NCBI GenBank assembly: GCA_900234795.1
Contig: LT962688.1
Coordinates: forward strand, 2,610,001 to 2,642,000
DNA: 32,000 nucleotides
Reading direction: 5' to 3'
Source of the DNA: Methylorubrum extorquens
GTDB lineage: Bacteria > Pseudomonadota > Alphaproteobacteria > Rhizobiales > Beijerinckiaceae
Shown in pieces: positions 1 through 32,000 of this stretch; the stretch's first letter is position 1; the number at the start of each line of letters is the position of its first letter. The notes below the pieces were generated by a model. The model searched no databases and was not told where the DNA came from. It saw only the letters and a program-made list of their open reading frames with translations. The position numbers and the translations under genes are program-made.

Positions 1-1165
1 CGCCGCGGCGGGTCAGGTCGGTCTGCACGAAATAGGAGGGCAGGCTGCCGCGTCCCGAGGTCGTGTAGAACGGCTGGTTGTAGTTGCGCTCATCGAAGCC
101 GACCTGCACCCGCCACGCGGTCTGGGCGTCGATGTCGTGCTCCCAGCGGCCTGCGATGATCGTGCGCCGGTCGTTGCGGCGGAACGCCCCTTCGCTCGCC
201 GTCACCGGCACCCGCGGGCCGAAGGCGCCGTTCGCCAGGAGGCCGAAGGTGGTGCAGCCGGGGGCTGCCGTCGCCGCCGCGTCGCAGCCGCGCTGGTATG
301 GGTTGATGCGGAACTGGTCGAGCGAGGACCGGGCGGGGATATTGGCCGTGACCTCGTTGTTGATGACCTTGAGGGTGAAGCGGTTGTCGGGGCTCGGCGT
401 GTAGCTCGCGAGCAGGTTGATCGTCTGGGTGTCGTAGGAGGAATGGTCCTGATAGCCGTTGGCGCGCACGTCGCTGGCAAACAGGCTGATCTCGAACGGG
501 CCGCTCACGCCGCCGACGCTGAAGTAGTTGCTGAGATAGCCGAAGCTCCCGGCATCGACGCCGATCTCGTAGCCGTCGATCTCGCGGCCGGTGCGGGTGC
601 GAAAGGCCAGAGCGCCGCCGGTCGCGAAATTGCCGAACAGGGCCGATTGCGGCCCGCGGAACACGTCGATGCGCGAATAGGCGCGGGGATCGACCAGATC
701 GAAGCGCGAGGCGCCGTCGGGCTGGGTGACGGGGAAGCCGTCCTCCAGCACCACCATGTTGCGGGTGACGCCGGTGGCGCGGGCGTTGTTGCCGCGGATC
801 GAGATCACCACGTCGCGCCCGCCATTGCCCTGGCGCAGGGTCACGCCGGGGCTGTCGAGCAGCACCGTGCCGATGGAGGTGGCGGGGCGGTTTGCGATCG
901 TCCCCTCGCGCCCGATTGCGGTGACGACCTGCCCGGTCGGGCGCTCGATGCCGAGGGCGGCCGCACCCGGCGGGCCGGAGACCCCGAAGCCCGGCGCACC
1001 GGACCCGACCGCCGCTTGGCTTTGCGGCTTGCCCTCGCCGGTGACGGCAAGTTCCTCCAGGGTGACGGAGTCACCAACGGTCTGGGCCGCGGCCAAACCC
1101 GACAGGGCCAGCGGCGAAGCGGCGAGGAGCCAGGCGGCACGGCGCGCGGCGGGGTGGGAACGCAT
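1..1165 (-). CDS. TonB-dependent outer-membrane receptor, N-terminal ~388 aa (C-terminus beyond left window edge)
   Basis: My own reverse-strand translation from ATG (1165-1163) stays open to position 1. It is absent from the ORF track because no stop lies in the window. It begins MRSHPAARRAAWLLAASPLALSGLAAAQT (signal peptide), followed by plug-like segments GVTLRQGNGGRDVVISIRG, NMVVLEDGFPV and IDVFRGPQSALFG. GC3 is high. Confidence 0.85.
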   Translation of the reverse strand, partial: MRSHPAARRAAWLLAASPLALSGLAAAQTVGDSVTLEELAVTGEGKPQSQAAVGSGAPGFGVSGPPGAAALGIERPTGQVVTAIGREGTIANRPATSIGTVLLDSPGVTLRQGNGGRDVVISIRGNNARATGVTRNMVVLEDGFPVTQPDGASRFDLVDPRAYSRIDVFRGPQSALFGNFATGGALAFRTRTGREIDGYEIGVDAGSFGYLSNYFSVGGVSGPFEISLFASDVRANGYQDHSSYDTQTINLLASYTPSPDNRFTLKVINNEVTANIPARSSLDQFRINPYQRGCDAAATAAPGCTTFGLLANGAFGPRVPVTASEGAFRRNDRRTIIAGRWEHDIDAQTAWRVQVGFDERNYNQPFYTTSGRGSLPSYFVQTDLTRRG

Positions 1166-1225
1166 GGGACGGCTCGTGGCGATGGGAGATCGGGACGGGC
1201 CGCAGGGGCCCGCGAATGGCAGGCG

Positions 1226-2608
1226 TCAGGTGCGCGCGGCGAGGCGCAGGCCTTGGGCAGCAAGGTCGAGGCCGAGCAGGGCCAGGATCGCGAGGCCGGT
1301 CAACGGGAACAGGGCGCCGAGGCCGAGCATCAGGCCGGTGACGGTGGCGACGACGCGCCGGTCCCGCGGCCAGGGCGGCGTGCCGAGGCGTCCGGCCGGG
1401 CGCCGCTTCCACCACATCACCGCAGCGGTGACCGAGAGCAGGATCGTGCCGAGGCAGAAGGCGAGCATGGCAAGCTGGTTCGCCCGCCCCCAGAACTCAC
1501 CCTTGTGGAGGCCGATGCCGTACTGGATCGCCCGCGCCACGGGACCGAGATCGGCGAAGCGCACGTCGATGATCGGCTGGCCGCTGTAGCGGTCCAGGGA
1601 GACCATGCGCTGACCCGTGACGTCGCGCGGATAGGCGGAGGCGGCGTAGACGCCGGTCTCGCCCAGCGGCAGCGCCAGTTCGAAGCCCCCGGGCAGAGCC
1701 ATGTCGCGAAGGGTCGCGACTGCGCGGTCGATGCCGAGGGACGGCGCTCCGGAGGGGGCCGATCGCGGCATCAAGGCGTCTTCGAGTGCCCAGCCGGCGC
1801 TCTCCAAGCGCGCGCCCATCGGCACGGTGGAAACGGCCTTGCCGGCCCAGAGCTGAGTCGGTTGGCCGAGCCCGGCCCGGTTCGACCACGCCCGCAATTC
1901 CTGCCCCCACCAGACCGACCAGGGCAGACCGGTGAGCGCGAGAAACAGCAGGCCCGCCCCAGCGAACAGGCCGGTGGCGGCATGAAGATCGCGCCACCAG
2001 ACCCGGCGTCGCGGCGTCTCGCGCAGGCTCACGGCGCGTCCCCGGCGCTGCCCCTTCCCTTGCGGCCACCACAGATAGGCGCCGGTCACGACGAGGATGA
2101 TCGCGAACCCGGCCACGATCTCGATCAGGGCGTTCGCCGCCGTCCCGAACAGGGTGAGGCTGTGCAGGCCGCGCACGATCCCGAAGAACTCGCGATCCGC
2201 GGCGACGCGATCGAGCACGTCACCGGTATAGGGGTCGAGGTAGAGGAGGATCTTGCCCCCACCCTCGGCGAGGGTGACGAGGGCCGAGGCCGTGGGGCCG
2301 GCGGGCTCGGTGTAGGAGAGCGGGTTGCCCTCCGGCACCGCCTGCATGGCGTTGAAGATCAGGCGGTCGGGCCCGAGCGGGGTTCGGCCCGAGGATGCGA
2401 CCACCGTGCGGTGGGCGAACACGGTCGCGTTGATCTCGGCCTTGAACAGGTAGAGCGCGCCGGTGGCCGAGAGCAGGATCAGGAAGGGCAGGCAGAGCAG
2501 GCCGGCATAGAAATGCCAGCGCCATACGGCACGATAGACCGCATCGCGCGAGACGCGCAAAGACGCCGCGGCGGTGAAACCGGCGGTGCCCGACAGGGTG
2601 GAAGGCAT
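1226..2608 (-). CDS. PepSY-associated TM-helix protein (PiuB-like iron/metal-regulated membrane protein)
   Basis: 460-aa ORF starting at ATG 2608. The N-terminus AVYRAVWRWHFYAGLLCLPFLILLSATGALYLF and the several spaced TM segments are typical of the PepSY_TM family. It lies directly upstream of a TonB receptor, the usual pairing. Confidence 0.85.
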   Translation of the reverse strand: MPSTLSGTAGFTAAASLRVSRDAVYRAVWRWHFYAGLLCLPFLILLSATGALYLFKAEINATVFAHRTVVASSGRTPLGPDRLIFNAMQAVPEGNPLSYTEPAGPTASALVTLAEGGGKILLYLDPYTGDVLDRVAADREFFGIVRGLHSLTLFGTAANALIEIVAGFAIILVVTGAYLWWPQGKGQRRGRAVSLRETPRRRVWWRDLHAATGLFAGAGLLFLALTGLPWSVWWGQELRAWSNRAGLGQPTQLWAGKAVSTVPMGARLESAGWALEDALMPRSAPSGAPSLGIDRAVATLRDMALPGGFELALPLGETGVYAASAYPRDVTGQRMVSLDRYSGQPIIDVRFADLGPVARAIQYGIGLHKGEFWGRANQLAMLAFCLGTILLSVTAAVMWWKRRPAGRLGTPPWPRDRRVVATVTGLMLGLGALFPLTGLAILALLGLDLAAQGLRLAART

Positions 2609-2647
2609 GGGTTCGAAATCCGCGTCTGAGGGATCGGAGCGATCGTC

Positions 2648-3022
2648 TCAGGCGGCGGGCGGACCTCGGGGACTGGTGCCCTGATCGGGCGGTGCGCGGG
2701 CGCGGATCGTCGCCGCGGCGCGCCATGGCACGGGGGCGGCGCGCGGCGGCCAGATGGCGATGGCGGACGCGACCTGTGCCGGCGGGAAGAAATGGGCCGC
2801 CTGGACCTGCGTGCAGCAGGCGTGGTGGCCGCAGGGCTGCTCGTCGTCGGCCGGCGTGCCGGAGGCGGTAAGATGCTCCGCGCAGAGAATGCCGCCGTCG
2901 AGGCGCGGCAGGGCGGGCGCGAGAGCCGCGAGGAAAGCCTGGAAGACAAGCGCGTAGAGCGCGATCACCCCAATGATCGCGCGGCCGTGCACGGATCGGT
3001 GCGGGCGCTCGCGCATGGCCAT
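2648..3022 (-). CDS. DUF2946-like small membrane protein with a His/Cys cluster
   Basis: 124-aa ORF with an N-terminal TM segment (AIIGVIALYALVFQAFLAALAP) followed by CAEH...PCGHHACC. It is the first gene of a same-strand cluster with the PepSY and TonB receptor genes. The family assignment is from memory of the motif and its context. Confidence 0.55.
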   Translation of the reverse strand: MAMRERPHRSVHGRAIIGVIALYALVFQAFLAALAPALPRLDGGILCAEHLTASGTPADDEQPCGHHACCTQVQAAHFFPPAQVASAIAIWPPRAAPVPWRAAATIRARAPPDQGTSPRGPPAA

Positions 3023-3075
3023 GCTTCTAGAGCATCACCCCGAAAGGTGGCTACCGGCTTTCGGAAGAAGATGAT

Positions 3076-3130
3076 GCAAAACAAGAGCTCAGAGCATCGT
3101 GCTGGATCCGATATCCGGCACGATGCTCTG
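3076..3130 (-). terminator. Hairpin plus U-rich tail downstream of the 171-aa ORF (possible intrinsic terminator or operator)
   Basis: Perfect 13-bp inverted repeat CAGAGCATCGTGC (3090-3102) / GCACGATGCTCTG (3118-3130) with a 15-nt loop. On the minus strand it is followed by AGCUCUUGUUUUG. A second hairpin, CCGAAAG-N11-CTTTCGG, lies at 3040-3064. Confidence 0.4.
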
Positions 3131-3195
3131 GGCGGTGCTTGCGCGCCCGGTCAACGTGGACGCGCGCGGGTGACACGCGTCCTGCGGCGGCGGAA

Positions 3196-3711
3196 TCAGG
3201 CCGGCATGCCGGCCGGCTCGAACAGGAAGTCATCGACGGAAGGGATCGTCACCGCGAGGCTCGCGCCGTAGCTCGCCTTCGACAGGCGCCAAGGCCGCTC
3301 GGCGCGGGCGCGGATCGCCTCGGAGGGACGCAGGCGGCGCAGCGCGCCGTCCTCGTCCATCTCCTCGATCGTCAGGAAGCCGTAGACCTGCAGGCGCGAG
3401 GCGATGAGCTTGGTCTCGCGGTCACCCGCCGGAACCCGCAGGCTGCCCGTGGCATAGACCGCATCCATCAGGTTGCGCTGGTCGCTCCTCGAGCGGCTGC
3501 GGGGAGGCTCGCCCGCTCCGAATGCCGCGTTGATGGCGCCCTGCCGCGCGGCCGCAGGCCGACGGAAGGGGATGACGTTGTCCGTTCCCGGAACGCTACG
3601 CATACACAGGTACCTTCGTATCGCGGAAAGCTCCCCGACCGGCGCGCTCTCACGGCGCCGTCCGGTCGATGCGAAGCTTTCGACGATCCCGATTAATGCC
3701 TGCTTAGCCAT
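3196..3711 (-). CDS. Hypothetical protein (start uncertain; alternative ATGs at 3603 and 3468)
   Basis: 171-aa ORF. The C-terminal two thirds have typical high-GC3 codons, while the first ~36 codons have atypically low GC3 (GCT AAG CAG GCA TTA ...). ATG 3603 is preceded by AAGG. I recognise no family. Confidence 0.5.
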   Translation of the reverse strand: MAKQALIGIVESFASTGRRRESAPVGELSAIRRYLCMRSVPGTDNVIPFRRPAAARQGAINAAFGAGEPPRSRSRSDQRNLMDAVYATGSLRVPAGDRETKLIASRLQVYGFLTIEEMDEDGALRRLRPSEAIRARAERPWRLSKASYGASLAVTIPSVDDFLFEPAGMPA

Positions 3712-3774
3712 GCCCGGCCGAGGAGCGCGGAAGGCGTCCCGAAACGGGCCGCCTCCCCTCCCGGCCCTCGCGTC

Positions 3775-4434
3775 TCAGTTCAGAGCGACGGCGAACTCGC
3801 CTTCGGTCTTGGCGCGGATCTCGTCCTCGGTGACGCCGTCGGCGAGTTCGACCAGGGTCATGCCGCCATCGCCCTTCTTGTCGATGGTGAAGACGCCGAG
3901 ATCGGTGATGACCATGTCGACCACGGCGGTGCCGGTCAGCGGCAGGTCGCAGGCCTTCAGGAGCTTTGCGCTCTCCAAGCCGTCCTTGCCCTTGGCGACG
4001 TGCTCCATCACCACGACGACCTTCTTGACGCCGGCGACGAGATCCATCGCCCCGCCCATCCCCTTCACCATCTTGCCGGGGATCATCCAATTGGCGAGGT
4101 CGCCGTTCTGCGCCACCTGCATCGCGCCGAGGATTGACAGGTCGATATGCCCGCCGCGGATCATCCCGAACGAGTCGGCCGAGGAGAAGTAGCTCGTGGT
4201 CGGCAGCGCGGTGATGGTCTGCTTGCCGGCGTTGATGAGGTCGGGATCTTCCTCGCCCTCGTAGGGGAACGGCCCCATGCCGAGCATGCCGTTCTCGGAT
4301 TGCAACTGCACCGACATGCCCTCGGGGATGTAGTTCGACACCAGCGTCGGAATGCCGATGCCGAGATTCACGTAGAAGCCGTCTTCCAGCTCCCGGGCGG
4401 CGCGCTCCGCCATCTGCTCACGGGTCCAGGCCAT
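3775..4434 (-). CDS. scoB: 3-oxoacid CoA-transferase subunit B
   Basis: 219-aa ORF with the [12 protein letters not shown] active-site Glu motif and the conserved [17 protein letters not shown] and [12 protein letters not shown] segments. It sits downstream of subunit A. Confidence 0.95.
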
Positions 4435-4542
4435 GGTCTTGACGTTCCCTCGTTTGGCGCATCCTCGGAGCGACGATGCGCCGTCCGCCTCTAGGGGCGG
4501 CGCCGCGCCGTCGCGCTCGTGGCCTCTCGGCCGATGGTCGAA

Positions 4543-5280
4543 TCAGATCTGGCCGCCGCCGGCCGCCGCCGCTTCCGGCTCCTTGCGCTTGCGCACGGTA
4601 CGCTGCTCGATGCGCTTCTCGCGCACCGGCACGTGGAGGATGCGGCCGATGAAGATGCCCGGGGTGTGGATGTGGTCGGGGTCGATCTCACCCGGCTCGA
4701 CGAGGTGTTCGACCTGCGCGACCGTCACCTCCGCGGCGGTGGCCATCATCGGATTGAAGTTGCGCGCCGTCTTCCGGTAGACGAGGTTGCCCTCGGTATC
4801 GCCCTTCCAGGCGTGGACGATGGCCAGATCCGCGAACAACCCGCGCTCCATCACGTAGCTCTCGCCGTCGAACTCGCGCACTTCCTTGCCCTCGGCGACC
4901 TTGGTGCCGACGCCAGTCTTGGTGAAGAAGGCCGGGATGCCCGCCCCGCCTGCGCGGATGCGCTCGGCCAGCGTGCCCTGCGGGTTGAACTCGATCTCGA
5001 GTTCGCCGCCGAGATACTGGCGGGCGAATTCCTTGTTCTCGCCGACATAGGACGAGATCATCTTCTTCACCTGACGGGTGTCGAGCAGCTTGCCCAGGCC
5101 GACGCCGTCGATGCCGGCATTGTTGGAGATGACGGTGAGGTCCTTCACGCCCGAGGCCTGGATCGCGTCGATCAGCTCGTCCGGGATGCCGCATAGGCCG
5201 AAGCCGCCGGCCATGATCGTCATGCCGTCGCGCAGAAGGCCGGCGAGCGCCGCCTTCGGATCTGGATAGACCTTCTTCAT
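4543..5280 (-). CDS. scoA: 3-oxoacid CoA-transferase subunit A
   Basis: I take the internal start MKKVYPDPKAALAGLLRDGMTIMAGGFGLCGIPDELI at ATG 5280, preceded by AAGGAAGGGGA. The 304-aa track ORF has a spurious N-terminal extension. The conserved segment ISNNAG...SYVGEN is present. Confidence 0.95.
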   Translation of the reverse strand: MKKVYPDPKAALAGLLRDGMTIMAGGFGLCGIPDELIDAIQASGVKDLTVISNNAGIDGVGLGKLLDTRQVKKMISSYVGENKEFARQYLGGELEIEFNPQGTLAERIRAGGAGIPAFFTKTGVGTKVAEGKEVREFDGESYVMERGLFADLAIVHAWKGDTEGNLVYRKTARNFNPMMATAAEVTVAQVEHLVEPGEIDPDHIHTPGIFIGRILHVPVREKRIEQRTVRKRKEPEAAAAGGGQI

Positions 5281-5345
5281 CGACAGCGTCCCCTTCCTTA
5301 GTCTTCCGCCAGGGCGGGCCATGATTCGTTGGCCACGATACAATG

Positions 5346-5369
5346 TCCGAGATTCGGTCCGAGATTCGG
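5346..5369. repeat. Perfect tandem duplication of the 12-bp unit TCCGAGATTCGG
   Basis: TCCGAGATTCGG occurs at 5346-5357 and again at 5358-5369. Each unit contains the dyad CCGA-N3-TCGG. It lies 66-89 nt upstream of the scoA start in the scoA/asmA divergent intergenic region. Confidence 0.9.
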
Positions 5370-5667
5370 CGCCGGCCGCGCTCCCGATCGATGGCGATCG
5401 GGTGTGCAACGCGAAGCGGGCCCCGTCAAACCGGCGACGCATTTGCGCGCAATGCAAAAAGCCCCGCGCCGTAACCGCTTGCCCGGTGGGCGAGGCTGCG
5501 GCTGATCCTCATCGAAGCCCGGCCCGCCCCATCCACTGCATTGCGGGCCGGTCTGACCCCGTTCGCGGGACAGGGGAACGGGAAACGGCTAAGGAGTCGG
5601 ATCGCACGGCTCGCCACGCCGACGCGGTTCGGCCGAACCGATCCGCGTCGCCCGCCCACGGAGTGCA

Positions 5668-7566
5668 ATGTCGCTGCGCCGCACCCTTTCCGCCCTCGCA
5701 CTCGGACTCCTCGCTGCAGGGTTGGTGGCTGCCTGCCTGCCGTGGTCGATTGAGGCGCCCGGCACCGCCCGCTTCGTCAGCCGGGGCTTGCAGCAGGGCT
5801 GGGGCGTGGCGCTGGCAGCCCGGGGACGCACGGAGGTCGTGCTGCTCCCCCTTCCCCGGATCGTGTTCGAGGATATCCGCCTGACCGAGGGTGATGCCGC
5901 CGGGCCGGTCCTTGCCGCGGGCGGGAACCTGTCGCTTCAGCTCGGTCTTGCCGCGCTGCTCACCGGCCGGGTCGAGGTCGATTCCCTGACGCTCGACGGG
6001 TCGGAGCTGGTGCTGCCGCAGGAAGCGGGGGATCCCCGCTGGTCCGCGGCGGCCGAGCGCCTGACCCACAGCATCGCCGGCGCGGACGGTGACCGGCCCC
6101 GGCGGATCATCCTCGCCCGCTGCGCGCTCAAGGGCCGCGACCCGCGGGACGGAACGCTGCAGACGGCCCGCGACGTCGATCTCACGATCTCCTGGCCGGC
6201 CTGGAGCGAGAGCCTCGCGGTGAACGGGGGATTTCGCTGGAGCGACGGCAGCGCCCGGATCACGCTGACGGATCTGCGGCCCTACGCGCTCTTCTCCGGG
6301 GGCGAGAGCCCGTTCACCGCCGCCCTGACATGGCCGACGGGCTCCCTGAGCGCCCAAGGCAATGGCAGCCTGCGCGACGGCCTCAAGGCCTCGGGCACCG
6401 GCAGCCTCCAGACCCGATCCCTGCACAAGACGCTCGCCTTGACCGGCGGCGGTCTCGCCCTGTCGCCCTTCGTCGAGGATTTCGCCGTGGAGGGCAGCTT
6501 CGAGGCGGCCTCCGGTCAGATCCAGTTTCCGAGCGTCACCGTGCGCAGCGACGGGAACGTGCTCGAGGGGGCAGGCTCGGCCACTTTCGGCCCGAAGCGC
6601 AACGCGGTGCAGGCCACGCTCGCGGCCGAAAACCTCAACCTCTCGCCGCTGCTCGCCGGCCTCCTGCGTCTGACGGGCTTCGATCGTGCCGCCGACGACG
6701 CGGCCAGGCACAGCCGGTCCCTCGACCTGCGTCCCTTCACCGGGGGCGACCTCGATCTGCGGATCTCCGCCGGCAATGCCCGGATCGGGCCGGTGCAGCT
6801 GACGGACCTCGCCTCCAGCGTTCTCGTGCGCGAGGACGGCATCGAGGCGTCGCTCGGCCGTGCCAATGTGCGCGGCGGTATGGTCAAGGGCCGGGTTTCC
6901 CTCGCCGCCGACGGGGGCGAGGCGGCCCCCACCCGCGTAAAGGCGCAGGGCAGTTTCGACGGGCTCGATCTCGGAGCTCTGCTCGACGATCTCGGCCAGT
7001 CTCGCTGGGTGCTCGGGGCGACGCGGGGCAGTCTCGCGCTGGAGGGAGCCGGCCACGATGTCGATGCCCTGGCCCGTTCCGTATCGGGCCGGGTCGCGCT
7101 GGAGAGCGCGGACGGTGCCCTGTCCGGGCTCGACCTCGCCGACGTGGTTCATCGCGGCGGCGCGGTGGCGCCGGGGGCGTTGGCCCGGCGCAACGGCCGG
7201 ACGCCCTTCGAGCATGCCGCCGTGACCCTGCTGTTCGCCGACGGCGTCGGCGAGATCGTCGAGGGAAGGCTCGCCTCCCGCACCCTCGGCGCGTCCCTGA
7301 ACGGGCGCGTCGCCCTGGCCGACCGCCGCTTCCAGGCGCGGGCCGAGATCCTGCCGCGGGCAACTGCCTCCGCCGACGGGGCGTCGCCCCCCGCCACGCT
7401 GTTCGAGATCGCCGGTCCCTGGGATGCCGTGAGCGTTCGGGCCAGCGCCGGGCCGCGTCCCGCCGGGGACGAGGCACGCCAGCGTGCCGCCCCCGATTCC
7501 TTCCAGCGGCCCGGCGCCGATCTGCCGCTCGGCATCCGCGCCTACGTGCCGGCGCCGGGGCCCTGA
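5668..7566 (+). CDS. AsmA-family outer-membrane biogenesis protein
   Basis: 632-aa ORF with GGAG 5 nt upstream of the ATG and an N-terminal anchor LSALALGLLAAGLVAACL. The protein is long, Gly/Ala/Leu/Asp-rich and predicted to be beta-rich, with an AsmA-like N-terminus (VVLLPLPRIVFEDIRL) and C-terminus (SLALEGAG...GRVALESADGALSGLDL). Confidence 0.8.
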   Translation: MSLRRTLSALALGLLAAGLVAACLPWSIEAPGTARFVSRGLQQGWGVALAARGRTEVVLLPLPRIVFEDIRLTEGDAAGPVLAAGGNLSLQLGLAALLTGRVEVDSLTLDGSELVLPQEAGDPRWSAAAERLTHSIAGADGDRPRRIILARCALKGRDPRDGTLQTARDVDLTISWPAWSESLAVNGGFRWSDGSARITLTDLRPYALFSGGESPFTAALTWPTGSLSAQGNGSLRDGLKASGTGSLQTRSLHKTLALTGGGLALSPFVEDFAVEGSFEAASGQIQFPSVTVRSDGNVLEGAGSATFGPKRNAVQATLAAENLNLSPLLAGLLRLTGFDRAADDAARHSRSLDLRPFTGGDLDLRISAGNARIGPVQLTDLASSVLVREDGIEASLGRANVRGGMVKGRVSLAADGGEAAPTRVKAQGSFDGLDLGALLDDLGQSRWVLGATRGSLALEGAGHDVDALARSVSGRVALESADGALSGLDLADVVHRGGAVAPGALARRNGRTPFEHAAVTLLFADGVGEIVEGRLASRTLGASLNGRVALADRRFQARAEILPRATASADGASPPATLFEIAGPWDAVSVRASAGPRPAGDEARQRAAPDSFQRPGADLPLGIRAYVPAPGP

Positions 7567-7596
7567 CATCCGGACCGCGTAGGTCCGGATGTCAGG
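7562..7596. terminator. 15-bp perfect hairpin between convergent asmA-family and carboxypeptidase genes
   Basis: CCTGACATCCGGACC (7562-7576), loop GCGTA, GGTCCGGATGTCAGG (7582-7596). It overlaps the asmA-family stop codon (7564-7566). Neither side has a clear U-run. Confidence 0.5.
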
Positions 7597-7605
7597 AAGA
7601 CGATC

Positions 7606-8865
7606 TCAGGAGTTGCCGCTGGCCGTGCCGGCCGTGGACGTGCTGCCGCCGGAGCCGTTGCCGCCCTTGGCCTTCTCGAAGGCGCGGCGGACGAGGTCTG
7701 TGCCGACTTCCATCGCCGCGTCGAGGGCCCGCTGCGACAGGGTGCCGGCCTCCACCGTCTCCCCGGCATAAACCGGCTGCTCCAGGGCGAGGCTGTCGCC
7801 GCGGGTGACGCGCAGGCGGCCGACCTCGCGGCCCTGCGCCACGGGCGCGACGAGCGGCCCCTGGTAGACCACCTTGGCGGTCACCCGATCCGAGGTGCCG
7901 CGCGGCAGCAGCAGGCGCACCGGCTTGTTGGCCACCACCGGCACGGAGCCCTTCTCGCCGCCGAAGACCGAAACTTCGGCAACCGTCTCGTTCGCGGCGA
8001 AGACCTGCCGCGGCTCGAAGGCGCGGAACCCCCATTCCATCATCTTGCGGGCTTCCGCCGCGCGGTCACGCGCGGTCTTGAGGCCGGAAACCACCATGAT
8101 CAGCCGCTGGCCGTTCTGCACCGCCGAGCCGGTGAGCGCGTAGCCCGATTCTTCGAGGTAGCCGGTCTTCAACCCGTCGGCGCCGATATCGAGGGTCAGG
8201 AGCGGGTTGCGGTTCTGCTGCTTGATCTTGTTCCAAGTGAATTCACGCTCGGAATAGATCTTGTAGAATTCGGGGTAGGTGTCGATGAGGTATTGGGCGA
8301 TCCGCGCCATGTCGCGGGCGGTCACCTTCTGGTCGGGGGCCGAGTAGCCGGTCGCGTTGCGGAAGGTCGAGCGCGTCAGCCCGATCTCCTTGGCGCGCTG
8401 GTTCATCATCCCGGCGAAGGCGTCCTCGGTGCCCGCCATGTTCTCGGCGATGGTGATTGCCGCGTCGTTGCCCGACTGCACGATCAGCCCGCGCAGCAGG
8501 TCGGAGAGCTTGATGCGGCTGTTGACCTGCGCGAACATCGACGAGCCGCCGCCCCCGGCCCCGCCGCGGCGCCACGCGTCCTCGGTCACCGTGAATTCGG
8601 TGTCCATGGAGAGGCGCCCCTCCTTGATGGCGCGGAACACGATTTCCGCCGTCATCAGCTTGGCCATGCTCGCCGGGGAGAACGGTTCGTCGGCCGCCTT
8701 CTCGAACAGCACCGAGCCGGAATCGGCATCGATCAGGATCGCGTGCGCGGCCGCCGTCTGGAACGTCTGGGCGCGCGAGGGCGCCGGATGAAGGAACGCA
8801 CTGACGATTGCGGCCAGCATTCCCGCGAGCGCCCAGCGCGCCGCTCGGAACCGTCTCTCACACAT
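7606..8865 (-). CDS. D-alanyl-D-alanine carboxypeptidase (PBP5/6-type serine peptidase)
   Basis: SxxK (SMAKLMT), SxN (QSGNDAA) and KTG (LKTGY) motifs are present. I take the start at ATG 8865 (MCERRFRAARWALAGMLAAIVSAFLHPAPSRAQ signal peptide), preceded by GGGAGAGG. The track ORF running to 9036 is over-extended. Confidence 0.9.
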   Translation of the reverse strand: MCERRFRAARWALAGMLAAIVSAFLHPAPSRAQTFQTAAAHAILIDADSGSVLFEKAADEPFSPASMAKLMTAEIVFRAIKEGRLSMDTEFTVTEDAWRRGGAGGGGSSMFAQVNSRIKLSDLLRGLIVQSGNDAAITIAENMAGTEDAFAGMMNQRAKEIGLTRSTFRNATGYSAPDQKVTARDMARIAQYLIDTYPEFYKIYSEREFTWNKIKQQNRNPLLTLDIGADGLKTGYLEESGYALTGSAVQNGQRLIMVVSGLKTARDRAAEARKMMEWGFRAFEPRQVFAANETVAEVSVFGGEKGSVPVVANKPVRLLLPRGTSDRVTAKVVYQGPLVAPVAQGREVGRLRVTRGDSLALEQPVYAGETVEAGTLSQRALDAAMEVGTDLVRRAFEKAKGGNGSGGSTSTAGTASGNS

Positions 8866-9034
8866 CCTGGCCTCTCCCACGATCCCGTTCGCCGCCCGTC
8901 CCAGATCAAGCGTGACCTTAGCCCGGATACAATTCGATTTCGAAGGCAAAGTTCGATTCCGTAACGCGTCATGACCGCGCCGAATGGCTGTGCACATCCT
9001 TGTGGAAAACCAGGGGAAATCCCATATCAAGCCC

Positions 9035-9424
9035 ATGGAATTTCGACGCTTTCACCCCAGCAACGCGCCCCCATCCCGCTCCCGTCGCGCCCCTGCGCCG
9101 GCGTCGGACGATGGGGTGCAGGGCGCGTGGCGCACGCTGCCTCTCGAAGGCCGCTTCGAGGTCGTCTACGAGGACGCCCGCGGCGCTTGGACGACCCGCA
9201 CGCTGGACGCGCGCGAGCTGAAGCTCGGGCCCGGCCGCACCCTGCTCGGCGGCACCGACCGGGCGCACGGGCTTTATCGCGGCCTGCGCGCCGACCGCAT
9301 CCGACGGCTCACCGAGTCCACCGCGGGCACGCGGATCGAAACCGGTATCTTGGATTGGCTGCTCGCCCGCGCCGAGGCGCAGCGGAAGGCTCGGAGCGCG
9401 CGCATCCCCCGCCGGGCGGCGTGA
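9035..9424 (+). CDS. Hypothetical small protein with a WYL-like segment
   Basis: The frame has high GC3. The segment FEVVYEDARGAWTTRTLDARELKLGPGRTLLGGTDRAHGLYRGLRADRIRRL resembles a stand-alone WYL-type fold ending in an RaDRI motif. The start is uncertain (8984 or 9035). Confidence 0.45.
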   Translation: MEFRRFHPSNAPPSRSRRAPAPASDDGVQGAWRTLPLEGRFEVVYEDARGAWTTRTLDARELKLGPGRTLLGGTDRAHGLYRGLRADRIRRLTESTAGTRIETGILDWLLARAEAQRKARSARIPRRAA

Positions 9425-9519
9425 AGGAGCGAAGTTTTCGTCGTGAAGCGCAATCGCGTGGGGACAAGAGGCCCCTCGTCGTCTCGCGGTGACGCGCGTC
9501 CTTCGGTATAGCCGGTTCT

Positions 9520-10674
9520 ATGGAACTGATCTCCGCAACGCAGGCTCTGTCCGACGCCTGCACCCAATTCGCCGCGCAGCCGTTCGTGACCGTCGATACG
9601 GAGTTCATGCGCGAGACGACCTACTATCCGAAGCTCTGCCTGATTCAGATGGCCGGGCCCGACGGATTCGCCTGCCTCGTCGATCCGCTCGCGAAAGATC
9701 TCGATCTCAAGCCGTTCTTCGACCTGATGGCCGATGAGAGCACCGTGAAGGTGTTCCATTCGGCCCGGCAGGATCTGGAGATCATCTGGCTGCTCGGCGG
9801 ACTGCTGCCGCAGCCGTTCTTCGACACGCAGGTCGCGGCCATGGTCTGCGGCTACGGCGACTCGGTCTCCTACGAGCAGCTGGTCAACGATGTCGCCAAG
9901 GCGCGCATCGACAAGTCCTCCCGTTTCACCGACTGGTCGCGGCGCCCCCTGTCCGAGGCGCAGCTCGCCTACGCCCTGTCGGACGTCACCCATCTCGTGA
10001 CGATCTATCAGGTGCTCGCGGCCGAACTGCTGAGCACCGACCGCGGCCTCTGGCTCGACGAGGAGATGGCGGTCCTCACCTCGCCGGAGACCTATCAGGC
10101 CGAGCCCGCTCAGGCGTGGCGCCGGCTCGCGGGGCGGATGCGCAAGCCGCGCGAGATCGCCGTGCTCATGGAAGTGGCCGCGTGGCGCGAGGCCGAGGCC
10201 CAGAGCCGCAACGTCCCCCGCGGGCGCATCCTCAAGGACGAGGCGGTGATCGACATCGCCACCGCCGGCCCCCGCAGCGTCGAGGCCCTGGGGCGCCTGC
10301 GCACCATCCCGGCCGGCTTCGAGCGCTCGCGCACCGGCACCGAAATCCTCGCCGCGGTCGAGCGGGGCTTTGCCCGCGACCCCTCGCAGATCGCCGTGCC
10401 CGAGCGCAGCCGCTCCCGCGGTGGCGGCAACGGCGCGCTCATCGATCTTCTCAAGGTGCTGCTCAAGGCGGTGGCCGAGGCCGAGGGCGTGGCGCCCAAG
10501 ATCATCGCCACCGTCGATGACCTCGAAGCACTCGCCGAGGACGACGCCGCGGATGTGGCCGTGCTCCAGGGCTGGCGCCGCTCCCTGTTCGGCGACAAGG
10601 CCCTGGCGCTCAAACACGGGCGCATGGCGCTCTCCGTCGAGCGCGGCCGGGTCACCGTGCGCGAACTGCCGTAG
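9520..10674 (+). CDS. rnd: Ribonuclease D
   Basis: 384-aa ORF with the DEDDy exonuclease motifs ([31 protein letters not shown]) followed by an HRDC-like region. Confidence 0.95.
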
Positions 10675-10835
10675 CCGTTCGCCGTTGCAGCGGACGGCGC
10701 CCCCATGTCCCGATGCAGGCTGGGAGAAGAGGGGAACTGTCATTGCAGCATCTTGGCGTTGGAACGCGGGTGCCGTAGTTCGGGATTAAGTGGCAAATCG
10801 TTTTGCCTCTCATTCCCGGCTGCTGACCCCACCCC

Positions 10836-11123
10836 ATGTTCGAGCCGAACGAAGTCCTCCAGGTTCTGAGCGGACGCGGTGCCGTGTCCGCTCAGGGGAT
10901 CGAGCCGGTCGCAGTCCGCTACAAGGTCGTCATCGAGCGCCGTAGCGGCATCGTCGTCGCCCATGGCAGCCTCACCGGCCGGCACGCGGCCCTGCACCCG
11001 CTCTGGATCACGCCGGATGCGACGCTTCACTTGAAGGATTCCCGGCGCCTGGCCGTGTCCCTCACCGATCTCGTCGGCGATACCGCGGAGTTCGAGAGCA
11101 CCGAGCCGGTTGCGCCGGGCTGA
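10836..11123 (+). CDS. Hypothetical protein (95 aa)
   Basis: The ORF has genome-typical high GC3 and a balanced composition. It has no obvious SD and I recognise no family. Confidence 0.5.
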   Translation: MFEPNEVLQVLSGRGAVSAQGIEPVAVRYKVVIERRSGIVVAHGSLTGRHAALHPLWITPDATLHLKDSRRLAVSLTDLVGDTAEFESTEPVAPG

Positions 11124-11172
11124 CGCCGGCCCAACAGTGGGGCCGATTTCCTGCCACGCTCCCCACTGATCC

Positions 11173-12099
11173 ATGACGTGCACCCCTTCGCCTGCGACCC
11201 GAGAGGACGGGGCCCGCTTCACGCTGGCCTGCCGCCAGCCCTACGATTGGCTGCATCTCGAACGCTTCTTCGCCGACCATGCGAGCCCCGGCGTCGAAGC
11301 CGTGACGCCCGGCCACTATGCCCGGACCTTCGCCCTCGACGGGCAGCGCGGCACCGTCTCCGTGACGGCCGAAGCGAGCGCGTTGTCAGTTTGTATCCGC
11401 GGCCTCGGTTCGGATGACGATCCCGAAAACATCCTCGCGCGGGTGCGGGCGATGTTCGATCTCGACGCCGACCCGCGGGCGATCGCAGCCGGGCTCGGCC
11501 GCGATCCGTTCACCGCCGGCCTCGTGGGGCGCCGGCCGGGTCTGCGGATGCCGGGCGCCTTCGATGGGTTCGAACTGGCGGTCCGGGCGATCCTCGGCCA
11601 GCAGGTCTCGGTCGCGGCCGCGACGCGTCTCGCCGGCCGCCTCGTCGCGGGTTTCGGCACGCCCCTCGACGCGGAGACGTTGGGGGACGAGCCGGGTCTC
11701 ACCCACCTGTTTCCGACGCCGGAGCAGCTGGTGGACGCCGAAATTTCGCTCGTGCTCAACATGCCCCGCGCCCGCGGCCGTGCGATCCAGGGGCTTGCCG
11801 CGGCGATGCTTGCGACGCCGGACCTGTTCGCGCCCGGCGGCGGACTCGACGCGACAGTTGCCCGGCTGAAGGCCCTGCCCGGCATCGGGGATTGGACCGC
11901 GCATTACGTCGCCATGCGCGCTCTGGCCCAAGCCGACGCCTTTCCGGCGGGGGATGTCGGGCTGATGCGGGCCCTCGATGTTGGCGACGGGCGGCCGAGC
12001 CGGCTGGCACTTCTCGACCGTGCGGCGGCTTGGCGGCCCTGGCGAGCCTATGCCGCGATCCATCTCTGGGCCGAGGATGCCGCGCGGAGGATGCCATGA
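11173..12099 (+). CDS. alkA: DNA-3-methyladenine glycosylase II (AlkA-like, HhH-GPD)
   Basis: 308-aa ORF with an AlkA_N-like N-terminus, the segment ELAVRAILGQQVSVAAATRLAGRL, the HhH motif LKALPGIGDWTAHYVAMRAL, and AFPAGDVGL, which contains the candidate catalytic Asp. Confidence 0.85.
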   Translation: MTCTPSPATREDGARFTLACRQPYDWLHLERFFADHASPGVEAVTPGHYARTFALDGQRGTVSVTAEASALSVCIRGLGSDDDPENILARVRAMFDLDADPRAIAAGLGRDPFTAGLVGRRPGLRMPGAFDGFELAVRAILGQQVSVAAATRLAGRLVAGFGTPLDAETLGDEPGLTHLFPTPEQLVDAEISLVLNMPRARGRAIQGLAAAMLATPDLFAPGGGLDATVARLKALPGIGDWTAHYVAMRALAQADAFPAGDVGLMRALDVGDGRPSRLALLDRAAAWRPWRAYAAIHLWAEDAARRMP

Positions 12100-12533
12100 C
12101 GATCCGTGATCCCGCCGCCGCCGACGAGGCCGGATGGCGCCGGCTCTGGGCCGGCTATCTCGCCTTCTACGGTGAGACTCTGCCGGAGGCAGTCACCGCC
12201 GCGACCTGGGCGCGCATGCTCGATCCGGCCTCGCCGGTCTTCGCACGGCTGGCGGAGCGGGACGGGTCGCTGGTCGGCATGACGGTCAACGTCCTGCACG
12301 AGGGGACGTGGAGTACGACGCCGGTCTGCTACCTGGAGGACCTGTTCGTCGCGCCCGAGGCGCGCGGCGGCGGGATCGGCCAGGCGCTGATCGCCGACCT
12401 CGTCGAGCGGGGCAAGGCGCGGGGCTGGTCGCGGCTCTACTGGCACACGCGGGCCGGGAACGCGCAGGCCCGGCGGCTCTACGAGCGCTTTGTCGCGGCC
12501 GACGACTTCTGCCGCTACCGCCTCGTCCTTTAG
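12096..12533 (+). CDS. GNAT-family N-acetyltransferase
   Basis: I take the start at ATG 12096, which overlaps the alkA stop as ATGA. The acetyl-CoA-binding motif LFVAPEARGGGIGQALIADLVERGKARG is present. Confidence 0.85.
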   Translation: MTIRDPAAADEAGWRRLWAGYLAFYGETLPEAVTAATWARMLDPASPVFARLAERDGSLVGMTVNVLHEGTWSTTPVCYLEDLFVAPEARGGGIGQALIADLVERGKARGWSRLYWHTRAGNAQARRLYERFVAADDFCRYRLVL

Positions 12534-12589
12534 GTGTTAACGCCGCGTTTACCATGATCGCGTCACGGTTGGGCTCAGCGGAGAGAGCG

Positions 12590-12808
12590 ATGAACCGACG
12601 AGTCGGCCGTACTTTCGATGTCCTCAGCGAGGCGCAGCTTGTCGCCGGGCGCACCGTCGCCCGCCGAGTCGCACCGGACGCGCTGGCGCCCCATGCCAGG
12701 CCTCGGCCGATCGCCCAGCTTCTCGACACCATCCAGCACGTCGCGGAAGCCGCGACCGGGGAGCGCAGCTTCCTGCATGTCGGCGCGGCGCCGCGTCGGA
12801 AGGGCTGA
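12590..12808 (+). CDS. Hypothetical small protein (72 aa)
   Basis: ATG 12590 is preceded by GGAGAGAG at 4-11 nt, and the frame has high GC3 (MNRRVGRTFDVLSEAQLVAGRTVARRV...). It is convergent with the metallophosphoesterase gene. It appears in the track only as the tail of a 166-aa shadow ORF. Confidence 0.35.
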   Translation: MNRRVGRTFDVLSEAQLVAGRTVARRVAPDALAPHARPRPIAQLLDTIQHVAEAATGERSFLHVGAAPRRKG

Positions 12809-12821
12809 GGCGCGCAAGCCC

Positions 12822-13736
12822 TCAGGCCGCGGGTGGTTCGCCACCCAGTTCGATCAGGACGATTTCCGGCGGCACCCCGACGCGGATGCCGACCTGGCTG
12901 ACGCCGAGGCCGCCGGAGATGATGAGGTGGCGCCCGTCCTCGACCACATGGCCGTAGGCGAAGCGCTGGCCGTAGCGGGAGGGCAGCACCGGCGAGTAGC
13001 CTAACACGCGGATCTGGCCGCCATGGGTGTGGCCCGAGAGCGTGAGGGAGACGCGCGAGGGCACTTTCACGAAGATGTCGGGCTCGTGCGCCATCAGGAT
13101 CACCGGCGCCGCATCCGTCACCTGTGCCAGCGTGGCGGGAAGGTCGGCGAGGCTCTGGCGGCTGCCGAGCGGGCGGAACGGCTCCTGATCCGCGAGTCCG
13201 GCGATCCAGAACGGCCGGCCGTCATGTGTCAGACGAATCGCGTCGTTCTCCAGCACCGGAATGCCGCGCGCTTCGAGCAGCAGCCGGATTTCGACGGGGC
13301 CCTTGCCCGCACGCATCGCCTCGGGATCGTCCCACCAATCGTGGTTGCCGAGGACGGCGTAGGTGCCGAGCGGTGCGCGTAGACCCTCGGCCAGCCGCGC
13401 GAAATCGGACAACGGCACTCGGTGCCACGTCACCTTTCGGCCGGCCGGGTAATCGCCGAGCAGAAGGATCAGGTCGGGGGCGAGCGCGTTCGTCGCCGCC
13501 ACGATCTCCGCCACACGGTCGAGCGGCATATAGGGCTCGCAGACATGGATGTCGGCGAGCACCGCGATGCGCAGTCTGTGTCCGGGGTCCCAACCTGGGG
13601 GCGTCAGGCCGTAGCGGGTCAGCGCGAGCCGGAACCGCGGTTCGACGATGAAGGCGTAGGCGCCCCCGGAGCCGAGCGTCAGCGCCGAGGCGCCGAATCC
13701 GCCGAGAACCTGCCTGCGGGTCGGGAGAATGAGCAT
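12822..13736 (-). CDS. Metallophosphoesterase (YaeI-like), probable Tat/Sec-exported
   Basis: 304-aa ORF with the N-terminal motif RRQVLGGFGASALTLG and the calcineurin-like motifs LADIHV, LLGDY, GNHDWW and GHTHGGQ. Confidence 0.85.
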   Translation of the reverse strand: MLILPTRRQVLGGFGASALTLGSGGAYAFIVEPRFRLALTRYGLTPPGWDPGHRLRIAVLADIHVCEPYMPLDRVAEIVAATNALAPDLILLLGDYPAGRKVTWHRVPLSDFARLAEGLRAPLGTYAVLGNHDWWDDPEAMRAGKGPVEIRLLLEARGIPVLENDAIRLTHDGRPFWIAGLADQEPFRPLGSRQSLADLPATLAQVTDAAPVILMAHEPDIFVKVPSRVSLTLSGHTHGGQIRVLGYSPVLPSRYGQRFAYGHVVEDGRHLIISGGLGVSQVGIRVGVPPEIVLIELGGEPPAA

Positions 13737-13773
13737 GCCGCCAGAGCCGATGGCGTGGCGGCAGCGTCAAGCC

Positions 13774-13989
13774 TCAATCGACGGGCTCGTCCTCGTGAAC
13801 GACGCGTACGGCGTTCCGGGCCTCAGCCTTGGCGCGGGCCGCTTTCATGGCAGCGCTGCTGACATGGACCGCGGCGGCAAGCGCCGGCAGAGCGACGGGC
13901 CGGAAATTCTCGCGATCCCCGGCCACGGTTACCGGGCGGGCGATGCCCGGCTCGGCCGCGAAGGTCGGGGTTCGGCTGGGGGCGTACAT
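13774..13989 (-). CDS. Hypothetical small protein (71 aa)
   Basis: Internal ATG 13989 is preceded by AGGACAGGA. GC3 is high from MYAPSRTPTFAAEPGIARPV onward, while the longer 120-aa version has an Arg-rich, low-quality N-terminus. Confidence 0.45.
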   Translation of the reverse strand: MYAPSRTPTFAAEPGIARPVTVAGDRENFRPVALPALAAAVHVSSAAMKAARAKAEARNAVRVVHEDEPVD

Positions 13990-14321
13990 GGATCCTGTCC
14001 TGTTTGCGCGTCGGGACGGCCGGTTGGCGACCGCGTCGGCTCGATCGTTGGCCTCGCGAACATGGCGAGGACGACCCTTCAACACCCCGCTCGTGGCGAG
14101 ATTGCGAAGATGCCGTCCGCCCTTTGATCGACCCAACTACATGAACGGCAGCTTAAGACTTCGGCTCAGCCTGAATTTCGCGCACGGCGACAAATCGGGC
14201 ACGGCCTATGGTCGCTTTTCGGCCACGCGATAGTGCATTGCAACGTGGCCCATCTTGCAACGCCCTCAGTCGATTTACACCGGAAGAGCCGGTGACTTGA
14301 ACCGCCGTCCCGATACGCCGC

Positions 14322-15713
14322 TCATGGGACGGGCATCGGTTCCAAACCCTCCTGCGCGATCCAGGCTGCGGTGCGATCCAGGGCGCGGGTCAGGCGTTCG
14401 AACAAGGTGTCGATTTCGTCGGGCTCGATCAACAGCGGCGGGCAGACGGCGATGCGGTCACCGGCCAGGAAGCGCACGATCAGCCCCTCGTCCTGCGCGA
14501 AGGCAACGCAGCGCGCCGCTACCGCCGCCTTCGGCTCGAACTGACGCTTCGAAGGCTTGTCGGCCACGATCTCGATGCCGCCGATCAGCCCCATGCCCCG
14601 CGCCTCGCCGACGAGAGGATGGTCGGCCAGCCGGGCCAGGGCCGCTTGGAAATGCGGCGCACGCTCCCCGGCCCGCTCGACGATACGGTCACGCCGGTAG
14701 ATGTGCAGCGCGCGGTTGGCCACGGCGCAGGCGACGGGATGCCCGGAATAGGTGGTGCCGTGGCCGAAGCCACCGAGCTTGATGCTCTCGTCGAGCATCG
14801 CCCGGTAGAGCGGCTCGTCGATGCTGATGCCGCCGAGGGGGAGGTAGCCGGAGGTCAGCGCCTTGGCGAAGGAGAGGGTGTTCGGGCGCATGCCGAGCGC
14901 TTCGCTGCCGAACCACGTGCCGAGCCGGCCGAAGCCGCAGATCACCTCGTCGGCGACGAGGCGCACGTCGTAGCGGTCGAGCACTGCCTGGATCGCCGGG
15001 AAATAGCCGGCCGGCGGCACGATGGCCCCGCCCGCCCCCATCACCGGCTCGGCGAAGAAGGCGGCCACCGTGTCGGGATCCTCGGCGAGGATCTGCGCTT
15101 CGAGTTCTGCCGCGAGACGCTGCGAATAGGCTTCCTCGCTCTCGCCCGCCTCGGCGCCGCGGTAATGGTGCGGGCAGGCGGTGTGGAGGAAGCCGTCGAT
15201 CGGCAGGTCCCAGTCGGCGTGATTGGCGGGAAGGCCGGTGAGCGAAGCGGTCGCCACGGTGACGCCGTGATAGCCCTTCCTGCGGGCGATGATCTTCTTC
15301 TTGCGCGGGCGCCCCAGCGCGTTGTTCATGTACCAGAGAAGCTTGACCTGAGCGTCGTTGGCCTCGGAGCCCGAAGACGTGAAGAAGATCTTCGAGGTCG
15401 GGACCGGCATCAGCTCCTTGAGCGTCTCAGCCAGCTCGATCGCCGGATCGTGGCTGCGGCCCGAGAACAGGTGTGCGAAGGGCAGCCGGCCCATCTGCTC
15501 GGCAGCGGCCTCGACCAATTCCTCGTTGCCGTAGCCCAGGGCCGTGCACCAGAGCCCGGCCATGCCCTCAAGATACGGGCGCCCGTCCGTGTCGTAGACC
15601 CAGACGCCGTGGCCTCGCTCCAGCACCAGCGGGCCGGTCTCCCGGAAGGTGGAAAGATTGGTATAGGGATGGATCAGGGTCTCGACGTCGCGGGCGGCGA
15701 TGTTCGACAGCAT
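14322..15713 (-). CDS. Class-III (omega) aminotransferase, PLP-dependent
   Basis: I take the start at ATG 15713 (MLSNIAARDVETLIHPYTNL). The typical segments GLWCTALGYG, SGSEANDAQVK and DEVICGFGRLG are present, and the PLP lysine lies in SFAKALTSGY. The track ORF begins at an upstream TTG. Confidence 0.9.
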   Translation of the reverse strand: MLSNIAARDVETLIHPYTNLSTFRETGPLVLERGHGVWVYDTDGRPYLEGMAGLWCTALGYGNEELVEAAAEQMGRLPFAHLFSGRSHDPAIELAETLKELMPVPTSKIFFTSSGSEANDAQVKLLWYMNNALGRPRKKKIIARRKGYHGVTVATASLTGLPANHADWDLPIDGFLHTACPHHYRGAEAGESEEAYSQRLAAELEAQILAEDPDTVAAFFAEPVMGAGGAIVPPAGYFPAIQAVLDRYDVRLVADEVICGFGRLGTWFGSEALGMRPNTLSFAKALTSGYLPLGGISIDEPLYRAMLDESIKLGGFGHGTTYSGHPVACAVANRALHIYRRDRIVERAGERAPHFQAALARLADHPLVGEARGMGLIGGIEIVADKPSKRQFEPKAAVAARCVAFAQDEGLIVRFLAGDRIAVCPPLLIEPDEIDTLFERLTRALDRTAAWIAQEGLEPMPVP

Positions 15714-15835
15714 GATGCGGCAGCCGGAAGTCTTCGCCGACGGGGCGCGCCGGCAACCTCGCCACACTAACGGCCGCAATCTCCCTCAGGAAGGCGCCGT
15801 TCGCCTCATCGATTGACACAACCGACCCGCTCGCG

Positions 15836-16375
15836 ATGCTCGATCCGGCCACCATCGTCGCCGTGCCCGCTCCGGGCCGCGCCTGCGGCCCCTGCACCTT
15901 GTGCTGCAAGGTCTACGACGTGCCCGCCGTCGAGAGCCCGGCGGGGCGGTGGTGCCGGCATGTCCGCTCCGGCGGCGGCTGCGGCATCCATGCCGAGCGG
16001 CCTGACCATTGCCGGGCTTTCCACTGCCTCTGGATGACGGAAAGCTGGATCGGTCCCGAATGGCGTCCGGACCGGGCCAAGATGGTGCTCAGTCTCGACC
16101 CCGTGACCCGCTTCCTCAACGTGCAGGTCGATCCCGGTCAGGCGGGAGCCTGGAAGCGCGCGCCGTATCACGACCAATTGCGGCGCTGGGCTGCAGCCTC
16201 GCTGCCGCTGCAGCGCTACGTGCTCGTCCACGTCAACAAGGTGACGACGGTCGTCCTGCCGGATCGGGACGTGGCCCTTGGCACCTTCGGGCCCGGCGAC
16301 CGGTTGGTGGGCCGCGAACGCATGACGCCGACGGGGATGACCGCCGACGTGGAGAAGGTCTCGCAGCTGGCTTGA
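15836..16375 (+). CDS. YkgJ-family cysteine-cluster (CxxCxxCC) protein
   Basis: 179-aa ORF with the CGPCTLCC motif near the N-terminus plus a later C...CGIH...C..FHC cluster. It is divergent from the aminotransferase gene. Confidence 0.8.
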   Translation: MLDPATIVAVPAPGRACGPCTLCCKVYDVPAVESPAGRWCRHVRSGGGCGIHAERPDHCRAFHCLWMTESWIGPEWRPDRAKMVLSLDPVTRFLNVQVDPGQAGAWKRAPYHDQLRRWAAASLPLQRYVLVHVNKVTTVVLPDRDVALGTFGPGDRLVGRERMTPTGMTADVEKVSQLA

Positions 16376-16473
16376 AGCGGTCCGTCGCTGGAGCACGCGA
16401 ACTTACAGCGCCCCGGAATCTCGATGCCGTCGCGGCTTGGACCGGTCCGACATGTTCGTCCGGCGCGGACGCG

Positions 16474-16836
16474 TCAGGTCATGCAGCGGCCGGGCACCAT
16501 GCGGCGCGCCTCCGGCCCGACGAGCGAGCTGAGCGGAGCCTCGCAGCCCTCCCGCGTCAGGCGACGGGGCTTGGCCGGCAACTCTTCCTGAGCGGAGCGG
16601 GTCGGCATCGACTCCGAGCGCGTGGACGGACGGGGCGCCGTCGCCACATGGATCGGGGTCAGAGCGGTGGAATAGGGGCGCATGCCCGGAAGCGGCGTGG
16701 CCGGCGCCTCGTAGGCGACGCGCGGAGCCGTTGGGGCTCCCATCGCATCGGCTTCCTGCCGGACCACCGGCAGAAGCAGCAGGGTCATGATCGCAGCGGG
16801 AACACTCACACCGAGGGCGAAGCCGGTCCGAAGCAT
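16474..16836 (-). CDS. Hypothetical secreted or membrane-anchored protein (120 aa), putative GSR regulon member
   Basis: ATG 16836 is preceded by GGGGAT. The N-terminal hydrophobic segment is GFALGVSVPAAIMTLLLLPVV, the middle is Pro/Thr/Ala-rich, and two C-terminal Cys are present. GC3 is acceptable. A perfect EcfG-type promoter lies 40-65 nt upstream. Confidence 0.55.
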   Translation of the reverse strand: MLRTGFALGVSVPAAIMTLLLLPVVRQEADAMGAPTAPRVAYEAPATPLPGMRPYSTALTPIHVATAPRPSTRSESMPTRSAQEELPAKPRRLTREGCEAPLSSLVGPEARRMVPGRCMT

Positions 16837-16876
16837 CTTTGCGATCCCCGATGGGAGCTTGACAGGTTGTCATCAC

Positions 16877-16902
16877 AACGCTGCTTTCAGATCTTCGGTT
16901 CC
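16877..16902 (-). promoter_or_regulatory. sigma-EcfG-type promoter (GGAAC-N17-CGTT)
   Basis: On the minus strand, GGAAC is at 16902-16898, a 17-nt spacer follows, and CGTT is at 16880-16877. The -10 element is about 40 nt upstream of ATG 16836. Confidence 0.7.
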
Positions 16903-17056
16903 TTCACTGTCCCGCTTCGGATCACATCAGTATTTTCATCTTCATCGGCGCGTCCGCTCCCGCAATGCAGCGGATGCGTGGAGGGAGAGAGCGCCGGAGG
17001 GTCGTGATAAAAAAGCACCTGTGGATGAAAAATCTGCGGGGTCCGGAGCCGAATTC

Positions 17057-17081
17057 GGAACCTGGCGGATGGTCATTAGTT
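17057..17081 (+). promoter_or_regulatory. Near-consensus sigma-EcfG-type promoter (GGAAC-N16-AGTT)
   Basis: GGAAC is at 17057-17061, a 16-nt spacer follows, and AGTT is at 17078-17081, so the GTT core is kept and the C is replaced by A. It points into a non-coding stretch that ends at a strong terminator. Confidence 0.4.
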
Positions 17082-17084
17082 AGA

Positions 17085-17176
17085 GAATCACCCGGCCACT
17101 CTGGTCCTCCCCGCATTCCCCTTGTGCATCGGCCGGAACCTTTTCACGGGTCGGACAATGGTCCGGCCCGTTTTTT
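17085..17176 (+). ncRNA. Candidate ~90-nt sRNA (GsrN-like candidate), GSR-associated
   Basis: It is bounded by the promoter-like motif at 17057-17081 and the intrinsic terminator at 17147-17176. No SD-led ORF is present, since the only long frame runs through the terminator with poor codon usage. It carries C-rich motifs CCTCCCC (17106-17112) and TTCCCCTT (17116-17123). A possible stem CCGGCC (17092-17097) / GGCCGG (17131-17136) encloses them. The 5' end is estimated and not observed. Confidence 0.4.
17147..17176 (+). terminator. Rho-independent terminator (plus strand)
   Basis: CGGGTCGGAC, loop AATG, GTCCGGCCCG: a 10-bp stem with one G-U pair, followed by TTTTTT (17171-17176). Confidence 0.7.
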
Positions 17177-17240
17177 CCTGCGCATTTGCATCGAGCCGGC
17201 TGCCCGTGGGTGATGCTCGCCGCGGCGCTCATCGCGCACG

Positions 17241-17270
17241 AAAAAAGGCGCCAGCCTCTCGGCCGGCGCC
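17241..17270 (-). terminator. Rho-independent terminator of phyR
   Basis: The minus-strand RNA reads GGCGCCGGCC, loop GAGA, GGCUGGCGCC (10-bp stem with one G-U pair), followed by UUUUUU (plus-strand A-run at 17241-17246). It lies 27 nt downstream of the phyR stop. Confidence 0.75.
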
Positions 17271-17296
17271 CTCGGTCACTGTTCTGAAGTTTTAGC

Positions 17297-18100
17297 TCAG
17301 GCGTTATGCGCCTCGCGACGGCGCGCGCTCTGCTGGAAGAACAAAGCCTGGCTGATGACGGCCGACACGTTGGCGGGCTGGAACGGCTTGGCGATGAGGA
17401 AGGCCGGCTCGGGGCGCTCGCCCGTGAGGAAGCGCTCGGGATAGGCCGTGATGAAGATCACCGGCACCTCGAAGGTCTTCAGCAGGTCGTTGACTGCATC
17501 CAGGCCCGACGAGCCGTCGGCGAGCTGAATGTCGGCGAGGATCAGGCCGGGGCGCTTGCTCTCGGAGGCGATCTTGACCGCCTCGGTGCGGGTGCGCGCC
17601 ACGCCGATGACATTGTGGCCGAGGCCTTCGACCAGGGCTTCCAGATCCATGGCGATCAGCGGCTCGTCCTCGATGATGAGGATTTCCGTGGCCATGTCGG
17701 CGGCGAGCTCGCGGCCCGCCTCGTCCACGAGATCGCGCACCTTGGACACGTCTACATCGAGGATCACGCCCGCATCCTCCTCCGAAAAGCCTTCGAGGCA
17801 CGAGAGCAGGAACGCCTGCCGGGGAAGCGGCGTGATCTGGCCGAGCCGGACTTCGGCCGGCAAATCGTGCTGCACCTGATCGCTGTGGCCGTTCACGGAC
17901 AGCGAATTCCAGATCCGCGTGAAGACGCGGAAGAGGTCGGCCTTGACGTTCGTGCTGCGGCCGAGGGTCTCGGGCTCGTTGACCAGCGTCTCGAGGGTGG
18001 CCGCGACATAGGCATCGCCCGCCACCTGACTGCCCGTGAGCGCGCGCGCATAACGGCGCAGATACGGAAGGTGCTGCACGACCAGTTGTGCTGTGGACAT
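17297..18100 (-). CDS. phyR: PhyR anti-anti-sigma factor/response regulator (ECF-sigma-like N-domain plus receiver domain)
   Basis: I take the start at ATG 18100 (MSTAQLVVQHLPYLRRYARALTGSQVAGDAYV), preceded by AGGGGAA. The N-terminus is sigma-like, and the C-terminal receiver contains ILIIEDEPLIAMDLE...LILADIQLADGSSG...ITAYPE. The track ORF running to 18238 is over-extended. Confidence 0.95.
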   Translation of the reverse strand: MSTAQLVVQHLPYLRRYARALTGSQVAGDAYVAATLETLVNEPETLGRSTNVKADLFRVFTRIWNSLSVNGHSDQVQHDLPAEVRLGQITPLPRQAFLLSCLEGFSEEDAGVILDVDVSKVRDLVDEAGRELAADMATEILIIEDEPLIAMDLEALVEGLGHNVIGVARTRTEAVKIASESKRPGLILADIQLADGSSGLDAVNDLLKTFEVPVIFITAYPERFLTGERPEPAFLIAKPFQPANVSAVISQALFFQQSARRREAHNA

Positions 18101-18145
18101 GAGTTCCCCTGAGCCTCTTCGCTCTTCGTTTGTCGCTGCGCCCCT

Positions 18146-18170
18146 AACGCGGGGGCTCAACGTCCGTTCC
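18146..18170 (-). promoter_or_regulatory. sigma-EcfG-type promoter of phyR (GGAAC-N16-CGTT)
   Basis: On the minus strand, GGAAC is at 18170-18166, a 16-nt spacer follows, and CGTT is at 18149-18146. It lies about 46 nt upstream of the phyR ATG. Confidence 0.8.
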
Positions 18171-18180
18171 TGGCCCATGC

Positions 18181-18205
18181 GGAACCCTAACCGCATGTCG
18201 GCGTT
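18181..18205 (+). promoter_or_regulatory. sigma-EcfG-type promoter of nepR (GGAAC-N16-CGTT)
   Basis: GGAAC is at 18181-18185, a 16-nt spacer follows, and CGTT is at 18202-18205. It is back-to-back with the phyR promoter, 10 nt apart. Confidence 0.8.
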
Positions 18206-18279
18206 GCTGCTGCAGCCATGACTCATGTCAAGCTGCAAGACAATCGCGGCAGATGTGGCGCCAAGGGGATCTTGAACGC

Positions 18280-18501
18280 ATGAATGAGAACGAGCCGGCC
18301 GGCGCGTTCCCTTCCGGGGACCGGCCCACTCGAGGGCGTGGCGACAATGGTTTGAATGACCAGACGCAGAGGCGCATCGGAAGCCATCTGCGCACCCTCT
18401 ACGATTCCGTCGTGCAGCAGCCGATTCCGGATCGCTTTCGCGATCTCATCGCACGGCTTGAGGACGAACCCGCCAATCCGGACGATCCGGCGAGCGCCTG
18501 A
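18280..18501 (+). CDS. nepR: NepR anti-sigma factor
   Basis: 73-aa protein with the NepR signature IGSHLRTLYDSVVQQPIPDRFRDLIARL. ATG 18280 is preceded by AAGGGGA. The in-frame ATG at 18253 lacks an SD. Confidence 0.85.
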   Translation: MNENEPAGAFPSGDRPTRGRGDNGLNDQTQRRIGSHLRTLYDSVVQQPIPDRFRDLIARLEDEPANPDDPASA

Positions 18502-18529
18502 TCGGTCATCTTTCTTTTCGTCAGTGGTG

Positions 18530-18563
18530 CGAGCCGCTCCCGCTGCCGGGTGCGGCTCGTTTG
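18530..18563 (+). terminator. Hairpin shared by convergent nepR and the DUF1328 gene
   Basis: The stem is CGAGCCGC-T-CCCG, loop CTGC, CGGG-T-GCGGCTCG, followed by TTTG on the plus strand. It lies 29 nt after the nepR stop and 21 nt after the DUF1328 stop. Confidence 0.6.
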
Positions 18564-18579
18564 TCGTGGTCGCGAACGG

Positions 18580-18756
18580 CTACAAGGTCGGCGAACGACC
18601 GCGCATCAGGCCGATCACGGCCGAGATCGCGAACAGGACGATCGCAACGAAGAAGACGAGCTTTGCGGCCTCCATGGCCGTACCGGCGATGCCGCCGAAG
18701 CCCAGCAGGGCCGCGACGAGGGCAACCACCAGGAACGTAACAGCCCAACCGAGCAT
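18580..18756 (-). CDS. DUF1328 (YtjA/UPF0391-like) small membrane protein, 58 aa
   Basis: This gene is not in the ORF track because it is under 60 aa. My translation is [58 protein letters not shown]. The SD is GGAAGGAAG, and a perfect EcfG promoter lies upstream. Confidence 0.85.
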
Positions 18757-18813
18757 GTCGAACTTCCTTCCAAAGAACTGGCGCGGCCCGTGCCGCGGCC
18801 TCTTGGAAGCAAT

Positions 18814-18839
18814 AACGCCAAGTTTTCGCCGCAGGTTCC
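18814..18839 (-). promoter_or_regulatory. sigma-EcfG-type promoter of the DUF1328 gene (GGAAC-N17-CGTT)
   Basis: On the minus strand, GGAAC is at 18839-18835, a 17-nt spacer follows, and CGTT is at 18817-18814. Confidence 0.75.
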
Positions 18840-18901
18840 TTTTGCGTTTCCAAGGCTGTGAACACTTTTTTACCGGCTGCCTGCGACCGTGCTACGCCCC
18901 T

Positions 18902-18927
18902 GGAACCGACTGGCAAATTCGGCAGTT
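18902..18927 (+). promoter_or_regulatory. Near-consensus sigma-EcfG-type promoter (GGAAC-N17-AGTT)
   Basis: GGAAC is at 18902-18906, a 17-nt spacer follows, and AGTT is at 18924-18927. It is divergent from the DUF1328 promoter and about 68 nt upstream of the 48-aa ORF. Confidence 0.4.
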
Positions 18928-18994
18928 CGTCACCATCTCACCCCTAGACGATCAGACGACAATCAGACTTGATGATGTGAAGGAGGCCCCCAGC

Positions 18995-19141
18995 GTGCCC
19001 GCACAGAAAAAGACCCTCGTCCCCGGTATCGCTCAAGCGAAAGCCGTTCTGGAGGCCGCTGCACGGCTCGTTTCGGCGCTCTCACCGCAGCCGGTTCTCC
19101 AGCCCATTCCCGTTCGCTTGAAGTCTGTTCACCGCCGCTGA
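18995..19141 (+). CDS. Hypothetical 48-aa protein (GTG start)
   Basis: A strong SD, AAGGAGG (18980-18986), lies 8 nt before GTG 18995. The product is (M)PAQKKTLVPGIAQAKAVLEAAARLVSALSPQPVLQPIPVRLKSVHRR. GC3 is about 66%, below the genome norm. A terminator-like hairpin plus T6 follows. Confidence 0.4.
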   Translation: MPAQKKTLVPGIAQAKAVLEAAARLVSALSPQPVLQPIPVRLKSVHRR

Positions 19142-19184
19142 ACGGCAGGTTTTCATCGACCTGAATGCTGTCGATCCAGGTGCC

Positions 19185-19207
19185 GTCCCACCGGGCGGCG
19201 CTTTTTT
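19185..19207 (+). terminator. Weak intrinsic terminator after the 48-aa ORF
   Basis: CCGTCC, loop CACC, GGGCGG: a 6-bp stem including one G-U pair, then CGC and TTTTTT (19202-19207). Confidence 0.45.
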
Positions 19208-19455
19208 CATGCCAATAGGCTGTCCACAGATGCGGTGCCGGCCGATGGGCGGCGTTGTTCGCTATACGGATCCAAAGAGGGTGTCGCCGCAAGGCTTTGC
19301 AGTCTGGCGGATTTTCAGCTGGCGGATGCAGCCGTTCCTGCGTGGTTTGCCGACATTGTCCTCCCCGCAAACGGCCGACTAGCTGGATCTCGGGCGAAAC
19401 GCCCGGCCGGTCTCGTCTTCGTGGCGAACGCGCCAGATCGACGGGGGCGGCAACG

Positions 19456-20487
19456 ATGGGGTTCGGCAAGCGTGCGCCCGGCGCATGGGCGGGTAAGAGC
19501 AGTGCCGGCACAGCACGAGCGCGGCCGCGCCGGAGTCTCATCGCCACTGCGCTGGTAGGCCTGGTGATCGGCTTTGGGACGATCAGCGCGACGACGATGG
19601 TGCGTGCCTCGGAGCGCGGCCTGCTCGACGGGCTGTTCGAGACGATCTTTGGAGCAGCGAGCGCCGGGCCGGCGACGACCGCAAAACCGGCGCCGAAGGC
19701 ACCCCGGCGCTACGCATCGCTCCCCGATCCACAGCGCATCGCCGGACATCGCTTCGTGCAGCGGACGCCGCGCCTGGATGCGCGTTCGACGCCCATTCGC
19801 ACCCGAGCGAGGGCAGCCTCTCCGGCCTCCTTCGCGGCGGGGACGCGGACCGTCTGCATGCGCCGTTGCGACGGCTACGTCTTCCCCCTCGGCCGCCTGC
19901 ATGCGCGGGCCGACCTCCCCGTTCACGCGGCGGCCTGCGCCGCAGCCTGTCCCAATGCACCGACCGAGTTGCTCACCCTTGCACCGAGGCAGGCCGAACT
20001 CGAGCGGTCCGTCGCCCTCAATGGCCGACCCTATCTGCGTGTCGCCACGGCCAACCTCTATCGCCGCATCCGCGTCGAGAACTGCTCCTGTCAGCCGCCG
20101 GGCGCCGCGGCGCTGTTGATGCCGTTGGCCGAGGACCGAACGCTGCGCCCCGGCGACGTCGTCGCGTCGGAGGAGGGAGCGGATCTCGTCGCGGGCCTCT
20201 CCCGCGTAGGGCCGGCACTCGTCGATTACCGCGTCGCCACCTTGAGCCGGCAGTATCGCAACGCCATCGAGGATCGCGTCGGTGCCCTGCGCCGCGATGC
20301 GGCGAAAGCAGCGTTCCGTGAGGCCTTAGACGCGAAGGGGAACGGCTCGCGGCGCCTACGGGTCGCCGAAGCGCAAATCCCAACGCTTTCGGCTGACGGG
20401 GCTTCCGCTGGTTTCGCGCCGGTCGTTTCGCGTGGCGAAGGGTTCATGGCGGTCCGCGTGGTGTCACCGTCGCCGTTCGGGCATTGA
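19456..20487 (+). CDS. DUF2865-domain protein
   Basis: I take the start at ATG 19456 (MGFGKRAPG...SLIATALVGLVIGFGTISA anchor). The central motif TVCMRRCDGYVFPLG...CAAACPNAPTELL...NGRPY...ANLYRR...NCSC matches my memory of the DUF2865 Cys pattern. Confidence 0.7.
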   Translation: MGFGKRAPGAWAGKSSAGTARARPRRSLIATALVGLVIGFGTISATTMVRASERGLLDGLFETIFGAASAGPATTAKPAPKAPRRYASLPDPQRIAGHRFVQRTPRLDARSTPIRTRARAASPASFAAGTRTVCMRRCDGYVFPLGRLHARADLPVHAAACAAACPNAPTELLTLAPRQAELERSVALNGRPYLRVATANLYRRIRVENCSCQPPGAAALLMPLAEDRTLRPGDVVASEEGADLVAGLSRVGPALVDYRVATLSRQYRNAIEDRVGALRRDAAKAAFREALDAKGNGSRRLRVAEAQIPTLSADGASAGFAPVVSRGEGFMAVRVVSPSPFGH

Positions 20488-20566
20488 TCGCCGGGCTCGA
20501 CGAGTTGGCGAAAGCGCCGGGCTGTCGTAGGCGGGCGGCATCCTCGTCGTATCGAAGCCGTCGTCT

Positions 20567-21499
20567 ATGAGTGAATCGTCCGCGGACGCGCAGGCCCCCT
20601 TCCCCGGTTTCGAGAGCACGTTGCCCGTTTCGGGACGGACGGAGGCTTTGAGCCCCCTCGTGCGGCGGCGAATCTGCCCCAATGGCGGTCCGTTCACTGC
20701 GAGCGGAACCTGCAGCTACATCGTTGGGCGCGGCCGTGTTGCCGTGATCGATCCGGGGCCGGCGGATGCCGGGCATGTCGAGGGCTTGCTCGCCTCGCTC
20801 GACGGCGAGGAAGTGGCGGCGATCGTCGTCACGCATACCCACCGCGACCATTCTCCGGGTGCGCGTCTGCTACAGGCGCGGACCGGCGCGCCGATCGTCG
20901 GCTGCGGCCCGCACCGGGCTGCACGGCAGCTGGCCGAGAACGAGCTCCCCATCCTCGATGCCAGCGCCGACCGCGAGCATCGGCCCGACCGGGAACTGGC
21001 GGATGGGGAGAGCCTGACTGGCGAGGGCTGGACGCTGACCGCCGTCGCGACGCCCGGCCACACCATGAATCACCTCGCCTTCGCCCTGCCCGAGGAGAAC
21101 GTGCTGTTCTCCGGCGATCACGTCATGGCGTGGTCGACCTCGATCGTCGCGCCGCCCGACGGGTCGATGCGGGCCTACATGGAATCGCTGGAGCGGCTGC
21201 GGGAGCGGGACGAGACGCTGTACTGGCCGGGCCATGGCGGACCCGTGCGCGATCCGCGCCGTTTCGTGCGTGGCCTCGCCGCCCACCGCCGCCAGCGCGA
21301 GGCAGCGATCCGTGCCCGGCTGGCCGCGGGCGATCACGACATCGCAACCATCGTCGGCACCGTCTACCAGGGGCTCGCACCGCACCTGCGGGGTGCCGCC
21401 GCCCTCTCGGTCTTCGCCCATCTCGAGGATCTGGTGGAGCGGGGCTTCGCGGTCACCGACGGCCCGCCCCTGCTCGACGGAACGTTCCGCCCCGCCTGA
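20567..21499 (+). CDS. MBL-fold metallo-hydrolase
   Basis: 310-aa ORF with the HxHxDH motif (VTHTHRDHSPGA) and, further on, ATPGHTMNH and GDHVM. Confidence 0.85.
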   Translation: MSESSADAQAPFPGFESTLPVSGRTEALSPLVRRRICPNGGPFTASGTCSYIVGRGRVAVIDPGPADAGHVEGLLASLDGEEVAAIVVTHTHRDHSPGARLLQARTGAPIVGCGPHRAARQLAENELPILDASADREHRPDRELADGESLTGEGWTLTAVATPGHTMNHLAFALPEENVLFSGDHVMAWSTSIVAPPDGSMRAYMESLERLRERDETLYWPGHGGPVRDPRRFVRGLAAHRRQREAAIRARLAAGDHDIATIVGTVYQGLAPHLRGAAALSVFAHLEDLVERGFAVTDGPPLLDGTFRPA

Positions 21500-21518
21500 G
21501 CTCTGGTCCTTCGGAGCA

Positions 21519-22298
21519 CTATTTCAGGGCGATGGCGAGGTTGGCGACTTCATCGAGATAGGAGCGGATGCGGTCGGCATTGTCGCCGAAATCGCGATCG
21601 CCGATCCGGGAGGCCGAACGCACGTCGATGCGCGCGCCGTCGGCCCGCGGATGCACCCGCACGGTGATGTCGGCGGGCAGGTTCAGAATCCGGGTGCGAG
21701 CCACCGCCTCGATGCGGCCGTTGCCGATCCGCCCGCCGGGCCGGATCGCCTCGACGATCTGCCACTTGCGGTTCACCGCCGCCTTGCGGGCCAGCTCGAA
21801 GGCTTCGTCGGCCTCCACGTCGAGGGTGAGGGGCGCGATCTGCGGATAGGCCGCCCGCTGTGCCTCTCGGGCCGCCGGGCCGGGTTCGGTCGGGTAGCGG
21901 CCCTCGCGGGCGGCGAAGGCAAGGCGCGAGCGTGAGAAGGCGGGCGGGCGCTCGGTATCCGTCGTCACATCGGTGAGCGCCGGCAGGCGCACGCCTTTGA
22001 GCGCGGCATAGGCCGGATAGGCCAGGACGAGGCTCGCCACGAACAGGCCGCCGACGGCGGCGCCGAGCCCGCCCGCGCCTTCCCGCCAGACCCGTGCCAT
22101 CGCGAAAAGCGCGAGCGCCACCGCGATGACGGAGAGCGCGACCCCGCTTCCCAGCACGGCAAGGGCCGCTGACGGCTCTGCCGAAGGGCTGCGCACGATC
22201 AGCACCGCCATGCCGGTCACGATCAAGGAAAACAGCGCGAGCGTTCGCGCGTAGCGGCCGGCCCGGGTCACCGGTTCATCGAGAAGCTGACGGCGCAT
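21519..22298 (-). CDS. DUF1499-domain membrane protein
   Basis: 259-aa ORF with three or four N-terminal TM segments and a C-terminal region (LNLPADITVRVHPRADGARIDVRSASRIGDRDFGDNADRIRSYL) that resembles DUF1499. Confidence 0.7.
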   Translation of the reverse strand: MRRQLLDEPVTRAGRYARTLALFSLIVTGMAVLIVRSPSAEPSAALAVLGSGVALSVIAVALALFAMARVWREGAGGLGAAVGGLFVASLVLAYPAYAALKGVRLPALTDVTTDTERPPAFSRSRLAFAAREGRYPTEPGPAAREAQRAAYPQIAPLTLDVEADEAFELARKAAVNRKWQIVEAIRPGGRIGNGRIEAVARTRILNLPADITVRVHPRADGARIDVRSASRIGDRDFGDNADRIRSYLDEVANLAIALK

Positions 22299-22422
22299 GG
22301 CCCCGGAGACGAATGAGTTGGAGAAGAAGACGAGGATAACCTGTCCGGCAGTCTACAGGCTGGGGGTGGGGCGCGCCACTCGGCTGTCGGGGGTGCATCC
22401 CTCTGCTACAAGCTGGACGGAC

Positions 22423-22896
22423 ATGTCCGAGCGTCAAGACAGCCCCGCATCGAACGCCGAACCCGTCGATCCGCTCCGGGTCTGGTTTCGCTTCATCCGT
22501 CTCAGCCGGCGGGTCACCGCCGCGGTCGCCACGGAGTTGCGGGAGCTCGGCCTGTCGATCCCGCAATTCGACGTGTTGTCGACCTTGAGCGAGCGGGAGG
22601 GGCTGACGCAGCAGGAGCTGGCCGCCCGGCTCTACGTCACGAAGGGCAACGTCTCTGGCCTTATCGATCGTCTTGTGGAGGCCGGTCTCGTCGAGCGCCG
22701 CCCGATCCCCGGTGATCGCCGATCCCATGCCCTTCACCTCACCGAGGCCGGCGCTGAGGTTGCTGACCGCGGGATCGCGGCGCAGGCTGACTATGTCGCA
22801 CGCACCCTGGGCCAGCTCGACGAAACCGATCTTCGCGCGTTTGAGGATCTCGTCGTCAAATGGCGTGAATTGGCACGCGCAGACGCAGCGTCTTGA
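22423..22896 (+). CDS. MarR-family transcriptional regulator
   Basis: The winged-HTH region is LSIPQFDVLSTLSEREGLTQQELAARLYVTKGNVSGLIDRLVEAGLVERRPIPGDRRSHALHLT. I prefer the start at ATG 22423, because the 22297 start would overlap the divergent DUF1499 start. Confidence 0.85.
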   Translation: MSERQDSPASNAEPVDPLRVWFRFIRLSRRVTAAVATELRELGLSIPQFDVLSTLSEREGLTQQELAARLYVTKGNVSGLIDRLVEAGLVERRPIPGDRRSHALHLTEAGAEVADRGIAAQADYVARTLGQLDETDLRAFEDLVVKWRELARADAAS

Positions 22897-22912
22897 AAGT
22901 CCGCAACCGCTC

Positions 22913-22938
22913 AAAAAAACAGACGCCCTCAGCGCCTG
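22913..22938 (-). terminator. Rho-independent terminator of the KGG gene
   Basis: The minus-strand RNA reads CAGGCGC, loop UGAGG, GCGUCUG (7-bp stem with one G-U pair), followed by UUUUUUU (plus-strand A7 at 22913-22919). Confidence 0.65.
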
Positions 22939-23018
22939 TCGAATAGAAATATAGTTCTTGTTCTGAGAAGGCTGGGCGGTCGGACGCGGACCCCGCGCCC
23001 GTCACCGCCTCAGCCGGG

Positions 23019-23207
23019 TTAAGCCTCGCCGGTGCGACCGGTCGATTGACCACCCTTGCGACCGGCCGAAGAGGCCAGTTCACGATCTTGCGAGAACGAC
23101 CGCTTGTCCGCCGGGACGGAACGACCGCCCTTACTGGCGATCTCGCGCTGCCGTTCGATATTCATGGAAGCGAAACCTCGCTTCGAGGTGGAATTACCAG
23201 ATGCCAT
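23019..23207 (-). CDS. KGG-repeat general stress protein (YciG-like)
   Basis: 62-aa product MASGNSTSKRGFASMNIERQREIASKGGRSVPADKRSFSQDRELASSAGRKGGQS with two KGG-type repeats. The SD GAGGAGG lies upstream. Confidence 0.85.
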   Translation of the reverse strand: MASGNSTSKRGFASMNIERQREIASKGGRSVPADKRSFSQDRELASSAGRKGGQSTGRTGEA

Positions 23208-23243
23208 CAGCGCCTCCTCAGGCTAACTCTTCACACCCCTCTC

Positions 23244-23268
23244 AACCATCATCCCACTCGATTGTTCC
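23244..23268 (-). promoter_or_regulatory. Near-consensus sigma-EcfG-type promoter of the KGG gene (GGAAC-N16-GGTT)
   Basis: On the minus strand, GGAAC is at 23268-23264, a 16-nt spacer follows, and GGTT is at 23247-23244. The -10 element is about 37 nt upstream of the ATG. Confidence 0.5.
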
Positions 23269-23295
23269 TTGGCTGTATCGACGGCCGGGTCCGGG

Positions 23296-23320
23296 GAAAC
23301 CCCTGTTTCGTCCAGACGTT
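23296..23320 (+). promoter_or_regulatory. Near-consensus sigma-EcfG-type promoter (GAAAC-N16-CGTT)
   Basis: GAAAC is at 23296-23300, a 16-nt spacer follows, and CGTT is at 23317-23320. It is divergent from the KGG promoter and points toward 23398-23628. Confidence 0.35.
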
Positions 23321-23397
23321 AGCTGGGCTCACGCCAGCAGCTCGCGCCGACTTGCGAGCGCGTTTCCACAGGCCATCCACAGCCGAGAAGAACCCGG

Positions 23398-23628
23398 ATG
23401 ACGAACCGATATATGGTAAAGCCTTCACTTGCAGCCAAGTCTGCTGCGGCTTCGGGAAGCAAGGGCGACCCTCAGCCGAACAGAACGCCGATGCCGGCCA
23501 TGCCGGCGCCAGAGGACAGTCCGACACCGACGACGCATGAGGAGCCCGTGGATTCGCCGCAGCCCAATGCGAGCGTGAAGCGGGATGCGCCAGGGCCCGG
23601 TGAGATCGGTCTTTCCACGAAACGCTGA
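23398..23628 (+). CDS. Possible 76-aa hydrophilic Pro/Ser/Asp/Glu-rich protein (uncertain)
   Basis: The ORF lies downstream of the GAAAC-N16-CGTT motif. Its SD is weak and GC3 is about 67%. An overlapping antisense frame (23472-23618) shares the same third positions, so codon statistics cannot discriminate between them. Confidence 0.25.
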   Translation: MTNRYMVKPSLAAKSAAASGSKGDPQPNRTPMPAMPAPEDSPTPTTHEEPVDSPQPNASVKRDAPGPGEIGLSTKR

Positions 23629-23801
23629 TCGGTGCCTGCGGCATTATGATGCCGGTCGCAACGGCGATGACGAGGTCGTGTCAGATCTCGTTTTCAGGGA
23701 CTTCAGAAGGGCAAGCAGATCGCGACTTTGACACGGTTCGCAGGTGCGTCTACCCGCGGCCCTTTCCGCCTGCCGCCCAGGGGGCGCATCGGAGTGAGTC
23801 C

Positions 23802-24251
23802 ATGACCCTCGACACCGAGGTGATGTCCCTACGGCAGGTGCCGTTGTTCCGCGAAGTGGAGACGTCCCGCCTCAAGCTCCTCGCTTTCACCAGCGAGCGG
23901 GTCCATTTCGAGGCAGGGCAGGCCTTCTTCGCGCGCGGTGAGGCGGCGGACGCGGCCTATCTCATCCTCGAAGGGTCGGCGGCGGTGTCGATCGACGGCC
24001 CGTTCGGCCCGGTCCGTCTCGCCCTGCTCGGCCCCAACGCTCTCGTCGGCGAGATGGGGATTCTGGCCGATCAGCCGCGCTCGGCGACCGTCACCGCGGA
24101 TATGGCGACGACGGCTTTGCGGATCGACCGCGACGTGTTCATCGAATTGCTCGCGCAATTTCCGCAGATCAGCATCGCCGTCATGCGCGAACTCGCCCTG
24201 CGTCTGGAGCAGACCAATCAGCGGCTGGCCGAGCGCGTCGGCAACGCCTGA
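23802..24251 (+). CDS. Cyclic-nucleotide-binding domain protein (no DNA-binding domain)
   Basis: ATG 23802 is preceded by GGAGTGAG. The cNMP-binding fold is indicated by LRQVPLFREVETSRLKLLAF...FFARGEAADAAYLILEGS...ALVGEMGILADQPRSATVTA. At 149 aa it is too short to include a Crp-type HTH. Confidence 0.8.
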   Translation: MTLDTEVMSLRQVPLFREVETSRLKLLAFTSERVHFEAGQAFFARGEAADAAYLILEGSAAVSIDGPFGPVRLALLGPNALVGEMGILADQPRSATVTADMATTALRIDRDVFIELLAQFPQISIAVMRELALRLEQTNQRLAERVGNA

Positions 24252-24296
24252 GGCCATCGAAGAGGTGAGCTTGTCGAGACTGAGCGGCGTGGACGC

Positions 24297-24557
24297 TCAG
24301 CGATACTTCCAGCCCCATTGGCCGTAGATCGGATAACCCCGTCGGCGCGCCTCGTATTCAGCGCCCGGATCGTTCGGACGATACCCGTTTCGATAGGCGT
24401 AGGGGCTCGGCTCGATGTAGTCGGGATTCTGCAGTTCCTGCCGCAGGTAGCCGTCGCCCTCGCCCGATGACCCGCCGCCGGGGCCGAAGGCGAAGGCCGG
24501 ACCGGCCGAGAGGATCGACGCGGACAGGGCCAGCGTCGTGATCGTCAGGCGTCGCAT
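24297..24557 (-). CDS. Small secreted Gly/Tyr/Pro/Arg-rich protein (86 aa)
   Basis: ATG 24557 is preceded by GGAGCGAG. The signal peptide is MRRLTITTLALSASILSAGPAFA. The mature part is GPGGGSSGEGDGYLRQELQNPDYIEPSPYAYRNGYRPNDPGAEYEARRRGYPIYGQWGWKYR. Confidence 0.55.
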   Translation of the reverse strand: MRRLTITTLALSASILSAGPAFAFGPGGGSSGEGDGYLRQELQNPDYIEPSPYAYRNGYRPNDPGAEYEARRRGYPIYGQWGWKYR

Positions 24558-24639
24558 CGCTCGCTCCATCGTCGTTCTGCGCCCCTCACGACGGATCAAC
24601 GATCAGCCGTCATCGCCGGTTGCGCCATCGATGCTGCAT

Positions 24640-25083
24640 TCACGGCGTCGGATAGGTGATGAACTCCATGAGCGAGCCGTCCGGATCACGGAAGTAGACG
24701 CTCACGCCCTGCCCCGCCGCGCCGTTGCGCTCCACCGGCCCGAGTTCGACTGCAACGCCGTGGGCGGCAAGATGCGCCATCGCGTCCTCGATCGAGCCCG
24801 ACCAGCGGAAGCACAGATCGCTGCCGCCGGGCATCACCGGCTCGCGCGCTCGCGGCGTGCCGATTTGACCGGGGCCATGCACGTTGAGCTGCACGCCGCC
24901 GAACCGGAACACCACGCCTTGGCCGAACGGGATCACTTCGGCCCTTAACACATCCCGGTAGAAGGCCGTCGAGCGCTCCCAGTCGGAGACGTGGATGACG
25001 CAATGGTCGAGATGGATCGCCGGCGCGAGCGTCGTGACGTCGGTGCCCGCTTCCGCAACGAGTTCGGTCTCGGTCTCGGGCAT
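24640..25083 (-). CDS. VOC-family (glyoxalase/bleomycin-resistance/dioxygenase fold) protein
   Basis: 147-aa ORF with the SD GAGGAGGGGG. The segments IHLDHCVIHVSDWERSTAFYRDVL and VYFRDPDGSLMEF are typical of the VOC family. Confidence 0.85.
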   Translation of the reverse strand: MPETETELVAEAGTDVTTLAPAIHLDHCVIHVSDWERSTAFYRDVLRAEVIPFGQGVVFRFGGVQLNVHGPGQIGTPRAREPVMPGGSDLCFRWSGSIEDAMAHLAAHGVAVELGPVERNGAAGQGVSVYFRDPDGSLMEFITYPTP

Positions 25084-25382
25084 CGTGCCCCCTCCTCACG
25101 CGATCTTGCGCGGCAGATAATGCGGTCTGGGCCCGAGGCGAGACTAGCTCACGGCAACGTTCCTCCGCCAATGCGGCCTCGAAGTCACACCCGATCCGCT
25201 CAAGGGCGGGTAGTCATGGCGCATGATCTGTAACGCCAACCCGCCCCCGCCGGCGGCGACAGGAGCCGCCATGGCAGCCCCCCCGAACCGCCGATAGAAC
25301 GGCGCGCAGCACCCGCCGGGTCGCGCTCGCCGCGCTCTGCCTCATTCCGCTGGCGGCCTGCCAATCCTCGAAGCCGGGCCCG

Positions 25383-25949
25383 ATGGCCGGAGGCGACGAC
25401 GATGCGGCCTGGTACATCGGCACGATGCCCGACAAGCCGTTCGACGTGCCGCTGGTCGACCGGTCGCGCATCGACCCGAAGTACCGCCGTCAGGAAGTGG
25501 CCTATAGCGGTCCCGAGGCGCCGGGCACGATCGTCGTCGATATCGACAAGCGTCATCTCGCCCTCGTGCAGGAGGGCGGCACAGCGCTTCAATACGGCGT
25601 TGGCGTCGGCAAGGCCGGCTTCTCCTGGAAGGGCGATGCCCGCATCGGCCGCAAGGGCGTCTGGCCGGACTGGAGCCCGACCACGACGATGGTCTCGCTC
25701 AATCCGGGCATCGAGCGCTCGCGCAAGGGCGGCATCGACAACCCGCTCGGCGCGCGCGCGCTCTACCTCTACCAGGGCAACCGCGACACGATGTTCCGCA
25801 TCCACGGCACCAACGAACCGTGGAGCATCGGCGAGCAGATGTCCTCGGGCTGCGTGCGCATGCTCAACGAGGACATCGTCGATCTCTTCGAGCGCGTCCC
25901 CGTCGGCGCCCGTGTGGTGGTGAAGCGCAGCAGCAAGTATCGCGCCTGA
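25383..25949 (+). CDS. L,D-transpeptidase (YkuD domain); the N-terminal lipoprotein signal is encoded upstream in-frame but has no start codon (apparent frameshift at a C7 run)
   Basis: The catalytic motif is HGTNEPWSIGEQMSSGCVRM. The same frame upstream (from 25299) reads TARSTRRVALAALCLIPLAACQSSKPGP, a signal peptide with an LAAC lipobox, and has no ATG/GTG/TTG back to the stop at 25224. The SD AGGAG plus ATG 25271 lies in another frame and reaches TAG after 8 codons. Confidence 0.85.
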   Translation: MAGGDDDAAWYIGTMPDKPFDVPLVDRSRIDPKYRRQEVAYSGPEAPGTIVVDIDKRHLALVQEGGTALQYGVGVGKAGFSWKGDARIGRKGVWPDWSPTTTMVSLNPGIERSRKGGIDNPLGARALYLYQGNRDTMFRIHGTNEPWSIGEQMSSGCVRMLNEDIVDLFERVPVGARVVVKRSSKYRA

Positions 25950-26186
25950 GGACGCCCTCGCGTCGAAGAGCCGACGCGCGCATCCCGCCCAAGCCGGTCG
26001 GCCTCCTTGTGGGGCGCGGCCGCGTGCGGGATCAGAACGGCCGACGGTAAGCCGGGTGGTTCATCCGTGGCACTGGCCGGGGTGCGAACCGTCGCGGACC
26101 GCCCGGCGCGATCCCCCGAGCAAGGAACTCGAACCGGGGCCGAAGCGTCTTTCCGGTGCGGTCAAGCTTGGCCGTGGAGTGTTCTC

Positions 26187-26339
26187 ATGACCATCACCGT
26201 GTCGAACCTGCAGCCGATCATCGCGATCCTGGCGGGCATCCTCATCCTGATCGCACCGCGGCTCCTCAACTACATCGTGGCGGTCTACCTGATTGTCGTC
26301 GGGTTGATCGGCCTGGGTGTGCTGCGTCATTTTTCCTGA
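26187..26339 (+). CDS. DUF3096 small membrane protein (50 aa)
   Basis: The product is MTITVSNLQPIIAILAGILILIAPRLLNYIVAVYLIVVGLIGLGVLRHFS. GGAG lies 7 nt upstream. In the track it appears only as the tail of a 110-aa ORF. Confidence 0.7.
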   Translation: MTITVSNLQPIIAILAGILILIAPRLLNYIVAVYLIVVGLIGLGVLRHFS

Positions 26340-26556
26340 ACCGACGCGACTCCGACGCAGCGCGATACGCAGCGCCGCGCACGCTTGCGCTGGGGCACCG
26401 TCCTGTGACGCAGGTCGTTTCGTTCCTGACAGCGCCCGCACATCGTCACTCCCCGCCGCGGGGCGACGCGAAGCTAATCCTTGCACTGCGACATGAGATG
26501 CGCCACGCCCGCGTGAACGGCGCTAGGGTCGCCAAATCCGTCCAGCGGAGAGCCTG

Positions 26557-29223
<2,667 letters not shown>

Positions 29224-29239
29224 GACGACGCATGACGAC

Positions 29240-29262
29240 CCCCGCGGGCATGACCCGCGGGG
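29240..29262 (+). terminator. Hairpin downstream of ppdK
   Basis: CCCCGCGGG, loop CATGA, CCCGCGGGG: a 9-bp perfect stem 17 nt after the stop. The following tract is only CATTT. Confidence 0.45.
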
Positions 29263-29409
29263 CATTTCCGGGCGGCGGGGAAGCTTCGCAATAATTTTGC
29301 GGACAGCCCGCTGAACCCGTGTCGCGCGGGCACGTTACCTGCTAGCGGGAGTCCATAGCGCGGAGAGCGCCTCGGTCTTCCGGCCAGGGCACCCGCGGGA
29401 CTTCAAGCT

Positions 29410-29667
29410 ATGTCGCATCCCGACTCTCCCTCAGCCCTCCTCGATCATCGCGCCATCGTTCCCGGTCACCGGGCGATGCAAGCGGCCTATCTCTGGATCA
29501 TCGCGACGTTGACCGCGGCGGCGGGTGTCACCGGGCTCGTCTATCTCGAAGCCGACCGTAACGGCCGCGAGGCGGGCCGGATGATCGTCGCCGCCCAGAA
29601 TGGCAGCAGCTACGCCGCGATCCTCGTCCACGGCATGGCCCAGCGTCACAGCCGTCCGACCCCTTAA
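29410..29667 (+). CDS. Hypothetical small membrane protein (85 aa; uncertain)
   Basis: GC3 is acceptable and there is one TM segment (AAYLWIIATLTAAAGVTGLVYL). The SD is weak and I recognise no family. Confidence 0.3.
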   Translation: MSHPDSPSALLDHRAIVPGHRAMQAAYLWIIATLTAAAGVTGLVYLEADRNGREAGRMIVAAQNGSSYAAILVHGMAQRHSRPTP

Positions 29668-29773
29668 CCGTCCGGCAACCACGTTCGCGATTAAACTCTC
29701 CTCATGAGGAACGGTCGCTCCGGCTTGGTCTAAGCTGAGGCCTCCGGCCGCTCGTGAGTGTGGAGTATCGGCG

Positions 29774-30220
29774 GTGCGTACGAGGCGCGTTCGAGGCCTG
29801 GGGATCGGCCCCCGCTGGATCGTCTCGGCCGTGGTGCCGTGGATGCTGGCCAGCGGCCTGCTGGTTTCCTTCACCGCCACCGCGGGCACCGATGCCACGC
29901 TTCGGCCCGCCCAGCTCTCGGAGCGGGATGTCACGGTGACCGGCGCGCTCGTGGCGTCCACCGCCTGGAGCCCGGACGTCATCGATGCGGGTCTCGTCGC
30001 GCCCGGCGCCTCCCATGAATCCGAGCCGGGTGAAGACGGCCTCCCCGCGCTCGCCGACTCGGATGGCGCCACCCCGCCACGCCCCGCGCCGTCGCCCTGT
30101 CCTCAGTCACGCCCGCGCCCGCCGACGCGACCCCGATCGAGGTCGCCGCGGCGAACCTCGCCCTACCCGGCTTCTCGGCCCGTCTCGATCGCGGCCCCTC
30201 CGCCCTCGATCCGCAGATGA
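29774..30220 (+). CDS. Membrane-anchored N-terminal segment, probably the 5' part of the SleB-type hydrolase gene (frame-disrupted or translationally coupled)
   Basis: GTG 29774 is preceded by GGAG at 8 nt. The TM segment is [19 protein letters not shown]. Coding quality is good up to about 30065. After that this frame turns Pro/Arg/Ser-rich ([22 protein letters not shown]), while the hydrolase frame becomes the better one. Confidence 0.5.
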
Positions 30221-30678
30221 CGGCGCCGGAGGCCAAGTCCCATTATGCCGACCTGATCGATCCGAATGCGATGGACCGCGAGCAGCGCTGCCTCGCCGAA
30301 GCCGTCTACTTCGAGGCGCGCAGCGAGCCCGAGGAGGGCCAGGCCGCCGTCGCGCAGGTCATCCTGAACCGCGTCAAGAGCGGGCTTTATCCCTCCTCGG
30401 TCTGCGGCGTCGTCTACCAGAACCGCCACCGCTTCATGGGGTGCCAGTTCTCCTTCGCCTGCGAGGGCAAGGCTTTGCGCATCACCGACGCCGAATCCTG
30501 GCGCAGCGCGACCCGCGTCGCCAGCGCGGTCATCGACGGCCGCACCTATGTCAGCGAGGTCGGCGGCGCGACCCACTATCACGCCGATTACGTCCGCCCC
30601 GGCTGGTCGCGCCGGCTCAAGCGCAAGGACATGATCGGCCGGCACATTTTTTATCAGCTGAAGCCGAACCAGACCTGA
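30217..30678 (+). CDS. Cell-wall hydrolase, SleB-type (Hydrolase_2) domain
   Basis: The domain is indicated by [33 protein letters not shown]...VCGVVYQ...QFSF...THYHA. The ATG overlaps the upstream stop as ATGA. The same frame is open and protein-like upstream to 30034. Confidence 0.85.
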
Positions 30679-30708
30679 TGGTGTCTCAAAACGTCATCCC
30701 ATCGACGA

Positions 30709-30815
30709 CCTCATCCTGAGGTGCCGCGTGAGCGGCCTCGAAGGGTGTTCCAGAGGTCGCGCGAATGCTGGAGGATCCTTAGAGGCTCCGCTTCGCTCTG
30801 CACCTCAGGATGAGG
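30709..30815. repeat. ~107-bp imperfect palindromic intergenic element (REP/MITE-like)
   Basis: The terminal 16-bp arms are perfect inverted repeats: CCTCATCCTGAGGTGC (30709-30724) and GCACCTCAGGATGAGG (30800-30815). The interior arms are partly complementary (GAGCGGCCTCGAAGG versus CCTTAGAGGCTCCGCTTC). Confidence 0.8.
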
Positions 30816-30851
30816 GATGGATTGGAAAGAGGTGATCAGGCCAAGATTGGC

Positions 30852-32000
30852 TCACCGCCCCTGCCTGAGATAGTTGGCGCCGCCGATTACCAGCAGCTTG
30901 TCCGAACCCCGGTCGGGCGCGAACAGGCTCAGCGCTTCGGTGCCTCCCGCCTCATCGGCAAGCGTCAGCCGGTAACCCGAGACCGTGTAGCGGCCGCTGC
31001 GCACCGGCCGTCGGCTGTGGCCTGCAACGACGGTGCCGCCGTCCATCGAGCCGCCGGTCGAGGAGAAGCCGACGCCGCCTTCGCGGGTGAAGCGGCCATC
31101 CGGCGTCAGGGCAAGCGAGTGCGTGCCGCCGACCAAGCCCATCGCGCCGCTCGATCCGAACGTGTGGCTCCACGTGCCGTCGAAGCGGTACCCGTCGGCG
31201 AAGGGCGGCACCGCGACGTAGGTGTCGCCGCCAATGGTCAGTCCCTCCTTGGTGCGGGAGAACGCGTCGCCGGACCGCGTGACGCGCCCGAACCCGTCCT
31301 CCACCTCGACCCGCTCGATGCGGTTGGCCGAGAACCAGCCGCCCTTCAGCGCGTAGGTGCCGCAGGTGGCGGGCTCGGCCCGGCAATGGGCCGCCATGTC
31401 GCCGTCGCGCGGAAGCTCCGTGGTGTAGAGGCCGCCCTTGTCGAACAGCAGCGGCTCTTGGTCGGCAGTGAAGTCCATCCCGCCGAAGGCGTTGGGGCGG
31501 AGCTGCGTCTTGGTGCGCGTGTAGAGCCCGTCGAGGCCGCCATCACCCCGGGCGGGTGCCAGAACGAGGCCGCGGTCGTCCTTGGCCGGGCGGTAGGAGC
31601 CCACCAGCGCCTCGAACCCCTTGCGGATCGGGTTCTGCTGCTCGCGTTCGAGCTGGAGGGTGAGAAGCATCAGGAAATGCTCGCTCGTCCGGGTGGCGAT
31701 CCCGATATGCCAGGCCGCCATGCGCACGCCATCGGTCGTGCGGCAGCAGCGCTGCTCGACGCGGATGCGGTGCCCGTCGAGGGTTTCGCCGGCCTTCGCC
31801 GTGAGCGGCTTCTCGCCGGGCGGCATCTGCTTGAGGCTGCGGACGAAGGCGCTGAACGTCTCGTCGAACCGACCCGAGGCCGGCTTCGGCTTGGAGACGA
31901 TCAGGAGCGCGGCGCCCTTGCGCCCGCGCGGCGTGGTCGGCTCGAACACGCGCTCGAACACGAGGCCGTCGCCGGCCTCCCGGCGTGTCCAGCCCTCGAA
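30852..32000 (-). CDS. Hypothetical protein, 5'-partial (frame stays open to the right window edge)
   Basis: The track gives 369 aa from GTG 31961. My translation upstream (FEGWTRREAGDGLVFERVF...) has no stop before position 32000. GC3 is high and I recognise no family. Confidence 0.6.
   Translation of the reverse strand, partial: FEGWTRREAGDGLVFERVFEPTTPRGRKGAALLIVSKPKPASGRFDETFSAFVRSLKQMPPGEKPLTAKAGETLDGHRIRVEQRCCRTTDGVRMAAWHIGIATRTSEHFLMLLTLQLEREQQNPIRKGFEALVGSYRPAKDDRGLVLAPARGDGGLDGLYTRTKTQLRPNAFGGMDFTADQEPLLFDKGGLYTTELPRDGDMAAHCRAEPATCGTYALKGGWFSANRIERVEVEDGFGRVTRSGDAFSRTKEGLTIGGDTYVAVPPFADGYRFDGTWSHTFGSSGAMGLVGGTHSLALTPDGRFTREGGVGFSSTGGSMDGGTVVAGHSRRPVRSGRYTVSGYRLTLADEAGGTEALSLFAPDRGSDKLLVIGGANYLRQGR

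Follow-up and report, generated by a model that had tools for sequence, protein, structure and literature searches.

The 2.7-kb stretch described here was identified by Pfam matches and sequence identity as the phyR-nepR general stress response (GSR) locus of the Methylorubrum extorquens group, and it very probably forms a core GSR locus in which sigma-EcfG starts six units: phyR, nepR, a DUF1328 gene, genes for a 48-aa and a 120-aa protein, and a small RNA of ~87 nt. It lies within a window of 32,000 nucleotides, the whole stretch of DNA that was analysed (Table 1). The units were compact, mostly terminator-bounded, each with its own promoter, and arranged as three back-to-back divergent pairs, with phyR and nepR flanked by four tiny units that each had an EcfG-type motif. 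The arrangement is genuine and conserved but represents an elaboration of a known system. Over the island, the window was 99.76% identical to CP021054.1 and 98.4% identical to strain DM4, the latter in a gap-free alignment of 2882 nt, and its PhyR was 98–99% identical to Methylorubrum PhyR proteins. From sequence we infer that sigma-EcfG and PhyR control the four flanking units; the functions of the small proteins are putative. M. extorquens has six EcfG paralogues, which counts against assigning the island to any single one of them.

Table 1. Features of the phyR-nepR island and of one outlying unit, with positions counted from the first nucleotide of the window.
Feature	Position	Strand	Description	Basis
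120-aa protein	16474–16836	-		ORF; orthologue alignment
Leader block	16855–16870	-	Conserved ACAWCCUGUCAAGCUC; 5' end of 120-aa gene leader, begins 7 nt past -10	
120-aa protein promoter	16877–16902	-	GGAAC-N17-CGTT; sigma-EcfG-type	Exact search
Small RNA promoter	17057–17081	+	GGAAC-N16-AGTT; sigma-EcfG-type	Pattern search
Small RNA (candidate)	17090–17176	+	~87 nt; convergent to phyR	Fold, conservation, covariance
phyR terminator	17241–17273	-	Intrinsic; 13-bp hairpin then U6	
phyR	17297–18100	-	Anti-anti-sigma response regulator, 267 aa	PF22029, PF22233, PF00072
phyR promoter	18146–18170	-	GGAAC-N16-CGTT; sigma-EcfG-type	Exact search
nepR promoter	18181–18205	+	GGAAC-N16-CGTT; sigma-EcfG-type; kept in 13/13 species	
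nepR	18280–18501	+	Anti-sigma factor, 73 aa	PF18557
Hairpin common to convergent nepR/DUF1328 units	18529–18560			Fold
DUF1328/UPF0391 (YtjA-like) membrane protein	18580–18756	-	58 aa	PF07043
DUF1328 gene promoter	18814–18839	-	GGAAC-N17-CGTT; sigma-EcfG-type; conserved extended -10 AAC(C)TTGRCGTT	
48-aa gene promoter	18902–18927	+	GGAAC-N17-AGTT; sigma-EcfG-type	Pattern search
48-aa small protein	18995–19141	+	GTG start; Shine-Dalgarno AAGGAGG 8 nt upstream	
48-aa gene terminator	19178–19209	+	Intrinsic; 11-bp hairpin then U6	
Outlying seventh unit	23019–23268	-	GGAAC-N16-GGTT promoter (23244–23268); 62-aa KGG-repeat stress protein (23019–23207)	

In the proposed mechanism, stress-activated kinases would phosphorylate PhyR, and PhyR~P would capture NepR and thus release sigma-EcfG, which in this genus is encoded outside the locus. 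RNA polymerase with sigma-EcfG would then initiate at six GGAAC-N16/17-(C/A)GTT promoters, raising PhyR and NepR levels and so feeding back on the switch, and would simultaneously turn on the DUF1328 membrane protein, the basic-tailed 48-aa protein, the Cys-containing 120-aa protein and the RNA. The core of this scheme agrees with the PhyR-NepR-sigmaEcfG locus of M. extorquens AM1 (Francez-Charlot et al., 2016; PMC4814048), for which the accessible portion of the paper gives a divergent phyR and nepR, the same promoter consensus, ecfG absent from the phyR-nepR locus as it is here, autoregulation of both genes via EcfG-type promoters, and a phyR promoter stated as mapped. The nepR primer published for AM1 also matches the window. 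That portion of the paper deals with the phyR and nepR promoters only and does not describe flanking units, divergent pairs or family-wide conservation.

Distribution and conservation of the promoter motifs

An exact pattern search recovered GGAAC-N16/17-CGTT four times and GGAAC-N16/17-AGTT twice, each where the initial annotation had placed it; all six sites were intergenic, in line with its claim that none lies inside a long coding sequence. In the 32 kb, the CGTT pattern was expected 0.41 times, and four occurrences were reached in none of 100 dinucleotide shuffles; the expectation was 0.10 for the AGTT pattern and 0.5 for the six sites of both patterns together. The six sites span 2.05 kb, and simulation of the 2.9-kb island (Markov-1, 1500 runs) gave a mean of 0.07 sites and a maximum of 3. 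The GGAAC and xGTT half-sites were kept at all six syntenic positions in 12–13 Methylobacterium/Methylorubrum species, while the spacer cores were pairwise only 31–45% identical (66% for the DUF1328 promoter). The clustering, which the initial annotation had taken to be non-random, was borne out.

It is extremely improbable that chance or intergenic base composition explains the cluster, with the promoters of phyR and nepR, already known, as the only real ones. The motif fixes only 9 bases, and the intergenic DNA of the island has 59% GC vs. 68.5% in the whole window, both of which would favor random hits, but simulation at the intergenic composition (3000 runs) yielded a mean of 0.035 sites and a maximum of 2. 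Conservation contradicts a chance origin as well, since all six sites are syntenic despite the divergence of their spacers, and the accessible part of the DM4 start table places starts downstream of two of the four additional sites. Support for all six motifs being functional promoters comes from the retention of half-sites around diverged spacers and from DM4 starts downstream of four of these motifs.

The statement that the 32 kb held no further match stood for the [C/A]GTT pattern but not for the published EcfG consensus, given as GAAC-N16,17-C/GGTT in the part of the AM1 paper available (PMC4814048), which is also matched by the GGTT site of the outlying unit. Weaker consensus-like sites were found at 29313–29336 (+) and 23296–23320 (+). 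With the exception of the site before the KGG gene, the ~8.8-kb flanks of the 12 Methylobacterium/Methylorubrum loci (L001–L012) contained no further strict-pattern site.

Distances from the end of the -10 element to the start codon were 41 nt for the 120-aa ORF, 46 for phyR, 58 for the DUF1328 gene and 68 for the 48-aa ORF. For nepR the distance was 75 or 48 nt, depending on the choice of start: starting at 18253 yields 82 aa, as in the DM4 annotation, and the 73-aa form is found in seven of eight annotations. The phyR and nepR promoters stand back-to-back with 10 bp between their -35 elements, and the phyR promoter (GGAACGGA…GCGTT) was kept in 13 of 13 species. The convergent units of nepR and DUF1328 have one hairpin in common, probably a bidirectional terminator, although its U tracts are poor.

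Transcription starts in strain DM4

The initial annotation had proposed mapping of transcription starts, and published dRNA-seq data of strain DM4 (PMC9320726, Table S1) provided mapped starts for growth on dichloromethane and methanol. For four units, the accessible part of this table lists starts, all downstream of the respective motif: the 120-aa gene, phyR, nepR and the DUF1328 gene. The starts of the 120-aa gene (weak), nepR and the DUF1328 gene are listed for growth on dichloromethane only, and the phyR start had a signal of 71 on dichloromethane vs. 2 on methanol. Instead of the anticipated 6–10 nt past the -10 element, the listed starts were found at 12–19 nt, counted after its last T: 12 and 16 nt for nepR, 13 for phyR, 15 for the DUF1328 gene and 19 for the 120-aa gene. 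This spacing is also wider than in Caulobacter gsrN, for which 9 nt were derived, and was counted against the explanation. A systematic coordinate shift is argued against by the leaderless recF start in the same part of the table.

Neither the small RNA nor the 48-aa gene has a start among those in the accessible part of the DM4 table, for which the "+" libraries comprised 0.3–0.8 million aligned reads. These are the two units with AGTT in the window, and they might be silent or weak here, leaving an operative island of four units. AGTT departs from the C/GGTT consensus cited above, and orthologue comparison identified both AGTT sites as lineage variants of CGTT/GGTT sites. The change at the small RNA promoter is recent: CGTT forms the -10 at the orthologous site of 11 of 12 species and of six of eight other M. 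extorquens-group strains, with AGTT restricted to the window and CP021054.1 among the species and strains compared. At the 48-aa promoter, the syntenic -10 is CGTT in eight species, GGTT in three and AGTT in one, and AGTT was present in all eight M. extorquens-group strains checked. Judged by its sequence, the C-to-A change in the small RNA promoter may weaken it in the window strain. On the other hand, the missing start of the small RNA probably reflects sequencing depth or filtering, because DM4 has CGTT at this position and the available listing still gives none. In Sphingomonas melonis, AGTT as a -10 precedes an EcfG-regulated gene, and purifying selection clearly acts on both the RNA and the 48-aa protein. 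We consider silence of these two units unlikely and prefer initiation by sigma-EcfG at all six promoters.

The small RNA

The most valuable part of the island is the small RNA. Its 5' end was predicted from the onset of conservation, ~9 nt after the end of the -10 element, and from the spacing of Caulobacter gsrN. A 5' stem (17092–17097 with 17131–17136) closes a 33-nt C-rich loop (…GGUCCUCCCCGCAUUCCCCUU…) and is followed by a linker, a terminator hairpin (17146–17171) and a U6 run; the fold had a z-score of -4.1. In the alignment, 99% of cells were paired and 11 of 13 pairs showed compensatory changes. In Methylobacterium, Methylorubrum, Microvirga and Salinarimonas the loop hardly varied, and covariance-model matches reached 75–110 bits; in Rhodoplanes, Enterovirga and Xanthobacteraceae, matches of 15–32 bits lay at the corresponding syntenic position. 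The arrangement convergent to phyR, with an EcfG-type motif, recurred across many Hyphomicrobiales, and no Rfam family matched the RNA. By fold, conservation and covariance the candidate is a real, structured and conserved RNA; its expression and mode of action are put forward here as putative.

The closest parallel is GsrN of Caulobacter crescentus (Tien et al., 2018; PMC5869019), which is sigma-T-dependent, uses a C-rich 5' loop to pair with G-rich targets, and has homologues that are usually encoded beside the GSR locus. Both RNAs have a GGAAC-N16-CGTT EcfG/SigT-type promoter (the window strain carrying the A variant), lie close to the phyR locus and measure ~90–110 nt. In both, a stem at the 5' end closes a loop that exposes a C-rich tract, and a linker and terminator come after it. 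The C-rich element is CCUCCCC…UUCCCC in the window vs. six tandem cytosines in GsrN; sequence homology between the two was not found with nhmmer --max or blastn-short, and the name Methylobacteriaceae does not occur in the GsrN paper. By analogy, the small RNA most likely acts in trans: its unpaired, invariant C-rich loop would bind target mRNAs by pairing with stretches that are G-rich or resemble a Shine-Dalgarno sequence, adding a post-transcriptional layer to the stress response.

The convergent place directly downstream of phyR, kept from Methylobacterium to Xanthobacteraceae, is unusually stable and could instead point to action in cis on phyR, whether by transcription of the two units toward each other, by read-through that runs antisense to the 3' end of phyR, or by shared termination. 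This seems quite unlikely, as the RNA has its own strong terminator, ending 65 nt before that of phyR, and its strongest constraint falls on the unpaired loop rather than on a region overlapping phyR. Paralogues also occur elsewhere in Microvirga and Salinarimonas loci, away from phyR, and the gsrN gene of Caulobacter, located at a distal site, acts in trans (PMC5869019). Action in trans remains the preferred reading.

Small protein genes

The "module of very small effectors" suggested around phyR-nepR held up in that the 48-aa and 120-aa ORFs are conserved coding genes, alongside the RNA. In the 120-aa protein (METDI3674 of DM4), a hydrophobic N-terminal segment, either signal or anchor, precedes a Pro/Ala-rich linker; the conserved C-terminal motif is KPRRxxREGCExxxSSLxGPEARRMxPGRC and contains two conserved cysteines. 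The protein is predicted to be exported or membrane-anchored. Alignment of orthologues showed conserved ends and a variable linker. No Pfam or NCBIfam model matched, and its 74 homologues (E ≤ 0.001) were all "hypothetical" or unnamed, with every named one from Methylobacterium or Methylorubrum; the protein is confined to these two genera. Of 12 species, 11 had CGTT as the promoter -10 and one had AGTT. With one A/T-variable position, the leader block was kept in 11 of 12 aligned sequences, although the promoter spacers differ; locus L003 reads TCAATCGGTCAAGCTC. The start listed for DM4 falls inside the block, at window position 16858.

The 48-aa protein has a conserved C-terminal motif, LxPxPVRV(R/K)…RRR. 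An ORF of 48–61 aa was present in all Methylobacterium loci, and Microvirga counterparts of 67 aa have hydrophobic segments and the same tail. The PA1414/SicX locus of Pseudomonas aeruginosa (Cao et al., 2023; PMC10247376) is likewise short and strongly condition-induced, and the 48-aa protein bears weak C-terminal similarity to PA1414_fam; the two differ in organism, regulator and probably mode of action. Since PA1414 proved to function as the sRNA SicX without need of translation (PMC10247376), the 48-aa unit might also function mainly as an RNA or dual-function RNA rather than through a peptide. The ORF was called as a gene in none of the eight M. extorquens-group loci looked up, and four of 14 orthologues matched NCBIfam PA1414_fam below threshold (best E = 3.4e-5, 23.3 bits vs. 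a cut-off of 28). We regard a role mainly as RNA as very unlikely, because the ORF and its amino acid motif are retained despite strong nucleotide divergence, a consensus Shine-Dalgarno sequence precedes the GTG, and the family match lies under the curated cut-off. The gene was not assigned to PA1414_fam. A peptide-coding gene is the preferred reading.

Stationary-phase or stress genes in enterobacteria include the DUF1328 and KGG-repeat families. In the window, the 58-aa and 62-aa proteins fit the YtjA/UPF0391 (DUF1328) and KGG-repeat (YciG type) models, respectively, and both lie behind EcfG-type motifs; here they are coupled to the ECF sigma factor of alphaproteobacteria and sit physically at the locus that regulates it. 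The DUF1328 protein scored above cut-off for NCBIfam PRK13682.1-3 and was 96–100% identical across the genus Methylobacterium. The KGG protein (PF10685, E = 1.3e-16) has its promoter 37 nt upstream, in a unit 4.3 kb from the island. Related genomes carry KGG stress-protein genes inside the island itself, behind this type of promoter: in six Methylobacterium species, the orthologue and its promoter directly adjoin the 120-aa gene.

Promoter motifs around phyR and nepR

The island at approximately 16474–19210 consisted of six units, namely a gene for a 120-aa protein, a predicted small RNA (sRNA) of approximately 87 nt, phyR, nepR, a DUF1328 gene and a gene for a 48-aa protein, each preceded by an EcfG-type promoter motif. 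A pattern search returned exactly the six motif positions listed in the initial annotation, and all six were intergenic, as had been claimed in stating that none lies within a long coding sequence. In the window, GGAAC-N16/17-CGTT occurred four times vs. 0.41 expected, a count reached in 0 of 100 shuffles, and GGAAC-N16/17-AGTT twice vs. 0.10 expected. First-order Markov simulation with the composition of the island gave 0.07 matches per 2.9 kb (maximum 3 in 1500 runs), and simulation on intergenic composition alone (59% G+C) gave a mean of 0.035. Six sites against the 0.07 expected from the island simulation, together with their conservation at syntenic positions, confirmed that the clustering is non-random. 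The distance from motif end to start codon was 41–75 nt for the five protein genes, and the predicted sRNA begins approximately 9 nt after its motif.

Promoters of sigma-EcfG (ECF15) are defined by (G)GAAC at −35 and (C/G)GTT at −10, spaced by 16–17 nt, and the consensus given for M. extorquens AM1 is GAAC-N16,17-C/GGTT (PMC4814048). Four island sites matched exactly; the other two carried AGTT, with CGTT or GGTT at the orthologous sites in relatives. Overall, the earlier interpretation of the region as a probable co-regulated module of very small units around phyR–nepR was supported.

Features of the phyR island and of outlying EcfG-type motifs, with positions in the window
Feature	Position	Strand	Context	Basis
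GGAAC-N16/17-CGTT	16877–16902	−	upstream of 120-aa gene	pattern search
GGAAC-N16/17-AGTT	17057–17081	+	upstream of sRNA	pattern search
GGAAC-N16/17-CGTT	18146–18170	−	upstream of phyR	pattern search
GGAAC-N16/17-CGTT	18181–18205	+	upstream of nepR	pattern search
GGAAC-N16/17-CGTT	18814–18839	−	upstream of DUF1328 gene	pattern search
GGAAC-N16/17-AGTT	18902–18927	+	upstream of 48-aa gene	pattern search
120-aa ORF	16474–16836	−	no Pfam family	
Leader block ACAWCCUGUCAAGCUC (16 nt)	16855–16870	−	starts 7 nt after −10 of 120-aa gene	
sRNA	17090–17176	+	ACCCGGCC-ACUCUGGUCCUCCCCGCAUUCCCCUUGUGCAUC-GGCCGG-AACCUUUUCAC-(hairpin)-U6	
PhyR	17297–18100	−		Pfam
NepR	18280–18501	+		PF18557, E = 2.3e-16, 59.6 bits vs. 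cut-off 25.7
DUF1328 protein	18580–18756	−		PF07043, 52.9 bits vs. 27
48-aa ORF	18995–19141	+	no Pfam family	
DM4 start, 120-aa gene	16858	−	19 nt after last T of −10	
DM4 start, phyR	18133	−	13 nt after last T of −10	
DM4 starts, nepR	18217/18221	+	12 and 16 nt after last T of −10	
DM4 start, DUF1328 gene	18799	−	15 nt after last T of −10	
KGG unit (promoter and 62-aa KGG-repeat stress protein)	23019–23268	−		PF10685
Seventh EcfG-type promoter, GGAAC-N16-GGTT	23244–23268	−	37 nt upstream of KGG gene	
GAAAC-N16-CGTT	23296–23320	+	back-to-back with KGG promoter, 27-bp gap	
76-aa ORF	23398–23628	+	78 nt past GAAAC-N16-CGTT	
TGAAC-N16-CGTT	29312–29336	+	74 nt upstream of 85-aa ORF	
85-aa ORF	29410–29667	+	without family	

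PhyR combined a sigma-like N-terminal part (sigma2 and sigma4-like) with a receiver domain at the C-terminus (PF22029, E = 9e-24; PF22233, E = 3.5e-20; PF00072, E = 9e-12), and shared 98–99% identity with its counterparts in Methylorubrum rhodesianum and M. subtropicum. The adjoining nepR was oriented divergently and encodes an anti-sigma factor of the NepR type. [quoted passage not shown] The start codon of nepR was ambiguous (18253 or 18280, +): strain DM4 has the 82-aa form from the upstream ATG and seven other annotations the 73-aa form, both candidates lying downstream of the mapped transcription starts.

Conservation of the promoters

Among 80 phyR loci fetched from other genomes and scanned for motifs, the synteny comparison across Methylobacterium proposed in the initial annotation placed each motif at the same position and in the same orientation in every Methylobacterium/Methylorubrum species possessing the corresponding gene. 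GGAAC and the final GTT were conserved in 12–13 species, and the −10 element was CGTT in 11–13 species at five promoters; that of the 48-aa gene was CGTT in eight species, GGTT in three and AGTT in one. Spacer cores had diverged to merely 31–45% pairwise identity, except at the DUF1328 promoter (66%), where an extended −10 region, AAC(C)TTGRCGTT, is conserved. In the approximately 8.8-kb loci of 12 Methylobacterium/Methylorubrum genomes, no further strict match was found outside the island, bar one upstream of a KGG gene. Such retention of the promoter half-sites is a clean phylogenetic footprint. At the M. subtropicum locus, just four of six motifs were present and the DUF1328 and 48-aa genes were missing beside nepR; island composition therefore varies within the genus.

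Both AGTT sites are lineage variants. At the sRNA promoter, DM4 and five more strains of the M. extorquens group had CGTT, and AGTT was confined to the window and CP021054.1, whose island DNA is 99.76% identical; DM4 (FP103042.2) was 98.4% identical without gaps, and a nepR cloning primer published for AM1 matched the window. At the promoter of the 48-aa gene, all eight strains of this group had AGTT, in contrast to the CGTT or GGTT of other species. An AGTT −10 element is also on record upstream of an EcfG-regulated gene of Sphingomonas melonis (PMC6599016). The C-to-A polymorphism at 17078, the first −10 base of the sRNA promoter, was shared, among eight M. extorquens-group strains, by CP021054.1 alone; in this lineage it may reduce expression of the sRNA.

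Transcription starts in strain DM4

Primary transcription starts from Table S1 of a published dRNA-seq study of DM4 (PMC9320726) were mapped on the DM4 sequence. Four island units had listed starts, in all cases downstream of the motif and upstream of the start codon. The signal of the phyR start was 71 with dichloromethane vs. 2 with methanol, and the starts of METDI3671 (the DUF1328 gene; signal 43), nepR (29) and METDI3674 (the 120-aa gene; 6) were recorded with dichloromethane only. These data support promoter activity at four of the six sites during growth on dichloromethane, a condition that releases intracellular HCl. The restriction to, or much stronger signal with, dichloromethane and the published statement on phyR and nepR (PMC4814048) are indirect support for a possible stress induction dependent on sigma-EcfG and PhyR. 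With 12–19 nt between −10 element and start, the spacing was wider than in Caulobacter gsrN, for which the published sequence and probe coordinates imply approximately 9 nt; recF has a leaderless start in the DM4 table, which argues against a systematic shift.

For the sRNA and the 48-aa gene, no start was found in the part of Table S1 that was covered. This is weak evidence, because the ‘+’ libraries comprised only 0.3–0.8 million aligned reads and 1597 starts had been removed manually. The supplement of a 2026 sRNA-pipeline preprint held no coordinates matching a start of either unit, and Chaignaud (2017) and Lim (2019) contained nothing on the island genes.

A conserved candidate small RNA convergent with phyR

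Conservation of the sRNA started approximately 9 nt past the −10 element of its promoter and extended to the terminator. The predicted fold (z = −4.1) had a 5′ stem-loop exposing a C-rich tract, and the 19-mer GGTCCTCCCCGCATTCCCC did not vary across 23 loci from Methylobacterium, Methylorubrum, Microvirga and Salinarimonas, among which promoters and terminators differed. A covariance model trained on 21 sequences gave 75–110 bits in these four genera, and 15–32 bits in Rhodoplanes, Enterovirga and many Xanthobacteraceae, at the same site downstream of and convergent with phyR. Each of these lower-scoring matches was preceded by a sigma-EcfG-like motif, and the loop of those in Xanthobacteraceae and Rhodoplanes read …UUUCCCCCUCCCCCCGUGCUU…. 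Second copies occurred in Microvirga and Salinarimonas loci.

In a 41-sequence alignment fitted to the model, 99% of cells were paired and 11 of 13 pairs had compensatory changes; with this model-fitted alignment, 0 of 500 shuffles and no slid register were comparable. An independent MAFFT/RNAalifold analysis also recovered compensatory changes in the terminator, and in Salinarimonas a change from CCGGCC/GGCCGG to CUGGCC/GGCCAG was seen by eye. Compensatory changes support the closing stem, and the loop, being invariant, is uninformative on pairing. No relevant Rfam match was obtained for the window and nine distant loci at the gathering threshold, or for the island at E ≤ 10.

Comparison with GsrN

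GsrN of Caulobacter crescentus is transcribed by sigma-T, pairs through a C-rich 5′ loop with G-rich sites such as the katG leader, and co-purifies with the nepR-sigT mRNA; gsrN homologs mostly adjoin the GSR locus (Tien et al., 2018; PMC5869019). GsrN-like RNAs were predicted there from promoter and position in Rhizobiaceae, Brucella, Rhodopseudomonas and Bradyrhizobium, with no mention of Methylobacteriaceae. By the same criteria, the sRNA resembles GsrN in having a sigma-EcfG-type promoter near the GSR locus, and its predicted fold shares the 5′ stem-loop with an exposed C-rich tract. It differs in that no sequence homology was detectable, either with nhmmer --max and a profile of the family or with blastn-short against the gsrN sequence. 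The sRNA was accordingly classed as GsrN-like by context, as it agrees in promoter, position and architecture while sequence homology is undetectable; by analogy, it probably works like GsrN.

A more far-reaching proposal, which we regard as rather unlikely, is that the sRNA is the Hyphomicrobiales counterpart of GsrN, an ancient sigma-EcfG-dependent riboregulator tethered to phyR and feeding back on the partner switch. The invariant C-rich loop would then act on the translation or stability of, for example, the ecfG3, nepR or phyR mRNAs, and the 48-aa and 120-aa proteins would be further lineage-specific effectors of the island. In M. extorquens, sigma-EcfG3 rises post-transcriptionally in a PhyR-dependent manner, for which Francez-Charlot et al. 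(2016; PMC4814048) invoked a small RNA; if the proposal is true, the sRNA would supply it. The sRNA makes testable how sigma-EcfG3 rises after stress without a transcriptional change (PMC4814048). In a duplexfold scan of the loop against the translation-initiation regions of 28 window genes, duplex energies were not separated from those of shuffled loops, the 120-aa gene being a marginal exception (0.025).

Small proteins of the island

The DUF1328 protein belongs to the DUF1328/UPF0391 (YtjA) family, as also indicated by NF010228 (80.2 bits vs. cut-off 71). At the position of the 48-aa gene, an ORF of 48–61 aa was present in every Methylobacterium locus despite very different DNA. The encoded proteins are helical in the middle and share the conserved tail LxPxPVRV(R/K)…RRR; the GTG start in the window follows a consensus Shine-Dalgarno sequence. 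Microvirga versions had 67 aa, hydrophobic segments and a matching tail. A profile search recovered members solely from Methylobacterium, Methylorubrum and Microvirga, always under the name ‘hypothetical’, and the gene was uncalled in all eight M. extorquens-group loci returned by annotation lookup. On comparative grounds, the 48-aa ORF is real.

Some sources label Microvirga members of this family YtjA/DUF1328. An origin of the family as a diverged DUF1328 paralogue was rejected, as hhalign against the DUF1328 protein of the window gave 0.2% probability and no Pfam match was obtained. Membership in the PA1414 family (NCBIfam NF041729) was likewise rejected: 4 of 14 members of the 48-aa family had sub-threshold matches at E ≤ 0.1, and scores (15.2 bits in the window, 23.3 for the best ortholog) stayed below the cut-off of 28 bits. 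In Pseudomonas aeruginosa, the PA1414 locus gives rise to the sRNA SicX.

The 120-aa protein was limited to Methylobacterium and Methylorubrum, with an identical copy encoded in several M. extorquens-group genomes. Its N-terminus was hydrophobic and conserved, and was followed by a variable linker rich in Pro and Ala and by a C-terminal motif that contains two cysteines and is strongly conserved; the protein is predicted to be exported to the periplasm or membrane-anchored. The 16-nt block in the leader of its gene was kept in 11 of 12 Methylobacterium/Methylorubrum sequences, and the DM4 start falls inside it; the block is a candidate RNA element or operator.

Accretion of EcfG-promoted units at the phyR locus

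A seventh EcfG-type promoter of the window preceded the gene of a KGG-repeat protein (PF10685, 60.9 bits vs. 20.4, in two stretches). In six Methylobacterium species, this gene and its promoter lie directly beside the 120-aa gene, inside the phyR island; the gene adjoins the sRNA in Enterovirga-like genomes and lies approximately 3 kb from phyR in Microvirga. Microvirga loci had 10–12 EcfG-type motifs in 8.8 kb, often as divergent pairs, and the extra units in relatives indicate that the phyR locus recurrently gathers EcfG-promoted mini-genes. This recurrent accretion, with seven or more units in some Methylobacterium and 10–12 motifs in Microvirga, suggests that the locus is a collecting point for GSR effectors.

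For this lineage, the six-unit architecture (seven or more units elsewhere) is new, as are the sharply defined, deeply conserved RNA family absent from Rfam and the two small proteins, both uncharacterised, of which available gene calls miss one. Small genes of unknown function make up most of the GSR regulon, and a post-transcriptional layer is known in Caulobacter only. The island offers three candidates linked by location and promoter to the master regulators, namely the sRNA, the 48-aa protein and the genus-specific protein predicted to be exported or membrane-anchored, and the alignment and structure obtained for the sRNA can seed a new RNA family across several Hyphomicrobiales families.

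The expanded Microvirga islands (L013–L020, L025, L026 and L061, at about 2600–8200 in locus coordinates) also contained a second, diverged sRNA copy at approximately 6800–6930 (−), a palindromic double motif at approximately 5727–5753, a putative PRC-barrel protein recognised by eye, a protein of approximately 175 aa with an N-terminal hydrophobic segment, one of approximately 90 aa, and the KGG protein. In the window, the KGG promoter and the GAAAC-N16-CGTT motif facing away from it may form another divergent GSR pair; the 76-aa product encoded behind the latter is Pro-rich and probably disordered. TGAAC-N16-CGTT is a weaker EcfG-type candidate, and the 85-aa product of the ORF downstream of it is hydrophobic.

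Follow-up and report, generated by a model that had tools for sequence, protein, structure and literature searches.

The general stress response (GSR) of Methylobacterium is a model system, and PhyR was discovered there. The window analyzed here, i.e., the whole 32-kb stretch of DNA, comes from the M. extorquens group, as judged from PhyR identity and locus comparison: M. extorquens AM1, DM4, CM4 and other strains encode the same PhyR (100% identity), and PhyR of M. rhodesianum is 99% identical. The genes follow the order DUF2865 gene, DUF1328 gene, nepR, phyR, candidate RNA, 120-aa ORF, 179-aa ORF and class-III aminotransferase, with the candidate RNA placed in a 460-nt gap (16837-17296) between the 120-aa gene and phyR (Table 1). 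It is convergent with phyR, with 120 nt between its predicted 3' end and the phyR stop codon, and the same phyR-side position recurs in all homologous loci. The unit is single-copy, in that no second copy was found in the window using a covariance model with filters off or using regular expressions. An earlier note on this DNA, which had proposed a small RNA at this site, saw no credible ORF in the gap, and this view holds: the only ORFs are short, overlapping and at most 98 aa long, and none is conserved, because the flanks cannot be aligned across species and the conserved unit itself contains single-base indels.

Table 1 Features of the candidate RNA gene and its phyR-side neighborhood, in window coordinates.
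Feature	Position	Strand	Basis and remarks
-35 element GGAAC, EcfG-type promoter	17057..17061	+	Read from the sequence; in register in 25/25 related species and 10/10 M. extorquens-group strains
-10 element AGTT, strain-level variant of canonical CGTT	17078..17081	+	CGTT in 25/25 species and in 9/10 strains with identical PhyR
Predicted sRNA transcript, ~88 nt	17090..17177	+	+1 taken as the 9th nt after the -10 element, as in Caulobacter gsrN; 3' end from the terminator
P1 5' arm CCGGCC	17092..17097	+	Pairs with 17131-17136
C-rich seed 1 CCUCCCC, containing the anti-Shine-Dalgarno core CCUCC	17106..17112	+	Invariant in all 26 type-A sequences; mostly unpaired
Inner hairpin P2, GCAU (17113-17116) / GUGC (17124-17127)	17113..17127	+	Minimum-free-energy structure; loop invariant
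Seed 2 UCCCCUU, in the P2 loop	17117..17123	+	Invariant loop
P1 3' arm GGCCGG	17131..17136	+	Pairs with CCGGCC; fold and pair counts
Single-stranded linker AACCUUUUC	17137..17145	+	Unpaired in the fold; (A/C)ACCU part after P1 conserved in type-A and type-B copies
Rho-independent terminator: 11-bp stem (8 G-C, one G-U; 17146-17171) with 4-nt loop, then T6 (17172-17177)	17146..17177	+	Terminator scan
phyR terminator hairpin + T6	17243..17275	-	Sequence and fold, -28.7 kcal/mol
phyR (267 aa)	17297..18100	-	Convergent with the sRNA; domains PhyR_sigma2, PhyR_sigma-like, Response_reg
Candidate site, phyR ribosome-binding region AGGGGAA (-10 to -4)	18104..18110	-	Complementary to UUCCCCU of seed 2; hypothetical
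Candidate site, nepR leader CAAGGGGA (-18 to -11 of the ATG at 18280)	18262..18269	+	Complementary to UCCCCUUG of seed 2

The fold sketched in the earlier note is both the minimum-free-energy and the centroid structure of 17088-17176, with an energy of -37.2 kcal/mol (z = -3.64), and none of 200 dinucleotide shuffles folded as well. The larger CCGGCC/GGCCGG stem that the note had drawn, here called P1, is part of the minimum-free-energy fold and has covariation support. According to both folding and covariation, P1 closes a loop of ~33 nt that carries two invariant C-rich stretches, UCCUCCCC and UUCCCCUUG. The motifs CCUCCCC and UCCCCUU do lie at 17106-17112 and 17117-17123 as reported there, and the unpaired probability is ~0.9 or more across both, except for the last two C of the first motif. 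The terminator is likewise real, with a stem slightly longer than initially described: 11 pairs within 17146-17177, instead of a 10-bp stem plus T6 within 17147-17176. Between P1 and the terminator, the linker may serve as an Hfq or RNase E site.

Next, we evaluated conservation of the unit by BLASTN, with 17040-17180 as the query against 80 phyR loci from species-representative genomes. The unit was found in 25 of these loci, from Methylobacterium, Methylorubrum, Microvirga and Salinarimonas, and in all 25 it lies on the strand opposite phyR, just beyond the phyR stop codon. The conservation search suggested in the earlier note thus returned a region kept in 25 species, with invariant C-rich motifs. 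A core of ~50 nt is nearly invariant, (C)ACCCGGCCACCUGGUCCUCCCCGCAUUCCCCUUGUGCAUYGGCCGGMACCU, whereas relatives diverge in the promoter spacers, in the 7-9 nt that follow the -10 element and in the terminator stem-loop. Inter-species conservation begins near the predicted +1 (17089-17092; alignable part from 17085-17092) and ends with the terminator. Among 10 strains with identical PhyR, the 88 nt were 100% identical, and SNPs occurred in both flanks. A covariance model built from 26 sequences, which we used to search all loci, scored the window unit at 98.6 bits and the unit in 25 other species at 69-105 bits; the latter sequences contributed to the model and their scores are high by construction, and we take the BLASTN matches to all 25 as the independent evidence of conservation.

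These boundaries bear directly on whether the region instead encodes a small protein, e.g., the 82-aa ORF at 16965-17213 or the 89-aa gene of the AM1 annotation, with conservation reflecting coding constraint. ORFs of 57-98 aa do exist in the gap, and the AM1 record calls the 89-aa gene on the + strand (L087 2306-2575), yet the gene is missing from most other annotations of this sequence. Conservation also rises sharply close to the predicted +1 and does not extend past the terminator, no alignment between species is possible over the upstream two-thirds of the ORF, single-base indels fall inside the conserved unit, the terminator varies in length, and the substitutions take the form of paired-stem covariation instead of a codon-like pattern. 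We consider a conserved protein scarcely credible here and, since ORFs crossing the unit run into unalignable DNA and indels, the 89-aa gene of the AM1 record is probably spurious. The locus would be better annotated in that record as a non-coding RNA than as a hypothetical ORF.

The compensatory changes proposed as a check on the stems were found in both P1 and the terminator. A MAFFT alignment put terminators in the wrong place, as it did with the P1 3' arm of two divergent Salinarimonas sequences, and was thus unsuited to pair counting. Base pairs were therefore counted on an alignment fitted to the model, which is biased in favor of the structure and inflates the percentage of paired cells. 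With this bias, 98.3% of cells across 47 distinct homologues formed standard pairs, compared to 24-39% when partners were slid by 1-3 columns, and 13 of 21 pairs showed changes on both sides. For the terminator, whose length varies across relatives, compensatory changes affected 10 of 11 pairs; for P1, 99.6% of cells were paired, two of the six pairs changed on both sides from C-G to U-A, and three included G-U variants (47 sequences). The changes in both elements are visible in the raw sequences too. At the level of sequence comparison, covariation thus establishes both P1 and the terminator. The inner hairpin P2 is a different case: the proposed closure of seed 2 by GCAU/GUGC is in place and belongs to the minimum-free-energy fold, but none of the 47 sequences gave informative covariation for it, since P2 is invariant in type A and missing in Salinarimonas and distant clades, so that covariation neither supports nor refutes it.

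Weaker model matches of 23-39 bits extend the distribution beyond the 25 species, with site and strand unchanged, to Rhodoplanes, Enterovirga, two unclassified Rhizobiales and many Xanthobacteraceae genomes. These diverged versions share one plan, i.e., a 6-9-bp stem around CCGGCC/GGCCGG, a C-rich loop (e.g., AUCCUUUCCCCCUCCCCCCGUGCUU), a linker and a strong terminator, and most have an EcfG-type promoter consisting of GGAAC-N15-17 followed by a CGTT, GGTT or GCTT -10 element. The core in the Xanthobacteraceae clade is GACCGGCCAUCCUUUCCCCCUCCCCCCGUGCUUGGCCGG, and overall the loop sequence differs between clades while its C-rich character is kept. A shorter paralogue (type B), with the loop ..UGCCCCC.. 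and its own promoter, occupies the phyR site in Enterovirga and occurs as second copies ~2 kb from phyR in Microvirga and Salinarimonas. Further variants were found in one Bradyrhizobiaceae genome and one Alsobacter genome, and the 4-kb flanks of phyR loci from more distant genomes (L062-L080) yielded no convincing candidate.

Across families, the unit keeps strictly to its place convergent to phyR, as might be expected of an element acting in cis on phyR, as opposed to a trans-acting RNA; such an element might be, e.g., an insulator of convergent transcription, a terminator working in both directions or a regulator antisense to the phyR 3' end. However, phyR has a strong terminator of its own, ~66 nt from the sRNA 3' end, and the two convergent transcripts therefore end without overlap. 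In addition, no T-tract follows the sRNA hairpin on the minus strand, an insulator would need no invariant 33-nt C-rich loop, and the type-B second copies sit ~2 kb away from phyR. Taken together, this makes a purely cis-acting role very improbable.

Given a conserved transcription unit, the nature of its promoter becomes central. The earlier note had pointed out a promoter-like GGAAC-N16-AGTT at 17057-17081, which is indeed present with a 16-nt spacer. By itself, such a promoter-like motif is weak evidence and is not significant in one 32-kb window, for which 0.13 occurrences are expected by chance and 13 of 100 shuffles contain one; the unit owes its significance to conservation and not to the motif alone. 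GGAAC-N16-17-CGTT was found in register in all 25 related species, ending 7-9 nt before the conserved core. The canonical form GGAAC-N15-17-CGTT occurs four times in the window (0.47 expected; 0 of 100 shuffles reach four), and all four copies are in the GSR locus, upstream of the 120-aa ORF, phyR, nepR and the DUF1328 gene, so that the motif marks the EcfG regulon here. This agrees with the established EcfG autoregulation of phyR and nepR. From the sequence comparison, conservation identifies the promoter of the candidate RNA as EcfG-type.

Among the 10 strains with identical PhyR, only CP021054.1 (L083) shares the AGTT of the window. Since the other nine carry CGTT, we interpret AGTT as a strain-level C-to-A variant, i.e., an apparently recent change at a normally invariant -10 position and a rare form of the ancestral CGTT. 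Expression from this allele may be lowered, with the RNA sequence itself intact. A more severe version of this reading is a promoter-down or decaying allele, in which C-to-A at the first -10 base largely abolishes EcfG recognition and the RNA, functional in sister strains, is barely made here. The constancy of C at this position across all 25 species and nine of the 10 strains, with A in one other strain only, is consistent with such an effect, but the transcribed 88 nt have accumulated no mutations, and GGTT and GCTT occur as natural -10 variants at orthologous promoters in Rhodoplanes and Xanthobacteraceae. Moreover, a second promoter-like site in the locus, at 18902, also varies in its first -10 base: the four M. 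extorquens-group strains examined have AGTT, M. rhodesianum has CGTT, and the three other Methylobacterium species examined have GGTT. This suggests that NGTT is tolerated as a -10 element. On balance, a near-silent allele seems unlikely, if by no means negligible.

Overall, the earlier proposal of an EcfG-dependent, GsrN-like sRNA with C-rich seeds next to phyR fits all comparative evidence and is supported by it. We consider it probable (roughly 80%) that the unit is an independent non-coding sRNA gene of ~88 nt belonging to the alphaproteobacterial GSR, under an EcfG-type promoter. From its sequence context we infer both EcfG-dependent induction and the position of the 5' end. As promoter conservation suggests, activated PhyR would cause NepR to release sigma-EcfG, which would transcribe the gene from GGAAC-N16-(C/A)GTT, starting near 17090, until the intrinsic terminator at 17146-17177 releases an RNA of ~88 nt. 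In this RNA, P1 holds open the ~33-nt loop with its C-rich stretches, followed by the U-rich linker, the terminator hairpin and the poly-U tail. If it works like Caulobacter GsrN and other sRNAs that depend on Hfq, Hfq would bind the U-rich 3' module formed by the linker and the poly-U tail, and the C-rich seeds would pair with G-rich or Shine-Dalgarno regions of mRNAs. This pairing would then change the translation or stability of the targets and provide a post-transcriptional arm of the EcfG regulon.

Two potential targets of this sRNA are located in the GSR locus itself. The stretch UUCCCCUUG of seed 2 is perfectly complementary to AGGGGAA of phyR and is also complementary to CAAGGGGA of nepR, and most Methylobacterium and Microvirga loci (type A) carry a perfect complement of 8-11 nt immediately ahead of the nepR start codon. 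The loop and the ribosome-binding sequences of nepR and phyR are different in the Xanthobacteraceae clade and still match each other, e.g., ACGGGGGGAAG with CUUCCCCCCGU and GGGGAGGG with CCCUCCCC. For the nepR leader, the longest complement averaged 8.1 and 7.5 nt within clades, compared to 6.0-6.6 nt across clades, with per-locus background probabilities of 0.005-0.03. Shine-Dalgarno and ribosome-binding regions are G-rich anyway, which calls for caution in reading such complementarity: as a crude base rate, two of 20 TIR-like windows (translation-initiation regions) contained a match of at least 7 nt. A duplex-energy target scan of all 30-nt windows across the 32-kb window returned nothing above the GC-rich background, with the phyR and nepR leaders at the 20-27% quantile, i.e., not outliers.

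Alternatively, the RNA may bind or titrate a protein, or act as a sponge, without seed pairing to mRNAs. The near-invariant loop exceeds a typical seed length and no convincing mRNA target was shown here, both of which fit such a role. On the other hand, the C-rich unpaired loops of GsrN pair with G-rich mRNA sites (PMC5869019), the loop sequence is clade-specific with its C-rich character kept, and the complementarity to the nepR and phyR ribosome-binding regions is itself matched by clade; we thus regard protein binding or titration as quite improbable compared to a seed-pairing sRNA. A more specific form of seed pairing is that the RNA belongs to a separate, deeply conserved Hyphomicrobiales sRNA family, as opposed to a diverged GsrN, and that it uses its C-rich seeds to bind the ribosome-binding regions of nepR and phyR. 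We put this forward tentatively, as a possible reading with the odds against it; nepR mRNA did co-purify with Caulobacter GsrN. If true, this pairing would place the PhyR-NepR-EcfG partner switch under post-transcriptional feedback.

The candidate RNA could thus supply a component of the post-transcriptional layer of the Methylobacterium stress response. For the control of EcfG3 protein levels by PhyR/EcfG, an unidentified small RNA has been put forward as a possible cause (Francez-Charlot et al. 2016, PMC4814048), and the phyR-adjacent RNA is an obvious candidate for it. The published M. extorquens sRNAs compared here map elsewhere: Met2624, which lacks an intrinsic terminator, is found at 2.13 Mb in AM1, and the remainder of the 22 candidates probed in an M. 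extorquens sRNA survey, Met1153 and sRNA1969 among them, are located at other places on the AM1 chromosome, on which the phyR locus is near 3.25 Mb. A preprint describing a later M. extorquens sRNA pipeline mentions neither phyR, EcfG nor GsrN. Outside this group, Bradyrhizobium BjsR1-10 and the Sphingopyxis SuhB sRNA are neither at phyR nor EcfG-driven.

Comparison with Rfam 15 gave no match at the gathering threshold across the whole window and none at 12 related loci, and a permissive scan (E up to 10) of 16800-17320 returned only noise of at most 18.4 bits (MH_s10 at 18.3 against a threshold of 81; ncS54; SorY). The alignment and model therefore define an RNA family absent from Rfam and present in at least Methylobacterium, Methylorubrum, Microvirga, Salinarimonas, Rhodoplanes and Xanthobacteraceae. 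One known group with related features is alpha-r14 / CcsR (“cuckoo”), characterized by anti-SD-like CCUCCUCCC loops, stress-linked expression and an Hfq-type 3' module. The candidate RNA has similar C- and U-rich, anti-Shine-Dalgarno-like loop motifs, but its motif is CCUCCCC / UCCCCUU, and it is single-copy in the window, tied to phyR and without an Rfam match.

The main reference for the comparison is GsrN (CCNA_R0081) of Caulobacter crescentus, a sigma-T-dependent sRNA whose 5' loop is C-rich (Tien et al. 2018, PMC5869019). Its homologues are detectable by BLASTN in Caulobacteraceae only and are usually found beside ecfG/nepR/phyR, and further “GsrN-like” genes have been predicted from position and an EcfG site in Rhizobiaceae, R. 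palustris and B. diazoefficiens (PMC5869019). GsrN itself is cleaved endonucleolytically to yield a stable 5' isoform, is stabilized by Hfq, and activates katG, which protects against peroxide and osmotic stress; the katG leader lies outside the window. The earlier note had named the sigma-T dependence, the C-rich loop and the homologues beside the GSR locus, accurately according to PMC5869019. The likeness extends to several levels: the gsrN gene block (eLife supplement) has GGAAC-N16-CGTT with the +1 ~9 nt after the -10 element, i.e., the same geometry as here; both RNAs have a 5' stem at or near +1 and, within the loop that it closes, an unpaired C-rich stretch (5' side) and a small hairpin (3' side); a single-stranded linker and then an intrinsic terminator follow; and the C-rich loop is the most conserved part, being invariant across 26 sequences in the present family. 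Differences lie in length (~88 nt here and ~106-112 nt in GsrN), in the C-rich motifs (two here, including the anti-SD-like CCUCC, and a single C6 run in GsrN) and in P1 (6 bp here and 12 bp in GsrN). In primary sequence there was no similarity to C. crescentus GsrN: the local alignment scored 13, compared to 15.5 ± 2.3 for shuffles (928 of 1000 scored at least as high), and nhmmer with the family alignment against gsrN gave E = 0.22. The label “GsrN-like” therefore stands for architecture, promoter type and position, and falls short of detectable sequence homology; as our analysis reads it, the term holds for function and architecture and not as demonstrated family membership. Since promoter, architecture and position agree despite the lack of GsrN similarity or an Rfam match, we place the element, undescribed for this lineage and absent from Rfam, in the known class of GSR-locus-linked EcfG-driven sRNAs.

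Within Rhizobiales, ReC64 of R. etli is the closest validated precedent. This 88-nt RNA is encoded downstream of phyR-tcrY (PMC3892343), and its EcfG1 promoter was validated by Northern blot, 5' RACE, reporter fusions, mutants and heterologous expression (Jans 2013, PMC3892343). It was also reported in Vercruysse 2010 (PMC2881028), forms part of the conserved ecfG1-phyR region, and has been included as a putative GsrN homologue of Rhizobiaceae, depicted with a 5'-terminus stem, an unpaired loop and a small hairpin (PMC5869019). Compared by description, the 88 nt and near-consensus EcfG promoter of ReC64 correspond to the 88 nt predicted here; ReC64 differs in following tcrY and not phyR directly, and its expression and EcfG dependence are experimental, whereas the Methylorubrum RNA is predicted. 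The Xanthobacteraceae-clade loci found here are probably the same genes as those predicted in Figure 9 of Tien et al. 2018; these differ in loop sequence from the Methylobacterium form, and Methylobacterium itself was outside that survey. Overall, the present family adds comparative support to the proposal of Tien et al. (PMC5869019) that EcfG-dependent sRNAs beside the GSR locus are general in Alphaproteobacteria.

In the immediate neighborhood of the sRNA, the 120-aa ORF on the side away from phyR, for which no Pfam family is recorded, is preceded by a canonical EcfG promoter, which from its sequence would place EcfG-dependent genes on either side of the sRNA. The ribosome-binding region of this ORF (CGGGGAU) is, moreover, a 6-nt partial complement to seed 2, the C-rich loop stretch UCCCCUU of the sRNA. 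In M. extorquens AM1, an 89-aa hypothetical gene call covers the sRNA together with its promoter and terminator; this call, missing from the annotations of nine other strains with identical DNA there, is probably a spurious ORF.

Beyond phyR, annotations disagree on where nepR starts (18253 vs 18280, + strand): AM1 and DM4 have an 82-aa product, and eight other strains a 73-aa one. The CAAGGGGA motif falls within codons 4–6 of the 82-aa version and is a distant SD for the 73-aa version. Further along, an EcfG-like site is followed by a strong SD (GAAGGAGG at 18979) and by a small ORF absent from the gene calls of ten strains, which may encode an unannotated small protein regulated by the general stress response (GSR). 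At this site the −10 is AGTT in all four strains of the M. extorquens group that were compared; M. rhodesianum has CGTT there, and the three other Methylobacterium species compared have GGTT.

Feature coordinates (window positions, or positions in phyR loci of related genomes, L0xx; L087, AM1 record)
Feature	Position	Strand	Remark
A-tract ATAAAAAAGC	17008-17017	+	upstream of sRNA −35
A-tract GATGAAAAATC	17024-17034	+	upstream of sRNA −35
Canonical EcfG promoter	16877-16902	-	sequence
120-aa ORF	16474-16836	-	
89-aa AM1 call	L087 2306-2575	-	~window 17026-17295 (+)
EcfG-like site, GGAAC-N17-AGTT	18902-18927	+	sequence
Small ORF, 48 codons	18995-19141	+	sequence; GTG start, begins VPAQKKTLVPGIAQAKAVLEAAARL...
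Type B	L061 7030-7109	-	
Type B	L016 6818-6895	-	
Type B	L014 6865-6940	-	
Type B	L018 6793-6867	-	
Type B	L025 6833-6907	-	
Type B	L021 5802-5878	-	
Type B	L019 1939-2016	+	
Type B	L024 4891-4969	-	
Type B	L027 2626-2707	-	
csbD-like gene	L038 ~5540, L050 ~5150, L063 ~5547, L066 ~6288, L075 ~2221	all -	

Among related genomes, we identified a second, shorter sRNA paralogue (type B; AACCGG(C/U)C..UGCCCCC..GG(C/A)C(C/U)GGCACCU plus terminator), with its own upstream GGAAC-N16-17-CGTT at eight of nine loci, the exception (L027) having GAAAC in place of GGAAC. In Microvirga and Salinarimonas, type B and phyR are ~1–2 kb apart, and in Enterovirga type B occupies the phyR-adjacent site; no copy was found in the 32-kb window. 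The region downstream of phyR in more distant Hyphomicrobiales contains a csbD-like gene (MNWDRIEGNWKQFKGKA...) that has an EcfG promoter of its own; in two loci (L050 and L075) a C-rich sRNA-like unit immediately precedes this gene.

Finally, the A-tracts within 17008-17036 may act as an UP-like element for the sRNA promoter; many relatives, as well as Caulobacter gsrN, have similar A5–7 runs upstream of the −35.
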